Source: Clostridia bacterium
Lineage (GTDB): Bacteria; Bacillota; Clostridia; Oscillospirales; CAG-272
Assembly: GCA_017504625.1 (NCBI GenBank)
Contig: JAFVQU010000007.1
Location: forward strand, 57,275 to 121,274
Direction of reading: 5' to 3'
Length of the DNA: 64,000 bases
Under the pieces are notes generated by a model. The model was not told the origin of the DNA. It saw only the letters and a program-made list of their open reading frames with translations, and did no database searches. Shown here one piece after another: positions 1-64,000 of the stretch (the stretch's first letter is position 1; every line of letters starts with the position of its first letter). A program made the position numbers and the translations under genes.

Positions 1-528
1 TCAATAACGACGAGAACGGCGGGATTTGCAACGATCCCCCAGGAAAATCTCTCTACCCCGTCAGCACTTTTGTCGCTTATTCTTATGTTTATCGGAGGCT
101 CTCCCGTGGGTACTGCGGGAGGTGTAAAAACCGTTACGATTACAACACTTTTGCTTGCGGCTATATCTGCAATTAAAAACAAAAATCACGTTTCGGTTTT
201 TGGCAGAAGAATACCAAAAGAGGCTATCAGCAAGTCCATTGCCGTGGTTGCTACCTCTTTTTCAATAATGTTTATCTCCACCTTGCTTCTCAGTTGCTTT
301 ACTGAAGCCAACGTTCTCGATATCATTTATGAAACAGTAAGCGCAACGGCAACGGTTGGTCTTACACGAGCATTAACGCCAACTCTTACCATCGCGGGTA
401 AGATCATTATTACCGCGACTATGTATCTTGGCAGAGTTGGGCCTATTTCCCTTGCAGTTGCATTTCTCACAAAAAAAGACAATCAGAATATAATCAGTGA
501 TCCGACCGAAGAAATAAGCGTCGGTTAA
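1..528 (+). CDS. ktrB: K+ uptake transporter membrane subunit, TrkH/KtrB family (C-terminal part; 5' end off-window)
   Basis: The reading frame is open to the window edge. The translation is TM-rich and carries the GGSPVGTAGGVKT pore-loop-like motif. A ktrA-like gene follows directly. Confidence 0.8.
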   Translation, partial: SITTRTAGFATIPQENLSTPSALLSLILMFIGGSPVGTAGGVKTVTITTLLLAAISAIKNKNHVSVFGRRIPKEAISKSIAVVATSFSIMFISTLLLSCFTEANVLDIIYETVSATATVGLTRALTPTLTIAGKIIITATMYLGRVGPISLAVAFLTKKDNQNIISDPTEEISVG

Positions 529-565
529 ATTAAAAGACCGCCTGTCAGGCGGAATGGAGGTAATT

Positions 566-1219
566 ATGATAAATAAATCTTATGCAGTTTTAGGACTTGG
601 AAGATACGGATCCGCAGTAGCTCGTGAGCTTTCAAAAAGCGGAGCTGAAGTTCTTGCAGTTGATATAAACGAGAAAGTAGTAAACGCCGTTGCAAGTGAG
701 CTCCCAATATGTAAATGTGCGAACATAACTGACCCGGAGGTCATCAAACAACTTGGGATAAGTAATGTCGATGTAGTAGTCATCGCAATGGCAGGAAATC
801 TTGAGGCAACCGTTATGGCTATAACTCTTTGTAAGGAGGCTGGCGTTAAGACTGTAATCGCAAAGTGTGCGGAGGAAATGCACGGAAAGATTTTTAAACG
901 TGTGGGCGCGGATAAAGTTGTCTTCCCTGAAAACGAATCAGGAAACCGACTTGCAAAAAATTTGCTTAGTTCGGGATTCGTTGATATGATGGAGCTTTCA
1001 AGTGACGTTTCTATCGTAGAGCTTGAGGTAAAGAATGAATGGGTTGGCAAAACACTCATTGAGCTTAACGTCAGAAAGAAGTACGGTATAAACGTCGTTG
1101 CAATACGCAAGGGTTTGAACATTCAGGTAAATATTGATCCCGAAGCACCGCTTGAAAGCGATATGAAGCTCGTAGTTATCGCTAACACGGCAAAGCTTAT
1201 AAAATTCACTGAGAAATAA
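566..1219 (+). CDS. ktrA: K+ uptake regulatory subunit, TrkA/KtrA (RCK, NAD-binding)
   Basis: The translation has the GLGRYG Rossmann motif and TrkA-N/TrkA-C-like organisation. A GGAGG RBS at 556-560 sits 5 nt before ATG 566. The track ORF starts 12 nt earlier, at 554. Confidence 0.85.
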   Translation: MINKSYAVLGLGRYGSAVARELSKSGAEVLAVDINEKVVNAVASELPICKCANITDPEVIKQLGISNVDVVVIAMAGNLEATVMAITLCKEAGVKTVIAKCAEEMHGKIFKRVGADKVVFPENESGNRLAKNLLSSGFVDMMELSSDVSIVELEVKNEWVGKTLIELNVRKKYGINVVAIRKGLNIQVNIDPEAPLESDMKLVVIANTAKLIKFTEK

Positions 1220-1223
1220 AAAA

Positions 1224-1258
1224 CAGAGGAAAAGCGAAAAGCTTTTCCTCTGTTTTTT
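1224..1258. terminator. Bidirectional rho-independent terminator between ktrA and the trxB-like gene
   Basis: A perfect 12-bp stem (cagaggaaaagc / gcttttcctctg) with a 5-nt loop is flanked by an A-run and a T-run. Confidence 0.8.
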
Positions 1259-2165
1259 ATTTGTTGTCAAGAAAACGGCAAGCGGCAAGCGCGGAAACCG
1301 CGCCGTCACCGCAAGCGGTAGATATCTGGCGGATATTTTTCGTGCGACAGTCGCCCGCAACGAAAAGTCCCTCGGTCTCGGTAAGACAGTTCTCATCCGA
1401 AACGATGTATCCTCTATCAGAAAGCGTCGCAACGTTTTTAAACGGCTCGTTTTCGGGCACCTGTCCGATTGCAACGAACATGCCGTCAAGGTCAAGTCTT
1501 GTTTTCTCACCCGTAGCGGTGTTTTTAATAATTATTCCACGGAACTCATCGTCACCGAGTATATCCTCAACGGTAGTGCCGAAAATGAACTCAACATTAT
1601 CTCTCTCACGAAGGACTGCGGCAAGCTTTTCTTCTCCGGTAAGGAAATCAAGGTTTTGAACAACGTAGACCTTTTCACAGCCGTCGGAAAGCATTATTGC
1701 CTCGACAAGTGCCGAGTTTCCTCCGCCGATTACCGCAACTGTCTTATTTATATAGAACGCGCCGTCACAAACTGCGCAAAATGAAATTCCGTTGCCGATA
1801 AAGTCCTCCTCGCGTGAAAGACCGAGCAAACGGTGACGTGAGCCTGTTGCGATTATAACGCTACGCGACATAAACTCACCGTCATCACAGGTCACACAGA
1901 AGATCTCGTTTTCCTTGCGGATTCCGACGACTTCGTGCATATCTATTTCAGCACCAAGTCCGATAGCCTGATCAACAAGCTTGTCAGCAAGCTCATTTCC
2001 GCTAATCTGGGCAAATCCGGGATAATTTTCGATTTTAGGCGAGAAGGTCATCTGACCTCCGAACATTCCCTTTTCAATTACGAGGACACTCTTATCTGCG
2101 CGACGCGCGTATATTGCTGCTGTAAGTCCCGCGGGCCCCGCGCCAACAACTATAATATCATACAT
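1257..2165 (-). CDS. trxB: Thioredoxin-disulfide reductase family flavoprotein (CAVC redox motif; NADPH-binding HRRxxxR motif not conserved)
   Basis: The protein has the GAGPAG FAD motif, a CAVC redox dithiol and a GGGNSA second dinucleotide motif. The position aligned by eye to E. coli TrxR HLIHRRDGFRAEKIL reads VYVVQNLDFLTGEEKL. Confidence 0.85.
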   Translation of the reverse strand: MYDIIVVGAGPAGLTAAIYARRADKSVLVIEKGMFGGQMTFSPKIENYPGFAQISGNELADKLVDQAIGLGAEIDMHEVVGIRKENEIFCVTCDDGEFMSRSVIIATGSRHRLLGLSREEDFIGNGISFCAVCDGAFYINKTVAVIGGGNSALVEAIMLSDGCEKVYVVQNLDFLTGEEKLAAVLRERDNVEFIFGTTVEDILGDDEFRGIIIKNTATGEKTRLDLDGMFVAIGQVPENEPFKNVATLSDRGYIVSDENCLTETEGLFVAGDCRTKNIRQISTACGDGAVSALAACRFLDNK

Positions 2166-2205
2166 AATTTATATAATCCTTTCAAAAAGAAAAGTCAAGA
2201 TGATT

Positions 2206-2257
2206 TTGGCAATCCGCCGTGCATTCCTGCATTTTCCTGAGTCCGACGGATTGCCAA
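2206..2257 (-). terminator. Long-stem hairpin between nrdD and trxB (possible terminator/attenuator)
   Basis: An 11-bp perfect stem (ttggcaatccg / cggattgccaa), extendable to 14 bp with one mismatch, encloses a loop of about 24 nt. A T-rich run follows further downstream on the minus strand. Confidence 0.4.
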
Positions 2258-2277
2258 ATAGTTAATTTATGACTTGA

Positions 2278-4689
2278 TTATGCCTTGGTTACAGAGTCAA
2301 TATACTTTCTGATGTTAGAAAGGTTAGCTGCCTTTGCAACCTCGCGTCCGCCCTCTACAACTACGAGAGTGGGCGCTTCCTTAACCTTGAACTGCTCTAC
2401 GAGGTCAACGTGCTCATCTGCATAAAGCTTTTCGTAAGCAATGCCTGCCTTGTCAAGGAAAATTCCTGCCATCTTACAGTTAGGACATGTCTTTGTAGCA
2501 AAGAGATATACCTTTGCGCCCTCATCGCACTCGCAAACTTCCTCAATGGGTGCCGCCATCATGCTGACTGTTCTGACACCACAGCATCCAACGTTTATCT
2601 CAGGGTGAAGCTCGTTAGAACGGTCGATATTATATGTGCGTCTGTCCTTGAACTCCTGGCTCTTACCGTCGTTCCATGCCTGAACAGGTCTGTAGTAACC
2701 GGTAATACGGCTATAAACCTCGGTAGTCTTGCCACACTCAGGGCAGGTGTAATGCTCGCCGTTGATATATCCGTGCTCGGTACATACACTGTATGTGGGC
2801 GACATAGTGTAATAAGGAAGCTTGTAGTTCTCTGCAATTTTACGAACGAGGTTAGCCGCGCTCTTCCAAGTGGGAAGCTTCTCACCGAGGAATGCGTGGA
2901 ATACTGTACCCGAGGTATAGAGAGTCTGAAGCTCGTCCTGAATGTCAAGCGCCGAGAAGATATCCTCGGTATAGCCTACGGGAAGGTGTGACGAGTTGGT
3001 ATAATAAGGAGTCTTACCCGAATCGGACGCGGTAAGGATATCGGGGTATCGCTTAACGTCGTGCTTTGCAAAGCGGTAAGAGGTAGACTCTGCAGGAGTA
3101 GCCTCAAGGTTATAAAGGTCACCGTACATTTCCTGATAGTCGGAAAGACGCTCTCTCATATGGTTAAGAACTGCCTTTGAGAACTCCTGAGTTTCCTTGT
3201 GAGTCATATCTGCTCTGAGCCACTTAGCGTTAAGACCGACTTCGTTCATACCTACAAGACCGATAGTCGAGAAGTGGTTGTTAAAGGTACCGAGATATCT
3301 CTTGGTATAAGGATAAAGTCCTTCATTGAGAAGCTTTGTAATAACTGTTCTCTTGGTCTTGAGCGAACGCGCGGAAATATCAAGAAGCTTGTCAAGTCTC
3401 TTGTAGAAGTCCTCCTCGTTCTCTGCAAGGTAAGCAATTCTGGGCATGTTAATGGTAACAACACCGACAGAGCCTGTCGATTCACCTGAACCGAAGAAGC
3501 CGCCGGACTTCTTGCGAAGCTCACGGAGGTCAAGACGGAGTCTGCAGCACATCGAACGAACGTCACTGGGCTCCATATCGGAATTGATGTAGTTTGAGAA
3601 ATAAGGAGTACCGTACTTTGCGGTCATCTCGAAGAGAAGCTTGTTGTTCTCGGTCTCGGACCAGTCAAAGTCGCTTGTAATAGAATATGTAGGAATAGGA
3701 TACTGGAATCCACGGCCGTTTGCATCACCCTCGATCATGATCTCGATGAACGCCTTGTTAACCATATCCATCTCTGCTTTACAGTCCTTATACTTGAAGT
3801 CCATTTCCTTGCCGCCAACGATACAGTTAAGCTCAGCAAGGTCGTTAGGAACTGTCCAGTCGAGAGTGATATTAGTAAAGGGCGACTGAGTACCCCAACG
3901 GGAAGGAGTATTTACACCGTAAATGAAGGACTGGATGCACTGCTTTACTTCCTTGTAAGAAAGATTATCAACCTTTACGAAAGGAGCAAGATATGTGTCA
4001 AAGGAGGAGAATGCCTGTGCGCCTGCCCATTCGTTCTGCATAATACCGAGGAAATTGACCATCTGGTTGCAGAGGGTGGAGAGATGACCAGCGGGAGCAG
4101 AGGTGATCTTACCCGTTACGCCTCCAAGACCCTCCTGAATAAGCTGCTTAAGTGACCATCCTGCGCAGTAGCCGGTAAGCATAGAAAGGTCGTGAATATG
4201 AATGTCAGCGTTTCTGTGAGCGTTTGCGATCTCGTCGTCATACACCTCGCTCAACCAATAGTTCGCAGTTATTGCACCCGAGTTAGAAAGGATAAGACCT
4301 CCTACCGAGTAAGTAACGGTGGAGTTTTCCTTAACTCTCCAGTCAAGCTCCTTGAGGTATCCGTTAACGATATCTTTGTAGTCAAGCGCGGTGCTTTTGA
4401 TATTTCTGAGCTTCTCTCTCTGACGGCGGTAAAGGATATATGCCTTTGCTACGTCCGCATAGCCTGCCTGAACGAGAACAGACTCAACGCTGTCCTGAAT
4501 ATCCTCAACAGAAATGATACCGTCCTTTATCTTAGGCTCAAAGTCTGCGGTGACCTTAAGTGCTAAAAAATCAATAACGTTCTGATTGTACTGCTTTTCC
4601 TGTGCTTCAAATGCAAGTTTGATAGCGTCTGAGATCTTTGAAAGATTCATATCAACTATCTTGCCGTCTCTTTTTTGTACGCTGTACAT
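2278..4689 (-). CDS. nrdD: Anaerobic ribonucleoside-triphosphate reductase (class III RNR) with C-terminal thioredoxin-fold extension
   Basis: The 803-aa product has an N-terminal ATP-cone-like region, a SMCCRLRL thiyl-loop region, a CTEH...CPECG Zn ribbon and the glycyl-radical motif RITGYYRPV. About 110 extra residues follow, ending in KVYLFATKTCPNCKMAG..., a Trx/Grx-like CxxC module. Confidence 0.93.
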   Translation of the reverse strand: MYSVQKRDGKIVDMNLSKISDAIKLAFEAQEKQYNQNVIDFLALKVTADFEPKIKDGIISVEDIQDSVESVLVQAGYADVAKAYILYRRQREKLRNIKSTALDYKDIVNGYLKELDWRVKENSTVTYSVGGLILSNSGAITANYWLSEVYDDEIANAHRNADIHIHDLSMLTGYCAGWSLKQLIQEGLGGVTGKITSAPAGHLSTLCNQMVNFLGIMQNEWAGAQAFSSFDTYLAPFVKVDNLSYKEVKQCIQSFIYGVNTPSRWGTQSPFTNITLDWTVPNDLAELNCIVGGKEMDFKYKDCKAEMDMVNKAFIEIMIEGDANGRGFQYPIPTYSITSDFDWSETENNKLLFEMTAKYGTPYFSNYINSDMEPSDVRSMCCRLRLDLRELRKKSGGFFGSGESTGSVGVVTINMPRIAYLAENEEDFYKRLDKLLDISARSLKTKRTVITKLLNEGLYPYTKRYLGTFNNHFSTIGLVGMNEVGLNAKWLRADMTHKETQEFSKAVLNHMRERLSDYQEMYGDLYNLEATPAESTSYRFAKHDVKRYPDILTASDSGKTPYYTNSSHLPVGYTEDIFSALDIQDELQTLYTSGTVFHAFLGEKLPTWKSAANLVRKIAENYKLPYYTMSPTYSVCTEHGYINGEHYTCPECGKTTEVYSRITGYYRPVQAWNDGKSQEFKDRRTYNIDRSNELHPEINVGCCGVRTVSMMAAPIEEVCECDEGAKVYLFATKTCPNCKMAGIFLDKAGIAYEKLYADEHVDLVEQFKVKEAPTLVVVEGGREVAKAANLSNIRKYIDSVTKA

Positions 4690-4780
4690 TTTCTCTCTCC
4701 TTTTTCTTTTTTATTTCAAATTTTATTATCTGATTTAATCGCTTATCCCCAAGATTTTTTCTGATTTTGGGCATAAAATG

Positions 4781-4803
4781 GGCGCGGACACAAAATCCGC
4801 GCC
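4781..4803 (-). promoter_or_regulatory. Stem-loop at the predicted 5' end of the nrdD transcript
   Basis: An 8-bp GC-rich stem (ggcgcgga / tccgcgcc) with a 7-nt loop begins a few nt downstream of the predicted -10 element. Confidence 0.45.
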
Positions 4804-4811
4804 GCAGATGA

Positions 4812-4840
4812 ATTATACTATATTTAGTGGTCGTTGTCAA
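4812..4840 (-). promoter_or_regulatory. Sigma-A type promoter of nrdD (TTGACA-17-TATAAT)
   Basis: On the minus strand, TTGACA (4840-4835) and TATAAT (4817-4812) are separated by exactly 17 nt. Confidence 0.75.
4815..4830 (-). promoter_or_regulatory. NrdR box 1 (overlaps -10/spacer of the nrdD promoter)
   Basis: The minus-strand sequence CCACTAAATATAGTAT matches the 16-bp NrdR palindrome consensus acaCwAtATaTwGtgt. Confidence 0.7.
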
Positions 4841-4847
4841 CCCCCAA

Positions 4848-4863
4848 ACACTAAATAAAGTGT
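4848..4863 (-). promoter_or_regulatory. NrdR box 2 (upstream of -35)
   Basis: ACACTAAATAAAGTGT has perfect ACACT/AGTGT arms. Its centre lies 33 bp from the centre of box 1. Confidence 0.75.
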
Positions 4864-4894
4864 TTTTTCTTGTAAATTCATCAGTATATATAGT

Positions 4895-5599
4895 TTATAG
4901 TCCTCTCAATTGTGCATTTGGCACAAATTGGCGAATGCTGTCGAGAAGGAGTGTCATTTCGTCCTTGTTATACTCGCTTAGTCCCTCGCCTATGAGGTCT
5001 CCCGAATCCTTAAATTGCTGCAAAAAATATTTCTCGTTTCCGCGTATCCATTCGCCTATTTTGACGATATCTTCTGCCGTGTGATACTCTCTGGTCACGG
5101 TTGTACGAAACTCAAAATCAACATTTCCTTCCATAAGAAAGGAGATGCTCTCGTCTATAGGGGAAAGGTCGTATTTCTCGTCAAAACCAATCGTTTTGCC
5201 GTATTTTCCACGGCAGTTCTTGATATCCATGGCGATATAATCAACGAGATTATCGGTAACCAAGGATTTTATTACCTCCGGGCGGGTTCCGTTCGTGTCG
5301 AGCTTTACCTCATAGCCGATTTTTTTCAATTCGGCTATAAAATCATAAAGTCCGGGCCAGAGAGTAGGCTCTCCTCCCGTTATCGCCACTCCGTCAAGAA
5401 GCCCGAAGCGTTTTTTTAAGAATTCAAGCAATTCCCCATTGTCGTAAGGCTGTTGCTCATTGGCTCTAACAACCAAAGACGCGTTATGACAGAATGGACA
5501 ACGCATATTACATCCCTTGGTAAAGAGAGTGCATGCAACCTTGCCAGGAAAATCAAGCAGAGTTAACTTCTGCAAACCCGTAAAAACGATATCCTTCAT
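4895..5599 (-). CDS. nrdG: Anaerobic ribonucleotide reductase activating protein (radical SAM)
   Basis: The protein has the CNMRCPFCHN radical-SAM cluster motif and GGEPTL, and its size of 234 aa fits. It lies next to nrdD. Confidence 0.9.
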   Translation of the reverse strand: MKDIVFTGLQKLTLLDFPGKVACTLFTKGCNMRCPFCHNASLVVRANEQQPYDNGELLEFLKKRFGLLDGVAITGGEPTLWPGLYDFIAELKKIGYEVKLDTNGTRPEVIKSLVTDNLVDYIAMDIKNCRGKYGKTIGFDEKYDLSPIDESISFLMEGNVDFEFRTTVTREYHTAEDIVKIGEWIRGNEKYFLQQFKDSGDLIGEGLSEYNKDEMTLLLDSIRQFVPNAQLRGL

Positions 5600-5605
5600 T
5601 GCCTA

Positions 5606-6199
5606 TCAGACGTAGCTGCGCTGAATAGCTACTACCTTTCCGAGAATAAGCACTTCCTCAACTATTATAGGCTCCATAGTGCTGTTTTCGGGCTGGAGTC
5701 TGTAATGACCGTCCTCACGGTAGAAGGTTTTTACAGTTGCCTCGTTTTCGATAAGAGCAACGACTATCTCGCCGTTATCGGCGTAGCAGGTCTTCTCCGC
5801 GATGATCATATCACCGTCGAGAATGCCTATTTCTATCATACTCTCACCCTTGACCTTAAGCGCAAACATTCCGTCGGGTGAGGTCTTACCAACGTAACCC
5901 ACGTAGCCATCAAAATTCTCCTCAGCAAGAATAGGCGAGCCCGCGGTAACAGTACCGAGGATCGGCACGGCGGTAACCGGAGGCAATTCCTCGACAAGTG
6001 AGATTGCGCGGCTGATGCCGTCCTGCTTGCGAATATATCCAAGTCTGTCAAGCCTGTCAATATACATATGCACGGTCGAGGTGCTCTTATAATTAAGGGC
6101 ATTCTGAATGTCACGGACACTGGGTGAGTAACCGTTTCTTCTGACCGATTGAACTATGTAATCATATACCTTTTGCTCTTTTGGCTTAAGCTTTACCAT
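5606..6199 (-). CDS. lexA: LexA repressor (SOS regulator, S24 peptidase)
   Basis: An N-terminal winged-HTH region (SPSVRDIQNALNYKSTSTV) is followed by a C-terminal S24 domain with the GESM serine motif and a downstream Lys. Confidence 0.92.
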   Translation of the reverse strand: MVKLKPKEQKVYDYIVQSVRRNGYSPSVRDIQNALNYKSTSTVHMYIDRLDRLGYIRKQDGISRAISLVEELPPVTAVPILGTVTAGSPILAEENFDGYVGYVGKTSPDGMFALKVKGESMIEIGILDGDMIIAEKTCYADNGEIVVALIENEATVKTFYREDGHYRLQPENSTMEPIIVEEVLILGKVVAIQRSYV

Positions 6200-6370
6200 T
6201 TATGTAATACCGTCCTTTTTGAATTTGTCGGCACAAAACCGCACAAATGTATTGTTTTTCTTTATTTTATCACAAAATACACGATGATTTGTAGAACAAA
6301 TTGTTAATTTTTTAAACATTTTTAATTCAAATTTTAACTTTTTGCAACTTTTAAAAATATTTATTGCAAA

Positions 6371-6399
6371 TTGACAAAAAATATAGTAAAATGTATGAT
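6371..6399 (+). promoter_or_regulatory. Sigma-A type promoter of pck (TTGACA-17-TATGAT)
   Basis: TTGACA at 6371-6376 and TATGAT at 6394-6399 are separated by a 17-nt spacer. Confidence 0.65.
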
Positions 6400-6474
6400 G
6401 GATAACAAAGTGAATAATTTTCTGAATTACAATTTTGGTATTTAATTTGTTTAATATAAAAAGGAGAAAAAACT

Positions 6475-8268
6475 ATGACACCTACCAACAACAAGTACGT
6501 TCTTGATTGGATCAACGACATGGCGGCTATGACTCAGCCCGACAAGATCGTTTGGATCGACGGTAGCGAGGAACAGGCAGAGGCTCTCAGAGCTGAGGCT
6601 TGCTCTACCGGCGAGATGATCAAGCTTAATCAGGATAAGCTCCCCGGATGCTATCTTCACAGAACTGCCGTAAACGACGTTGCGCGCGTTGAGGGCAGAA
6701 CCTTTATCTGTACTTCCAAGAAGGAAGACGCAGGTAACATCAACAACTGGATGGATCCTACCGAGTGCAAGGAAAAGCTCTCCAAGCTCTATCAGGGCTC
6801 TATGAAGGGCAGAACCATGTACGTAATTCCCTACTCGATGTCCGTAGTCGGATCTCCCTTTGCTAAGTACGGTATCGAGCTTACCGACTCTATCTACGTT
6901 GTTCTTAACATGCTTATCATGACCCGCGTAGGTAATGACGTTCTTGAGGCTCTCGGCGAGAGCGCAGATTACATCAAGGGACTTCACGCTCGCGCAGATA
7001 TTGATGAAGAAAACAGATATATCGTTCATTTCCCCGAGGAAAACACCATTTGGTCGGTTAACTCCGGCTACGGCGGAAACGTTCTTCTCGGTAAGAAGTG
7101 CTTCGCGCTCAGAATCGCTTCCTTCCTCGGACGTAAGGAAGGCTGGATGGCAGAGCATATGCTTATCCTCGGCGTTGAGTATCCCGACGGTGAGACCAAG
7201 TACGTTTGCGCGGCATTCCCCTCTGCTTGCGGTAAGACAAACCTCGCAATGCTTATTCCTCCGGAGTACTACTCCAAGCAGGGCTATAAGGTATGGTGCG
7301 TAGGTGACGATATCGCTTGGCTCAGAGTTGGCGAGGACGGCAGACTTTGGGCAGTTAACCCCGAAAACGGATTCTTCGGCGTTGCTCCCGGTACAAACCT
7401 CAACTCCAACCCCAACGCTCTCTACACAACTATGAAGGATACTATCTTCACTAACGTAGTTCACAACACCGCTGAAAACACCGTTTGGTGGGAAGGTCTT
7501 GACAAGAATCCTCCTCAGCCCGGCAACGCAATTGACTGGAAGGGCAATCCTTGGGACTGCACCAAGTTTGACAAGAAGGATAAGTCGACCTGCGGCGCAC
7601 ATCCCAACTCCCGTTTCACCGCAAAGGCTATCAACTGTCCTTGTATCTCCAAGGAATTCTCCAATCCCGCGGGCGTTCCGATCTCCGCTATCGTATTTGG
7701 CGGCAGACGTGCAAAGACTGCTCCCCTCGTTTATCAGTCAACCTCTTGGCAGAACGGTACATTCGTTGGCTCTATCATGGCTTCCGAAACCACCGCTGCT
7801 GCAGCAGGTGCTGTCGGCGTAGTTCGTCGCGATCCTATGGCTATGAGACCCTTCGTTGGTTATGATATGGGTGACTATTGGGCACACTGGCTCAAGATGG
7901 GCACAACTATTCCCCACGCTCCCAAGATCTTCCACGTTAACTGGTTCCGTACCGATGCTGAAGGCAACTTCATCTGGCCCGGATTCGGTGACAACATGAG
8001 AGTTCTTATGTGGATCCTTGCTCGTTGCGAGGGTAAGGTTGACGCAGAGATCACTCCTATCGGTTATATTCCTAAGGCTGAGGATATCTGCATCGAAGGA
8101 CTTAGTGATGTTACTATTGACACTATTAAGGAGCTTCTTACCGTTGATAAGGCTTCCTGGCTTGAGGACGTTGAGAACATCAAGGCATTCTACGCTCAGG
8201 TTGGCGATAGAGTTCCCGAAACTCTCTACGACGAGCTTGCAGCTCTTGAAGCAAGACTTAAGGCTTAA
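6475..8268 (+). CDS. pck: Phosphoenolpyruvate carboxykinase (GTP)
   Basis: The 597-aa product carries the GTP-PEPCK kinase-1a signature FPSACGKTNLAML. An AAGGAG RBS lies upstream. Confidence 0.93.
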   Translation: MTPTNNKYVLDWINDMAAMTQPDKIVWIDGSEEQAEALRAEACSTGEMIKLNQDKLPGCYLHRTAVNDVARVEGRTFICTSKKEDAGNINNWMDPTECKEKLSKLYQGSMKGRTMYVIPYSMSVVGSPFAKYGIELTDSIYVVLNMLIMTRVGNDVLEALGESADYIKGLHARADIDEENRYIVHFPEENTIWSVNSGYGGNVLLGKKCFALRIASFLGRKEGWMAEHMLILGVEYPDGETKYVCAAFPSACGKTNLAMLIPPEYYSKQGYKVWCVGDDIAWLRVGEDGRLWAVNPENGFFGVAPGTNLNSNPNALYTTMKDTIFTNVVHNTAENTVWWEGLDKNPPQPGNAIDWKGNPWDCTKFDKKDKSTCGAHPNSRFTAKAINCPCISKEFSNPAGVPISAIVFGGRRAKTAPLVYQSTSWQNGTFVGSIMASETTAAAAGAVGVVRRDPMAMRPFVGYDMGDYWAHWLKMGTTIPHAPKIFHVNWFRTDAEGNFIWPGFGDNMRVLMWILARCEGKVDAEITPIGYIPKAEDICIEGLSDVTIDTIKELLTVDKASWLEDVENIKAFYAQVGDRVPETLYDELAALEARLKA

Positions 8269-8282
8269 TTTTATAACATTGA

Positions 8283-8310
8283 ATGCGCCGCTGATGCGGC
8301 GCATTTTTTA
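8283..8310 (+). terminator. Rho-independent terminator of pck
   Basis: The stem atgcgccgc / gcggcgcat with loop tgat is followed by a TTTTTT run. Confidence 0.85.
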
Positions 8311-8364
8311 TTGAATTCAGACACCAAAAAATATGAATTTTACTCATATTCCAACTCTTTTCGC

Positions 8365-8393
8365 TTGACAGTCGGTAAAAAACAATATATAAT
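8365..8393 (+). promoter_or_regulatory. Sigma-A type promoter of the rnf operon (TTGACA-17-TATAAT)
   Basis: TTGACA at 8365-8370 and TATAAT at 8388-8393 are separated by a 17-nt spacer. Confidence 0.7.
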
Positions 8394-8434
8394 TATAATG
8401 TAAGATAATGTGGCTTAATGAAAGGAGATATTTT

Positions 8435-9769
8435 GTGAGATTTAAATTATTAGGCAATACGCATATTCCTCATTACAAAAATACGGCAAATATGAAAGCA
8501 ATACCAATGCCTTCACCAAAGGAGGTTTTGCTTCCTCTGTCCCAGCACATCGGAGCCCCCGCTACACCAATTGTGAGCGTCGGTGACGAGGTGAAGATCG
8601 GTCAGAAGATCGCTGAGGCAAACGGTTACGTTTCCTCACCGATATACGCATCTGTTTCGGGAAAGGTGACAAAAATAGAAGATTATCTTCGTCCCGACGG
8701 ACGAGTTGTTCCAGCAATCAGAATAGTAAGCGACGGTGAAATGACGGTTTATGAAGGGATTACAGCCCCTACCGTTAACGATCTTGATACACTTATATCC
8801 GCTTCGCGCGAATCGGGACTTGTCGGTCTTGGCGGCGCCGGATTCCCTATGTCAGTAAAGCTTGACGCGCTCAAAAAAGGCATTATTGACACTATACTCA
8901 TAAACGCGGCAGAGTGTGAGCCTTACATAACCTGCGACACTCACACGATGAAATTTGAATCGGAGTGGGTAGAAAAAGGTATCGCGTTGTTTGAAAAATA
9001 TACCGACGTAAAGAATATTATCATCGGTATTGAAAAGAACAAGCCCGAATGTATCAAGGATATGAAAAAGCTTTTCAAAGGCAACACTCGCGTGTCTGTT
9101 TCCGCTCTCCCCGAGAAATATCCTCAGGGCGGAGAGAAGATACTTATTTATAACACAACGAAAAGGATTGTTCCCGAGGGTAAGCTTCCCGCGGACGTAG
9201 GAGTTATCGTGATTAACGTTACTTCCCTTGCAGTCTTTGCAAAGTACGTTGAAACGGGTATGCCTCTCGTAAACAGATGCGTGACCTTTGACGGCTCTGC
9301 CGCAAAGGAGCCGAAGAATGTCATAGTACCCATCGGTACGGCTATTTCCGAGGTCATTGATTTTTGCGGAGGTCTTTCCGAGCCTTGTGGCAAGGTGCTT
9401 TACGGTGGGCCTATGATGGGCACTCCCGCGGCATCGCTCTCCGAGCCTGTTGTAAAAACCACGGGCGCGATCACTGTGTTCAATCGAGAGGATTCTATTT
9501 TGCCCGAGCCTACGGCTTGTATCCGTTGCGGCAGATGTACGAGAAGCTGTCCGCTCAATCTCATCCCCGATGCCTTTTCAAAGGCACTTGAAGCCGAGAA
9601 TGAAGAGGAAAAGATCGCAATTCTCGATAAAAACAAGATCATGCTTTGTATGGAATGCGGATGCTGCTCCTACGTATGCCCCGCAAACCGCCCTCTCGTT
9701 CAGAACAACCGTCTTGCAAAGGGCGAATGGCGAGAGTATCAAAGCAGAATGTCGAAGCTCAATAAGTGA
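8435..9769 (+). CDS. rnfC: Rnf electron transport complex subunit C
   Basis: Two ferredoxin-type clusters are present (CIRCGRCTRSCP and CMECGCCSYVCP) in an NADH/FMN-binding RnfC-like body. AAGGAG at 8422-8427 sits 7 nt before GTG 8435. The track ORF starts at 8408. Confidence 0.9.
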   Translation: MRFKLLGNTHIPHYKNTANMKAIPMPSPKEVLLPLSQHIGAPATPIVSVGDEVKIGQKIAEANGYVSSPIYASVSGKVTKIEDYLRPDGRVVPAIRIVSDGEMTVYEGITAPTVNDLDTLISASRESGLVGLGGAGFPMSVKLDALKKGIIDTILINAAECEPYITCDTHTMKFESEWVEKGIALFEKYTDVKNIIIGIEKNKPECIKDMKKLFKGNTRVSVSALPEKYPQGGEKILIYNTTKRIVPEGKLPADVGVIVINVTSLAVFAKYVETGMPLVNRCVTFDGSAAKEPKNVIVPIGTAISEVIDFCGGLSEPCGKVLYGGPMMGTPAASLSEPVVKTTGAITVFNREDSILPEPTACIRCGRCTRSCPLNLIPDAFSKALEAENEEEKIAILDKNKIMLCMECGCCSYVCPANRPLVQNNRLAKGEWREYQSRMSKLNK

Positions 9770-9783
9770 GAAAGGAGCTTGGT

Positions 9784-10731
9784 ATGAATAACTTAATAAT
9801 ATCATCCTCGCCTCACTTCCACAGTAAGACGAGAACGAAAAATATAATGCTCGACGTGATAATCGCGCTTATTCCCGCGGCTATTGCAGCAATCGTATTC
9901 TACGGGCTTAAAGCGGCTCTTATTATAGCCGTATGCGTTGCAACATCGGTTGCGGCAGAGTACTTCTTCAACCTCATTTGCAAGAAAAAGCAAACTGTCG
10001 GCGATCTTAGCGCAATTGTCACCGGACTTTTGCTTGCATTGAGTCTTTCAACTAAGGTAACGCTTTGGCAGTGCTTCGTCGGAAGTGTCTTTGCAATTAT
10101 TGCGGTTAAATGTCTTTTTGGAGGTATCGGTTGCAACTTTGCAAACCCCGCAGTAACCGCAAGAGTATTTCTCCTTATTGCATTCGGTAAGGTCGCGGGC
10201 GGTGTGGCAACCAACTTTGCATCCCCCGAGCTTGTTGCAAGTGCAACTCCTCTTGAGGTGATTTCGGGCGGCAACGGTGAGCTTCCCTCTCTTTTTGATA
10301 TGCTTATCGGTAACAGAGGCGGTGCTATCGGCGAGGGATGCGCTATTGCGCTTATTCTTGGATTTATCTATCTTCTTGTAAGACGCATTATTTCGTGGCA
10401 CACACCCGCAGTCTATATTGCGACCGCGTTTGTTCTCTCGCTTATTATCAAGCAAGACTTGACGGCTGCGCTCTATCAGGTGCTTGGCGGCGGTCTTCTT
10501 CTCGGTGCGATATTTATGGCAACCGATTATTCGACCACTCCCACACATCTTTGGGGTAAAATCATATTTGGACTTGGTTGCGGAGTGATTACCATACTTA
10601 TCAGATTTTTCGGAAGCTATCCCGAGGGTGTTTCCTTTGCGATACTTCTTATGAACATTCTCACACCCTATATTGACAAGATAGGCGTTCCCACGCCCTT
10701 GGGAGCAGGAGGTGCGAAGAATGAAAAATAA
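9784..10731 (+). CDS. rnfD: Rnf complex subunit D (NqrB/RnfD family)
   Basis: The product is a polytopic membrane protein in the conserved rnfCDGEAB order. An AAGGAG RBS precedes ATG 9784. Confidence 0.9.
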   Translation: MNNLIISSSPHFHSKTRTKNIMLDVIIALIPAAIAAIVFYGLKAALIIAVCVATSVAAEYFFNLICKKKQTVGDLSAIVTGLLLALSLSTKVTLWQCFVGSVFAIIAVKCLFGGIGCNFANPAVTARVFLLIAFGKVAGGVATNFASPELVASATPLEVISGGNGELPSLFDMLIGNRGGAIGEGCAIALILGFIYLLVRRIISWHTPAVYIATAFVLSLIIKQDLTAALYQVLGGGLLLGAIFMATDYSTTPTHLWGKIIFGLGCGVITILIRFFGSYPEGVSFAILLMNILTPYIDKIGVPTPLGAGGAKNEK

Positions 10732-11227
10732 GCTTATGCCCACTATCGTTCTTACCTGCATCTGCATAATAGTTGCGCTCTTACTGGCGGTTGTAAACAC
10801 GATAACCGCACCCAAGATAGAGCAGCTTCAATATGAAAAGGAGCAGGCGGCGCTTGCAAAGGTCTATCCGGGCGGAAACAATTTTGTTGACATTTCAACC
10901 GACAGACTTCCCGCATCCGTAACAAAGGCTTACACCGAGGACGGCGGCGGATACGTTTTCCAAATGACCGTTACGGGATATAAGAGTGGACTTATCATAA
11001 TGTGCGGTATTGATCCTGACGGAAACGTAACCGGTGCTGATTTCATCAAATCAAGCGAAACATTATCTGCAGAGATTGGACTTGGACAGAGCTATATCGG
11101 ACAAAATTCCGACAGCTTTGAGCCTATATTGGTATCGGCAGCGACAAAAACTACAAATGCGTATGCAAACGCTATAAAGGCGGCGCTTGAAGCCTATGAA
11201 ATTCTTGCTGACAAGGAGGGTAAATAA
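10721..11227 (+). CDS. rnfG: Rnf complex subunit G (FMN-binding)
   Basis: The protein has an N-terminal TM anchor and an FMN-binding-domain-like sequence. An AGGAGG RBS precedes ATG 10721, and the gene overlaps the end of rnfD. Confidence 0.88.
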   Translation: MKNKLMPTIVLTCICIIVALLLAVVNTITAPKIEQLQYEKEQAALAKVYPGGNNFVDISTDRLPASVTKAYTEDGGGYVFQMTVTGYKSGLIIMCGIDPDGNVTGADFIKSSETLSAEIGLGQSYIGQNSDSFEPILVSAATKTTNAYANAIKAALEAYEILADKEGK

Positions 11228-11931
11228 TGAAAAACAATAAATTATCTATTCTCCTTCGCGGAATAATTCAAGAAAACCCCGTGCTTATTCTTGTTCTTGG
11301 TACTTGTCCCACTCTTGCAACGACCGGTAACGTAATATCGGCACTTTCAATGGGACTTGCTGCTACGTTTGTTCTTGTATGCTCAAACGCAGTAATTTCC
11401 GCGCTCCGCAAGATCATCCCCGACACGGTACGAATTCCGTGCTACATAGTTATAATTGCAGGCTTCGTTACGATACTTCAGTTGCTTCTTCAGGCATATT
11501 TGCCTTCAATTTACGACATGCTTGGCGTATATCTTGCTCTTATCGTAGTTAACTGTATCATTCTTGGGAGAGCCGAGATGTTCGCGCGCAAAAATCCGAT
11601 TGCCAATTCAGTGCTTGACGGACTTGGAATGGGACTTGGCTTCCTTGTAGCTCTTCTCGCTATGGCAACGGTCCGTGAAGTTCTTGGCGCAGGCTCCTTT
11701 GCGGGTATCGTGCTTCCCTTTATGGATGAGATAAAGATTCCAATTCTGACACAAGCTCCAGGCGGATATCTTGTTTTCGGTATCTTGATAGCAGTTATGA
11801 ACAAGCTTACAGAAAAGCGCGGCGGTGTCAAGAAAAAGTCATTCTCATGCGAGGGATGTCCCTCCGCGGCGGCTTGTAAGGGCGGCTGTGACGTAAAAAC
11901 CGAAGAAAAGGAGGAAAACGTTAATGTTTAA
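11227..11931 (+). CDS. rnfE: Rnf complex subunit E
   Basis: The product is an RnfE/NqrD-like polytopic membrane protein. Its start forms a TAATG overlap with the rnfG stop. Confidence 0.9.
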   Translation: MKNNKLSILLRGIIQENPVLILVLGTCPTLATTGNVISALSMGLAATFVLVCSNAVISALRKIIPDTVRIPCYIVIIAGFVTILQLLLQAYLPSIYDMLGVYLALIVVNCIILGRAEMFARKNPIANSVLDGLGMGLGFLVALLAMATVREVLGAGSFAGIVLPFMDEIKIPILTQAPGGYLVFGILIAVMNKLTEKRGGVKKKSFSCEGCPSAAACKGGCDVKTEEKEENVNV

Positions 11932-12517
11932 AACGCTTATTCTTATATTGATGGGCGGAGTTCTCATCAACAACTACGTTCTCCAGCAATTCCTCGGTAT
12001 TTGTCCTTTCCTTGGCGTATCAAAAAAGGTAAATCAGGCAGTCGGAATGGGTGTAGCGGTAACCTTCGTAATGCTTTTTGCAACGGCGGCTACATATCCC
12101 ATCTACGCTTATATCCTTGAGCCTAACGGTCTTTCTTTCCTTCAAACTATTGTTTTCATACTCGTTATTGCAACGCTCGTTCAGTTTGTTGAGATAGTTT
12201 TAAAGAAGTTTATTCCTTCGCTTTTCAAGGCGCTCGGCGTATATCTTCCCCTTATCACGACCAACTGCGCGGTGCTTGGTGTTACGCTCAATAACATCAC
12301 CGACGGATACAATTTCCTTGAATCTATGGTATCGTCGCTCGGCGTTGGACTTGGATTTTTGCTTGCAATGGTTCTTTTCGCTGGTGTTCGTTCAAGAATT
12401 GAAATGTGTCCCGCGCCCAAGGCATTCAAGGGGCTTCCCACTACGCTTATTGCGGCTTCTATCGTTGCAATGTCCTTCTACGGCTTCTCAGGCGTAATTG
12501 AAGGACTTTTAGGATAA
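11924..12517 (+). CDS. rnfA: Rnf complex subunit A
   Basis: The product is an RnfA/NqrE-like polytopic membrane protein. The gene overlaps rnfE by 8 nt. Confidence 0.9.
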   Translation: MFKTLILILMGGVLINNYVLQQFLGICPFLGVSKKVNQAVGMGVAVTFVMLFATAATYPIYAYILEPNGLSFLQTIVFILVIATLVQFVEIVLKKFIPSLFKALGVYLPLITTNCAVLGVTLNNITDGYNFLESMVSSLGVGLGFLLAMVLFAGVRSRIEMCPAPKAFKGLPTTLIAASIVAMSFYGFSGVIEGLLG

Positions 12518-12529
12518 GGAGGTAGCGAT

Positions 12530-13339
12530 ATGGAAAAAATTTTAATTCCCGTGCTTATCTCCTTTGCAATCGCAACAGTCTGCGGAGTGATATTAACAGT
12601 ATCATCAAAACTCTTTGCAGTCAAGGAGGACGAGAAATTTGTAAAAATTCGTGACTGCCTACCCGGTGCAAACTGCGGCGCGTGCGGATATAGCGGCTGT
12701 GACGGCTATGCGAAGGCTCTCTCCGAGGGTAAAACCGACGTAACGAACCTGTGCGTTCCCGGTGGCGACGGTGCGGCTAAGGAAATTGCCGCAGTACTTG
12801 GCGTTGAGGCTGAGGAGGTCGTCAAGAAGGTCGCATATATTGCCTGTAACGGCAATTGTGATGCTGCTCCGCGCAAATACGAGTACCACGGGCAGATGAG
12901 CTGTAGAACTGCAAATATGAGCTATAACGGTGACAAGCATTGCACATTTGCATGTCTTGGCTACGGAGATTGCGCAAATATTTGTCCCCAAAACGCGATC
13001 TCGATTGAAAATGGTGTGGCAAATGTTGATCCACGCAAGTGTATTGGTTGCGGAATGTGCGCACGCGTATGTCCCAACCACGTTATTCATCTTATTAAGG
13101 ATACTTCGCGCGTTGCTGTTCTCTGCTCCAATCACGACAAGGGTGCAGTTACGAGAAAGGCTTGTACAAACGGCTGTATCGGTTGTGGCAAGTGTCAGAA
13201 GACCTGTTCTCACGACGCAATTCACGTTGAGCATAATCTTGCGGTCATTGACTATGAAAAATGCATCGGTTGCGGTGATTGCGCATCGGCATGCCCCGTT
13301 CATTGTATCGTTGAAAAATGTTTTAGAACCGATAACTAA
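12530..13339 (+). CDS. rnfB: Rnf complex subunit B (polyferredoxin)
   Basis: An N-terminal TM helix is followed by several CxxCxxCxxxCP 4Fe-4S motifs. Confidence 0.9.
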   Translation: MEKILIPVLISFAIATVCGVILTVSSKLFAVKEDEKFVKIRDCLPGANCGACGYSGCDGYAKALSEGKTDVTNLCVPGGDGAAKEIAAVLGVEAEEVVKKVAYIACNGNCDAAPRKYEYHGQMSCRTANMSYNGDKHCTFACLGYGDCANICPQNAISIENGVANVDPRKCIGCGMCARVCPNHVIHLIKDTSRVAVLCSNHDKGAVTRKACTNGCIGCGKCQKTCSHDAIHVEHNLAVIDYEKCIGCGDCASACPVHCIVEKCFRTDN

Positions 13340-13373
13340 ATTTGTACAGTTAATATTGAAATAAGAAAAAACA

Positions 13374-13400
13374 CCCCGACAGACAAAATTCTGTCGGGGT
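13374..13400. terminator. Bidirectional terminator between rnfB and tadA
   Basis: The stem ccccgacag / ctgtcgggg is flanked by A-rich sequence on one side and T-rich sequence on the other. Confidence 0.8.
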
Positions 13401-13410
13401 ATTTTATAAT

Positions 13411-13857
13411 TTATCTTTTCTTGACAAAGAAATCCGATAAGATCTTAGCGCAATCATCCGTCATAACGCCGTTATCTACAATAGGCTTATGATTGAAGGG
13501 ATATGACGCTAAATTCACAATGCTTCCACACGCGCCTGCTTTGGCATCCTTAGCACCAAAAACTACTCTTTTGATCCTTGAATTGATTATTGCTCCCATA
13601 CACATAGGACACGGCTCAAGAGTAACGTATAGCTCACAATCCTCAAGTCGCCAGCTGCCAATAGCATCACAAGCCATCCTTATAGCAAGCGTTTCTGCAT
13701 GACCGGTCGCATCACCGGTTTCTTCTCTATTGTTATGTGCTTGTGATATGATCTTCCCGTCCTTGACAATAATTGCGCCCACCGGCACCTCGCCCGCATC
13801 ATAAGCTTTTTTTGCTTCATCAACGGCTATTTTCATATATTCTTTATCATTATTCAT
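13411..13857 (-). CDS. tadA: tRNA-specific adenosine deaminase
   Basis: The 148-aa product carries the CDA-fold zinc motifs HAE and PCPMC. Confidence 0.9.
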   Translation of the reverse strand: MNNDKEYMKIAVDEAKKAYDAGEVPVGAIIVKDGKIISQAHNNREETGDATGHAETLAIRMACDAIGSWRLEDCELYVTLEPCPMCMGAIINSRIKRVVFGAKDAKAGACGSIVNLASYPFNHKPIVDNGVMTDDCAKILSDFFVKKR

Positions 13858-13930
13858 AATTTCACCGTGCCAAATTTAATATAACTTGATTATACCATAA
13901 CGACGAGCAAATATCAAGCACAAAAAATAA

Positions 13931-13958
13931 AATACCGTTGCATTTCTGCAACGGTATT
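13931..13958. terminator. Terminator downstream of tsf
   Basis: The stem aataccgttgca / tgcaacggtatt is followed by T-runs on both strands. Confidence 0.8.
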
Positions 13959-13976
13959 TTTTGAAGTTGATTTTAA

Positions 13977-14900
13977 TTAAGCGTTACCGGTAAGCTTAGC
14001 AACCTCTGCTGCGAGGTCGTCCTGCTTCTTCTCGATACCCTCACCCTTCTCGAAACGAACGAAGGATGCGATCTTGATGGAACCGCCAAGAGCCTTTGCG
14101 GTGTTTGCAACGTACTTTGCAACACTCTCGTGCTCTTCAGCCTTAACGTATTCCATATCTACAAGGCAGTTGCCCTCGTAGAACTTGTTGATCTTACCCA
14201 TTATGATACCCTCAAGAACCTTCTCGGGCTTGCCTGCCATCTTAGGATCGTTAGCAAGCTGTGCCTTAATGATGTTCTTCTCGTTCTCAACAACATCTGC
14301 AGGAACTGCTGTTCTGTCAAGGTAAGGAGTGGGGTATGCACCAACCTGAAGTGCGATGTTCTTTGCGAACTCAGCGAACTCAGCGTTGTCAGCGCAATCA
14401 GTATCAAACTTAACGATTACACCGATAGAACCCATGCCGTGAATGTAAGTGCTGGTTACACCCTCAACTACTGCGAAACGGCGAACAGTGATCTTCTCAC
14501 CGATCTGGAATATAAGCTCCTTGAGCTTTGCCTCAACGGTAACACCCTCGTAGTCAGAAGCCATAAGAGCCTCTACGTCTGCGGGATTGTTAGCGATGAT
14601 TGTCTTAAGAAGGTTCTTAACGAACGCCTTGAACATGTCGTTCTTTGCAACGAAGTCAGTCTCGGTGTTAACCTCAACGATAGCGGTCTTGTCGCCCTCG
14701 GTAAGAACGTCAACGATACCGTCTGCTGCGATTCTTGTTGCCATCTTGGTCTCTGCCTTAAGCTCACCCTTCTCACGAAGAAGCTTGATTGCAGCCTCCA
14801 TATCACCGTCAGCCTCAACGAGTGCCTTCTTGCACTCCATCATACCGATACCGGTCTTTGCTCTGAGAGCAGCAACGTCTTTTGCTGTAATAGTAGCCAT
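13977..14900 (-). CDS. tsf: Translation elongation factor Ts
   Basis: The N-terminal UBA-like signature AKDVAALRAKTGIGMMECKKAL is present. The gene lies directly downstream of rpsB. Confidence 0.95.
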   Translation of the reverse strand: MATITAKDVAALRAKTGIGMMECKKALVEADGDMEAAIKLLREKGELKAETKMATRIAADGIVDVLTEGDKTAIVEVNTETDFVAKNDMFKAFVKNLLKTIIANNPADVEALMASDYEGVTVEAKLKELIFQIGEKITVRRFAVVEGVTSTYIHGMGSIGVIVKFDTDCADNAEFAEFAKNIALQVGAYPTPYLDRTAVPADVVENEKNIIKAQLANDPKMAGKPEKVLEGIIMGKINKFYEGNCLVDMEYVKAEEHESVAKYVANTAKALGGSIKIASFVRFEKGEGIEKKQDDLAAEVAKLTGNA

Positions 14901-14940
14901 TTTGGTTAATTCCTTTCTATTTAGTTCAAATATGCGCTAA

Positions 14941-15684
14941 TTAAGCGTTCTCTTCCTCAGCCTCAGCCTCAGTCTTCTCCTCAACTGCCTCTGCGGTGGT
15001 CTCGCCCTGCTTACCTTCGATAACTGCGTCAGCAATTACGGAAGAAATGAGCTTGATTGCGCGGATAGCGTCGTCGTTACCGGGAATTACGTAGTCAGCA
15101 TCGTCAGGATCACAGTTAGTGTCAACGATTGCGATTACGGGAATACCAAGCTTCTTAGCCTCAAGAACTGCGTTCTTTTCCTTCTTGGGGTCTACGATGA
15201 AAATTGCATCGGGAAGCTGCTCCATGGTCTTGATACCGCCGAGGTTCTTCTCGAGGTCGAAGATCTCCTTCTGGAGAGCTGCAACTTCCTTCTTGGGAAG
15301 CATATCAAAGGTGCCGTCTTCTGCCATCTTGTTAAGGCTGTTGAGTCTTGCGATAGATCTCTTGATGGTCTTGAAGTTAGTCATCATACCGCCGGGCCAA
15401 CGAACGTTTACGTAGTACTGACCGCAACGAAGAGCCTCTTCCTTGATAGCCTCTGCCGCCTGCTTCTTAGTACCAACGAAAAGAACGTTACCACCGTTTG
15501 CGGAAAGCTCACGAACGAACATGTAAGCTTCCTCAAACTTCTTAACAGTCTTCTGAAGGTCGATGATGTAGATGCCGTTTCTCTCAGTGAAGATGTACTC
15601 CTGCATCTTAGGGTTCCATCTTCTTGTGTGATGTCCGAAATGGACGCCTGCTTCAAGCAACTGCTTAATTGAAATAATAGACAT
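14941..15684 (-). CDS. rpsB: 30S ribosomal protein S2
   Basis: The protein contains [32 protein letters not shown] precedes ATG 15684. The track ORF extends 30 nt further upstream, to 15714. Confidence 0.95.
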
Positions 15685-15830
15685 TTTTATGTCCTCCTTC
15701 GGTTTTTCCACCACAGTAGCTTTGGCGATGCAATCCTCCTACTTACAAGGATTTCGGAGAACACCGACACCGCAGACGTGGTACTGTGTGTGTGATTATT
15801 TTTTTACTGTGTCTTTGCACAGCAAGAGTG

Positions 15831-15859
15831 ATTATAACATATAATATATACTTTTGCAA
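15831..15859 (-). promoter_or_regulatory. Sigma-A type promoter of rpsB-tsf (TTGCAA-17-TATAAT)
   Basis: On the minus strand, TTGCAA (15859-15854) and TATAAT (15836-15831) are separated by 17 nt. This predicts a leader of about 140 nt. Confidence 0.7.
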
Positions 15860-15894
15860 GAAGCATTTTCAGAGTTTACAAATTATTTACATTT

Positions 15895-16182
15895 TCATCT
15901 GTGCCGTTTGCTTTTTTTCGCGCATTCGCAGCGAAAAAGCTCGTTTTGTGGAACCTTAACGAGTATTGCATCCTCACCGATACATTCAATTCTTCCCCAT
16001 GGAATTACGTATTCCTCCTTTTTCCCAAACGGCATAAATCCGTTGTCAATGGGAATTATCAAGGACAGAATCTGACCGCAATCAAGATCCAACTCAAAAT
16101 CACAGGCGTATCCCAGACGCTCGCCTCCGCAAAGATTTATAACTTCAAGTTCTCTTACCTCTGCCGTACTCATTTTTCGCAT
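15895..16182 (-). CDS. YlmC/YmxH family sporulation protein (PRC-barrel)
   Basis: The 95-aa product contains LGYACDFELDLDCGQILSLII, which is typical of YlmC/YmxH. Confidence 0.75.
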   Translation of the reverse strand: MRKMSTAEVRELEVINLCGGERLGYACDFELDLDCGQILSLIIPIDNGFMPFGKKEEYVIPWGRIECIGEDAILVKVPQNELFRCECAKKSKRHR

Positions 16183-16200
16183 ATGCTCTCTCCCATCTCA

Positions 16201-16229
16201 AAAATACGGGGCGGCAAAAGAGCCGCCCC
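16201..16229 (-). terminator. Terminator of the clpE / ATPase-like cluster
   Basis: On the minus strand, GGGGCGGC-TCTTTT-GCCGCCCC is followed by GTATTTTT. Confidence 0.85.
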
Positions 16230-16276
16230 TTTAAAGAATTATATGCAAGCACGTTGTAAAATAATATACTAATCCG

Positions 16277-19024
16277 TCAAGCTTTTTTCTTTTTCTTTGA
16301 AAGCATATGCGATACAAGCAACGCAACAACGTACAAAACCGTATATCCGCCTATCAGAATGAATTCATATGATCCAAGTCCGTTCGGGAAGAAAACGTTG
16401 CCAAAAAATTGATACGTGGTTAGTCCGACCGCGCCTATAAGTATAGCGTACGCGACCGTAACCTTGAGCCAACAGTATTTTCTTGCGTCGCCCTTCTTAG
16501 TGTATGCCCTGCTCATCAAAACGACCTCTGCGAACGCGGTAAGTGAAAGACAGATATAGACAGGCAATGTAAATGTGGGCTTCTCGCCAAAAACGCCTAT
16601 AAAATTAAGTATCATAACAACAAGTGCCATCACTACGCCAACCGCGGCTCTGAGTGTAATACCGATCATGTTTTCCTTGACGATATCAATAGGATAAGCA
16701 ACGTAGCTTTGTCTTTCCGTCAAAACAGTTCCCTTATATTCGGATTCGGTAAACACAGTAAATGACAGGAACGAGAACACGACCGCCAAAACGATAGCTT
16801 GTAAAGGATTAAGCAAAATATTTCCCGTAATTACCGACATCGCGGTTGCCGTAAGCACGTTGCACATCAGATATACGTAAAGCAATACCGCCTGCGACAT
16901 TGTAACGTAGGTTGCTCTTGCGGCAAAAATAGTTTTGGCAATCACCAAAAGTCCGCCACCCTTCTCATTTGAACGGTGAACGATAACCTTTGAGAGAAGT
17001 CTTGTTTGCTGAGAGCAACGTATATTCGTATCTCTGCCCTCTGGATAGGTTCTTTCATAAACCGATTCTATGTATTTTTCGCTTGAATATTTGATAGTAT
17101 CACAGCTTATCGCAACGTCAGCGCATGCCATTATCTCGTTTTTCGAGGTATCAATTCCGTATGCTGCAACCTTTGCTCCAAGACGGCGCATCTGAGCGAT
17201 GAGCAAACAGTACTCTCTGTTATCAAAGCCTATATATGCGCAATATTCTCCGAGTCTGTACGTGATCTCTCTCTTATCCTTGCGGAATTTTGACGCGTAT
17301 GCTATTTCTCCGTCAAAGAGAGGTGCTAACGCAAAGCTTTTTGCTATATTGATATTTTCCTCGTTCTCCTCAGAAAGAAGAATAGTTCTCTTTATATTAA
17401 GTCGGTCAAAATCGTCAATGATCGGCTGAAGCTCGGCAGGAATATACTCGGTAAGAGCCAGAACACCCTCAAAAATAAGAACTCCGTTATATTCGGAAAT
17501 AACGTAAATGCATTCAAGTCCCTGTGCCTCGCAATTGCTTGCATAGGCCTCGATTTGAGCCGTATCATGCTCTTTCTTTTCACGAACCCTATCTCCGTCA
17601 CGGATAGCGTTACATATTTCATAGGCTGATCGATCAAAGCTGATCCCTACTCTGTAGGATTCGAGCGCCGTTTCGGCACACGCAAAGCCTATGCCCGACT
17701 CCTTATCCTGAGAATAATAGAGCGATTTGATCGCAAGCGATGCTCCATTGATATCATAACCGCTCGATTTTATCTGAGCAAACAATGAATCATCATAGCC
17801 GTTTTCGGTGAAATAGTTTTCTGCTCCCGTGTCACGAAGCGCCTTTACATAAGTAAAAATATTACCAAGCAATCTCTTTCCGTCCGAATCCTTTGGGGTA
17901 AGCTCCTTGAACTCACCTCGAGAGGTACATGCGGAATAAATATGTTTTACACCGTCGGAAAATCCAACCTTGCCTACTAATACGAGATCGGTAAGTCCGG
18001 TCAAGGTATCAAGTGTTTTCACGTTTCTGACAGCCGCATACACATCACGTGACGTATCCCTTTTCGTTGCGGAAAGTCTGGCAATCTTTGCTGAAAAAAT
18101 ATGTAACGCCGAGGTGGATAGAAGCTCCGAGGTGATAAGGAATACCGACGAGAGCAGCATCAAAAAGGCACTGAGGAATTCTACCTTACTTAAAGTAAGC
18201 AAGGACAAAAGTGACAAAACGAGCATTATAGCCGCGCTGAAGAAAACTATCTTGTAGTAGACGGGCTTTATATTCCTTATCGCTTCGGGCTCCGTGTCCC
18301 TTGCAGCGAGTGAACCGTCGGACAAGTGCTTTGAAAGATAAGTATCAGCGGCGGTATTCACAACCACCGCAATAGCTCTGCCCTCACACACCGCACTTCC
18401 GGCATATACCATATTCAAAACGTCGGGATTATCAATGCCTTGATTTTCTTCATACAAGGCTGAACAGTCCTTTTCAACACGGCGTTTTTTGACGATGTTG
18501 TCGGTTTTTATTATCTCCTCTACTACAAGTGTGTCACAGGTAATAAGCCTTGCGTCACAAGGCAAAATATCGCCCGCAGTGATCAGGATAATATCACCTA
18601 CAACAACGTTACGTCCGTCGGTTTTGAAGTTGTGTCCTCCTCGTCTGACCTTGACCATAGGTGAGGCAAACTCCTTCATTGACTCAACTTTCCGTTGAGC
18701 GCGAAGGTTGATAATTCCTCCAAACACCGCCCCTGCCGTCGCAACGGCAAGGACAGACAAGCCAAGCACCGCTCTGTCAAAGATTGCGGCGAGGATGGAG
18801 ATAACAAGCAAAAGAATAACTGAGGGTGCGGTAACAAAAGACGTAAGACATAAAATAGCCGACTTCTTTTTACTAACAAAAAGTGAGCCTCTATATCCGC
18901 CTTGCTTTTTCTTTTCTTTTTCAAGCCTCATACGAGCCTCACGGCTGGTCAGTCCGTCCGTAAGGTCGGTTTTAAGCTTTTCTTCGATAGTATTAAGGTT
19001 GTAACAATGCCAATTTGCAGCCAT
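16277..19024 (-). CDS. P-type ATPase homolog with degenerate catalytic motifs (probable pseudo-enzyme membrane protein)
   Basis: The 915-aa product has a Cation_ATPase_N-like N-terminus (LTSREARMRLEKE), GDILPCDARL and about 10 TM segments. At the expected positions, DKTGT reads LVLVGKVGFSDG, TGES reads KTDN, and GDGxND reads YGIDTSKNE. Confidence 0.8.
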   Translation of the reverse strand: MAANWHCYNLNTIEEKLKTDLTDGLTSREARMRLEKEKKKQGGYRGSLFVSKKKSAILCLTSFVTAPSVILLLVISILAAIFDRAVLGLSVLAVATAGAVFGGIINLRAQRKVESMKEFASPMVKVRRGGHNFKTDGRNVVVGDIILITAGDILPCDARLITCDTLVVEEIIKTDNIVKKRRVEKDCSALYEENQGIDNPDVLNMVYAGSAVCEGRAIAVVVNTAADTYLSKHLSDGSLAARDTEPEAIRNIKPVYYKIVFFSAAIMLVLSLLSLLTLSKVEFLSAFLMLLSSVFLITSELLSTSALHIFSAKIARLSATKRDTSRDVYAAVRNVKTLDTLTGLTDLVLVGKVGFSDGVKHIYSACTSRGEFKELTPKDSDGKRLLGNIFTYVKALRDTGAENYFTENGYDDSLFAQIKSSGYDINGASLAIKSLYYSQDKESGIGFACAETALESYRVGISFDRSAYEICNAIRDGDRVREKKEHDTAQIEAYASNCEAQGLECIYVISEYNGVLIFEGVLALTEYIPAELQPIIDDFDRLNIKRTILLSEENEENINIAKSFALAPLFDGEIAYASKFRKDKREITYRLGEYCAYIGFDNREYCLLIAQMRRLGAKVAAYGIDTSKNEIMACADVAISCDTIKYSSEKYIESVYERTYPEGRDTNIRCSQQTRLLSKVIVHRSNEKGGGLLVIAKTIFAARATYVTMSQAVLLYVYLMCNVLTATAMSVITGNILLNPLQAIVLAVVFSFLSFTVFTESEYKGTVLTERQSYVAYPIDIVKENMIGITLRAAVGVVMALVVMILNFIGVFGEKPTFTLPVYICLSLTAFAEVVLMSRAYTKKGDARKYCWLKVTVAYAILIGAVGLTTYQFFGNVFFPNGLGSYEFILIGGYTVLYVVALLVSHMLSKKKKKA

Positions 19025-19050
19025 GTTTTTTACCAGCCTTTTTAAATTTT

Positions 19051-21396
19051 TTACGCACAGGAAACAATAATTTCTCCGTCACGAACCTCAAGCACAGCCT
19101 TCGCATAGGATTGCGAATAATCCGAAATGAGAATCTCTGCAAGCTTGTCTTCAATATTTTTCTGAATATATCTGCGCATATTTCTCGCTCCGTACTTTTC
19201 GGAGAACGAGCCTTCCGCCACCGCCTTTGCGACCTCCTCGTTATATTCAAGCGAAATTCCCTTTTCAACGAGCACGTCACGAAGCTGATCAAGCATAATA
19301 TAAGCTATCTTTGCAAAATCATCTCTGTTCAGACTTCTGAATGTTATAACCTCGTCAACACGGTTAATAAATTCAGGGCGGAGGAAGCCCGAAAGTGCCT
19401 TTTCGGTTCTGTCAGAATCGGTTTGCTCGGAGTTACTTGAAAATCCTACGACACCGCTTCTGTTTTCCGAGCCTGCGTTTGTCGTCATTACAATAACCGT
19501 ATTTTCAAAGTTGACCGTCTTGCCGTGCGCGTCGGTAATTCTACCGTCATCAAGTATCTGCAAGAGGATGTTGAGCACGTCGGGATGAGCCTTTTCAATC
19601 TCATCGAAAAGGACTACAGAGTACGGTCTACGGCGTATCTTCTCAGTAAGCTGTCCCGCATCGTCATAGCCGACGTATCCGGGAGGAGATCCGATTATAC
19701 GAGATACCGAATGTTTTTCCATAAACTCGGACATATCAAGTCTGATAAGCGTTTCGGGCGAGTCAAAGAGATCTGCCGCGAGTGTTTTCACAAGCTCGGT
19801 CTTACCAACGCCCGTGGGACCCGCAAATATGAAGGAAACAGGCTTGCGCTTGTAGGAAATACCTGCGCGATTGCGCTTAATTGCTCTCGCAACGGCATCA
19901 ACCGCCTTATCCTGACCGATAAGACGTTTTTTCAGCCTTTCGGCAAGGGTATCTATCCTTACGTACTCGTTTTCGGTAATATTTGTCGCGGGAATGCCCG
20001 TCCAAAGCTCTATTACCTCGGCGAGATGCTCCTCTGTAAGCTCTATCTTATCGCATTCGGGGGTAATATCGTCAAGTCGCTTTGAAAGTCGCATCTCTTC
20101 GGATTGAATCTTGGTGATCTCCTCGTACTTCTTCTGCATTTCCTTATCATCCGAGGTAATATTAGCTTCAAGCGCTTCTCTGTCTGATTTAAGTGCGAGA
20201 AGCTTATCGTGGATCTCAAGCGACTCGTTAAGCTCGCTGGAAGAGAGCGAAAGCTTTGATGCAGCCTCGTCAAGCAGGTCGATAGCCTTATCGGGAAGGT
20301 ATCTGTCGGTAATATATCTCTCTGAAAGAACTACCGCGCGGTAAAGAATCGATGCGGGTATTCTTATCTTGTGGAATTCCTCGTAGTAGTGGCTTATTCC
20401 GCGAAGCATCTCTGCCGCCTCGGCAATAGATGGCTCGTTTACGGTTACGGGCTGGAAGCGACGCTCAAGCGCGGAGTCCTTTTCAATATATTTTCTATAC
20501 TCGTTGAGTGTGGTCGCACCAATGATTCGTACCTCTCCGCGAGAGAGTGCAGGCTTTAAAATATTTGCCGCGTTAACGCTTCCTTCCGCATCGCCTGTAC
20601 CAACAATGTTATGCACCTCGTCGATAACGAGAATCACGTTTCCATGCTCCTTAACCTCTGCCAGAAGTCCGAGAATCCTCGATTCAAACTGACCTCTGAA
20701 CTGCGTACCCGCAACAAGAGCCGTCAGATCAACGAGGAATATCTCTTTATCCTTTAGCTTGTAAGGCACGTTACCGTCTGCAATTCTGATCGCAAGACCT
20801 TCCGCAATAGCGGTTTTACCTACACCCGGCTCGCCAATAAGGCAGGGATTATTCTTTTGACGGCGGCAAAGCGTTTGAATAACCCTCTCGGTTTCCTTAT
20901 CTCTGCCTACGATTCTGTCAAGCTTGCCTTCTCTTGCGCTTTTGGTAAGATTTTTGCAATAGGTGGTAAGATATTTATACGTCTTTCCCTGCTTACCGCT
21001 ATTCTTTGGGGGCTCATTTCCCTTTTTCTGAGGATTTGTGGGAACGATGTTTCCGCCCTCCTGCTCTATATTGCTGGGAAGATTCTCGGCAACTGCCTTG
21101 AAGGTATCCATAAGGCCGCTATCCTTGAAGAGCTGAGGAATATCAATCGCGGGAGCACCGCCGTCCTCGCCCTCGTCAGAGCCTGAGAGCATACCTGCCA
21201 TCTCATCCTCCATATTTTCGAGCTGATCGGGATTCAATCCCATCTTTTTATAGATATCGCCAAGCATATTTTCAATGGGAAGTCCCATCTGCTTTGCGCA
21301 TTTAATACAAAATCCGTTGGACGATTTCTCGCCGCCCTCGACCTTCGTAACGAAGATCACCGCCACACGCTTGTGGCAATTTGAACACATTATCAT
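19051..21396 (-). CDS. clpE: ClpE-type AAA+ Clp ATPase (N-terminal zinc ribbon, two AAA modules)
   Basis: An N-terminal CSNC...CIKC Zn ribbon replaces the Clp_N repeats. Two Walker A motifs are present (GEPGVGKT and GPTGVGKT), along with a VGF ClpP-docking tripeptide. Confidence 0.85.
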
Positions 21397-21412
21397 ATTT
21401 TTTCACCTTTTA

Positions 21413-22120
21413 TTATATCAGGCTTCTGATGAAGCTGAATATCTTTAATTCATTTACAAATTTGAACACGTAGGAGTTATTGTACCAATCTATGATCTCA
21501 AGATTTCCGCTTGTTGCGCTTATAAATTCAAGAATTGTATGACCTACGGTCGCAATAATTGCCGCTCCGAGTATTCCAAGGATAAGTCCGAGGCAAAGTC
21601 CAAGCAACTTATCGATCTTTGAGATTATCGGGATCTCTATCTTCTTGAACATAAGACACACTAAGCTGAAAACAAGGAGTGATACGAGGAATATAAGTCC
21701 ATACGCCATTATAGCAGACGCAGCATTTGCAAGAGGAGCCGAAATCGTCTTTGCCATATCGTAGATAAGCTCGCTGCTTGCTTCTTCACTTCCGTATTTT
21801 TCAAATAGCGTAGCCATCTCACCGCCGCAAAGCTCGACTATCTTACGGAAGCCCTCGGGGATTCCGTTAAAGAATTCAGACAGCGACTGACCGTCAATGA
21901 TATAAGTGGATATTTTTGAATATACTCCGTCAGATATCCATTTTGACATAAAGGTATCGTTTATCCACAATGCAATGGGACGTCCAAGCACTGCTGCGGC
22001 AATCACTGCCGCAATGAATTTACCAAATCCAAGCACTGCCTGAATAAGTCCCTTACGCCAATATTTTATAGTTGCAAAAAGGAAAACAGCAACAATAAGT
22101 ACATCAAAGAAAATAGTCAT
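21413..22120 (-). CDS. cvpA: CvpA family membrane protein
   Basis: The product is a small polytopic membrane protein with a CvpA-like N-terminus (FDVLIVAVFLFATIKYWRKGLIQAVL). An AGGAGA RBS precedes ATG 22120. Confidence 0.7.
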   Translation of the reverse strand: MTIFFDVLIVAVFLFATIKYWRKGLIQAVLGFGKFIAAVIAAAVLGRPIALWINDTFMSKWISDGVYSKISTYIIDGQSLSEFFNGIPEGFRKIVELCGGEMATLFEKYGSEEASSELIYDMAKTISAPLANAASAIMAYGLIFLVSLLVFSLVCLMFKKIEIPIISKIDKLLGLCLGLILGILGAAIIATVGHTILEFISATSGNLEIIDWYNNSYVFKFVNELKIFSFIRSLI

Positions 22121-22143
22121 AACCATTTCTCCTTTCATCACTC

Positions 22144-23439
22144 TTATTTAAAAGTCAGATAATAAGCTGCAGCCTCGGTGCATACCGCAACCTCATCAGC
22201 CAATACTACAAGCTCGGTCGCGCCTTCAAACGACGACGCGCGTGACACAGTGCCATATCTTACGTCAATTCTCAACACCTCACGGTCAAGCAGGACGTAA
22301 AGATAGTTATCACTAAGCGCAACGTCAAGCACTCTGCCGTCAAGATTTCTCGTTAGTCTGTTTTTTCCGTCAGCATCGTATACCGCAACGGTATTCGTTT
22401 TATCAATTCCGTCACCCGCAAAAACCAACGCAAAGGATTCGCCGGATATGTGGTAATCGGAAATTGAGGACTGATATTCACATTCAGCTCGCAGTTTTCC
22501 GTTAATATCGAAAACAAGCGCTTTTTCCCTGCAGATAAGAATTATTTTGTTTTCCGAAGCGAATTTACAGCCATACGGCATATCGCCCGTTATATTTGTT
22601 GAGGAGATTATCTCTCCCGTTTTCATTTTCAGTACGTTCAGAGTAACGATAGCCTCTCCATCCTTTGCGTCAATCGAGGCAACGGCAAGATATTTTCCGT
22701 TATCGGAAAGCTCGGCTGAAATTACGTAATCGTTTTTAAAATATTCTCTGATAAGCGCAAAGTCGTTATCGTACATTCTTATAACAGACGAATATTTCTT
22801 TGATTTCGTCACGACGACAAAGCTTCCGTTATCGGCAACAGACGCATAGCTTATCGGGTATTCAAGCGTTTCCGAATACAAGCTTATAAAGGAATTATAT
22901 ACAGCGAACGACTTTCTTCCCGAATCGTAAACGAGAGCCTGCGAATTTGATGCGGCTATCTTGGGATTGGTATATTTCAGTCCCTCGGAGATAGTAATTC
23001 TTCCCGTTGCCGTGAAAAACTTAAGCTCGCTATCGCTCGCAACCGCAAGACCTTTTTTAAAGCTTGTAAAATACTGATTATTCAAGGGCTTTGAGTAATT
23101 CAACGCCTCGGGTCGTGATTCGCCGTAGCTGCTTATATATTCTATATCCTTGAACATATAATACACGTTCTCATAGGAGATTATTCTTCCCGCAAAAAGC
23201 AAAATTGCAACGGTTAAGATGATAAAAAGCGTTATAAACGTCACCTTTGCTACACCGAGAATATATGCTATTCGGCTCTCGGTTGTCGGTGCGTTGCCTG
23301 CATACCCCGCAAGTCTTTTCTGGCGGTCGGATATTTTTCCAAAAAGGCGGAATGCCTTCATTTTTGAATAAATATCTTTAACAAAATAGAAAACCCTGCC
23401 CAAAAACGATATTTCATTATTTTCAGTTGTTTTTTTCAA
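22144..23439 (-). CDS. Hypothetical membrane-anchored protein with repeated beta-strand (propeller-like) ectodomain, possibly DUF5711-type
   Basis: The 431-aa product has a single TM helix near residue 60-85. The rest is repetitive beta-rich sequence (for example SDNGKYLAVAS and ADNGSFVVV). No catalytic motif was recognised. Confidence 0.55.
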   Translation of the reverse strand: MKKTTENNEISFLGRVFYFVKDIYSKMKAFRLFGKISDRQKRLAGYAGNAPTTESRIAYILGVAKVTFITLFIILTVAILLFAGRIISYENVYYMFKDIEYISSYGESRPEALNYSKPLNNQYFTSFKKGLAVASDSELKFFTATGRITISEGLKYTNPKIAASNSQALVYDSGRKSFAVYNSFISLYSETLEYPISYASVADNGSFVVVTKSKKYSSVIRMYDNDFALIREYFKNDYVISAELSDNGKYLAVASIDAKDGEAIVTLNVLKMKTGEIISSTNITGDMPYGCKFASENKIILICREKALVFDINGKLRAECEYQSSISDYHISGESFALVFAGDGIDKTNTVAVYDADGKNRLTRNLDGRVLDVALSDNYLYVLLDREVLRIDVRYGTVSRASSFEGATELVVLADEVAVCTEAAAYYLTFK

Positions 23440-23481
23440 GCATTTCGCCTCCTTTCAGTAAAAATCCGATTTTATCTAAAA

Positions 23482-24240
23482 TCAGTAAACAACCTTGTTA
23501 AGATAGAGTCCGTGCGCGGGAGCAGTCATTCCCGCAAGACTTCTATCCTTTGATTTTATTATTTTATCAATGTCCTCGGGGGATATTTTACCCTCTCCGA
23601 CTGAGATAAGCGTTCCTGTCATTATCCTTACCATATTGTAAAGAAATCCGTCTGCTGCGACCCTGAAAATTATTTCGTTGCCAAGCTTCTCAACTGAAGC
23701 GGAAACTACTGTTCTGACGGTAGTTGACACGTTAGAGCCTTGTGCCATAAACGCGGAAAAATCGTGCGTGCCGATAAAGCTCTCTGCCGCGGCATTCATA
23801 TTTGCAACGTCATTTTCAGAAAGCACTCTCGGATAATGCCACGCTCTGCCCTCCGAAAACGGATCTCTGACGTGAGAATTGTTTATTCTGTAAATATATT
23901 CCTTGTACTTTACGTCGTATCTTGCATGAAAATCATCATCCACCCATTCGGCATCAAAGACCGCTATATCCTCGGGAAGATGCGCGCTCATGGCGCGTGG
24001 GATTTTCTTGATGTCGATTTCGGTCACAAGCCCCGACTCACCACGCTTGTTTACCGTCGCGCAAAAGCAATTTGCATGAACGCCGCTATCAGTTCGGCTG
24101 CAACCCGTTATATCGCAATCAAAGCCGAAAAGCTCGCTTGCGGCACGGTTAAGCTCGGTCTGCACCGTTCTTTTGTCCTTTTGCGCTTGATATCCGTAAA
24201 AATCCTTGCCAAGATAAGAAATTCTGATCAAAAGCTTCAT
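23482..24240 (-). CDS. truA: tRNA pseudouridine(38-40) synthase
   Basis: The catalytic motif RTDSGVHA is present. The conserved position after ecfT fits. Confidence 0.92.
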   Translation of the reverse strand: MKLLIRISYLGKDFYGYQAQKDKRTVQTELNRAASELFGFDCDITGCSRTDSGVHANCFCATVNKRGESGLVTEIDIKKIPRAMSAHLPEDIAVFDAEWVDDDFHARYDVKYKEYIYRINNSHVRDPFSEGRAWHYPRVLSENDVANMNAAAESFIGTHDFSAFMAQGSNVSTTVRTVVSASVEKLGNEIIFRVAADGFLYNMVRIMTGTLISVGEGKISPEDIDKIIKSKDRSLAGMTAPAHGLYLNKVVY

Positions 24241-24252
24241 ATCTTCACCTGA

Positions 24253-25077
24253 TTACATTGTGTATCCGGGAGCGTAAATATTAAGAAGAACGATAGCCGC
24301 TCCAAACACGGCGATAAAGAACAAAGCAAGATAATCTCTGTACGTGGTTTTTAACACCTTGAGCCTTGTTCTGCCGTTACCTCCGCGATAGCATCGGCAG
24401 GTCATTGCCGTCGCAAGCTCGCCTGCGCGTCTGAACGCTGAAACGAAAAGCGGAATAAGCACGGGAATAAGCGCCTTTGCTCTCTTTGAGAGGCTTCCGT
24501 TTGTAAAATCCGCGCCTCTTGCCTTCTGCGCTGACATGATCTTCTCGGTTTCCTCAATTATCGTGGGTATAAAACGGAGCGCGATAGTCATCATCATTGC
24601 AAACTCGTGAACCGGCACCTTTATGAATGTCAAGGGATAGAGCAATCTCTCAAGACCGTCGGTAAGCTCAATAGGCGTAGTGGTATACGTGAGGAAAATA
24701 CTTGTTCCGATTATCATTGAAATGATACGTACCGCGATAAACACCGCGTTATAAATTCCGTCAACGTAGATATTTATAAAATTCCAATGAAGTATAAGAT
24801 TTTCTTCGGGCCCCTTCGTCCAGAAAATATTGAGTATCGCCGTAAAGATCATAATGAAAATAATTGCCTTTATAGACTTCAATACGATCTTGACGGGGAT
24901 CTTACTGACGAGTATAAGCACAAGAGCAGACACCGTCAGAAGCGCAAAGCTAAGGACGTTTTTACAAAGAAAGCTTGCTACAATGTAGAATATGCCGATA
25001 ACGATCTTCACTCTCGGATCAAGTCTGTGCATGACCGAGTTTGAAGGATAATACTGTCCAAAGGCTACACTTTTCAT
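24253..25077 (-). CDS. ecfT: ECF transporter transmembrane component
   Basis: The product is a CbiQ/EcfT-like polytopic protein. The gene overlaps the upstream ATPase gene by 4 nt. Confidence 0.88.
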   Translation of the reverse strand: MKSVAFGQYYPSNSVMHRLDPRVKIVIGIFYIVASFLCKNVLSFALLTVSALVLILVSKIPVKIVLKSIKAIIFIMIFTAILNIFWTKGPEENLILHWNFINIYVDGIYNAVFIAVRIISMIIGTSIFLTYTTTPIELTDGLERLLYPLTFIKVPVHEFAMMMTIALRFIPTIIEETEKIMSAQKARGADFTNGSLSKRAKALIPVLIPLFVSAFRRAGELATAMTCRCYRGGNGRTRLKVLKTTYRDYLALFFIAVFGAAIVLLNIYAPGYTM

Positions 25078-25931
25078 CTTGCACCTCCAAACAACTCTGA
25101 AAGAGCTTTTTCGGCATCGTCAACCGTGTATATATCCTGCGAGATATTAACTCCTTGCTCACACAAAAGTCGCATAAGGAGAGTTATCTGCGGTACTCCG
25201 AGTCCTATCTCCTCAAGCTCGTCGCCGCGGCAGAATATCTCGTTTCTCTTGCCCTTCATGGCAACGCGAGAGTGCGACATAACGATTATGTCCTCGCAGT
25301 ATTTAGCCATATCGTCCATACTGTGACTGACGATAACCACGGCGCTCCCTGTGCTTTCGGCATATTTCTTTATGCCGTCAAATATGGTGTTCTTGCCGGC
25401 AGGATCAAGTCCTGCGGATGGCTCGTCAAGCACAAGCACCTCAGGGCGCATAGCCATAATTCCCGCGATAGCCGCACGTCTTTTCTGTCCGCCTGAAAGG
25501 TCAAATGGCGACTTTTTAAGATCGCTCTCGCTAAGTCCTACGAAGCTTGCCGATTCGCGAACTCTCTCCGCTATCTCATCCTCGCTAAGTCCCATATTCT
25601 TAGGGCCAAAGGCTATATCCGCCTCAACCGTTTCCTCAAAAAGCTGATATTCGGGATACTGCATAACAAGTCCAACTCTGTATCTTATGCTCGATATTTC
25701 CTTGGGATTTTCCCAGATATCGCGTCCGTCAAGCAAAATTCTGCCCGAGGAGGGACGAAGAAGTCCGTTGAACATCTGCACAAGCGTTGATTTACCCGAT
25801 CCCGTGTGTCCGATTATACCGGTTATGCAATTTTCTTTTATTTCAAAGCTTACGTCATTAAGCGCAGCCATCTCGAAGGGTGTGCCGCCGCTATAGACGT
25901 AAGATACGTTTTCAACCGTTATTTTTGACAT
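25074..25931 (-). CDS. ecfA2: ECF transporter ATPase component A2
   Basis: The protein has Walker A GHTGSGKST and signature LSGGQKRR. It is the second ATPase in the ecfA1-ecfA2-ecfT order. Confidence 0.88.
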   Translation of the reverse strand: MSKITVENVSYVYSGGTPFEMAALNDVSFEIKENCITGIIGHTGSGKSTLVQMFNGLLRPSSGRILLDGRDIWENPKEISSIRYRVGLVMQYPEYQLFEETVEADIAFGPKNMGLSEDEIAERVRESASFVGLSESDLKKSPFDLSGGQKRRAAIAGIMAMRPEVLVLDEPSAGLDPAGKNTIFDGIKKYAESTGSAVVIVSHSMDDMAKYCEDIIVMSHSRVAMKGKRNEIFCRGDELEEIGLGVPQITLLMRLLCEQGVNISQDIYTVDDAEKALSELFGGAR

Positions 25932-25965
25932 TTCGTTATTTTTCCTTTTTTATTGTTGGATAGGC

Positions 25966-26829
25966 TTATTTTCCGAGTGCCGCCGCAATAGCCTTAGCGC
26001 ACTGCTCGGGAGTATTTATCTCACCGTTAATATCAATTCCCTTTGCCTTGAGTCTGATAGTGAGATCCGTGCATTGAGGAAGATCAAGTCCCGCGCCGCG
26101 AAGCTTATCGACCTCGGCAAAAATCTCGGCAGGCGTGCCGTCAAGGAGTATCTTTCCGTCATCAATTACGATAACTCTATCCGCCCTGACCGCCTCGTCC
26201 ATATAATGAGTGATGTTGATTACCGTTTTTCCATCCTCTTTGTTGAGCCTTTCCATTGTCGCGACGACGTCGCGGCGACCGATAGGATCAAGCATTGCGG
26301 TAGACTCGTCAAAGATGATGCATTCGGGCTTCATTGCGATAATTCCCGCAATTGCGATTCTCTGCTTCTGTCCTCCCGACAGTCTGTGCGGCTCGTGACG
26401 AATAAATTCAGTCATTCCGACAGTCGCGAGAGCATCGTCTACGCGACGTCTGATCTCGGCACGCTCAAGTCCGAGGTTTTCGGGGCCAAACGCCACGTCC
26501 TCCTCAACTATCGTCGCAACGAGCTGATTATCGGGATTCTGGAATACCATTCCTATTTTCTTGCGGAGATCGTAGATGCCGTCCTCCGTCATATCGTCAG
26601 AGGTTATCTCAACTCCGTCAACCTCAATGCTTCCCTCAAGATAATCGTAGTCGTCAACTACCAGGGTAAGCAGCTTTGCAAGGGTCGATTTACCCGAGCC
26701 GTTATGTCCGACAATAGCTATATATTCCCCTTTTTCAATATCAAGCGAAATGTCGCGTATGATACCCAAGGGTGAACCCTCGTCATCCTTATATGAATAC
26801 TTTAGATTTCTGATTTTTATAAAAGACAT
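25966..26829 (-). CDS. ecfA1: ECF transporter ATPase component A1
   Basis: The protein has Walker A GHNGSGKST and signature LSGGQKQR. Confidence 0.88.
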   Translation of the reverse strand: MSFIKIRNLKYSYKDDEGSPLGIIRDISLDIEKGEYIAIVGHNGSGKSTLAKLLTLVVDDYDYLEGSIEVDGVEITSDDMTEDGIYDLRKKIGMVFQNPDNQLVATIVEEDVAFGPENLGLERAEIRRRVDDALATVGMTEFIRHEPHRLSGGQKQRIAIAGIIAMKPECIIFDESTAMLDPIGRRDVVATMERLNKEDGKTVINITHYMDEAVRADRVIVIDDGKILLDGTPAEIFAEVDKLRGAGLDLPQCTDLTIRLKAKGIDINGEINTPEQCAKAIAAALGK

Positions 26830-26854
26830 CAGTCAGACCGAGCCTCCGTTACTA

Positions 26855-27721
26855 TTATTTTTCACAAGTCCAGCGTGAGCTTGCTCCGCAGGGTAAGAAC
26901 GAACCCGACTGCGTTACGCGAAGTCCAAGCTCGTCAGATTCGGTCTTGCCGCCAAATCTTGATTTGACCTTAAGGTCAAGTATGTAATTCATAGTCATGG
27001 GGGAAAGTCCCGTAGTATACGAATTAATGAGGAAGAAAAGAGGCTCGTCGGAAAGTATCTGCGATGCAAGTCCTACGAACTCGTCTATGCTGTCCTCAAG
27101 CTTCCAGACCTCTCCTCCGGGGCCTCTGCCGTAAGAGGGAGGATCCATTATAATGCCGTCGTATTTGTTTTCGCGGCGGATCTCACGCTCAACGAACTTT
27201 TTGCAATCGTCAACAATATAGCGTATAGGCGCGTTCTCAAGTCCCGAAAGCGCGGCGTTTTCCTTTGCCATAGCGACCATTCCCTTTGATGCGTCAACGT
27301 GAACGACTTGCGCTCCCACCTTTGCCGCGGCAACTGTTGCGCCACCCGTGTATGCAAAGAGATTAAGCACCTTTATAGGTCTTTGCGCCTTCTTTATGAG
27401 TGAAGAAAACCAATCCCAGTTTGCCGCCTGCTCGGGAAAGAGTCCCGTATGCTTAAAGCCCATAGGCTTAAGTCTGAATTTGAGGTCACCGTAGGATATA
27501 TCCCACGATTCAGGCGTTTTCTGCTTTATCCAACCGCCTCCGCCGTTGCTTGAACGACGGTAGATTCCGTCTGCTTTTTTCCACGCGGGGTGCTTTGCAA
27601 CACCCTTCCAGATGATCTGCGGATCGGGGCGGATAAGTATATATTTTCCCCAACGCTCAAGGCGTTCTCCGTCAGATGCGTCGAGGAGCTCGTAGTCCTG
27701 CCAATTGTTACTGCAATACAT
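26855..27721 (-). CDS. Class I SAM-dependent methyltransferase (RlmI/YwbD-like rRNA methyltransferase family)
   Basis: The protein contains LNLFAYTGGATVAAA (SAM motif I), DPPSYG and GLFPEQ. I chose the start at ATG 27721 (MYCSNNW) because the longer track ORF would overlap ruvC. Confidence 0.75.
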   Translation of the reverse strand: MYCSNNWQDYELLDASDGERLERWGKYILIRPDPQIIWKGVAKHPAWKKADGIYRRSSNGGGGWIKQKTPESWDISYGDLKFRLKPMGFKHTGLFPEQAANWDWFSSLIKKAQRPIKVLNLFAYTGGATVAAAKVGAQVVHVDASKGMVAMAKENAALSGLENAPIRYIVDDCKKFVEREIRRENKYDGIIMDPPSYGRGPGGEVWKLEDSIDEFVGLASQILSDEPLFFLINSYTTGLSPMTMNYILDLKVKSRFGGKTESDELGLRVTQSGSFLPCGASSRWTCEK

Positions 27722-27768
27722 ATTCTTTATCTCCGTTTTATTTATCGTTTTCGTTTGTTTTAGGATTG

Positions 27769-28266
27769 TTATTTGTTGTAGTAGTCCGCAAGTCGCGAGC
27801 AACCGCTGTGCGCGTGACATACCGCAATTGCAAGCGCGTCCGCAGTATCGTCGGGCTTGGGCGGCGCGGGTAATTTCAGCATTGAGGTAACCATTGCTAT
27901 CACCTGCTTTTTTTCAGCGCGTCCGTAACCTACGACTGCTTGCTTGACCTGAAGCGGCGTATATTCCGCTATTTTTACCCTCGCCAGTCGAGCCGCCAAA
28001 AGTATAATTCCTCTCGCCTCGGCTACAACGATCGCCGTCTTGCCGTTGGTGTTAAAAAACAGCTCCTCAACAGCCATCTCATCGGGGTGATATTTCTCTA
28101 TAAGCTCGAGCATACCTTTGTAAATACGCTCAAGACGATCAACCGTCGGCATTCCCGCGGGTGTAGTTATTGATCCATATCCGAGAGCGCGGAATTTTGA
28201 TCCTGAATATTCAATTACTCCCCAGCCTACGATAGCATATCCGGGGTCTATACCAAGTATGATCAT
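27769..28266 (-). CDS. ruvC: Crossover junction endodeoxyribonuclease RuvC
   Basis: The N-terminus ILGIDPGYAIVGWG carries the catalytic Asp, and the size of 165 aa fits. Confidence 0.92.
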   Translation of the reverse strand: MIILGIDPGYAIVGWGVIEYSGSKFRALGYGSITTPAGMPTVDRLERIYKGMLELIEKYHPDEMAVEELFFNTNGKTAIVVAEARGIILLAARLARVKIAEYTPLQVKQAVVGYGRAEKKQVIAMVTSMLKLPAPPKPDDTADALAIAVCHAHSGCSRLADYYNK

Positions 28267-28405
28267 TTTCCACCTCTAAGTAAATTTGATTGTAAAATGC
28301 GTGACAGACAACACTATCCCATTATCTTTTATCGTGTTATTATATCATATATTTGCGCGCGTGTCAAACTATATTTTAATTTTTTATATTTTTTTATAAA
28401 TATTG

Positions 28406-28434
28406 TTTACAATTTTACTAGAATATGTTATACT
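28406..28434 (+). promoter_or_regulatory. Sigma-A type promoter upstream of DUF951-yfhO (TTTACA-17-TATACT)
   Basis: TTTACA at 28406-28411 and TATACT at 28429-28434 are separated by a 17-nt spacer. Confidence 0.55.
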
Positions 28435-28661
28435 TATACATATTGTTTCGAGGAGTGATAAGTATCGAAATTTTGAAAATCAACGCAGGTGACGTGCTTG
28501 AGCTTAAAAAGCCTCACCCGTGCGGAAACAAACTGTTTAAGGTTATCAGAGTCGGAAGCGACGTTCGTATCGTTTGTCTTGAATGCGGACGTGATATGAC
28601 TCTCGACAGAATAAAGCTTGAAAAGGCAACCAAAAAAATTCTTGAAGATCAAGACAAATGA
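28425..28661 (+). CDS. DUF951 family small protein
   Basis: The translation contains GDVLELKKPHPCG...CLECGR, which is typical of DUF951. The true start is probably internal (GTG 28455 or TTG 28473), because ATG 28425 lies inside the predicted promoter. Confidence 0.7.
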   Translation: MLYLYILFRGVISIEILKINAGDVLELKKPHPCGNKLFKVIRVGSDVRIVCLECGRDMTLDRIKLEKATKKILEDQDK

Positions 28662-28669
28662 GGTAACAA

Positions 28670-31618
28670 ATGAAAAAAAAGAAGGTTATGGGAGCTGTGA
28701 CTGTTGCACCCGATGCACCTATACAGCTTTTAGATAAAAAGCAACCTATAAAGGAAAGAGCATTTAAGTTCTTCAAGGAGAACCGTTTCCTGCTTATATG
28801 CTCTCTTATCCCCGCTCTGCTCGTATATCTTATTTATCTTTGCCGCGGTCAGCATCCCTTTGGCGATGAAACTGTGCTTGTCCTTGACCTTAACGGTCAG
28901 TACGTTTTCTTCTTCAAAGCGCTTCGAAACACGGTAATGGAGGGCGGCAGTCTGCTCTATTCGTGGTCAAGGGCTCTTGGTGGCGAGTTTATGGGACTTT
29001 ACGCCTACTATATCGCAAGCCCGCTTTCATATCTTGTCTGCCTTTTCCCCGAGGATAGAATTCAGGATTTTCTTTTGCTTCTCCTTTGCTTAAAGTCGGC
29101 ACTTTGCGGACTTACCATGGGATTTTATCTCAACAAGCATTCGGTAAGCAAAAACAAGCTCACGACTGTTGCGTTCTCGGTTCTTTACGCGATGAGCGCG
29201 TACGTTATCGTTCAGCAGAACAACACGATGTGGATAGATGCGGTCATTTGGCTTCCCCTCGTAGCATACGGTGTTGAACAGGTCGTTAAATACGGAAAAT
29301 ACAAGCTGTACGTCGTTGCTCTCGCGCTGACGCTTGGAAGTAATTTCTATATAGGCTATATGACCTGTATATTCGTATTCCTGTATTTCTTCTTCTACCT
29401 TATCGCGTATAAGGACAACAACGTAAACAATCCTCTCGGAGAGAAGCGACACTTCCTTAAATCGCTTCTCAGAATTGCGTTTTTCTCTATAATAGCGATC
29501 CTTATAGCCGCAGTCATAATTCTCTGCGCGTACTACTCGCTTGGCTTTGGTAAAGACGAGTTCAACAAGCCTAAGTGGGATATCATTTTAAGACTTGATT
29601 TCTTTGACCTTCTTTTCAAGCTTCTTCCCTCGTCCTACGACACTGTAAGAATTGACGGTCTTCCCTTTATTTACTGCGGTCTTCCCGCAATCATTCTCGC
29701 TCCTCTTTTCTTCTGCTCAAAGAAATTCGGCGCAAGAGAAAAGATCGCAAGCGGAGCCTTCCTTTTCGTATTCGTACTGAGCTTCATTATTGAGCCTGTT
29801 GACCTTGTTTGGCACGGTTTCTCCGAGCCTCAATGGCTAAATAACCGATATAGCTTCATGTTCTGCTTTTTCCTGGTCTCCCTTGCATTCCGCGCGTTTG
29901 AGGCAATTGACGAGCTTGGCACAAAGGCTATTGCGGCATCGTCTGCATTTATCTTCGGCTTCGTGGTGCTGCTTCAACAGTTTGCTCCGCAGTATGAGGA
30001 AAAGCTTCAAACGCTTAAATACGGTAATACCGACTTTATGGTCCATCCGTTTGCCACGATACTCATGTCGGTCATCTTCCTTGTGATCTACGTTTCCGTG
30101 ATTGCGGCAATGCGTAGCACAAAGACACGCAAAAAGCTGGTTTCCTCTTTGCTTATCGTTTTCATTTGCCTTGAGGTGTTCCTCAGCGGCATGTGCAATA
30201 TAATCGATCTTGACAAGGACGTCGGATACTCGAATTACAGCAAATATCAGAATTACGATTACATCTTCTCTGCTATAACCGATACAGTGACCGATCACGA
30301 CGATTCCTTCTACCGAATGGAGAAGACCTATCACAGAAAGATAAACGACAATATGGCTCTTGGAATCAGAGGTCTTTCAAACTCTACCTCAACGCTTAAT
30401 AAGAGCACTATCGAGTTCTTGCGCTCGCTTGGATACTACTCCCAGTCGCACAAATCACAGTATAAGGGTGGAACGCCCGTTACCGACTCCTTGCTTGGGC
30501 TCAAGTATATCATCTCGGAGCACGATTACACCGATATTTACGGCGAGCCCGTGCTTAGCGGAGAGGATTATGCCGCACATCTCGGTATTACGCTTGAGAA
30601 ATTGACCGAAACAACTTATCAGAACGACAGCTACGAGAATTTTACCGCGGCTGATTTTAACGTATACGAAAACAAATATGCGCTTTCTCTCGCATTTGCC
30701 GCGGGTAGCGGAGTTATTGGAATCAACATGAAAGACCATAACTCCTACGTAAAGCCCGAGGAGGAAAAATACAATCCTGACGGATATATCAACCCCTTCG
30801 ACAGAGTTAACGCACTTCTCTCTGCTATCCTTGAAGAAGACGTTGAGGTTTTCAAGCCCGCCGTGCAACAGGGCAATCCCAAGGTAAAGGATACTACTCA
30901 GACAATATCCTCTCAGCACTACAAATACAGCGGCAAGGGTGGAAAGGTTACCTACACCTACACCGTTCCCGAGGGAGTTGACCTCTATCTCTTCCTTCCT
31001 GCGTACTATAATAGATCCATAAAGCTCAAGGGCGACACGATGGACATTTTCGAGGCATCAGCGAAGGAAGTAAAGAACGGTATATCACTTAATTACTGTA
31101 ACGACAGAATAGTTGAGCTTGGCAGAAGCACCGATACCGAATATTCCTTTACAGTTACTATGGAAAAGGATCTTTACTACACTAAGGTCGGCACCGAGTA
31201 TATCTATTATATCGACACCGAGGTCATGAACGACGTCTTTGCACGTATCAAGGCAACCCAGATGACTCTTGACGAGGAATATTCCGAGGACGATATAAGA
31301 GGTACGATAACGACGACGAAGGACAGCCAGCTTATATTGACGACTATTCCCTACGACGAGGGCTGGCAGGTCTACGTTGACGGCGAAAAGGTAAACGTCG
31401 TTGAAGCGGCGGACGCGCTCATCGCATTCCACATTGAAGATGCGGGCGAGCATAGTATCCGATTCGTATACCGATCCAACGCTTTCGTATACGGCTTTAT
31501 ACTCACCTGCGTTGGAATAGCCTCCTTCGTATGCATTATGATCTTTGAGGACAAGCTTAAAAAACTGCCTCTTGTAAAGGTCTTGTTCAACGTTGAAAAA
31601 GGAAAAGACAAAAAATAA
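28670..31618 (+). CDS. yfhO: YfhO family membrane protein (putative glycosyl transferase/flippase-like)
   Basis: The 982-aa product has many N-terminal TM helices, contains LLYSWSRALGGEFMGLYAYYIASPLSYL, and ends in a single TM helix. Confidence 0.8.
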   Translation: MKKKKVMGAVTVAPDAPIQLLDKKQPIKERAFKFFKENRFLLICSLIPALLVYLIYLCRGQHPFGDETVLVLDLNGQYVFFFKALRNTVMEGGSLLYSWSRALGGEFMGLYAYYIASPLSYLVCLFPEDRIQDFLLLLLCLKSALCGLTMGFYLNKHSVSKNKLTTVAFSVLYAMSAYVIVQQNNTMWIDAVIWLPLVAYGVEQVVKYGKYKLYVVALALTLGSNFYIGYMTCIFVFLYFFFYLIAYKDNNVNNPLGEKRHFLKSLLRIAFFSIIAILIAAVIILCAYYSLGFGKDEFNKPKWDIILRLDFFDLLFKLLPSSYDTVRIDGLPFIYCGLPAIILAPLFFCSKKFGAREKIASGAFLFVFVLSFIIEPVDLVWHGFSEPQWLNNRYSFMFCFFLVSLAFRAFEAIDELGTKAIAASSAFIFGFVVLLQQFAPQYEEKLQTLKYGNTDFMVHPFATILMSVIFLVIYVSVIAAMRSTKTRKKLVSSLLIVFICLEVFLSGMCNIIDLDKDVGYSNYSKYQNYDYIFSAITDTVTDHDDSFYRMEKTYHRKINDNMALGIRGLSNSTSTLNKSTIEFLRSLGYYSQSHKSQYKGGTPVTDSLLGLKYIISEHDYTDIYGEPVLSGEDYAAHLGITLEKLTETTYQNDSYENFTAADFNVYENKYALSLAFAAGSGVIGINMKDHNSYVKPEEEKYNPDGYINPFDRVNALLSAILEEDVEVFKPAVQQGNPKVKDTTQTISSQHYKYSGKGGKVTYTYTVPEGVDLYLFLPAYYNRSIKLKGDTMDIFEASAKEVKNGISLNYCNDRIVELGRSTDTEYSFTVTMEKDLYYTKVGTEYIYYIDTEVMNDVFARIKATQMTLDEEYSEDDIRGTITTTKDSQLILTTIPYDEGWQVYVDGEKVNVVEAADALIAFHIEDAGEHSIRFVYRSNAFVYGFILTCVGIASFVCIMIFEDKLKKLPLVKVLFNVEKGKDKK

Positions 31619-31645
31619 AATCCCCTATCTGAAAGGACTTTTTGA

Positions 31646-32266
31646 ATGTTTTATTATATTTCGGGAATATTGGCTTATGCCAATCCCACAACCGCGGTGA
31701 TCGACGCGGGCGGCGTGGGCTACAAGCTCACTATAAGCGAGAATACCTACAATTCTCTCCCTCCCCGTCACACCGTTGATGCCCCCGAGGCAAAGCTTTT
31801 CACCTATATGGCGGTCAGAGAGGACGGAATCGAGCTTTTCGGCTTTGCAAATGAGGCTGAGCTTTCATCCTTCAAGATGCTTCTCTCGGTTTCGGGTGTA
31901 GGACCTAAGGCGGCTATATCGATCCTTTCGCTTCTTACTCCCGAAAGATTTGCTCTTGCGGTTTGTACAGAGGATAGAAAAACAATTGCAAAGGCAAACG
32001 GAATAGGGCCTAAGACCGCGGCAAGAATCATACTTGAGCTTAAGGACAAGCTCGTAAAGACTACCGATGTAGGCACTGTCGCAAGCGCAAGCATTGAAAC
32101 TCCCGCCGTACCCACAAACGCAGGCAAGCTTGCAGAGGCGCAGGATGCACTTCTCGTGCTTGGATATTCAAGAAGCGAGGCGTTGAACGTACTCAAGAAT
32201 ATTGATACACAGACTCTCGGGCTTGAAGAAATAATCAAGAGGGCGCTTAAGCTCCTTATGAAATAA
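31646..32266 (+). CDS. ruvA: Holliday junction DNA helicase RuvA
   Basis: The protein has the MFYYISG N-terminus and a helix-hairpin-helix region (GVGPKAAISIL and GIGPKTAARI). Confidence 0.93.
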   Translation: MFYYISGILAYANPTTAVIDAGGVGYKLTISENTYNSLPPRHTVDAPEAKLFTYMAVREDGIELFGFANEAELSSFKMLLSVSGVGPKAAISILSLLTPERFALAVCTEDRKTIAKANGIGPKTAARIILELKDKLVKTTDVGTVASASIETPAVPTNAGKLAEAQDALLVLGYSRSEALNVLKNIDTQTLGLEEIIKRALKLLMK

Positions 32267-32292
32267 TCATCTGAAGAAAGGACAAGTCGACA

Positions 32293-33357
32293 ATGTTTGA
32301 AGAAGAATTTGATTTTGAAAACCGAATAGTTTCGACCTCCTTTTCTGCGGAGGATTCCGACACCGATACCTCTCTTCGTCCCAAAACGCTTGAGGACTAT
32401 ATCGGTCAGGACAAGGCAAAGGAAAATCTTAAGGTCTATATCGACGCTGCAAAGCTTCGCGGCGAATCGCTCGACCACGTGCTTCTCTACGGCCCTCCCG
32501 GTCTTGGTAAGACTACTCTTTCAAATATCATAGCAACCGAAATGGGAGTTAATATCAGAGTAACGTCAGGCCCCGCAATTGAAAAACAGGGTGACCTTGC
32601 CGCACTTCTCACCAATCTCAGCGAGGGTGACGTGCTTTTCATTGACGAGATACACCGCCTCTCACGCTCGGTAGAGGAGATACTCTACCCCGCTATGGAG
32701 GACTACGCGCTTGATATTATTATCGGCAAAGGCCCTTCCGCGAGAAGCATCCGTATCGATCTCCCCAAGTTCACGCTTATTGGCGCGACGACAAGAGCAG
32801 GTCAGCTTACAACTCCCCTGCGCGACCGTTTTGGCGTTGTTCTGAAGCTTGAGCTTTACACTCCCGAGCAGCTTGCAACTATCGTAACGAGAAGCGCGTC
32901 AATACTTGGAATTGATATTACCGAGCAGGGCGCGTATGAAATTGCGTCGCGTTCACGCGGAACGCCCCGAATCGCCAACCGTCTGCTCAAGCGCGTCCGT
33001 GACTTTGCTCAAGTCAACGGCAAGAGCAAAATTGACAATCAGATCGCACAATACGCTCTTAACAAGCTTGATATTGACGAGCTTGGACTTGACAGTACCG
33101 ACAAGAGAATGCTTGAAACTATTATAAAATTCTACGACGGAGGACCGGTTGGACTTGAAACTCTCGCGGCAACGATAGGCGAGGAAGCCATCACCCTTGA
33201 GGACGTTTACGAGCCTTACCTTATGCAGATAGGATACCTCAGCCGCACCCCGAGAGGAAGATGCGTTACACGTCTTGCATACGAGCATCTCGGACTTACC
33301 CCCAAAAGTGTAAATAACGGTACACAGCAGCTTGATTTCTTTAGCGAGGAAAAATAA
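32293..33357 (+). CDS. ruvB: Holliday junction DNA helicase RuvB
   Basis: The protein has Walker [10 protein letters not shown] and DEIHRL, and LRP...YIGQ near the N-terminus. Confidence 0.95.
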
Positions 33358-33358
33358 T

Positions 33359-34381
33359 ATGAGAAAATATCTTTTACCCGAAAACGGCAATTTTTATAAG
33401 GCAAATCTTCATTGTCACACAATTTTTTCCGACGGAGCAAAAACTCCCGCCGAGGTAAAGGAAATATACAAAAAGCTTGGATATTCGATAGTCGCGTACA
33501 CCGACCACGATATCCTTATTCCCCACGACGAGCTAAACGACGACAATTTTCTTGCTTTGCACGGCTTTGAGGTCGAGGTCAACGAGGAAAACGGCAAGCC
33601 TTGGCCTGAAATCAAGACCTGCCACATCTGCTTTATCGGTCTTGAGCCCGAAAATATAACTCAACCTTGCTGGCACAGATCGGCATATCTTTTCGGCAAC
33701 GCTCCCAAGTATCGTGAAATGGTTAAATTTGATGAAAACGAGCCCGATTTCATTCGCCATTATGATGGTGAAACGATCTCAACCATTATGAAGGCCGCGC
33801 GAGATAAAGGCTTTTTCGTAACATACAATCACCCGACCTGGTCGTGTGAGCATTACCCCGACTACATAAATTACCACGGTATGCACGCCTTTGAGATGTT
33901 TAACGGCGGCTGTATCGCGGCAGGCTGGGACGACTACAATCCCCGCGTTTACGATGATTTTCTTGCAAACGGAGAGAAGATCTACTGCATCGGCGGTGAT
34001 GACAATCACAACGGAGCTGATCCCAATTCCCGCTATTATGACGTTGGATACGCGTGGACGACTATCAAGGCTGACAGACTTGACTACCGCACCGTTACAA
34101 AGGCACTTGAGAACGGCGATTTCTACGCATCCGAGGGACCTGAAATATACGAGCTTTGGTACGAGGACGGAAAGGTTCATATTACCTGCTCTGAGGCAGA
34201 CAGAGTATGCTGTGCTTACGGTATCAGAAACGCAGCGGTTAAATATGCCACAGACGACATGCCTGTAACCGAAGCAGAATTTACGATGTATCCCGACTGG
34301 AAATATTTCCGTATAACCGTCATAGACAAAAACGGCAGACACGCCTGCACGAATGCTTATTTCGGCAGCGAGCTTGAATAA
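33359..34381 (+). CDS. PHP domain-containing phosphoesterase
   Basis: The PHP metal-binding motifs NLHCHTIFSDG and YTDHD are present. The ATG lies 1 nt after the ruvB stop. Confidence 0.7.
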   Translation: MRKYLLPENGNFYKANLHCHTIFSDGAKTPAEVKEIYKKLGYSIVAYTDHDILIPHDELNDDNFLALHGFEVEVNEENGKPWPEIKTCHICFIGLEPENITQPCWHRSAYLFGNAPKYREMVKFDENEPDFIRHYDGETISTIMKAARDKGFFVTYNHPTWSCEHYPDYINYHGMHAFEMFNGGCIAAGWDDYNPRVYDDFLANGEKIYCIGGDDNHNGADPNSRYYDVGYAWTTIKADRLDYRTVTKALENGDFYASEGPEIYELWYEDGKVHITCSEADRVCCAYGIRNAAVKYATDDMPVTEAEFTMYPDWKYFRITVIDKNGRHACTNAYFGSELE

Positions 34382-34383
34382 TC

Positions 34384-34416
34384 AAAAAACACCGATTCGA
34401 CGAATCGGTGTTTTTC
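34384..34416. terminator. Bidirectional terminator between the PHP gene and the ABC exporter genes
   Basis: The stem acaccgatt / aatcggtgt is flanked by an A-run and a T-run. Confidence 0.8.
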
Positions 34417-34419
34417 TTT

Positions 34420-36213
34420 TTAGTTATTATCAAACTGACTGTTCCAAAGATTATAGTAAAAGCCTTTATTCTCAAGGAGTGTCACGTGGTCACCCTTCTC
34501 GATTATTCTTCCGTTATTCATAACGAGAATTATATCGGCTTCCTTTATAGTGGAAAGACGGTGCGCAACGACAAAAGACGTTCTTCCCTTCATCATCTTT
34601 GCAAAAGCGTCCTGTATCTTCATCTCGGTACGTGTATCAATTGAAGAAGTTGCTTCGTCAAGTATAAGCATGGGCGGCAGACAAAGCAGAACTCTCGCGA
34701 TGCAAAGCAGCTGCTTTTGTCCCTGTGAGAGAGCGCCGCCATCCTCGCCTATCACCGTATCATAACCCTTTGGCAGCTGACGAATAAAGCTATGCGCGTG
34801 CGCGCCCTTAGCCGCGGCGATGATCTCCTCGTCTGTCGCGTCGGTCTTACCCATAGCGATGTTTTCACGTATCGTTCCGCTCTTGAGCCACGTTTCCTGC
34901 AAGACCATTCCGTACGAGCGACGGAGAGAAGATCTTGTAATATTGCGGATATCGTGTCCGCTGACCTCAATTTTGCCGCTGTCAACGTCATAAAATCTCA
35001 TAAGCAGATTAATGACCGTAGTCTTTCCGCATCCCGTAGGGCCAACAATCGCAACTCTCTGACCGTTTTCGATCGAAAGATTAAAGTCCTTGATAAGCTC
35101 TCGGTCAGGTGTGTAAGAAAATTCAACGTTTTTAATATTAATCTTGCCGTTGACTTCACCTTCTTCAAGCACGTGAGCATCTGGGGCATCGGGTATCTGA
35201 GCCTCTGCGTCAATAAGCTCGAAAACTCTTGCCGCGCAGGCAAGCGAATTTTGAAGCTCGGTTATAACGCCCGATATCTCGTTAAAGGGCTTGGTATACT
35301 GATTGGCGTAGTTAAGCAGACTCGTCAGCGCGCCGACAGAGATAGCAACTCCTCCGCTTGATATACAGATAAGCGCGCCTGAGAGCGCAACTCCCGCATA
35401 AACGAGGTTATTTACAAAGCGCGTACAAGGATTTGTAAGTGACGAATAGAAAAGTGCTTTAAGCGAGTGCTTTTGAAGTCTTGCGTTTATTTCATCAAAG
35501 CGCTCAAGAGCCTCGTCCTCATGTGAGAATGCCGCAACGGTCTTTTGCTCACCGATCATTTCGTCAATAAGGGCAGTCTGCTCCGCTCTCGTTTCGGACT
35601 GCTTTTTGAAAAGCGAGTAGGTATTCTTTGCAATAAACGCCGCAACGAAAAGTGACACTGGTGTGACAAGCACCACAACTGCAGTTACCGTCAAATTGAT
35701 AGACAGCATAATTCCTATCGTACCAAGTATCGTCAGCACTCCTGTAAAAAGCTGTGAAAAGCCCATAAGGAGTCCGTCAGAGAACTGATCAACGTCGCCT
35801 ATAATTCGGCTGACGATATCACCTACCGAGCGCGAATCAAGGTAAGACAGAGGAAGCTCCTGGATCTTTTTAAAAGCATCGCGACGAAGTCTGCGCACGA
35901 TACCAAATGTAATTCGGTTATTGCATACGTTCATCAACCATTGCAACACCGCGGTAACTACCGCAACGATTCCTATTTTTACAAGTATATTGAATATACC
36001 GTCAAAATCGACCTGTCCTTTGCCGATTGCAAGGTCAATAGCGTTTCCGACAAGGATAGGAATATAGAGCGTAAGCGCAACTATAGCTGCTGCCAGAACC
36101 AGAGAAACGGCAAAAAGAAGCTTGTATTTGTTAAGATACTTCAAAACCTTTTTTACAGTTGCGGCGGTTGATGCTCCCGCATTCTTTTTAATTTTCTGAT
36201 GCTTTGCCATCAA
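34420..36213 (-). CDS. ABC exporter, fused permease/ATPase (type I exporter half-transporter)
   Basis: An N-terminal 6-TM domain is followed by Walker A GPTGCGKTT, signature LSQGQKQLL and Walker B LILDEATS. Confidence 0.88.
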   Translation of the reverse strand: MMAKHQKIKKNAGASTAATVKKVLKYLNKYKLLFAVSLVLAAAIVALTLYIPILVGNAIDLAIGKGQVDFDGIFNILVKIGIVAVVTAVLQWLMNVCNNRITFGIVRRLRRDAFKKIQELPLSYLDSRSVGDIVSRIIGDVDQFSDGLLMGFSQLFTGVLTILGTIGIMLSINLTVTAVVVLVTPVSLFVAAFIAKNTYSLFKKQSETRAEQTALIDEMIGEQKTVAAFSHEDEALERFDEINARLQKHSLKALFYSSLTNPCTRFVNNLVYAGVALSGALICISSGGVAISVGALTSLLNYANQYTKPFNEISGVITELQNSLACAARVFELIDAEAQIPDAPDAHVLEEGEVNGKINIKNVEFSYTPDRELIKDFNLSIENGQRVAIVGPTGCGKTTVINLLMRFYDVDSGKIEVSGHDIRNITRSSLRRSYGMVLQETWLKSGTIRENIAMGKTDATDEEIIAAAKGAHAHSFIRQLPKGYDTVIGEDGGALSQGQKQLLCIARVLLCLPPMLILDEATSSIDTRTEMKIQDAFAKMMKGRTSFVVAHRLSTIKEADIILVMNNGRIIEKGDHVTLLENKGFYYNLWNSQFDNN

Positions 36214-37940
36214 CGCTCACCTCCTTTGAACTGCGAGTCGTAGATCTCTCTGTAAACGTCACAGCTTTCAAGCAGTTCTGCGTGAGTGCCGACTCCAACG
36301 GCACGACCGTCGTCAAGCACTATTATCATATCGGCGTGGGCGATAGACGAGGTTCTTTGCGAGATAATAAACACGGTTGGGTCATAATCAAGATTTTTGA
36401 GTGCATGGCGGAGCTTTGCTTCAGTTGCAAAGTCAAGTGCCGATGCGCTATCATCAAAAATAAGTATGGGTGCCCTGCGTACAACGGCACGGGCAATTGT
36501 AAGTCTTTGTCTTTGACCGCCCGAGAAATTTCTTCCAAATTGCTCTACGGGGGCATCAAGACCGCCGTCCTTTTCAAGCACGAAGTCCTTAGCCTGAGCA
36601 ACCTCAAGAGCATAAAGAAGCTCCTCATCGGTAGCGTTTGCACATCCCCACTCAAGATTTGAGCGTATCGTTCCTTTAAACAACACGGCCTTCTGAGGAA
36701 CTATGCCTATTTCCTCGCGAAGCGTGTCGGTGGGATAGGTATTGACGTTTCTGCCGAATACCTTGACTTCACCATTTTCGGCATCGTAAAATCTCGGAAT
36801 AAGGTTGACAAGCGAGGTTTTCCCCGATCCCGTTCCTCCGATAATGCCTACGGTCATTCCATTTTTAACTTTGAAATCAATGTTTTCAAGCGAAGGCTCA
36901 CTGTTACCGCTGTATTTAAGCGTTACGTTGTTAAATTCAACCGAGAAATCATTATCAGCGATATTCTCCTTGCCATCAAGCTCCTTTATTTCCATTCCCG
37001 TGGGAGTTTCAAGCACGGCTTCAACACGGTGACCGCACGCAACCGCCTTAGTCACGGTAACGATAGTGTTCGCAAGCTTGACAAGCTCTACGAGTATTTG
37101 GGACATATAGTTATATAGCGCGAAAAGATCGCCCTTGGTAAGATTGCCCGCGTCGATCTCAAACGAGGTAGTATAAACTACCGCAATGATACCGAGATTT
37201 ACAACGACGAACGTTAAAGGATTCATAAGAGCGCTTATTCTTCCCGCAAATCGCTGAATATCGGTATGAGCGTTATTCGCCTCCATCATATCGTCGTATT
37301 CGCTCTGCTGACGGTTGAACGCGCGAATAACTCTTACACCGCCGAGATTCTGACGTGTTATTGACGTAACCCTGTCAAGTCTTGACTGCACCTTTTTGTA
37401 TATCGGAATACCCGCAAGGATAATTGTAAACACGATAACGGCGAGAATGCCGATCACCGATGCGAAAATAGGTGTTGACATAGGCGTTATTGCATAAGCC
37501 ATTATTAACGCGCCGAAAACTATTATAGGCGAGCGCAAAAACAGACGGAGCGTCATATTTACGCCTGTCTGAAGCTGATTAATGTCGCTCGTCATTCTCG
37601 TGATCATAGAGGATTTTCCGAGCTTGTCCGCTTCGGTATAGGAAATTCTTTGCAGATGCGAGAATACCGCGTGACGCAAGCCGGTTGCGCATCCGACCGC
37701 CGCCTTTGCTGCAAAATACTGTGCGGTAACTGCGCAAATAAGTCCGATTATTCCAAGCGCGACTAAAACAAGGCATCCATTTATAACGTATCCCTTGTCG
37801 CCGTTCTCAATACCGATGTCAATAATTGCCTTTACGACAATAGGCACAAAAAGATCAAAGCACGCTTCAAGCAGCTTAAAGAAAGGCGCTAAGAAGCATT
37901 CGAGCTTGTATTTTTTCAAAAATTTCAATATAGGCTTCAT
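36210..37940 (-). CDS. ABC exporter, fused permease/ATPase (partner half-transporter)
   Basis: The protein has a 6-TM domain, Walker A GGTGSGKTS and signature FSGGQRQRL. A 4-nt overlap with the downstream partner suggests a heterodimer. Confidence 0.88.
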   Translation of the reverse strand: MKPILKFLKKYKLECFLAPFFKLLEACFDLFVPIVVKAIIDIGIENGDKGYVINGCLVLVALGIIGLICAVTAQYFAAKAAVGCATGLRHAVFSHLQRISYTEADKLGKSSMITRMTSDINQLQTGVNMTLRLFLRSPIIVFGALIMAYAITPMSTPIFASVIGILAVIVFTIILAGIPIYKKVQSRLDRVTSITRQNLGGVRVIRAFNRQQSEYDDMMEANNAHTDIQRFAGRISALMNPLTFVVVNLGIIAVVYTTSFEIDAGNLTKGDLFALYNYMSQILVELVKLANTIVTVTKAVACGHRVEAVLETPTGMEIKELDGKENIADNDFSVEFNNVTLKYSGNSEPSLENIDFKVKNGMTVGIIGGTGSGKTSLVNLIPRFYDAENGEVKVFGRNVNTYPTDTLREEIGIVPQKAVLFKGTIRSNLEWGCANATDEELLYALEVAQAKDFVLEKDGGLDAPVEQFGRNFSGGQRQRLTIARAVVRRAPILIFDDSASALDFATEAKLRHALKNLDYDPTVFIISQRTSSIAHADMIIVLDDGRAVGVGTHAELLESCDVYREIYDSQFKGGER

Positions 37941-38136
37941 TTCTACTCCAATATTGCTTCAATATGAAGCTATTATAACACTAATTCCATTTTTTTGCAA
38001 TACATACGGAGCAAAGTTAACAATATTATAAAAAAATGGGATTTTCACTTAAAAAACACGGAAAATTCTTAAATATTATTTATATGTTTCATACTGAGTT
38101 AAAAAATAAGTGATATAATTACAAAAGATTTTTTTA

Positions 38137-41100
38137 ATGGAGGCAAATACATTGTTAAAGCTCGTCAACATAAAAAAGGATTATGACACGGGAAACCTCA
38201 AGGTTCACGCCCTTAAGGGTATTGATCTTGAATTCAGAAAAAGCGAATTCGTGTCTATCCTCGGTCCCTCGGGCTGCGGTAAGACCACGATGCTTAATAT
38301 CATCGGTGGACTTGATCAGTATACCGACGGCGACCTTATCATCGACGGAAAGTCGACAAAAACCTTTAAAGCATCGGATTGGGATACCTACAGAAACCAC
38401 TCTATCGGCTTCGTATTCCAAAGCTATAATCTTATTCCCCATCAGACTGTACTTGCAAACGTAGAGCTTGCGCTTACTCTTTCGGGTGTTTCAAAGCACG
38501 AGCGCCGCAAAAGAGCCGCCGAGGCTCTTGAAAAGGTAGGTCTTGGAGATCAGCTCCATAAGCGTCCTGCTCAGCTTTCGGGCGGTCAGATGCAGAGAGT
38601 TGCTATTGCGCGAGCTCTTGTAAACGATCCCGAAATACTTCTTGCAGACGAGCCTACGGGCGCACTTGATACGGGCACGAGCGTGCAGATAATGGATATT
38701 CTGAAGGAAATCTCACGCGAGAAGCTGGTTATTATGGTTACACATAATCCCGAGCTTGCCGAGGAGTATTCAAGCAGAATCATCAAGGTGCTTGACGGTC
38801 TTGTTACCGACGACAGCGACCCTTACACTTCACCCACTGAAGCAGTTAAGTCTGAACCTACTAACACAAAAAACAAAAAGGATTGTACATGCAAGAACAA
38901 GGGCAACACAGGTAAGAAAAAGACCTCGATGTCCTTCTTTACCGCACTCTCGCTCTCGTTTAATAACCTTCGTACGAAAAAGGGTCGTACAATAATGACG
39001 TCCTTTGCGGGAAGCATCGGTATCATCGGTATCGCGCTTATCCTCGCGCTTTCAAACGGAATTACGATATTCATCAATCAGGTTCAGGAGGATACTCTCT
39101 CAACCTACCCTCTTTCAATTCAGAGAGAAACTCAGGATATGTCGGCTATGCTCACTGCCATGACCGCGACCGCCGAGGGCGAAAATCACGACGACAAATC
39201 CAAAATATACGTTGACGACTCGCTTGGAACTATGATGGCGGCTATGTCATCAACTGTCAGCAACAATCTTGAGGCGTTCAAGAAATATATCGACGAGCAT
39301 TACGATGAGCTCGACGAGCACGTAAGTGACATTCAGTACACCTACGGTCTTGATCTTCAGGTTTATAGCCCCGACGGAAAGACTAAGCTTGGCATGGAAG
39401 ATCTCTTCAAGAATATGGGTGATAGCTTCTCGGGTATAAGTGAGCTTATGTCAAGCGCGCCCGGCGGTGCCGGTATGGGTATGAACGTTATGAGTGAGAT
39501 GATCGACAATCGGGCTCTGCTTGATCAGCAGTATGAGGTCGTTGAAGGTCATTGGCCCGAAAATGAAAACGAGATCGTTCTTATCATCGACAAGAACAAC
39601 CAGATAAGCAAAATGGCGCTTTATATGCTCGGTATTCTTGACCAGAGCGAGCTTGACGAGATAATGACGGCGCTCATGACCAACGGCGAATACGACTCTA
39701 CTCCCATTGAGCCCTTCGACATGAGTTATTTCCTCGGTATGAATTTCTATCTTGTTAACACCTCGGACTTCTTTGAAAAGACCGATATGACTTATTTTGA
39801 CGAAAATGGCAACGAGCTTCCCGTTTGGAACGACATACGCGATGACGTAGAGTACGTTTCCGAGGACGGAAAGCTTGCTGAATTCGTAAAAGCAAACGGC
39901 ACAAAGCTCACAATTTCCGGTATCATTCGTCCGAGAATCGACGCTACCGCAACATCAATTTCGGGTGTTATCGGATATAGCAAGGATTTGACCCAAGCGA
40001 TCCTTGATATGAATGCCGAAAGCGAGATCATCAATCAGCAAAAGGCAAATCCCGATATTAACGTTCTCACGGGACTTGGATTTGAAAGAACTCACTACAC
40101 CCCCGAAACGATAGATCAGCTTATAAGCAAGATAGACGACGCTACAATGGATCAGTTCTACGCTTATATGACCAAAATGATCCTCACGAACGAAGAATTC
40201 GCAAGCCGTCTTGACGTTAAGGATGCTGAGTCCTTTATGCAGATATTCTTCCTTCTCCCCTCTGACGCGCAGGCAATTCTTATTGAATCTATGCTTACAG
40301 CCTCCAATGCACAGGATGCGGCGGGTACGGCTATGATCTGCAACGTCATCACAAGCATGACAGGCAACGTTACGGTTACGGCAGACAACCTTATAAAGCT
40401 TCTTCCCATTATGAGCATAGAACAGAAATACGTTCTTCTCTCAGGTGTTCCCGCAAGCGAACAAATGCCCTTTGATATCAAGGGGCTCGTTGCTCTCACG
40501 GGTGAAGAAATTATGGCAGGCATATACGCGCAGATGTCCGAAAATCTTAAGACAATGACTGTCACTGAGGAGATATTCCTTACGCTTCTCTCCTCTATGA
40601 ATGCTGAGGACGAGGATTTCATAACGCTTGAGGAAACGCTTTACAATTTTGCACCTCAGACAGACGCTACCTATGAATCGACCTTGAAGAAGCTTGGGGA
40701 TGCCGAGGAGGCAGATCCCGCATCGATCAACTTCTACGCAAAGGACTTTGAATCAAAGGACTATATCGTTGAATTTATAAAGAATTACAACAATTCTGTT
40801 GCCGAGAAGGATAAGCTTCAGTATTCCGACCTCGTAGGCGTTATGATGTCGTCGGTTACTACGATAATCAACGTAATTTCCTACGTTCTTATCGCTTTCG
40901 TTGCGATCTCGCTCGTTGTATCCTCCATCATGATCGGTATTATTACAAACATCTCCGTTCTTGAAAGAACCAAGGAGATCGGTATTCTCCGTGCCGTAGG
41001 TGCATCCAAGAGAGATATTTCGAGAGTATTCAATGCAGAGACCCTTATCATCGGTCTTGCGGCAGGAATTATAGGTATTGGCATGACACTTCTGCTCTGC

Positions 41101-41280
41101 CTGCCTACTAACGCAATTATCCAAGGTCTTACAGGATTTAAGAACATTAATGCGGTTCTTCCCGTGGAGGGCGCGATTATTCTCGTTATCATCAGCATGC
41201 TGCTGACTATAATCGCAGGTCTTATTCCCGCACGCTCTGCAGCCAATAAGGATCCCGTTATTGCGCTTCGCAGCGAATGA
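38137..41280 (+). CDS. Fused MacB/FtsX-type ABC transporter (ATPase + permease) with very large extracytoplasmic domain
   Basis: The N-terminal ATPase has GPSGCGKTT and LSGGQMQRV. TM1 lies near residue 290 and a C-terminal FtsX-like 3-TM bundle begins near residue 905. The start may instead be TTG 38152, with GGAGG 8 nt upstream. Confidence 0.85.
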   Translation: MEANTLLKLVNIKKDYDTGNLKVHALKGIDLEFRKSEFVSILGPSGCGKTTMLNIIGGLDQYTDGDLIIDGKSTKTFKASDWDTYRNHSIGFVFQSYNLIPHQTVLANVELALTLSGVSKHERRKRAAEALEKVGLGDQLHKRPAQLSGGQMQRVAIARALVNDPEILLADEPTGALDTGTSVQIMDILKEISREKLVIMVTHNPELAEEYSSRIIKVLDGLVTDDSDPYTSPTEAVKSEPTNTKNKKDCTCKNKGNTGKKKTSMSFFTALSLSFNNLRTKKGRTIMTSFAGSIGIIGIALILALSNGITIFINQVQEDTLSTYPLSIQRETQDMSAMLTAMTATAEGENHDDKSKIYVDDSLGTMMAAMSSTVSNNLEAFKKYIDEHYDELDEHVSDIQYTYGLDLQVYSPDGKTKLGMEDLFKNMGDSFSGISELMSSAPGGAGMGMNVMSEMIDNRALLDQQYEVVEGHWPENENEIVLIIDKNNQISKMALYMLGILDQSELDEIMTALMTNGEYDSTPIEPFDMSYFLGMNFYLVNTSDFFEKTDMTYFDENGNELPVWNDIRDDVEYVSEDGKLAEFVKANGTKLTISGIIRPRIDATATSISGVIGYSKDLTQAILDMNAESEIINQQKANPDINVLTGLGFERTHYTPETIDQLISKIDDATMDQFYAYMTKMILTNEEFASRLDVKDAESFMQIFFLLPSDAQAILIESMLTASNAQDAAGTAMICNVITSMTGNVTVTADNLIKLLPIMSIEQKYVLLSGVPASEQMPFDIKGLVALTGEEIMAGIYAQMSENLKTMTVTEEIFLTLLSSMNAEDEDFITLEETLYNFAPQTDATYESTLKKLGDAEEADPASINFYAKDFESKDYIVEFIKNYNNSVAEKDKLQYSDLVGVMMSSVTTIINVISYVLIAFVAISLVVSSIMIGIITNISVLERTKEIGILRAVGASKRDISRVFNAETLIIGLAAGIIGIGMTLLLCLPTNAIIQGLTGFKNINAVLPVEGAIILVIISMLLTIIAGLIPARSAANKDPVIALRSE

Positions 41281-41293
41281 TAAATAACAAAAA

Positions 41294-41326
41294 AGCTCTT
41301 ATTCCGCAAGGGATAAGAGCTTTTTT
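41294..41326. terminator. Terminator between the MacB-like gene and rubredoxin
   Basis: An imperfect stem gctcttat(t)cc / ggataagagc is followed by TTTTTT. Confidence 0.7.
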
Positions 41327-41353
41327 ATCGGTTATTATCTGCAATACGGGGTG

Positions 41354-41539
41354 TTAGTCCTCGTCATCGAAACTGTCGTCATCTACCAATTCAAAATCAT
41401 CCTTTGATGCTCCGCACAGGGGGCAGACCCACTCCTCCGGAAGCTCGTCAAACTCTGTTCCGGGCTCAATTCCGTTTTCAATGTCGCCCTTATGGGGACG
41501 ATAACGATATTCACACAACACACATACGTAATTTGCCAT
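41354..41539 (-). CDS. Rubredoxin (with acidic C-terminal tail)
   Basis: Both halves of the rubredoxin motif are present (CVLC...CPLCG; [10 protein letters not shown]...[13 protein letters not shown]). An AAGGAGA RBS precedes ATG 41539. The track ORF extends to 41587. Confidence 0.88.
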
Positions 41540-41613
41540 AGTATTCTCCTTGAAAAAATATATGCTATAAATTAAAAACAATGCCAAAAGGTTCCTTTTG
41601 ATACGATGCTAAT

Positions 41614-41642
41614 ATCATATTACAAATTGCGGAATTTGTCAA
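41614..41642 (-). promoter_or_regulatory. Sigma-A type promoter of rubredoxin (TTGACA-17-TATGAT) containing an inverted repeat
   Basis: On the minus strand, TTGACA (41642-41637) and TATGAT (41619-41614) are separated by 17 nt. The spacer holds ACAAAT-N6-ATTTGT. Confidence 0.65.
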
Positions 41643-41877
41643 TAATCAATATATTACAAAAAATACTGAAGCAGGGTGTCTTATTTTATCAATTATGTAT
41701 ATTCATCATAATTCAATATAAATAATCAAAAAAATCGACAATTTTTTGTTCTTAAATCGAGAACGATCCCGCAAATATCATTAAAGCATCCGTCATTGAT
41801 CACGCGAATATTGCGCTCTATTTTCACATATTATTTATCAACGTACAGACGTAATATATTCAGGGAAAATAAGCGCC

Positions 41878-43476
41878 ATGCCATCAAGAACAAGAAACCT
41901 TTTTACAAATGCAATTTCGCTTACGCTGACTGCGCTCACAATACGCGCGGTGAGTGTGATTTTTAACGTATATATAGCAAACAAGGCAGGAAACGAGGCT
42001 ATGGGACTCTTTGCCTTGCTTGGCAGTGTCTATGCCTTTTCGATAACAATTGCGTGTGCAAGCATTAATCTTGGGACAACACGACTTGTTGCGGACGCAA
42101 TAGGGCTTGGTGACGGCAAGCTTGCGCTCAGATCTGTCAGAAAATCGCTTTTGATATGCTCTGTTACATCGATCATATCGGGACTTGTTCTCTTTTTCTT
42201 TTCAAATCGAATTGCGGGGGATCTGCTCGGGGATATACGTGCGGCATCTTCCCTTAAGGTGCTTGCCACAACGCTTTTCCCCGTTGCAGTATGCTCGTGC
42301 TTGACCGGTTATTTCACGGCAGTAAGGCGAGTAAAGCTTAATGCAACCTTTCAGATAGCTATACAGCTTATCAAAATCGCCGTAACGGTATGCTTTCTTA
42401 CTCTTTTTGGAGAGCTTGATCCCGAATCGGCGTGTGTCGCGCTCGTTTTGGGATCTGCAGCCGCCGAATTTATCTCGCTTGTCATCACCTTCTGTCTTTA
42501 TTTATATGACAAAAAGAAGCTTGTTGTTCTTGAACGAAAGTCAAATTATAGCGGAGAAGGAACATCAGTCGGTGAATCCATAACCAAGAAAATTTTGATT
42601 ATTACTCTTCCCGTAACAGTAAGCGCGTGTATTCGCTCGGGACTGAGTATGTTTCAACACATACTTATACCGCGCGGGCTTGCGGCAAGCGGAAGCTCTT
42701 GGTCGGAAGCCTTATCATCATACGGTGCGCTACATGGAATGGCACTTCCTCTGCTCCTTTTTCCTTCCGCTTTTATTGCCGCCTTCGCAGGATTGCTTAT
42801 ACCCGAGATAAGCGAATGCTGTATTCAGGAAAACACTTCAAGGCTTTCCCGCGCTTCATACCGCGCGCTCGGAATGGCTCTTATTTTCTCAATTGGCGTG
42901 TCGGGAATAATGCTGTTTTACTCACATGAGCTTGGCAGGCTTATATATAAGAGCGACGAGGTAGCGCGTTATATACGTATTTTAGCACCTCTGATCCCCA
43001 TAATGTATATTGACGGCGCCGTTGATGCGGTGCTAAAAGGCTCGGGACATCAGGTTTATTCAATGAACGTCAACATTGCGGATACTTTAACGGCTTGTCT
43101 TTTTGCGCTCTTCCTTATCCCTAAAATCGGAATATGGGGATATATCATTTCAATATATGCAACCGAAATACTGAACACAACACTTAGTCTTATGAAAATG
43201 ATAAGCGTAAGCAAAATAAAGGTGCGCATCGTTCATCAGATTGCTATGCCTATCATCTGTGTTATTGGAGCAACGAATTTATCGCGGATTGTTTTGTCAC
43301 TTATAAAGCTTCCGATAAATGATGCGGCGGCACTCGTGCTTGAAATTACGCTGACAATAGGAATATACGTTATTTTACTTAATCTGACGCGAACTATCGG
43401 CTCGGAGGAAAAGGAATTTCTCAACGCCGCACTTCTCAGCGAGAAAAAATATAATGAAAAATTTAAAAATCAATAA
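41878..43476 (+). CDS. MOP-superfamily flippase (SpoVB / polysaccharide biosynthesis protein family)
   Basis: The 532-aa product has about 14 TM helices and a SpoVB-like N-terminus (LFTNAISLTLTALTIRAVSVIFNVYIANKAGNEAMGLF). Confidence 0.7.
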   Translation: MPSRTRNLFTNAISLTLTALTIRAVSVIFNVYIANKAGNEAMGLFALLGSVYAFSITIACASINLGTTRLVADAIGLGDGKLALRSVRKSLLICSVTSIISGLVLFFFSNRIAGDLLGDIRAASSLKVLATTLFPVAVCSCLTGYFTAVRRVKLNATFQIAIQLIKIAVTVCFLTLFGELDPESACVALVLGSAAAEFISLVITFCLYLYDKKKLVVLERKSNYSGEGTSVGESITKKILIITLPVTVSACIRSGLSMFQHILIPRGLAASGSSWSEALSSYGALHGMALPLLLFPSAFIAAFAGLLIPEISECCIQENTSRLSRASYRALGMALIFSIGVSGIMLFYSHELGRLIYKSDEVARYIRILAPLIPIMYIDGAVDAVLKGSGHQVYSMNVNIADTLTACLFALFLIPKIGIWGYIISIYATEILNTTLSLMKMISVSKIKVRIVHQIAMPIICVIGATNLSRIVLSLIKLPINDAAALVLEITLTIGIYVILLNLTRTIGSEEKEFLNAALLSEKKYNEKFKNQ

Positions 43477-43478
43477 AA

Positions 43479-43515
43479 CAAAGCACTGCAAGTCAAACTG
43501 ACTTGCAGTGCTTTG
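43479..43515. terminator. Bidirectional terminator between the spoVB-like gene and the Zn-ribbon gene
   Basis: A 17-bp perfect stem (caaagcactgcaagtca / tgacttgcagtgctttg) encloses a 3-nt loop. Confidence 0.8.
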
Positions 43516-43582
43516 TACCATAAATAAAATATATAAACTGAAGTTAAAAGCGCAACTTGTTTACCTATTCGTAATTACAGTT

Positions 43583-43903
43583 TTACTGAGCAGAACGTCT
43601 TGCTTCGAAGCACTTGCTGCAGTAAACGGGTCTGTCGCTGGAAGGCTGGAACACGAGCTTTGCCTCGCCGCCGCACTCACTGCAGGTAGCGATGAAGTAC
43701 TGACGCTCGCCTCTCTCCGCGTTCTTTTTCTTGTCGCGGCAAGCCTTGCAGCACTTAGGCTGGTTCTGGAAGCCCTTTTCAGCATAGAACTGCTGCTCAC
43801 CTACGGTGAATACGAACTCCTCGCCGCAATCTCTGCACTTGAGGGTGATATCCTCGTAAGTAACTTCCTCAACGCCTTCTACTTTTACTTCATTTTCGCA
43901 CAT
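43583..43903 (-). CDS. Zinc-ribbon domain protein (two CxxC...CxxC modules)
   Basis: The 106-aa product contains two modules, CRDCG...CCKAC and CSECG...CSKC. Its function is unknown. Confidence 0.65.
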   Translation of the reverse strand: MCENEVKVEGVEEVTYEDITLKCRDCGEEFVFTVGEQQFYAEKGFQNQPKCCKACRDKKKNAERGERQYFIATCSECGGEAKLVFQPSSDRPVYCSKCFEARRSAQ

Positions 43904-44005
43904 TGTTTTTTTACCTCGCTTTGAAATTGTGTAATTGTTCCGCCGCTTCGCTTTTACAACGGCAGATATATAAAATCTCTCTTAATAAGGAGAATTTATC
44001 AAAAT

Positions 44006-44629
44006 TTAATTGCTTCCCGAGATCTTTTCTCGAAGCTTTTTTCTTATACGGTATATCGCATTGGAAACCGACTTGGTATCAGACGAGCCAAGCGTCCTTG
44101 CAATATCCGAAACAGACGTGCCCGAAACGTAGAGCCACCACACGCGGCTTTCATATTCGGAAAGGCTTCCTTGAATAACTCCTATCAACGTCGACAGGTT
44201 TTCTCTGTCAATGACGTCCTGCATAAGATCACGGTAGGTGGATACCGCCCCTGACTCGCTATCAAGCGGGAACACGTTTTTCTGGCTTCTTCTTTTGTAC
44301 GAGCGTATAAAAGAAATCAATCCGTTTTCAATGCATATTTTTGCATACAGACCGAATTCAACTCCTTCGATCGATACGTCAAAATTACATACCGCACGGC
44401 AAAATTGAACAAGAGCCTCGCCACGAAGATCCTCAATATCGTCATCCGTCATTTCATACAGGGTATTTTTTGACACCCTTCCTTCTATAAGCGGCTCGTA
44501 TATTTTCTTAAGCTCAAAAAAGGCTTCTTCACTACCCGCCTGAGCCTTTTTTATAAGCTCTGATATGTGAGATCTTCTTTGGGCTTCATCGTCTGTCTGA
44601 CCGTTTGCGATATACTTAAAATTATCCAT
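44006..44629 (-). CDS. Sigma-70 family RNA polymerase sigma factor (divergent, subgroup not assignable)
   Basis: A region 2-like segment (IEDLRGEALVQFCRAVCNFD) and a region 4 HTH (SVSDIARTLGSSDTKSVSNAIYRIRKKL) are present. Confidence 0.7.
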   Translation of the reverse strand: MDNFKYIANGQTDDEAQRRSHISELIKKAQAGSEEAFFELKKIYEPLIEGRVSKNTLYEMTDDDIEDLRGEALVQFCRAVCNFDVSIEGVEFGLYAKICIENGLISFIRSYKRRSQKNVFPLDSESGAVSTYRDLMQDVIDRENLSTLIGVIQGSLSEYESRVWWLYVSGTSVSDIARTLGSSDTKSVSNAIYRIRKKLREKISGSN

Positions 44630-44683
44630 AGAACCTCGCCAAGCGGTACATATTATGTAAAATAAACATATACCGATATAATA

Positions 44684-44711
44684 ATTATAACATTATTGTG
44701 AATATTGTCAA
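44684..44711 (-). promoter_or_regulatory. Sigma-A type promoter of the sigma-factor gene (TTGACA-16-TATAAT)
   Basis: On the minus strand, TTGACA (44711-44706) and TATAAT (44689-44684) are separated by 16 nt. Confidence 0.65.
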
Positions 44712-44769
44712 CTCTTTTTTTATGACACTTTTTTTGAAAATTTGACACAGTATTTTTACACATAGTAAT

Positions 44770-44805
44770 AAATGCACAAAACAGTGTGACTTGTTTTGTG
44801 CATTT
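44770..44805 (-). terminator. Hairpin downstream of the DUF4364-like gene
   Basis: The stem aaatgcacaaaaca / tgttttgtgcattt encloses a 7-8 nt loop. The downstream T-tract is weak. Confidence 0.5.
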
Positions 44806-44946
44806 GATTCATTTTAATGTTTTTTTATGTGCGTAATGCCTATATTCCAAATTGAAAGTTTGTTAATAATGCCTGTAAATTTTTTTAAAACAAAGCCAAA
44901 TCTTTAAATCAATACTTTAGCTCAGTATAATTTTTTGTGCATTTTA

Positions 44947-45498
44947 TCAATTGAAAATAAAATTAATATTTCCGGAAAGAAGCGCCATAACACCCTTATA
45001 TACGATCTCGGGGTGATCTCTGAAATTATCTTCCATTCTTTTCGCGCGATTGAGCGAATCCACGACCACGTTATTCTGCATTATAATATCGTCTCTTTCT
45101 TTTATAATACATATAACATCGTATCTTCCATCCTCTCTTTTTTCAACCTTGCAGGAAATCTTAATTCCGCGCTTCTTGAAGTCAAGATATCGAAGTGCGC
45201 ATTCAAGGCTCTTGTCAAGGAGCGAGGTGAGAACCTCACTGCGAAGCTCGGTGGCAACTATTCTTCCCTTATTAGTTACCATATATAAGGGATCTCCCGA
45301 TTCGTTGTATTCACAAATTTCAATAAGGTCTGCGTCAAGCATTTCGTGAAATGCCTCGGCGAAATCTATATACATAACGTAATCGTTCTGCATAACTATA
45401 TCGTTTATCGTCACATAATCAAGCGGATAATTTATATTCTGCATCAGATAAAGCACGAATATCTTTACGTTTCTGATGCTTCCTACGAGTGAAGCCAT
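44947..45498 (-). CDS. DUF4364-like protein (putative winged-helix regulator)
   Basis: The 183-aa product resembles DUF4364 (FVLYLMQNINYPLDYVTINDIV...). A GGAGG RBS lies 8 nt before ATG 45498. Confidence 0.55.
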   Translation of the reverse strand: MASLVGSIRNVKIFVLYLMQNINYPLDYVTINDIVMQNDYVMYIDFAEAFHEMLDADLIEICEYNESGDPLYMVTNKGRIVATELRSEVLTSLLDKSLECALRYLDFKKRGIKISCKVEKREDGRYDVICIIKERDDIIMQNNVVVDSLNRAKRMEDNFRDHPEIVYKGVMALLSGNINFIFN

Positions 45499-45665
45499 AA
45501 ATAATACCTCCATAGGCTCTGTATTTGCTGTCTTATTATTTTACCACACTTTTTGATTTTTTTCAAGACAAACCGTTGCTTTTTTTGAAAAAATATGATA
45601 TTATATTTATATTATCGCAATAGGCTTTATTGCGATGCAGTTTTCCCTATCGAAAGGAAGAAAAA

Positions 45666-46883
45666 ATGGTAAATGTAGCAATTCTCGGCTTTGGCGTTGT
45701 TGGCTCAGGTGTTGCCGAGGTACTCACACAGAACAAAAAAATAATCGAAAACAAGCTTTCATGCGAGGTCAATATCAAGTATATCCTCGATCTTCGCGAA
45801 TTCCCCGGAAATCCCTTTGAATCGCTTGTTATTCATGATTTTAATATTATTCTTAACGATCCCGAGGTCAGCGTAGTCGCTGAAATGATGGGCGGCTCTC
45901 ACCCCGCTTATGACTTTTCAAAGGCGTGCCTTGAGGCAGGAAAAAGCGTTGTAACCTCTAACAAGGAGGTAGTTGCCAACTTTGGCGCGGAGCTTCTCGA
46001 TATCGCAAGGGCTCACGGCGTTGCATATCTTTTTGAGGCAAGCGTGGGCGGCGGCATTCCGATCATCAGACCTATGTGCAATGATCTTGCATCTAACAAT
46101 ATTGTTGAAGTAAGCGGTATCCTCAACGGTACGACGAACTATATTCTCACTAAAATGGCTACTGAGGGTGCAAGCTTTGAGGATGTTCTTCGTGATGCTC
46201 AGCACAAGGGTTATGCCGAGAGCAATCCCGCGGCGGACGTTGAAGGACTTGACGCGGCAAGAAAGATAGTTATCCTTGCGGCTCTCGCTTACGGAAAGCT
46301 TATTTCTCCAAATTCAATATATACTGAGGGTATAACCAACATCACGGGCGAGGACGTTGAGTTTGCCGCGGGCTTTGGCTACGCGCTCAAGCTTATCGGT
46401 CACGCCGAAAAGATAGACGGCAAGGCTCTGTGTATGGTTTCGCCCAGACTTATTCCCATGACCAATCCCCTTTCAAGCATTAACGACGTGTTCAACGGAA
46501 TTTTGCTTGACGGTGATATGGTCGGCAAGGTAATGTTCTATGGACCCGGTGCCGGCAAGCTTCCCACGGCAAGTGCGGTTTGCGCCGATATAGTTGATGC
46601 TATTGCCCACTCGGACGGCATTAAGCTCCCCGAGTTTGAGGTTGCGACTGAAGATGACATTGCTGACTTCGATAACTATTCCTGCCGCCGTATGTTTATT
46701 TTCGATAAGTGCGGAGATTGCACGCTTGACTCCAAGGTTGCCGAAAAGTGCTTGGGTTGCGAGATCGGTCAGTTTGCTGTCAAGGGTAACAGGGTTGCGC
46801 TCATAACCGAGGCTATGACCGAGGCAAAAGTGAAAGAGATTGCGGGCAAACTCAACAACTGCAAGGTATACAGACTTCTTTGA
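45666..46883 (+). CDS. hom: Homoserine dehydrogenase (with C-terminal ACT-like domain)
   Basis: The protein has the VAILGFGVVGSGV Rossmann motif and the catalytic region NGTTNYILTKM. An AAGGAAG RBS precedes ATG 45666. Confidence 0.9.
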   Translation: MVNVAILGFGVVGSGVAEVLTQNKKIIENKLSCEVNIKYILDLREFPGNPFESLVIHDFNIILNDPEVSVVAEMMGGSHPAYDFSKACLEAGKSVVTSNKEVVANFGAELLDIARAHGVAYLFEASVGGGIPIIRPMCNDLASNNIVEVSGILNGTTNYILTKMATEGASFEDVLRDAQHKGYAESNPAADVEGLDAARKIVILAALAYGKLISPNSIYTEGITNITGEDVEFAAGFGYALKLIGHAEKIDGKALCMVSPRLIPMTNPLSSINDVFNGILLDGDMVGKVMFYGPGAGKLPTASAVCADIVDAIAHSDGIKLPEFEVATEDDIADFDNYSCRRMFIFDKCGDCTLDSKVAEKCLGCEIGQFAVKGNRVALITEAMTEAKVKEIAGKLNNCKVYRLL

Positions 46884-46913
46884 TACTGACAAAGAAAGGC
46901 TTAGGATAGATAC

Positions 46914-47633
46914 TTGAATAAAAACAAAGGCTGTCTTTCGGGTATTATAGGCACCGTCTTCGTGGTGCTTGGAGTTGCCGCTTACGCGGTTATTTCATCT
47001 CTTATGAACAGGGTATTCATAGGGAATGCCCACGGTAATGACGTTGCATGCGCGCTTATGACCAAGTGGCTTACGGGCGTTGCTATCGCTTTTATACTCT
47101 ATGAGGCAATATTCATTCTCTGGCAGTTTGATATTTTAAAGAAAAGCAAATCGCAGGGTGATAACGGTAAAAGCAAAAAAACGCTTTTGATTATTGCCGC
47201 GGTGTGTATATGCGCTTCCTTGATCGTCGGTGTACTCTTTGCAAACACTTACGTTGATTGCCGCGAGGATTCAATAAATAAGGTCTGCTTCGTTACAACA
47301 AAGGAATACCGTTGGGACGACCGAAACGACGTTCTTCGTTATTCACTTTCCTGCGATGAAAACGGTGGTCTTTCGTTTCAGATTACGATGAAAGACGGAG
47401 AAGCCGTTGAGCTATTTGGAAACGTCACGTCCATATCCGATAGCTTCCGCGAAAAATACGATGCGGACAAGGTTGACCTGCTCTCATACGCTGCGTATCT
47501 CTCGGAGCAATTCGACAGTAGCGAATTCGTAATTGAAAAGAAGATCTCGGGAGTTGAATACATGACCGAGAAATATAAGGACTCAAATCCCGATATATGG
47601 GCTCAGCTTGAAAGAATAATAGGTGAGCCATAA
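46914..47633 (+). CDS. Hypothetical membrane protein
   Basis: The 239-aa product starts at TTG, has three predicted TM helices and then a soluble domain. No motif was recognised. Confidence 0.5.
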   Translation: MNKNKGCLSGIIGTVFVVLGVAAYAVISSLMNRVFIGNAHGNDVACALMTKWLTGVAIAFILYEAIFILWQFDILKKSKSQGDNGKSKKTLLIIAAVCICASLIVGVLFANTYVDCREDSINKVCFVTTKEYRWDDRNDVLRYSLSCDENGGLSFQITMKDGEAVELFGNVTSISDSFREKYDADKVDLLSYAAYLSEQFDSSEFVIEKKISGVEYMTEKYKDSNPDIWAQLERIIGEP

Positions 47634-47637
47634 AAAT

Positions 47638-47671
47638 GAAAATCTCCTTGGAGCATCCAAGGAGATTTTTT
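47638..47671. terminator. Bidirectional terminator between the hypothetical gene and rarA
   Basis: The stem atctccttgg / ccaaggagat is flanked by an A-run and a T-run. Confidence 0.85.
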
Positions 47672-47672
47672 A

Positions 47673-48890
47673 TTATTTACCTTTTATCTTCTTCCAGTAT
47701 TCCTCTGCCGCCTTTTCGGTCTTATTGTCACCGAAATAATAATATTTACGGTTTTTGAGGTCGTCGGGAAGATACTGCTGCTCAACGTATCGATTGGGAT
47801 AATCGTGAGGATATTTGTAGCCCTTGAAAAGCGGACTTTGTAGATGTATCGGCGGAACGTTGCCTCTGCCCGCTCTTACGTCCTCAAGCGCCGCGTCAAC
47901 CGCGAGATGCTGTGTGTTCGATTTGGGTAAGGTTGCAAGCATTATCGCGGCATGACCGAGAGGAATTCGTGCCTCGGGGAGTCCGAGCTCACGCGCAGAG
48001 TCGCAACAAGCCTTTACTATCGCGGGGGCTTGGGGGTATGCAAGACCGATATCCTCGCACGCGATGACCTGAAGTCTGCGGCAGAGCGAGATAATATCCC
48101 CCTGCTCGACCATTTTAGCAACGTAGAATGCCGCGGCATCGGGATCTGAGCCCCTGATAGATTTTTGCAAACAACCGAGCATATCGTAATGAACGTCGTC
48201 GTTGTAATTTCCAACACCGTAGTTGAATTTATCAGCATCCTCGGGAATTATCTCGCCCTCAGCGGCAAAATACGCATTTTCAAAGAGCCCTATCGAGCGT
48301 CTTACGTCCCCGCCTGCCGCACGAGCTATGTATTCAATTGTTTTTTCGCTCACCGTCTTTTCGGTGCCGTTCTCTTTATTGAGATAATCAAGCGCGCGGT
48401 AAAGCATCTTGGCACACTCGGATGACGCTACGGGCTTGAACTCAAAGAGCGAGGAGCGCGAAATTATAGCGTTATATACGTAAAAATGTGGATTTTCGGT
48501 GGTAGACGCGATAAGCGTTACACGCCCGTCCTCGATATATTCAAGCAAGGATTGTTGCTGCTTGCGGTTAAAATACTGTATCTCGTCGATGTATAGCAAA
48601 ACTCCGCGCTGACCGAAAAGATTTCCCGAGCCGCGCAAGACCTCTTTCACATCGGCGGTCGATGCGCTTGTCGCGTTCAGCTTATGAAAATCCATATCAG
48701 AATGCTTTGCTATAATACTGGCGGCAGTAGTTTTCCCCGTTCCGGGAGGGCCGAAAAAGATCATATTTGTGATCCTTCCGCCTTCAAGCATTCGTCTTAT
48801 AACTCCGCGTTCGCCGAATAAATGCTCCTGACCGACTATATCGTCGATAGTCTGAGGCCTTAAGAGATCGGCAAGCTGTGCGTTTCTCAT
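47673..48890 (-). CDS. rarA: Replication-associated recombination protein A (MgsA/RarA AAA+ ATPase)
   Basis: The protein has Walker A GPPGTGKTT, DEIQYFNRKQQ and a C-terminal MgsA domain (HLQSPLFKGYKYPHDY). Confidence 0.9.
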   Translation of the reverse strand: MRNAQLADLLRPQTIDDIVGQEHLFGERGVIRRMLEGGRITNMIFFGPPGTGKTTAASIIAKHSDMDFHKLNATSASTADVKEVLRGSGNLFGQRGVLLYIDEIQYFNRKQQQSLLEYIEDGRVTLIASTTENPHFYVYNAIISRSSLFEFKPVASSECAKMLYRALDYLNKENGTEKTVSEKTIEYIARAAGGDVRRSIGLFENAYFAAEGEIIPEDADKFNYGVGNYNDDVHYDMLGCLQKSIRGSDPDAAAFYVAKMVEQGDIISLCRRLQVIACEDIGLAYPQAPAIVKACCDSARELGLPEARIPLGHAAIMLATLPKSNTQHLAVDAALEDVRAGRGNVPPIHLQSPLFKGYKYPHDYPNRYVEQQYLPDDLKNRKYYYFGDNKTEKAAEEYWKKIKGK

Positions 48891-48909
48891 CTATTTACTC
48901 CGTTTCTGT

Positions 48910-49836
48910 TTATTTAAATACGTCCGAGGAAAGATATCTCTCGCCTGTGTCGGGGAGAATTACAACGATATTCTTTCCTTTATTTTCAGGGCTTTTCGCA
49001 ATTTTGACAGCAGCCGCAAGAGCCGCGCCTGAGGATATTCCCGCGAGTAGTCCCTCTTCTTCAGCTAATTCCCGACAAACCCAATATGCGTCACTGTCAT
49101 CAACCGTTATAATCTCGTCTACAAGGTCAAGGTCAAGTATATCCGGTTTAAATCCTGCGCCTATTCCTTGAATTTTATGATTTCCTGCAATTCCCTTTGT
49201 CAAATAGGGCGAATTAGCAGGCTCAACGCCTATAACCTTAATGTTTTTGTTCTTCTCTTTAAGATATTTCGCCGTACCAGTTATCGTACCGCCCGTACCG
49301 ATGCAAGAAATAAAAATATCAATTTCACCGTCGGTATCATTCCATATTTCAGGGCCCGTGGTTTTGTAGTGTGCGTTGGGATTTGATGCATTGACGAACT
49401 GTCCCGCAATAATTGAGTTAGCTATTTTGGCGTGAAGTCTTTCCGCCTCGGCGATAGCACCTCTCATTCCCAATTGTCCGTCAGTAAGAACCAGCTCTGC
49501 TCCGTATGCTTTCATAAGAGTTCTGCGCTCGATCGACATCGTGTCAGGCATAACTATTATCGCCTCATAACCCTTTGACGCGCAGATCGCGGCAATTCCG
49601 ATTCCAGTATTACCCGACGTGGGCTCTATTATTGTTGCCCCCTCAACAAGTCTGCCATCCTTCTCCGCCGCCTCTATCATTTCTTTGGCAACTCTGTCCT
49701 TGACAGAACCAGCGGGATTGAAAAACTCGATCTTGGCGTATATAGCGGCTTCAAGCTCGTTGTAATCCTCTACGTTGTGTAATCTTAACAACGGTGTATT
49801 TCCTACAAGCTCATCTATACAATTAAATATCTTCAT
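48910..49836 (-). CDS. cysK: Cysteine synthase A (O-acetylserine sulfhydrylase)
   Basis: The PLP-lysine motif NPAGSVKDR and the loop TSGNTGIG are present. Confidence 0.92.
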   Translation of the reverse strand: MKIFNCIDELVGNTPLLRLHNVEDYNELEAAIYAKIEFFNPAGSVKDRVAKEMIEAAEKDGRLVEGATIIEPTSGNTGIGIAAICASKGYEAIIVMPDTMSIERRTLMKAYGAELVLTDGQLGMRGAIAEAERLHAKIANSIIAGQFVNASNPNAHYKTTGPEIWNDTDGEIDIFISCIGTGGTITGTAKYLKEKNKNIKVIGVEPANSPYLTKGIAGNHKIQGIGAGFKPDILDLDLVDEIITVDDSDAYWVCRELAEEEGLLAGISSGAALAAAVKIAKSPENKGKNIVVILPDTGERYLSSDVFK

Positions 49837-49872
49837 ATATAAGCACCTCTCTGTGCAACAAACTCCTTTATA

Positions 49873-49901
49873 ATTATATCATTCCAAATCTGATTTGTCA
49901 A
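49873..49901 (-). promoter_or_regulatory. Sigma-A type promoter of cysK (TTGACA-17-TATAAT)
   Basis: On the minus strand, TTGACA (49901-49896) and TATAAT (49878-49873) are separated by 17 nt. Confidence 0.75.
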
Positions 49902-50025
49902 GAAAACGATAACGTATCTCTCCCCTTTATCATCAAATTAAACAAATTTATTTAACAAAAGCAATACATATAATTATAAATTATTACAAAAATGAATAAT
50001 TGATTATTTTTTTATAGAAAAGCTA

Positions 50026-50053
50026 TTGACAAATTCTCTATTTTTGCTATAAT
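50026..50053 (+). promoter_or_regulatory. Sigma-A type promoter of feoA (TTGACA-16-TATAAT)
   Basis: TTGACA at 50026-50031 and TATAAT at 50048-50053 are separated by a 16-nt spacer. Confidence 0.75.
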
Positions 50054-50060
50054 TATCTAT

Positions 50061-50078
50061 AGTTAGCATATGCTAACT
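50061..50078. promoter_or_regulatory. 18-bp perfect palindrome (candidate operator) just downstream of the feoA -10
   Basis: AGTTAGCATATGCTAACT is perfectly self-complementary and starts 8 nt after the -10 hexamer. Confidence 0.6.
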
Positions 50079-50104
50079 CTCAAGATATATGAATGGAGAT
50101 TCTT

Positions 50105-50320
50105 ATGAATTTGAAAGACGCCATTGAAGGTAAGGAATATATAATTCAGGATATAATTACCGAGGACGAGGAGCTTGATTTCTTTCTCTTCTCTCTCGGA
50201 TGCTACAGCGGTGAACCCATCACGGTGATATCCCACTTAAGACACAGCTCTATCGTTTCTATAAAGGACGGCAGATACAGTATAGATAAGGATCTTGCGT
50301 CAGCTATTACGGTTGCCTAA
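50105..50320 (+). CDS. feoA: Ferrous iron transport protein A
   Basis: The product is a small SH3-like FeoA protein (YIIQDI...GEPITVISH...SIKDGRYSI). A GGAGA RBS precedes ATG 50105. The track ORF starts at 50093. Confidence 0.85.
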   Translation: MNLKDAIEGKEYIIQDIITEDEELDFFLFSLGCYSGEPITVISHLRHSSIVSIKDGRYSIDKDLASAITVA

Positions 50321-50350
50321 GCAAGCCTATCAATTATTTTTTTGAGGTTT

Positions 50351-50368
50351 GGTTAGCGGATGCTAACT
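50351..50368. promoter_or_regulatory. Second copy of the palindrome, in the feoA-feoB spacer
   Basis: GGTTAGCGGATGCTAACT has perfect GTTAGC/GCTAAC arms and matches the first copy at 15 of 18 positions. Confidence 0.55.
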
Positions 50369-50411
50369 CCACCTCGACGTACACATAAAACACACATATA
50401 CGAGGATAAAA

Positions 50412-52481
50412 ATGAGAATTGCACTTGCAGGAAATCCCAATAGCGGTAAGACGACTATGTATAATGCTCTTACCGGACAAAACGAGCGCGTAGGAAACTG
50501 GGCAGGCGTTACCGTCGATAAGAACGAGCATCCAGTAAAGAAAAGCTATTACAAGGGTGAAGATAATCTTATCGCAGTTGACCTTCCCGGCGCTTATTCT
50601 ATGTCGCCCTTTACAAGTGAAGAAAGCATAACGAGAGATTATATCCAAAACGAGCACCCGGACGCAATTATAAACATAGTTGACGCAACTAACCTGAGCC
50701 GCAGCTTGTTTTTTACGACCCAGCTGCTTGAGCTTGGCATTCCTATGGTAGTCGCGCTCAACAAATCGGACATAAATAAGAAGAAGGAAACAAGGATAAA
50801 CGCAGATGCATTATCCCAAATACTTAACTGCCCCGTAATCGACACTGCGTCGATAGTCGGTGACGGTCTTGCCGAATTAATTGACGCGGCTTTATCGGTT
50901 ATCGGTAAAGAGCAGACCGCGCCATTTACAAACGGCAACGTAGACCTTGCCGACAAGACTGCGGTAACCGAAGCAGACAAGCGAAGATTTGCCTTTGTCA
51001 ACGATGCGGTCAAAAAGGTTGAACGCAGAAAGATATTCACAAAAAACAAAAACGCGCAGGACAAGATCGATGCGCTTTTAACTAACAGATGGCTCGGGCT
51101 CCCGATATTTGCCGTGGTCATGTTTCTCGTTTTTCAAATCTCGCAATCCTGGCTTGGCGCATGGATAGCCGAGGGCTACGTATTTAACGAGGGCTTGGAA
51201 AATGAATTTGCTATCCCCGGACTCGTAACTCTTATCGACATGCTTGGAGGATGGGTTGCGGGACTTATGGAAAACGCAAATCCCCTGCTCTCCTCAATTA
51301 TCGTTGACGGAATTATTGGCGGAGTTGGCGCGGTAGTGGGATTTTTGCCACTCGTCATGGTAATGTACTTCCTCATCGGACTTCTTGAGGATTGCGGATA
51401 TATGGCGCGCGCAACCGTTGTTCTTGACCCTATCTTCAAGAAGGTCGGTCTTTCAGGAAAATCCGTAATTCCCTTCGTGGTTGGTACAGGTTGTACCGTT
51501 CCCGGAGTTATGGCGTGCAGAACTATCAAAAACGAGCGTGAACGCAGAGCTACCGCGATGCTGGCTCCCTTTATGCCTTGCGGCGCAAAGCTCCCCGTAA
51601 TTTCTCTCTTTGCTGGCGCATTCTTTGGAAAAAGCCGCTGGGTCGGAGTATCAATGTACTTCGTCGGAATAATCATCATTCTTCTTTGCGCACTTCTTGT
51701 AAATAAGCTTACGGGAAACAAGAAGAAAAAGTCATATTTTATCATTGAGCTTCCCGAATACAAGCTTCCCTCGCTCGGCAAAGCAGGAATATCGATGCTT
51801 CAGCGTGGATGGTCTTACATTGTAAAGGCGGGAACTGTTATTCTCGTTTGTAATTTCGTAATACAGCTTATGCAGTCGTTCAACTGGAGATTTACTCCTA
51901 TTGAAAACGCAAGTGAATCGATTTTAGCATCGATCGCACAGCCATTTGCATACGTCGTGGCTCCCATCGTCGGTGTGGTAGCATGGCAGCTCGCCGCGGC
52001 AGCTATTACAGGCTTTATCGCCAAGGAAAACGTTGTTGGCACGCTTGCGGTATGCTTTGTCGGACTTGAAAATCTTATCAACACGGATGAGCTTGCTCTT
52101 ATGGAGGGTGCGGGAGCTGAGGTTGCAGGCATTATGGCAATCACCAAGGTGGCATCTCTCGCATATCTTATGTTCAATCTTTTCACTCCTCCCTGCTTCG
52201 CCGCAATAGGAGCGATGAGAGCCGAGCTTAAGAGCGCAAAGTGGCTTTGGGCAGGCATAGGACTTCAATTTGGAGTCGGATACTCCGTTGCGTTCCTCGT
52301 TTTCTTCTTCGGCTCACTTATAACAGGCACGGGCTTTGGTAACGCCTTGTGGATGCCGATTCTCGGCTGGAGCATAGTAGCAATTTTTGCAATAGTTCTA
52401 ACCGTGCTTATTATCAAAAGAAATATTGAGCTTAAAAAAGAAGAAAAAGCAAAAGAATTAAATGAAGCATTAACGGTATAA
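50412..52481 (+). CDS. feoB: Ferrous iron transporter B
   Basis: An N-terminal G-domain (GNPNSGKTT) is followed by a polytopic membrane domain. The product is 689 aa. Confidence 0.93.
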   Translation: MRIALAGNPNSGKTTMYNALTGQNERVGNWAGVTVDKNEHPVKKSYYKGEDNLIAVDLPGAYSMSPFTSEESITRDYIQNEHPDAIINIVDATNLSRSLFFTTQLLELGIPMVVALNKSDINKKKETRINADALSQILNCPVIDTASIVGDGLAELIDAALSVIGKEQTAPFTNGNVDLADKTAVTEADKRRFAFVNDAVKKVERRKIFTKNKNAQDKIDALLTNRWLGLPIFAVVMFLVFQISQSWLGAWIAEGYVFNEGLENEFAIPGLVTLIDMLGGWVAGLMENANPLLSSIIVDGIIGGVGAVVGFLPLVMVMYFLIGLLEDCGYMARATVVLDPIFKKVGLSGKSVIPFVVGTGCTVPGVMACRTIKNERERRATAMLAPFMPCGAKLPVISLFAGAFFGKSRWVGVSMYFVGIIIILLCALLVNKLTGNKKKKSYFIIELPEYKLPSLGKAGISMLQRGWSYIVKAGTVILVCNFVIQLMQSFNWRFTPIENASESILASIAQPFAYVVAPIVGVVAWQLAAAAITGFIAKENVVGTLAVCFVGLENLINTDELALMEGAGAEVAGIMAITKVASLAYLMFNLFTPPCFAAIGAMRAELKSAKWLWAGIGLQFGVGYSVAFLVFFFGSLITGTGFGNALWMPILGWSIVAIFAIVLTVLIIKRNIELKKEEKAKELNEALTV

Positions 52482-52485
52482 AATT

Positions 52486-52653
52486 ATGATTGATTATATA
52501 ATAATCGCGGTAATAGCAGTGATAGTCGGTCTGGCGATATGGTATATCGTCAGAGAGAAAAAGCGCGGCAAGAAATGCATCGGTTGTCCTTACGCCAACT
52601 CATGCAACTCCTGCTCCTGCGCATCACAAAAGGAAAAACAAGGAAAGGGCTAA
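52486..52653 (+). CDS. FeoB-associated Cys-rich small membrane protein (55 aa; not in the supplied ORF track)
   Basis: Hand translation gives MIDYIIIAVIAVIVGLAIWYIVREKKRGKKCIGCPYANSCNSCSCASQKEKQGKG. This is one TM helix plus a Cys-rich tail. The ORF starts 5 nt after the feoB stop and ends 1 nt before the next ATG. Confidence 0.7.
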   Translation: MIDYIIIAVIAVIVGLAIWYIVREKKRGKKCIGCPYANSCNSCSCASQKEKQGKG

Positions 52654-52654
52654 T

Positions 52655-53314
52655 ATGATAACATACAAGGAAATAAGAAGCAACGAAACGATCCGCACGT
52701 ACGTTCAGAGTGCTGATGCGTCACTTGCAGCTCTTGGATTTACCGAGCATAGCTTCGCTCACGTCACTCACGTTGCGGAGATGGCGGGAAATATTCTGTC
52801 CGAGCTTGGTTACGATGAAAGAACGGTCGAAATTACTAAGATTGCAGGATTTTTGCACGATATCGGCAATCTCGTCAACAGAGTTGACCACTCGCAAAGC
52901 GGCGCGATTATCGCGTTCAGAATACTCGACAAAATGGGTATGGAGCCCCAAGAGATGGCAAAGATCGTTGCCGCTATCGGAAATCACGACGAGGGCACTG
53001 GTGTTCCCGTAAGTCCACTTGCAGCTGCTCTTATCATTGCCGATAAGTCGGACGTAAGACGCTCGCGAGTGCGTGAAAAGGATCTTAACGTTCATGATAT
53101 TCACGATAGGGTAAACTATTCTGTAACCGCTTCTAAGCTCTTGCTTAACAAGGCTACATCAGAAATCACCCTTAAGCTTACGATTGATACGACCTACAGC
53201 TCAGTCATGGACTATTTTGAGATCTTCCTCAGCCGTATGCTTATGTGCAAGAAAGCGGCAGACACGCTTGGACTTCAGTTCAGACTTAATATAAACGGTC
53301 AGCTTTTGCTATAA
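52655..53314 (+). CDS. HD domain-containing phosphohydrolase
   Basis: The HD motifs H...HD...D are present (FAHVTHVAEMAG and GFLHDIGN). The gene is tightly coupled to the feo genes. Confidence 0.75.
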   Translation: MITYKEIRSNETIRTYVQSADASLAALGFTEHSFAHVTHVAEMAGNILSELGYDERTVEITKIAGFLHDIGNLVNRVDHSQSGAIIAFRILDKMGMEPQEMAKIVAAIGNHDEGTGVPVSPLAAALIIADKSDVRRSRVREKDLNVHDIHDRVNYSVTASKLLLNKATSEITLKLTIDTTYSSVMDYFEIFLSRMLMCKKAADTLGLQFRLNINGQLLL

Positions 53315-53315
53315 T

Positions 53316-53346
53316 AAAAAATCCGTTGCTCAGGCAACGGATTTTT
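53316..53346. terminator. Bidirectional terminator shared by the HD gene and the convergent membrane-protein gene
   Basis: The stem aatccgttgc / gcaacggatt is flanked by an A-run and a T-run. It overlaps the last codons of the minus-strand gene. Confidence 0.8.
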
Positions 53347-54043
53347 CTTTTATTTGCTTACGTTTATTGATGATATATCCGAGAGTAGAAATTATAAACG
53401 CCGCGGCGGCGTCAATTATCAGATCCTTCATCGTATCCGAAAGCGCATCGTGACCTATCAGCTCAATACCGTCTGCAGTTCTGACCTTTTGCATATTAAG
53501 TCCCAAAAACGAATCAAATGAAAACTCGTACACTTCCCACAACGCGCCGATAGAAAGCGCAAAGGAGAACGCAAAAAGTGAGATGAAAAACGGTGTTAGT
53601 GATACCTTGACGTGACTATCCTTGTTCAAGAAGTCAACAAGCACAAATCCAAGCGCCCCGAGCATTGCGCCCGAAAAGGCGTGGAGCATCGTGTCCCAAT
53701 GAGGCACAACGTAATAAAAATCAAGCACCTCGCCAAGAAATATGGCGCAATAAAGGAAAATATAATAAAGTATGCATATCGTACCCGGAACGACTACGTT
53801 AAATTTGCGCGAAACTATCCATGGCAGACACATCACTACAAGACCGACCGAGCATTGCACCAGCATAAGAAGATAATCGCTCTTGACCTTTTCGTACTCC
53901 TCTCCCGTAGGCTCACTCGGTGCGGCAATAAATTTCACAAAAGAAAACACAACCGAAAAAACAAGAGATATAAGCAAAATAATACTTACTATTTCCCTTA
54001 CGCTATAACGCCTTTTCCTTTTTAGTCCTTTTGATCTTCCCAT
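53330..54043 (-). CDS. Hypothetical polytopic membrane protein
   Basis: The 237-aa product has about 6 TM helices. I did not recognise the family with confidence. Confidence 0.5.
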   Translation of the reverse strand: MGRSKGLKRKRRYSVREIVSIILLISLVFSVVFSFVKFIAAPSEPTGEEYEKVKSDYLLMLVQCSVGLVVMCLPWIVSRKFNVVVPGTICILYYIFLYCAIFLGEVLDFYYVVPHWDTMLHAFSGAMLGALGFVLVDFLNKDSHVKVSLTPFFISLFAFSFALSIGALWEVYEFSFDSFLGLNMQKVRTADGIELIGHDALSDTMKDLIIDAAAAFIISTLGYIINKRKQIKEKSVA

Positions 54044-54184
54044 TTTTCCCTCCGCATCGTAGATACTATATTATTATCCATATTATAACAATCCATTCTC
54101 ACTTATGCAAGATTTATAGGGATTTGTTTCCAGAAAAGTTAAGGAGTTAAAAGAAAAATCATATTGTTAAAAAAATTTAAAAAA

Positions 54185-54208
54185 GAACGCCCGAGGGCGT
54201 TCTTTTTT
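54185..54208 (-). terminator. Terminator of the MBOAT/DHHW operon
   Basis: On the minus strand, the stem gaacgccc / gggcgttc is followed by TTTTTTAAATTTTTTT. Confidence 0.85.
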
Positions 54209-54211
54209 CTT

Positions 54212-55339
54212 TTATTTAAATGTTTTATTGAAATCGGGGGAGTTAATTACAGATGCAGAGTAAATGAAAAGTACGTCCATATCTGTAAAATCACCGATCA
54301 TAGGACAAAGCTGATAGGGTGACATATAACGAATATCGGCAACGTAAACCGTCTTGTAACCCTCTGCAAGAAGGGGGGCGAGGCTGGAACCGAATGAATC
54401 TCTGAACACGACGAGAGATTTATCCGTGGTTGCATTCGGATTTTCAATTCTTAACAAAACCTTGCTTCCCGAAAGGAATAATTCGTATGCATCATCTCCA
54501 TTGACCTTGTCAAGATTGTAGATCGGCAACGTCTTGGATAAGTTCTCATAGTCGTATACAATACAAGAATCAAGTATTTCATTTGAAAGATATACTATCT
54601 TATCAGGATCGGGATTAATAGCACTCTGACCGTAGTAAACGCCATAAAAGTCGGAAACCTCATGCTTGTCATAATATCCGGACGGGTTGAAATCCATGCC
54701 CATTGCATTAGATATTTTTTCTGCAACGTCAATAATCTTGTCCTGACTCCAGTGTGTATCAGTCTTATAATAATCGGAAAGCTCAAGAGAGTTCATTATA
54801 TCAATATATTCCATCTCGCTGAGATTTTCTTTCATTATCTCAATCAACTTGTTATAATCAACAGAAGGATATCCGAATTGCTCACCTGCAAAATAGCTCT
54901 TATCGGGAATTATTGAAAAATACACGTTTGTATTTTTTCCCTTGAGATATCTGTCATATATTGTATTGAACTTCTTGCCGGCAGCATTCAAGCTATCTTC
55001 ATAAAGGGTATTCTCAACCTTAATTATCTGTCCGTCAATTATCGTGAGCTTATTGTTCTCTTTAAGTCCAAGAACGTTATACTGGAAATTTGCTTTTATA
55101 CCGCGGAAGAACTCACGGAAAGGAAACTGATCAACGCTTGCGCTTTCAAATTTGCTTATATCCGTCTTGTCAACAATTCCTTCCCAAGTTATCTCCTCGG
55201 GAAATTGAGCCAAGGGACGACGCTCTGCGACCGATGTTGCCTCGGGGTTAAAATATCCGTAAACACACATTATTGCAAAAAATGCCAAAAATGCTGAAAA
55301 CACAGAGGTCACAACTATATTTTTAATTTTATCACACAT
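54212..55339 (-). CDS. DHHW family protein (AlgJ/AlgX/DltD-like extracytoplasmic O-acyl transfer partner)
   Basis: The protein has an N-terminal TM anchor and the motif YYKTDTHWSQ, a DHHW-type signature. The gene lies directly downstream of the MBOAT gene. Confidence 0.75.
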   Translation of the reverse strand: MCDKIKNIVVTSVFSAFLAFFAIMCVYGYFNPEATSVAERRPLAQFPEEITWEGIVDKTDISKFESASVDQFPFREFFRGIKANFQYNVLGLKENNKLTIIDGQIIKVENTLYEDSLNAAGKKFNTIYDRYLKGKNTNVYFSIIPDKSYFAGEQFGYPSVDYNKLIEIMKENLSEMEYIDIMNSLELSDYYKTDTHWSQDKIIDVAEKISNAMGMDFNPSGYYDKHEVSDFYGVYYGQSAINPDPDKIVYLSNEILDSCIVYDYENLSKTLPIYNLDKVNGDDAYELFLSGSKVLLRIENPNATTDKSLVVFRDSFGSSLAPLLAEGYKTVYVADIRYMSPYQLCPMIGDFTDMDVLFIYSASVINSPDFNKTFK

Positions 55340-55357
55340 ATAATTCTACCTCCAATC

Positions 55358-56806
55358 TTAGAATCTGAAATAAAGGAAGGGGCTGAACGAGCCGTCAACG
55401 AAGTAAGACGTTACTATAAGAAGCATCGCTACAACGAATATAGGCTCAAGTATATCTATTATAAGCTTACCTGTCTTAAAGCTCTTGATCTTAAGAACTG
55501 TGTTCTTAACCACGGGTGTCGAGCCGATAAGCGCGAAGATAAGCACGAAACCGTAGCTCAAGAGATAATATCCGGTTGTTTCCGACCAGAAAGGAATTCC
55601 TCCTGCGCCAAACATACCGCCGATATCCGAGATAGCTCCCGACATGCCGTTTGCGCTGAAAAGCACAAAGCTTATAAGGATAATAAATACAACGTAGATG
55701 TGTGAGAAGACTGCGGGAATCTTCTTGAGAATATTTCCAAGGAAGAACTTTTCAAGCATGAGAAGTGCCGCAAAAAGAAGTCCCCAGAAGATAAATGTCC
55801 AGTCAGCACCGTGCCAGAAGCCCGTAAGGAACCATACTGCAAGAGTATTGAATATCCAACGGAATTTGGACACTCTGTTACCGCCGAGCGGAATGTAAAC
55901 GTAGTCACGGAACCAGGTTCCAAGCGACATGTGCCATCTTCTCCAGAATTCCGCAACGCTCTTGGAAATAAAGGGATAGTTAAAGTTCTCAAGGAACTGG
56001 AATCCGAATATTCTGCCAAGACCGATTGCCATATCGGAATAACCCGAGAAGTCAAAATAAAGCTGGAATGAAACCGCGATAGCGTATATCCAATACATAA
56101 CGACGGTCTTCTCGTCAAGTCCCATAAGAGTTCTTGCAAGACCGCCAAGCGTATCCGCAATAAGAACCTTCTTTGAAAGACCGATAACAAATCTTGTTGC
56201 TCCGTATGAGAAATTAGAGAAGGTATGCTTTCTCTCGGAAAGCTCTGCTTCTACTGTCGTGTAACGGACGATAGGTCCTGCTATGAGCTGAGGGAAAAGT
56301 GATACGTAGGTTGCAAGACGGATAAAGCTCTTCTGCACCTTTGCCTCGCCGCGATATACGTCAATGGTATAGCTGAGGATCTGGAAGGTATAGAAGCTTA
56401 TACCGATAGGGAGCGCGAGCGAGAGAAGCTTTATCTCACTGTGCGCGATTGCGTTTATATTTGTAATGAAAAAGTCTGCGTATTTGAAAAATCCGAGCGA
56501 GCCAAGGCTTATGATCACGCTTACCCAAAGGGCAACCTTAGACCATACTGTACCGCGGAACTTGTCGACGAAAAGACCTGCAATATAGTTGACGAGTATA
56601 GTCGAAACCATAAGTATCGTGTATATCGGTTCGCCGTAAAAATAGAAGAACAAGCTCGCGATAAGAAGCACAAAGTTCTTCGCTTCAAAATAATAATATT
56701 CTCCGTTTGATTTCTTAAATATTTTGATCTTGAACGGCATAATAAAATATACCGCAAGAACACCTACTAAAAAGTAGAAAAGAAAGCTTATGCTTGAAAA
56801 TAGCAA
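55358..56806 (-). CDS. MBOAT family O-acyltransferase (AlgI/DltB/PatA-like)
   Basis: The 482-aa polytopic product contains FWRRWHMSLGTWFRDYVYIPLGGNR, which includes the conserved MBOAT His. Confidence 0.88.
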   Translation of the reverse strand: MLFSSISFLFYFLVGVLAVYFIMPFKIKIFKKSNGEYYYFEAKNFVLLIASLFFYFYGEPIYTILMVSTILVNYIAGLFVDKFRGTVWSKVALWVSVIISLGSLGFFKYADFFITNINAIAHSEIKLLSLALPIGISFYTFQILSYTIDVYRGEAKVQKSFIRLATYVSLFPQLIAGPIVRYTTVEAELSERKHTFSNFSYGATRFVIGLSKKVLIADTLGGLARTLMGLDEKTVVMYWIYAIAVSFQLYFDFSGYSDMAIGLGRIFGFQFLENFNYPFISKSVAEFWRRWHMSLGTWFRDYVYIPLGGNRVSKFRWIFNTLAVWFLTGFWHGADWTFIFWGLLFAALLMLEKFFLGNILKKIPAVFSHIYVVFIILISFVLFSANGMSGAISDIGGMFGAGGIPFWSETTGYYLLSYGFVLIFALIGSTPVVKNTVLKIKSFKTGKLIIDILEPIFVVAMLLIVTSYFVDGSFSPFLYFRF

Positions 56807-56843
56807 TGTTTTTTCTCCTTATACCGTTATGTTTTTACAAATT

Positions 56844-56867
56844 TGGCGTAGCCGTATGGCTACGCCA
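56844..56867 (-). terminator. Hairpin between the lipoprotein gene and the MBOAT gene (possible partial terminator or processing site)
   Basis: A 10-bp perfect stem (tggcgtagcc / ggctacgcca) encloses a 4-nt loop. The downstream U-tract is weak. Confidence 0.4.
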
Positions 56868-56886
56868 TAAATATTTGTCCTATATA

Positions 56887-57528
56887 TTAGAGGATAACGC
56901 CCTCACAGAGAACAGTTGCATTCTCGTATGTTGCTGCGATAGCAGTCTTCATAACGTTAACCTGAGCCTCAAGACCGAATCCTGCGAATATGTAGTCACC
57001 AACCTGGATTGCAAAGTAGATCTCAGGGAAACCGCAGAACCACATGTTGTTAGTTACAGCAGACTCAAAGTCAGATGCAATGGTTGCAACGTCTGCAGAG
57101 TTCTTTACATGGTAAACAAAGGTAGTGAAGTTGTTTGCGTTCATACCGGTGAAAAGAGCTGCGTCGTCAATCTTCTCAAGGTTTGCCTCGGAAATAAGTG
57201 TTCCGGACATAAGAGCGCCGATAGCATACTCGTTATCAAGAGGAACAACCTTTGCTGCGCCGATGCAGTGTGTATCTTCACTCTCACCATAGTATCCACC
57301 GTTGAAATACGCCTTAACCTCTTCAACAGGCATTTCAAAGAGGGGAGCAGCCTCTGTAAGGAATGCGTCAACAGTAGCATTGAGCATATCTTCAGCAGAC
57401 TTTACTTCAACAACAGTGCTGGGTGCTTCAGTGGTAGTTTCTTCATCAGAAGTATTGTTAGTGTTGCCGCAAGCAACGAGTGTGAGGAGCATCATAGATG
57501 CAAGGATAAGTGCAAGAATCTTTTTCAT
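56887..57528 (-). CDS. Lipoprotein (possibly DUF4358-type) associated with MBOAT/DHHW
   Basis: A signal peptide with lipobox LVAC-G (MKKILALILASMMLLTLVACGN) is followed by a Ser/Thr/Glu-rich linker. Confidence 0.65.
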   Translation of the reverse strand: MKKILALILASMMLLTLVACGNTNNTSDEETTTEAPSTVVEVKSAEDMLNATVDAFLTEAAPLFEMPVEEVKAYFNGGYYGESEDTHCIGAAKVVPLDNEYAIGALMSGTLISEANLEKIDDAALFTGMNANNFTTFVYHVKNSADVATIASDFESAVTNNMWFCGFPEIYFAIQVGDYIFAGFGLEAQVNVMKTAIAATYENATVLCEGVIL

Positions 57529-57597
57529 TTTAGTTCTCTCTTTCTTATTATGTTTATTTTTTTACTTACTTATCGAGGGCGTGTTTTTACCCTCCGT

Positions 57598-57631
57598 TTA
57601 TAATACAGAGAAAATCGAAAAAGGTGACCGA
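57598..57631 (-). promoter_or_regulatory. Bipartite motif copy B (TCGGTCACC-N16-GTATTATAA) upstream of the lipoprotein-MBOAT-DHHW genes
   Basis: The minus-strand sequence is TCGGTCACCTTTTTC...GTATTATAA. Both 9-mers and the spacing are identical to copy A at 58989-59022. Confidence 0.65.
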
Positions 57632-57652
57632 CTTTCTCAAATATTTTTCAAA

Positions 57653-58291
57653 TTATTTTTCAAAAGGAGCAAATTCAACGATACTCCAGTTGCCATTATC
57701 GTCAGGTGTCAAGCGGATTATCATCTCTCCTGTGCTCTGATCAATAAAAGTGTTCAAAATATCGTTATCGTAGAATGCAACGTCTGCTTCAAAGGTTTCG
57801 TTGGTCTTTTCAAGGTCAACCTTAAGGTCATCCGACTTCTCGATAAGACCGTCTGCCGTTATTGTAACCTTGCAGCGTCTTGTGACACCGTCTGCCTTCT
57901 CAACATCAGTAAGGCTGACAAAGCTTATGTTGTCAATGTTTCCATTTATAACGATATATCCGTTTTCAAATTCACGCTCAAAAACAAGCATTGCCGCTCC
58001 GTCTGTCGATGCTTCTGTTACCGCAAGCTCAGCAAGAGTTCTGACTGCGGGGGTATTTACGTCGTTGCCGCCCGCGTTACCGTCAAGTCGCGCTATTCCC
58101 ATTCCCATAAAGAACACAAGCACGAAAGCGCAAACCGCACCCGCAAGTCGCATTCCAAACGAGTAGGATGGCAGGAAGAAGCGTCGCTGCTGACGTTCCT
58201 TTTGCTCTGCGACCTTATTTATCGTCGAGCTTATAAGCTCCTCTCTCGGTCTTATTCTGCCGAGCGAAGCCTTCAAATCATTTTTCTTCAT
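57653..58291 (-). CDS. Putative anti-sigma factor (single-pass membrane protein downstream of the ECF sigma gene)
   Basis: The protein has a short cytoplasmic N-terminus, a TM helix (LAGAVCAFVLVFFMGMGIA) and an ectodomain of about 140 aa. No zf-HC2 motif is present, so the call rests on position only. Confidence 0.5.
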   Translation of the reverse strand: MKKNDLKASLGRIRPREELISSTINKVAEQKERQQRRFFLPSYSFGMRLAGAVCAFVLVFFMGMGIARLDGNAGGNDVNTPAVRTLAELAVTEASTDGAAMLVFEREFENGYIVINGNIDNISFVSLTDVEKADGVTRRCKVTITADGLIEKSDDLKVDLEKTNETFEADVAFYDNDILNTFIDQSTGEMIIRLTPDDNGNWSIVEFAPFEK

Positions 58292-58379
58292 AATATATAA
58301 ACCGATTCCCTTTCTTTCGGTAAAAATCAACTTTACAAAAATATGGGCGCCGAATAAGGATTTTTAACCGTCATTTACC

Positions 58380-58973
58380 TTATTCGGCGTCATTGTCTGC
58401 TAACTCGAGTTTTAATTTCTGTCGTGCCCGCGACAGTCTTTTTTTTACGTTAACCTCGGAGGTTTGCAGAACCTGTGAGATCTCACGAATGGACATTTCT
58501 TCATAATAATACAGCAGTATCACCTCGCGCATATTCTGCGGAAGCTTAAGCACCTCGGCGTAAACATCAGGCCCGTCACCGAGGTCACACTCCTCGGTTG
58601 TTTCATCAGGAATCTGCGACATTATCGCATCGTCCAGTGAATCGATATTTTTTCGCCACGGCGCCGTGAAATGCGAATTACAGCAGTTGATCGTGACACG
58701 TATTAGCCACGCCTTTCTGTGCTCCTCATTATCAAAGGGCTTCGTGTTCATGACGAGCTTCAGGAATACCTCCTGAAATATATCGTCTGCGTCATGTGAT
58801 GACTGCGTTTTTGTCAACGCTATGCGATAGACCATGTCGGAGTAATACCGCACGACCTCGTCGGTGACCTCCATCGGTAAATCGGGAGGGGTTCCCTTCG
58901 GCACGTGCCTGTATATATTACTCATTTCAGAGTCTTTTTCGCGAGAAACGTCGTATGAATCTAAATGCTCCAT
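58380..58973 (-). CDS. ECF-type RNA polymerase sigma factor
   Basis: Region 2 (DADDIFQEVFLKL and AWLIRVTINCCNSH) and region 4 (REVILLYYYEEMSIREISQVLQTSEVNVKKRLSRARQKL) are present. I prefer ATG 58973 (AAGGA RBS) because GTG 58988 abuts the upstream promoter motif. Confidence 0.85.
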   Translation of the reverse strand: MEHLDSYDVSREKDSEMSNIYRHVPKGTPPDLPMEVTDEVVRYYSDMVYRIALTKTQSSHDADDIFQEVFLKLVMNTKPFDNEEHRKAWLIRVTINCCNSHFTAPWRKNIDSLDDAIMSQIPDETTEECDLGDGPDVYAEVLKLPQNMREVILLYYYEEMSIREISQVLQTSEVNVKKRLSRARQKLKLELADNDAE

Positions 58974-58988
58974 TTTGTGTTCCTTCAC

Positions 58989-59022
58989 TTATAATACAAA
59001 TTTCCTTGAAAAAGGTGACCGA
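58989..59022 (-). promoter_or_regulatory. Bipartite motif copy A (TCGGTCACC-N16-GTATTATAA) immediately upstream of the ECF sigma gene
   Basis: The minus-strand sequence is TCGGTCACCTTTTTC...GTATTATAA, with the same 16-nt spacing as copy B. Confidence 0.65.
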
Positions 59023-59252
59023 AAAAAATAAAAAATTTCAAAAAATATTTTTTTCGGCGATTTTTTAGCGTGTCGTATGCTCATTCGTGGCGTGCAAATC
59101 CGCCCTCAACTAACCATACAACTTATGTATTATAATATATTATCGGTAAAAAGTCAAGCATATATATTTATTTTAACGATAGTATTGAAAAATAAAGAAA
59201 AATATGATAGAATAAATCTATTGAATTATTTTACTGTTCGGAGGCAACGAAA

Positions 59253-60131
59253 ATGAAGCTTACGAAAATATTTGAATCAGAAAGACCGCATCTTTCCTTT
59301 GAGGTATTTCCCCCGAAGACCACGACGGCATTTGAAAGCGTCAAGCACGCGACAGAGGAGATAGCAAAGCTCTCACCCTCCTTTATGAGCGTGACCTACG
59401 GCGCGGGCGGCGGCACAAGTCAATACACTCTTGACATAGCTAAACATATAAACGAAGAATACGGAGTACCTACTCTTGCGCATCTCACCTGCGTTTCCTC
59501 AACCAAGGAAACAGTTAAAGATATGATCAACAAGATTATATCCGCAGGGATCGAAAACGTAATGGCTCTACGCGGCGATATTCCCGCTGATAAATTGAAC
59601 GAGGACAGGAGTAAGTGGACATATCACCACGCAATTGATCTTGTGCGCGAGCTTCGTAATTGCGGTGCAGATTTCTGTATCGGCGGCGCGTGCTATCCGG
59701 AAATTCATCCCGAAAGCGCAACTCAGAGCGAAGATATTAAATATTTAAAGGAAAAAGTCGACGCGGGCTGTGATTTTCTCACTACGCAGATGTTCTTTGA
59801 TAATAATCTTCTCTACAATTTCTTATATAAAATTCGTGAGGCGGGTATCACCGTGCCGATCATTCCCGGAATAATGCCGATAACGAACGGCAACCAGATA
59901 GAACGCGCACTAAAGCTCTCGGGCTCGTTTATTCCGCAGAGATTTAAATCACTCGTGGACAAATTCGGCTCCGATCCCGAGGCTATGAAGCAAGCGGGTA
60001 TTGCCTATGCGACCGATCAGATCATAGACCTATACGCAAACGGAATTACAAACGTTCACGTCTATTCGATGAACAAGCCCGACGTTGCCGAGAAGATACA
60101 AGCAAACATATCTGCTATTTTAGGAAAATGA
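59253..60131 (+). CDS. metF: Methylenetetrahydrofolate reductase
   Basis: The 292-aa product has a MetF-like TIM-barrel sequence (SFEVFPPKT and SVTYGAGG). A GGAGG RBS is present. Confidence 0.9.
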   Translation: MKLTKIFESERPHLSFEVFPPKTTTAFESVKHATEEIAKLSPSFMSVTYGAGGGTSQYTLDIAKHINEEYGVPTLAHLTCVSSTKETVKDMINKIISAGIENVMALRGDIPADKLNEDRSKWTYHHAIDLVRELRNCGADFCIGGACYPEIHPESATQSEDIKYLKEKVDAGCDFLTTQMFFDNNLLYNFLYKIREAGITVPIIPGIMPITNGNQIERALKLSGSFIPQRFKSLVDKFGSDPEAMKQAGIAYATDQIIDLYANGITNVHVYSMNKPDVAEKIQANISAILGK

Positions 60132-60733
60132 GCATAATAAAGATAAAAGAATACCCCGCGCCCGAAGTAAATAGGAGTGAGATACTCAGATATATGCAGG
60201 CAAAGGGTGGCGATAGCGCACTTGATGCTCTTATTGAGCGCGGGCTTAAGCTGATTGAGGACAAGCTTTGCTTCAGAGTTTGTTATGCTGAATTCCCTGT
60301 TTCCCTGCGCGATGGCGCGCTTAATCTTGGATTTACCGTGACAGATAGCCGCGATCTTTCAAAATGCCTTAACGGATGCGACCGAATTCTGCTTTTTGCC
60401 GCAACTGTCGGCATTGAGCTTGACAGGCAAATTTTACGATATAGCAGGCTTGAGCCGTCGATGGCTCTCTGCCTCCAGGCAATAGGCTCAGAGCGCGCAG
60501 AGGCGCTTTGTGACGCCTTCTGCGACGATATGGAAATGCAGTATAATGAGCAAGGCTTTTCTCTGCGTCCGCGCTTCAGCGCGGGATACGGAGATCTTCC
60601 ATTATCTTTGCAAGAGGATATAATCAAGACACTTAATACTCCTAAAAACATAGGTGTCAGCTTAAACGAAAGCTTACTGATGTCGCCGTCAAAAAGCGTA
60701 ACGGCGATTATCGGAATTAAAGGTGAAAAATGA
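60128..60733 (+). CDS. Stand-alone methionine synthase reactivation (AdoMet-binding activation) domain protein
   Basis: The 201-aa product contains RPRFSAGYGD and PSKSVTAIIG, as in the MetH C-terminal activation domain. It has 4-nt overlaps with both metF and metH. Confidence 0.75.
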   Translation: MSIIKIKEYPAPEVNRSEILRYMQAKGGDSALDALIERGLKLIEDKLCFRVCYAEFPVSLRDGALNLGFTVTDSRDLSKCLNGCDRILLFAATVGIELDRQILRYSRLEPSMALCLQAIGSERAEALCDAFCDDMEMQYNEQGFSLRPRFSAGYGDLPLSLQEDIIKTLNTPKNIGVSLNESLLMSPSKSVTAIIGIKGEK

Positions 60734-63120
60734 AAATTCTCGATTATTTAAAAGAAAATATACTCTACCTTGACGGCGGTATGGGAACTCTTTTGCAAGC
60801 CGAAGGACTTACGGCTGGCGAGCATCCTGAAAGATGGAATATCACTCACCCCGAGGTTATACAGAGAATACACCGCGACTATTATGACGCGGGATCAAAC
60901 GTCGTATCAACAAATACTTTCGGCGCAAATCTTCTTAAATTTTCACGTGATGAGCTTGAAAATATAATTAAAGCGGCGGTTGAAAATGCAAAGCTTGCAA
61001 AGGAAAGCTCCCGCAACCACGGTGAGAAATATATCGCACTTGATATAGGCCCCTCAGGAAAGATGCTTAAGCCCTATGGCGACCTCGATTTTGAGGATGC
61101 GGTATCTCTTTTCGCTGAAACGGTTAAAATCGGAGTAAAATACGGAGTTGACCTTATATACATTGAAACGATGAGCGACAGCTATGAAACCAAGGCGGCT
61201 TTACTTGCGGCAAAGGAAAGCTGCGACCTCCCCGTTTTCGTATCGAATGCATACGGCTCTGACGGCAGACTTATGACGGGCGCATCGCCCGCGGCTATGG
61301 TTGCTATGCTTGAGGGTATGGGAGCTGATGCCATCGGTGTAAACTGTTCGCTTGGCCCGAAGCAACTCGCGCCCATCGTTGAGGAAATATTAAAATATTC
61401 CTCCCTGCCCGTCATCCTCAAGCCCAACGCGGGACTTCCCGAGGTGATAAACGGCAAAACCGTATACAATATTACCCCCGACGAGTTTGCAAACGAGGTA
61501 AAATCGCTTATTGGCAAAGGCGTGCGTATCGCGGGTGGATGTTGCGGCACGACGCCCGAATATATTGCGGCGGTTACCAATTTAAAGTGTGAAACCCCTC
61601 TGCTCACCGTCAAGAAAAGTCACACCATCGTATCGTCATATACGCACGCGGTAGAAATCGCCGATTCACCTATTCTTATCGGCGAGCGCATTAATCCCAC
61701 GGGTAAGGCAAGATTCAAGCAGGCTCTGCGCGATAACGACCTTGATTATATTCTCAAGGAAGGACTTGACCAGGAAGCGCGCGGAGTTCATATCCTTGAC
61801 GTCAACGTAGGTCTTCCCGACATTGACGAGAGTGAGATGATGACAAGAGTTATTTGTGAGCTTCAGGCTATATGTGATCTTCCGCTTCAGATCGACACCT
61901 CAAGCACCGAGGCTATGGAATCCGCTCTACGTCGATACAACGGCAAGGCAATGATAAACTCGGTCAACGGCAAAGAGGAATCAATGCGCAAGATATTCCC
62001 TCTCGTAAGAAAATACGGCGGCGTTGTTGTTGCTCTTACGCTTGACGAGAACGGCATTCCCGAAACTGCCGATGGCAGAGTCGAAATCGCAAAAAAGATA
62101 CTCTCAACCGCTGCAGAATACGGCATTGACAAGAAAGACATCGTATTTGATACTCTCACAATGACGGTAAGCGCGGATAAGAACGCGGCAAAGGTTACTC
62201 TTGACTCGCTTGAATTTATCACCAAGGAGCTTGGCTGCAAGACCGTGCTTGGCGTTTCAAATATCTCTTTTGGTCTGCCTGCGCGTGATATTATGAATAG
62301 TGTTTTCTTCACCTGTGCTCTTGAGCGCGGGCTTAGTGCGGCAATTATGAATCCCTATTCCGATGAAATGATGAAGGTTTATTATTCCTTCCGCGCTTTA
62401 CATTCTCACGATGAGAATTTTGCTGATTATATTGATTTTTCATCGCGAGTCAGCACACTTACAACAGCCTCCGGCGCAGTAAATGCTGCCGTATCAAGTG
62501 ACGATACCACCTTGCGCGGCGCGATAATCAAAGGGCTTCGCGAAAAGGCACGCGAGCTTTCAGTTGATATGCTCAAGGACAATGCTCCGCTTGAAATCGT
62601 CAAGGAGCATATAATCCCCGCTCTTGACGTGGTCGGCAAGGGCTTTGAGGCAAAGGAAATATATCTCCCCTCTCTTCTTATGAGTGCTGAGGCGGCTAAA
62701 TCAGCGTTTGAGCCTATCAGCGAGGCAATTCTTAAGGCAAAGGTCGCAGACGAGGTTAAAACGACAGTTGTTATGGCAACCGTCAAGGGCGACATTCACG
62801 ATATCGGCAAAAACATCGTTTGCCTGCTCCTTGAAAATTACGGCTTCCGTGTCATCGACCTCGGCCGCGACGTTGAGCCGCAAAGAATTGTTGACGCGGC
62901 ACTTGAAAGTAACGCGGATGTTGTAGGTCTCAGCGCACTCATGACAACGACGGTTCCCGCAATGGAAGAAACTATAAAGTTACTCCGTGAGAAAGCCCCC
63001 AAATGCAAAATAATGGTAGGTGGCGCGGTGCTTACCGAGAGCTATTCCCGTCGTATCGGCGCTGACCACTACGCCCCCGACGCTATGGATGGCGTGAGAT
63101 TTGTTGAGGGGTTGAAATAA
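60730..63120 (+). CDS. metH: Cobalamin-dependent methionine synthase lacking the activation domain (Hcy-binding + pterin-binding + B12-binding modules)
   Basis: The 796-aa product has a homocysteine S-methyltransferase N-terminus with GGCCGTTP, a pterin-binding module, and the B12-binding DxHxxG motif (GDIHDIGKN). Confidence 0.9.
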   Translation: MKILDYLKENILYLDGGMGTLLQAEGLTAGEHPERWNITHPEVIQRIHRDYYDAGSNVVSTNTFGANLLKFSRDELENIIKAAVENAKLAKESSRNHGEKYIALDIGPSGKMLKPYGDLDFEDAVSLFAETVKIGVKYGVDLIYIETMSDSYETKAALLAAKESCDLPVFVSNAYGSDGRLMTGASPAAMVAMLEGMGADAIGVNCSLGPKQLAPIVEEILKYSSLPVILKPNAGLPEVINGKTVYNITPDEFANEVKSLIGKGVRIAGGCCGTTPEYIAAVTNLKCETPLLTVKKSHTIVSSYTHAVEIADSPILIGERINPTGKARFKQALRDNDLDYILKEGLDQEARGVHILDVNVGLPDIDESEMMTRVICELQAICDLPLQIDTSSTEAMESALRRYNGKAMINSVNGKEESMRKIFPLVRKYGGVVVALTLDENGIPETADGRVEIAKKILSTAAEYGIDKKDIVFDTLTMTVSADKNAAKVTLDSLEFITKELGCKTVLGVSNISFGLPARDIMNSVFFTCALERGLSAAIMNPYSDEMMKVYYSFRALHSHDENFADYIDFSSRVSTLTTASGAVNAAVSSDDTTLRGAIIKGLREKARELSVDMLKDNAPLEIVKEHIIPALDVVGKGFEAKEIYLPSLLMSAEAAKSAFEPISEAILKAKVADEVKTTVVMATVKGDIHDIGKNIVCLLLENYGFRVIDLGRDVEPQRIVDAALESNADVVGLSALMTTTVPAMEETIKLLREKAPKCKIMVGGAVLTESYSRRIGADHYAPDAMDGVRFVEGLK

Positions 63121-63126
63121 AAATAA

Positions 63127-63156
63127 AGCGACTGACACGTGTCAGTCGCTTTTTTG
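63127..63156 (+). terminator. Rho-independent terminator of metH
   Basis: The stem agcgactgac / gtcagtcgct with loop acgt is followed by TTTTT. Confidence 0.85.
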
Positions 63157-63186
63157 TATAACGAAAAAGAGTGATAAACCCTCTTT

Positions 63187-63729
63187 TTAAAAATAAAGCT
63201 CCTTGTTTTTTAACAACAGAATTGATACTACAACGGCAACACAAAAGAATACCGAGCATATCGCTATTGTGGTAGAAAGGATAGGCGTAACGATTGCCGT
63301 TACAAAATATGTAGCTATCGGGTACATAACGTTTAAAAGAAGTAACGCGGCAAATAAGCACACTGTCATTTTTGCGCCGGCTTTGTTTCGACGATTAGTT
63401 TTATACCGAGCAATTACCGACAAAATCGAGGTTGATACAAAACCGATAATAAAAAATATGTCAATAAATATAAGCGCAGGATATTCATGCCAATATATCT
63501 CTCTGGCAAGGAAAATTTCATACTCATATTCCATACAATAATGCGAGCACATCAGAGTGATCACAGTACTAATAAAGCTCATAACAATTATCAAAAGGTC
63601 TGCAATATCAATAAGTGCTCTGATGAATCTTGTGTTCTTTTTATGAAGCTTTTTGTTAACGGTACCGCAGATCGGACATACCTCGGTATCATCAGGAAAT
63701 TCATTTCCGCATCTTTTGCATTCAAACAT
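63187..63729 (-). CDS. Hypothetical zinc-ribbon membrane protein
   Basis: An N-terminal CKRCG...CPICG zinc ribbon is followed by 4 TM helices. The gene looks visibly AT-rich. Confidence 0.5.
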   Translation of the reverse strand: MFECKRCGNEFPDDTEVCPICGTVNKKLHKKNTRFIRALIDIADLLIIVMSFISTVITLMCSHYCMEYEYEIFLAREIYWHEYPALIFIDIFFIIGFVSTSILSVIARYKTNRRNKAGAKMTVCLFAALLLLNVMYPIATYFVTAIVTPILSTTIAICSVFFCVAVVVSILLLKNKELYF

Positions 63730-63758
63730 ATCCTATCTCCTATTGGTTTGGTGTCTTA

Positions 63759-63787
63759 ATTATATCATATCTTGCAGTTTATGTCAA
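63759..63787 (-). promoter_or_regulatory. Sigma-A type promoter of the zinc-ribbon membrane protein gene (TTGACA-17-TATAAT)
   Basis: On the minus strand, TTGACA (63787-63782) and TATAAT (63764-63759) are separated by 17 nt. Confidence 0.65.
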
Positions 63788-63805
63788 CAATGGATACAAA
63801 TGCAA

Positions 63806-63878
63806 GAGTGACGGGATTCTGAACCTTTAACTAAATCCTCACAAGCTCGGATTTAGTCGGTGGATTCGAATTACTCCG
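63806..63878 (-). pseudogene. 73-nt tRNA-Pro-derived relic (5' CGGAGT..., 3' GGTTCaGAATCCCGTCACTC) with a non-tRNA core
   Basis: On the minus strand it starts with CGGAGTA, the acceptor strand expected for the neighbouring tRNA-Pro fragment. It ends with a copy of that fragment's T-loop/acceptor: all 19 nt of the fragment segment are identical, with one inserted A. The middle is an 8-bp stem with a 10-nt loop instead of D and anticodon arms. Confidence 0.45.
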
Positions 63879-63889
63879 TGCGTTCGGAC

Positions 63890-63927
63890 AAAAAGATAGA
63901 GGAGGCATATTGCCTCCTCTATCTTTT
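63890..63927. terminator. Bidirectional terminator downstream of the tRNA-Pro fragment
   Basis: The stem gatagaggaggca / tgcctcctctatc with loop tat is flanked by AAAAA and TTTTT. Confidence 0.8.
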
Positions 63928-63972
63928 TGGTCGGAGTGACGGGATTCGAACCCACGACCTCTTGGTCCCGAA
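63928..63972 (-). pseudogene. 3' half of tRNA-Pro(CGG): anticodon loop to CCA, without a matching 5' half in the remaining 28 nt
   Basis: The minus strand reads TTCGGGA (loop with anticodon CGG and G37), CCAAG, AGGTC, GTGGG-TTCGAAT-CCCGT and CACTCCG-A-CCA, with G72/A73 as in bacterial tRNA-Pro. Upstream sequence ATTTG pairs with CCAAG at only 3 of 5 positions, and no D-arm is visible. Confidence 0.6.
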
Positions 63973-64000
63973 CAAATACGCCATCGTTTTTTGACTACTT

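Follow-up and report, generated by a model that had tools for sequence, protein, structure and literature searches.

The presence of one bipartite element in front of both an ECF sigma factor gene and a neighboring lipoprotein-MBOAT-DHHW operon raises the question of what reads it. In the window, which is the whole stretch of 64,000 nucleotides that was analyzed, TCGGTCACC-N16-GTATTATAA occurs exactly twice, at 59022-58989 (copy A, TCGGTCACCTTTTTCAAGGAAATTTGTATTATAA) and 57631-57598 (copy B, TCGGTCACCTTTTTCGATTTTCTCTGTATTATAA), both on the minus strand. The minus-strand letters bear out the original prediction that the 9-mers are identical and that the spacer is 16 nt in both copies, and the first 6 bases of the two spacers are also common to both (TTTTTC). 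As had also been described, copy A is followed by a short leader, with 16 nt from its end to the sigma start codon (ATG 58973) and GAAGGA as the RBS, and copy B ends 70 nt ahead of the start codon of the lipoprotein gene (ATG 57528). The choice between a novel ECF promoter and a regulator site combined with a housekeeping -10 had been left open, and the evidence below favors an ECF promoter. We consider it likely, from the DNA and its relatives, that copies A and B are promoters of the ECF sigma factor at 58973-58380, which would be autoregulated and have one linked target operon. The genes and the operon end are as follows.

58380 to 58973, minus strand: ECF sigma factor gene, 197 aa, with regions 2 and 4 only (Sigma70_r2, Sigma70_r4_2)
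57653 to 58291, minus strand: putative membrane anti-sigma factor, 212 aa (synteny, alignment, structure model)
56887 to 57528, minus strand: lipoprotein gene, first in the predicted target operon (lipoprotein signal-peptide matches only)
55358 to 56806, minus strand: MBOAT-family membrane O-acyltransferase, PatA/AlgI/DltB-like (PF03062, 4.6e-27)
54212 to 55339, minus strand: DHHW-family protein, similar to B. cereus PatB1 (PF14286, 4.4e-18; 5V8D, E 4.5e-9)
54179 to 54208, minus strand: bidirectional intrinsic terminator at the operon end (13-bp stem, then a T-run, on both strands)

Copies A and B remained the sole matches in the 64-kb window when up to 3 mismatches were allowed, and shuffles gave a mean of 0.03 matches, with two matches in 0 of 100. 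When both strands of the window were searched, TCGGTCACC and GTCACCTTTT were each confined to the two copies. In a window scan with a position-weight matrix built from orthologous sites, copies A and B scored about 40 bits each and no further site exceeded 14 bits. A third candidate near position 8670, GTCACCTTTC-N13-GTATAT, scored below 14 bits with the wrong spacing and was rejected. The elements around the two copies are listed below.

59129 to 59157, minus strand: sigma-A-type promoter P1, TTGACT-17-TATAAT (agrees with the consensus at 11 of 12 positions), directed towards the sigma gene and about 110 nt upstream of copy A
59020 to 59045, minus strand: A/T-tract block, UP-element-like, upstream of copy A
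59009 to 59019, minus strand: -35 element of copy A, GTCACC with its proximal T-tract (GTCACCTTTTT); GTCAC in 25 of 25 ortholog sites
58992 to 58997, minus strand: -10 element of copy A, GTATTA (letters and ortholog conservation)
57632 to 57650, minus strand: A/T-tract block upstream of copy B (ortholog alignment)
57618 to 57628, minus strand: -35 element of copy B, GTCACC with T-tract (letters, ortholog sites, weight matrix)
57601 to 57606, minus strand: -10 element of copy B, GTATTA (letters and ortholog conservation)
57575 to 57594, minus strand: small hairpin GAGGGT...GCCCTC at the extreme 5' end of the predicted copy-B transcript (-10 kcal/mol)

Conservation was analyzed with 25 sites in 13 sequences, namely the window and 11 genome loci with both copies (sigma identity 62-86%) and the truncated locus L012 with copy B only. 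The records of the relatives are labelled Oscillospiraceae, Eubacteriales or Clostridia bacterium, and the organism is known from metagenome assemblies only. Each full locus contains exactly two sites at the same two positions with the pattern cGTCACCTTTT-N12-GTATTA, and copy B was kept in 11 of 11 informative loci. The gene order and the site pair are kept in all relatives examined, which strongly supports the earlier suggestion that the element shared by the sigma gene and the neighboring operon marks an autoregulated ECF regulon. Of the 25 sites, 22 have the same spacing and 3 are longer by 1 nt. While the GTCACCTTTT and GTATTA blocks are near-invariant, the inner spacer positions carry about 0.1 bit, and the inner spacer of 8 nt is random across sites. 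In 24 regions that were set by gene coordinates alone, the top shared 6-mers were GTCACC, TCACCT, CACCTT, ACCTTT and CCTTTT (22-23 of 24) and GTATTA (22 of 24), against a shuffle maximum of 9.

Outside the cluster, the weight matrix was run over 745 kb of unrelated loci and found no site above 17 bits. When metagenome contigs were scanned for exact matches, 64 sites came up, which we classed by a weight matrix of the flanking positions only, since the longest stop-free span is uninformative where true sites also lie in spurious open frames. Seven of the 64 adjoin relatives of the sigma cluster, with flank scores of +4 to +36, and 56 of the remaining sites score -17 or lower. The site in L102 scored +11.7, but it falls within an opposite-strand ORF of 108 aa on an unrelated contig and was judged a chance match; from its sequence, read by eye, we take this ORF to be a nucleotidyltransferase. 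As such, promoter-like metagenome copies were found solely beside the sigma cluster. The regulon may be larger than two promoters, as the scans covered 64 kb of the genome and about 12 kb per relative.

The sigma factor has Sigma70_r2 at residues 41-104 and Sigma70_r4_2 at residues 139-187, with region 4 ending at about residue 193. It scores 84 bits against TIGR02937 (cutoff 43) without reaching any named equivalog and, having regions 2 and 4 only, belongs to the ECF (group IV) sigma-70 family. Among solved structures, it is closest to M. tuberculosis SigE and B. subtilis SigW (E 1.4e-14). Based on the ortholog models, it is neither a SigW (ECF01) ortholog (NF007223, 74 bits against a cutoff of 209; TIGR02948, 67 against 243) nor a SigV (ECF30) ortholog (NF053879, 74 bits against 190).

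Common ECF promoter cores have AAC in the -35 and CGT or GTC in the -10. The sites here are near-consensus bipartite -35/-10 elements with a rigid spacer of about 16-17 nt, as expected of ECF-type promoters, with CAC (GTCAC) in place of the AAC core at every site. Their -10 contains an invariant GTA(T), like the SigW-type CGTA(T), but the preceding C is not conserved (T 15, G 4, C 2 and A 1 in 22 sites). SigW promoters are described as TGAAAC-N16,17-CGTA(T) (PMC2375139) with a -35 of G-35 A A A C C T-29 (PMC6713349), and the T-tract of ECF promoters is functional at -29 to -26 (PMC5758882). The motif is in the same register, with G-35, AC at -32/-31, C-30, TTTT at -29 to -26 and GTAT at -13 to -10, and each base of GTCACCTTTT has its counterpart in the SigW -35 GAAACCTTT (G-35, A-32, C-31, C-30 and the T-tract), with differences at -34 and -33 only. 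SigW also has an autoregulatory promoter directly upstream of its gene, as predicted for copy A. The SigW system differs in that its core is GAAAC instead of GTCAC, that the C of CGTA is not conserved here, where the -10 runs on as GTATTA, and that its partner RsiW is a zinc-binding anti-sigma factor, whereas the 212-aa partner here lacks that domain.

Another known relative of the motif is the verified -35 of group ECF41, TGTCACA, within the promoter TGTCACA-N16-CGTC (Wecke et al. 2012, PMC3426412). ECF41 resembles the present case in its GTCAC-based -35, its spacing of 16 ± 1 and a very small regulon beside the sigma gene. In contrast, ECF41 sigma factors have a C-terminal extension of about 100 aa and no anti-sigma factor, target neighboring COE genes, and use CGTC rather than GTAT as the -10. 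The sigma factor studied here falls outside ECF41, because its 197 aa end after region 4, a membrane protein follows, and the predicted target is the MBOAT/DHHW operon. Considering both the two-base difference from SigW and the GTCAC-type -35 of ECF41, the earlier view that the -35 half is unlike that of ECF promoters does not hold.

The recognition helix points in the same direction. SigW residues K170, R172 and R175, which contact G'-31/G-35, are kept as K177, R179 and R182, whereas T168, T171 and H174, which contact -34/-33/-32, are replaced by N175, K178 and S181. Since the altered residues match the altered bases at -34/-33, this apparent protein-DNA co-variation supports the pairing of the sigma factor with the motif, as far as homology to the SigW/DNA crystal structure can be relied on. 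The helix E-x-N-[VI]-K-K-R-L-S-R-A-R is invariant, except for one K-to-R change at 177, in the query and the closest 120 of the 3232 database proteins that match the sigma factor at E <= 1e-10. In sigma homologs at 30-34% identity, the corresponding position ahead of the gene holds a different ECF-type motif.

The sigma-A consensus is TTGACA-17-TATAAT, in which the A at position 2 of the -10 and the last T are invariant and the last T is normally the best conserved. It is quite unlikely, in our view, that both sites are sigma-A promoters with TATTAT as the -10 and that GTCACCTTTT is a transcription-factor site, for an activator or a repressor, overlapping a weak -35. In the window, GTATTAT overlaps a 5/6 match to TATAAT and GGTCACC is a GGTnACC palindrome, and the base equivalent to A-11 is invariant across the ortholog sites, all of which would suit such promoters. 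However, the hexamer ends in T at only 16 of 22 sites, and the invariant G sits directly against it, unlike the G of a TGn extended -10. GTCACC and TTGACA agree at 3 of 6 positions, and neither site was called by a sigma-70 consensus scan. A palindromic operator was rejected, as L007 and L009 (TGTCACC) and L010 and L011 (GGTCACT) lack its outer G or C; moreover, the block is asymmetric without a second half-site, and the cluster has no conserved transcription-factor gene besides the sigma gene. True sigma-A promoters sit separately upstream: besides P1, a reading of the ortholog sequences by eye shows promoters like it, of the form TTGnnn-17-(TGn)TATAAT/TATACT, in most of them, 60-130 nt ahead of copy A, so the housekeeping promoters of the organism look unlike the motif. 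The description of the downstream half as sigma-A-like is apt for the window genome but not across orthologs, where GTAT(TA) is the invariant part. Given the overlap with TATAAT, some use of copies A and B by sigma-A could still occur.

It also appears unlikely that the sites are ECF-type promoters read mainly by one or several other, overlapping ECF sigma factors elsewhere in the genome, as with B. subtilis SigM, SigW, SigX and SigV. Overlapping recognition is common among ECF sigma factors and is promoted by -35-proximal T-tracts (PMC5758882), and other ECF sigma factors could lie beyond the 64 kb of the genome inspected. Nevertheless, across genomes the motif is strictly coupled to this sigma gene, its promoter-like metagenome copies lie solely beside the cluster, motif and recognition helix stay constant together, and autoregulatory ECF promoters are usually the most sigma-specific (PMC5758882). 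That the likeness is a neutral leftover of a local promoter duplication, with one or both sites without present function, is very improbable. While the copies are alike beyond the -10 as well, with an RBS-like sequence misplaced in copy B, both blocks are kept down to 62% sigma identity and the spacer and flanks are randomized, which indicates selection and not recent duplication. Taken all together, the conserved pair, its fixed spacing, the SigW register, the linkage to the cluster only and the helix co-variation favor reading copies A and B as promoters of the adjacent ECF sigma factor.

With copies A and B as such promoters, region 4 of the sigma factor would read GTCACC as the -35, aided by the adjacent T-tract and by the upstream A/T-rich, UP-like block, which has the pattern AAAATTTTTT-n-AAAAA at -20 to -5 from the -35 G and is conserved over 22 sites. 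Region 2 would read GTAT(TA) as the -10, 16 nt downstream of GTCAC. By analogy with ECF promoter geometry, copy A would start transcription at about 58990-58986, leaving a leader of about 13-17 nt that includes the GAAGGA RBS, and copy B would do so at about 57599-57595, where the 5' UTR would be about 70 nt long. Copy A would confer positive autoregulation on the sigma/anti-sigma pair, over a basal sigma-A promoter further upstream, and copy B would drive the lipoprotein-MBOAT-DHHW operon.

The 212-aa protein has a conserved 35-aa N-terminus, one transmembrane helix and an extracytoplasmic beta-rich domain, based on the alignment and a structure model. It matched no family in Pfam or NCBIfam; neither zf-HC2 nor another known anti-sigma domain was found, and no zinc-binding RsiW-type or RsiV-type domain was detected. 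The modelled ectodomain gave weak OB-fold-like structural matches only. Its position and topology suggest an anti-sigma factor, and a motif directly upstream of the sigma gene with a co-oriented membrane protein gene after it corresponds to a sigma/anti-sigma module, in which the anti-sigma role is putative. Like other membrane anti-sigma factors, the protein may hold the sigma factor inactive until an envelope signal frees it. The two genes are separated by one further element.

58348 to 58389, minus strand: 12-bp hairpin across the sigma stop codon, then a T-rich run (arms 58389-58378 and 58359-58348)

This hairpin is kept in 8 close relatives with 2 compensatory pairs and is a candidate attenuator or partial terminator that would act between these two genes.

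In the target operon, the signal peptide is the sole part of the lipoprotein conserved among relatives. The MBOAT protein is 57-84% identical across all syntenic loci and scores 146 bits against the DltB model, below its cutoff of 375, and the MBOAT and DHHW genes are adjacent in all of these loci. From this gene content, the pair is predicted to be a PatA/PatB-like two-component O-acyltransferase, and the operon products would O-acylate an extracytoplasmic cell-wall polymer. The pair resembles PatA/PatB types (B. cereus PatB1, 5V8D; AlgI/AlgJ; DltB/DltD) in joining an MBOAT protein to an extracytoplasmic PatB1-like (DHHW) transferase, but here a poorly conserved lipoprotein is encoded ahead of it, and the predicted ECF promoter always precedes it in the family under study. 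Among SigV-RsiV systems, those of C. difficile and E. faecalis control peptidoglycan deacetylases. B. subtilis SigV switches on the O-acetyltransferase gene oatA (PMC4183432) and also controls the dlt operon (PMC5758882). These systems likewise combine an ECF sigma factor and a membrane anti-sigma factor, which is putative here, with cell-envelope modifying enzymes encoded beside or near them; they differ in that the enzymes here are an MBOAT and a PatB1-like protein rather than OatA and that the sigma factor is not a SigV ortholog.

The regulatory layout is ordinary and the recognition sequence is new, and the understanding of ECF regulation is unchanged by this pair. For an uncharacterized family of ECF sigma factors, abundant in metagenomes of the rumen and gut, the gain is a promoter consensus with good support together with a minimal regulon. 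The tie between the sigma factor and a PatA/PatB-like O-acylation operon suggests inducible envelope modification, such as for resistance to lysozyme or cationic peptides, in bacteria that are not yet culturable. The two-base -35 difference from SigW with its matching residue changes is a small, testable data point for the recognition code of ECF region 4 and of use in designing orthogonal sigma/promoter pairs. A literature search found no paper combining ECF, sigma and DHHW, and the main text of the ECF reclassification paper (PMC7826278) does not mention MBOAT, acyltransferase or GTCAC. A more tentative possibility, which we regard as doubtful, is that the locus represents an unclassified ECF group of uncultured gut and rumen Clostridia. 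Such a group would use a promoter code of its own, GTCACC-TTTT ... GTATTA, with K-K-R-L-S-R as the recognition helix that reads it. It would also have a novel type of minimal anti-sigma factor, whose cytoplasmic part comprises about 35 aa and two helices and whose OB-fold-like ectodomain resembles no known sensor. The terminator-like hairpin could uncouple sigma and anti-sigma amounts, and the regulon would be dedicated to a single PatA/PatB-type cell-wall O-acylation operon. If true, this would amount to a new pathway for sensing envelope stress or host defence, and the sigma factor and its promoter would be an orthogonal pair ready for use.

Copies A and B have some bases in common just downstream of the -10, where an AGTG-AAGG-like sequence forms the RBS in copy A and is distant from any start codon in copy B. 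A small leader peptide after this sequence in copy B was rejected, as there is no start codon at a suitable distance. An Rfam scan of 53000-60000 (E <= 1) gave sub-threshold chance matches at the terminator only and no riboswitch or known leader near either copy. In most orthologs, though not in all, the copy-B leader also has a hairpin near its 5' end, with another sequence.

The original prediction was that an identical bipartite motif in front of an ECF sigma gene and a neighbouring lipoprotein operon marks an autoregulated ECF regulon. Re-reading the window sequence confirmed the coordinates and spacer length of both copies, copy A before the sigma gene (59022-58989, minus strand; TCGGTCACC TTTTTCAAGGAAATTT GTATTATAA) and copy B before the lipoprotein gene (57631-57598, minus strand; TCGGTCACC TTTTTCGATTTTCTCT GTATTATAA), as well as their distances to the start codons, 16 nt for copy A (ATG 58973) and 70 nt for copy B (ATG 57528). 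When the bipartite motif was searched across the 64-kb window with up to three mismatches, these two sites were the only matches, while dinucleotide-preserving shuffles gave a mean of 0.03 matches and two matches in 0 of 100. Neither TCGGTCACC nor GTCACCTTTT was found elsewhere in the window on either strand. The features concerned are as follows.

59157-59129, minus strand: P1, sigma-A promoter, TTGACT-17-TATAAT (consensus scan; near-consensus, about 110 nt upstream of copy A)
58973-58380, minus strand: ECF sigma factor, 197 aa, Pfam regions 2 and 4
58291-57653, minus strand: membrane partner with one transmembrane helix, 212 aa, without a family match
57528-56887, minus strand: lipoprotein
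56806-55358, minus strand: MBOAT O-acyltransferase
55339-54212, minus strand: DHHW-family protein
54208-54179: strong bidirectional terminator at the end of the DHHW operon

The sigma factor passed the generic ECF model TIGR02937 and no other, scoring far under the cutoffs of the SigW, SigV, SigM, SigX and SigY models, and its nearest solved structures were M. tuberculosis SigE and B. subtilis SigW (E 1.4e-14). Considering that the DHHW protein is similar to Bacillus cereus PatB1 (PDB 5V8D, E 4.5e-9), the MBOAT and DHHW proteins look like a PatA/PatB-type two-component system for O-acylation of an extracytoplasmic polymer.

Scanning a single genome for each species, we obtained 12 loci with close relatives of the sigma factor, 11 of them at 62-86% identity and one truncated (L012), which matches only the C-terminal 75 residues. 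All 12 come from metagenome-assembled genomes, whose labels are Oscillospiraceae, Eubacteriales, Clostridia bacterium or Candidatus Limiplasma; the source of several is the gut of ruminants or deer. The order sigma, membrane protein, (variable lipoprotein), MBOAT, DHHW was conserved in every contig of sufficient length. Across 13 sequences (the window and the 12 loci, including truncated L012) we found 25 motif sites at two equivalent positions, one directly upstream of the sigma gene, the other between the membrane-protein and lipoprotein genes, with the consensus A/T tracts, c-G/T-GTCACCTTTT, 12 nt, GTATTA. Of the 25 sites, 22 had identical spacing and three had one extra base. GTCAC, the next TTT and GTAT were used to select the sites and are hence invariant by construction; outside this pattern, G at -1 (18/22), T at +9 (20/22), T at +26 (21/22) and A at +27 (19/22) were conserved, and the eight inner spacer positions carried about 0.1-0.5 bit each. 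As a control for circularity, 6-mers were counted in 24 regions delimited by gene coordinates alone. GTCACC, TCACCT, CACCTT, ACCTTT and CCTTTT each occurred in 22-23 of these and GTATTA in 22, and in 200 shuffles G/C-containing 6-mers were common to at most nine regions. A weight matrix scored both window sites at about 40 bits and gave exactly two matches per related locus; across 745 kb of unrelated loci, no score exceeded 17 bits.

An exact search of a metagenome collection for GGTCACCTTTT-N12-GTATTA returned 64 sites on 63 stretches. Seven of the sites adjoin relatives of the sigma, membrane-protein, lipoprotein or MBOAT genes, use both expected positions and carry the A/T-tract flank. Scored only on positions left free by the search pattern, the flanks of these seven reached +4 to +36, one other site reached +11.7, and the remaining 56 were at or below -17. 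The exception (L102) lies within a 108-aa ORF, apparently a nucleotidyltransferase, on the opposite strand of an unrelated contig. Therefore, in this exact-match scan, the promoter-like form of the motif was found only beside the sigma-MBOAT-DHHW cluster. Seven of the chance matches (L081, L088, L094, L107, L109, L112, L114) share one conserved sequence, …ATGACCTGGTCACCTTTTATTGTGACTTTGGTATTACC…, carried by contigs from several different assemblies, and this sequence appears to be conserved coding DNA from a widespread, unrelated gene.

Judged from sequence comparison, the geometry of the motif is that of a Firmicute ECF promoter, specifically of SigW. The SigW consensus is TGAAAC-N16,17-CGTA, extendable to CGTAT (PMC2375139), and the -35 element in the crystal structure showing SigW region 4 with DNA is numbered G-35 A-34 A-33 A-32 C-31 C-30 T-29 (PMC6713349). 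With the G of GTCACC at -35, the motif reads G-35 T-34 C-33 A-32 C-31 C-30 T-29 T T T and, in the -10 half, G-13 T-12 A-11 T-10, so that, of the conserved SigW positions, only -34, -33 and the C before GTA are not shared. A homopolymeric T-tract from -29 to -26 is functional in B. subtilis ECF promoters (PMC5758882), and a GTCAC-based -35, as in the motif, was experimentally verified for group ECF41 (TGTCACA-N16-CGTC; PMC3426412).

The HMMER alignment over the recognition helix pairs SigW residue n with query residue n+7. K170, which contacts G'-31, and R172 and R175, which contact G-35, are kept as K177, R179 and R182. T171 and T168, which contact A-34, and H174, which packs on T'-32 and T'-33, are replaced by K178, N175 and S181, respectively. 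By homology, the substituted residues would be those facing the two bases that differ from the SigW -35. The helix E-x-N-[VI]-K-K-R-L-S-R-A-R was invariant in the query and the closest 120 relatives listed, save one K-to-R at 177, which parallels the invariance of the -35 block. At the equivalent location, sigma homologs with 30-34% identity carry different ECF-type motifs, such as TGAAAC...CGTTAA and GTCCAA...CGTCTA.

It is unlikely that the sites are instead sigma-A promoters, with TATTAT as the -10, each combined with the site of a separate regulator. The last T of TATTAT was kept in only 16 of 22 sites, the invariant G abuts the hexamer directly rather than in a TGn extended -10 arrangement, only three of six positions agree between GTCACC and TTGACA, and the consensus scan called neither site. 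As for an operator, the GGTnACC palindrome is disrupted in four relatives, the conserved GTCACC block has no second half-site, and the sigma factor is the sole regulator conserved in the cluster. Further upstream, at about -55 to -40, the conserved block AAAATTTTTT-n-AAAAA is similar to the UP-element consensus; if so, the block fits a polymerase-binding site and not an operator. Furthermore, a canonical sigma-A promoter, P1, sits separately upstream of copy A, and by eye most relatives have a similar one. Therefore, the sigma gene seems to have a basal and an autoregulatory promoter, a layout that B. subtilis sigM and sigX have as well. The leader from P1 would be about 150 nt long and has no Rfam match; in the relatives, the stretch from P1 to copy A looks unconserved.

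The motif pair is real, the predicted autoregulated ECF regulon is well supported in silico, and the adjacent sigma factor very probably reads both promoters. P1 would provide basal transcription of sigma and membrane partner. An envelope signal would free sigma, which would use copy A to transcribe its own operon (predicted start about 58990-58986, very short leader) and copy B to transcribe lipoprotein-MBOAT-DHHW (predicted start about 57599-57595, 70-nt leader). B. subtilis SigV, which turns on oatA and dlt (PMC4183432; PMC5758882), is a functional analogy for the proposed control of the MBOAT/DHHW operon. The promoter consensus is new, for an uncharacterised ECF clade; the architecture is standard.

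Position and topology suggest that the membrane partner is the anti-sigma factor. A conserved 35-aa N-terminus (MKKxELKASLGRIxPREELI..T) precedes its transmembrane helix, and this cytoplasmic part lacks the length needed for the four helices of a classical class I anti-sigma domain. The beta-rich ectodomain of about 100 aa, an OB-fold-like barrel in the model, was modelled confidently (pLDDT about 90), with weak, OB-fold-like structure matches, of which the best in the PDB, SSB and PriB (E about 0.01), were not significant. The family is small (22 database homologs) and has no Pfam or NCBIfam model.

Among relatives L002-L011, the signal peptide is the sole conserved part of the lipoprotein (56887-57528), whose length varies about two-fold, unlike MBOAT and DHHW with 57-84% and 41-59% identity. 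The gene at 53330-54043 (minus strand), downstream of the operon terminator, encodes a multi-pass membrane protein of 237 aa without a family match and has a terminator-like hairpin of its own at 53317-53346. Divergent from the sigma gene, the region 59253-63120 (plus strand) encodes metF (MTHFR) and a split MetH, with a 201-aa methionine-synthase activation-domain protein separate from a 796-aa B12-dependent methionine synthase without that domain. metF is likewise the divergent neighbour in L003, L004 and L084, and no riboswitch was detected in 59000-60000.

A 12-bp hairpin (CGCCGAATAAGG ... CCTTATTCGGCG, then a T-rich run) spans the sigma stop codon at 58348-58389 (minus strand). It is kept in eight close relatives with two compensatory pairs, at the equivalent position in L001-L005, L095 and L105, and in its place another hairpin is found in some of the more distant relatives (L006, L007). 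One possibility is a partial terminator separating sigma from anti-sigma, an unusual arrangement if so, as genes of this kind are normally tightly coupled. Both copies also share an AGTG-AAGG-like sequence 3' of the -10. For copy A, this sequence is the ribosome-binding site. The copy-B version (57575-57597, minus strand) lies about 60 nt ahead of the start codon with no start codon directly after it, usually within a hairpin, missing in L009, L011 and L105, at the extreme 5' end of the predicted mRNA, and may stabilise the 5' end or be left over from a promoter duplication.
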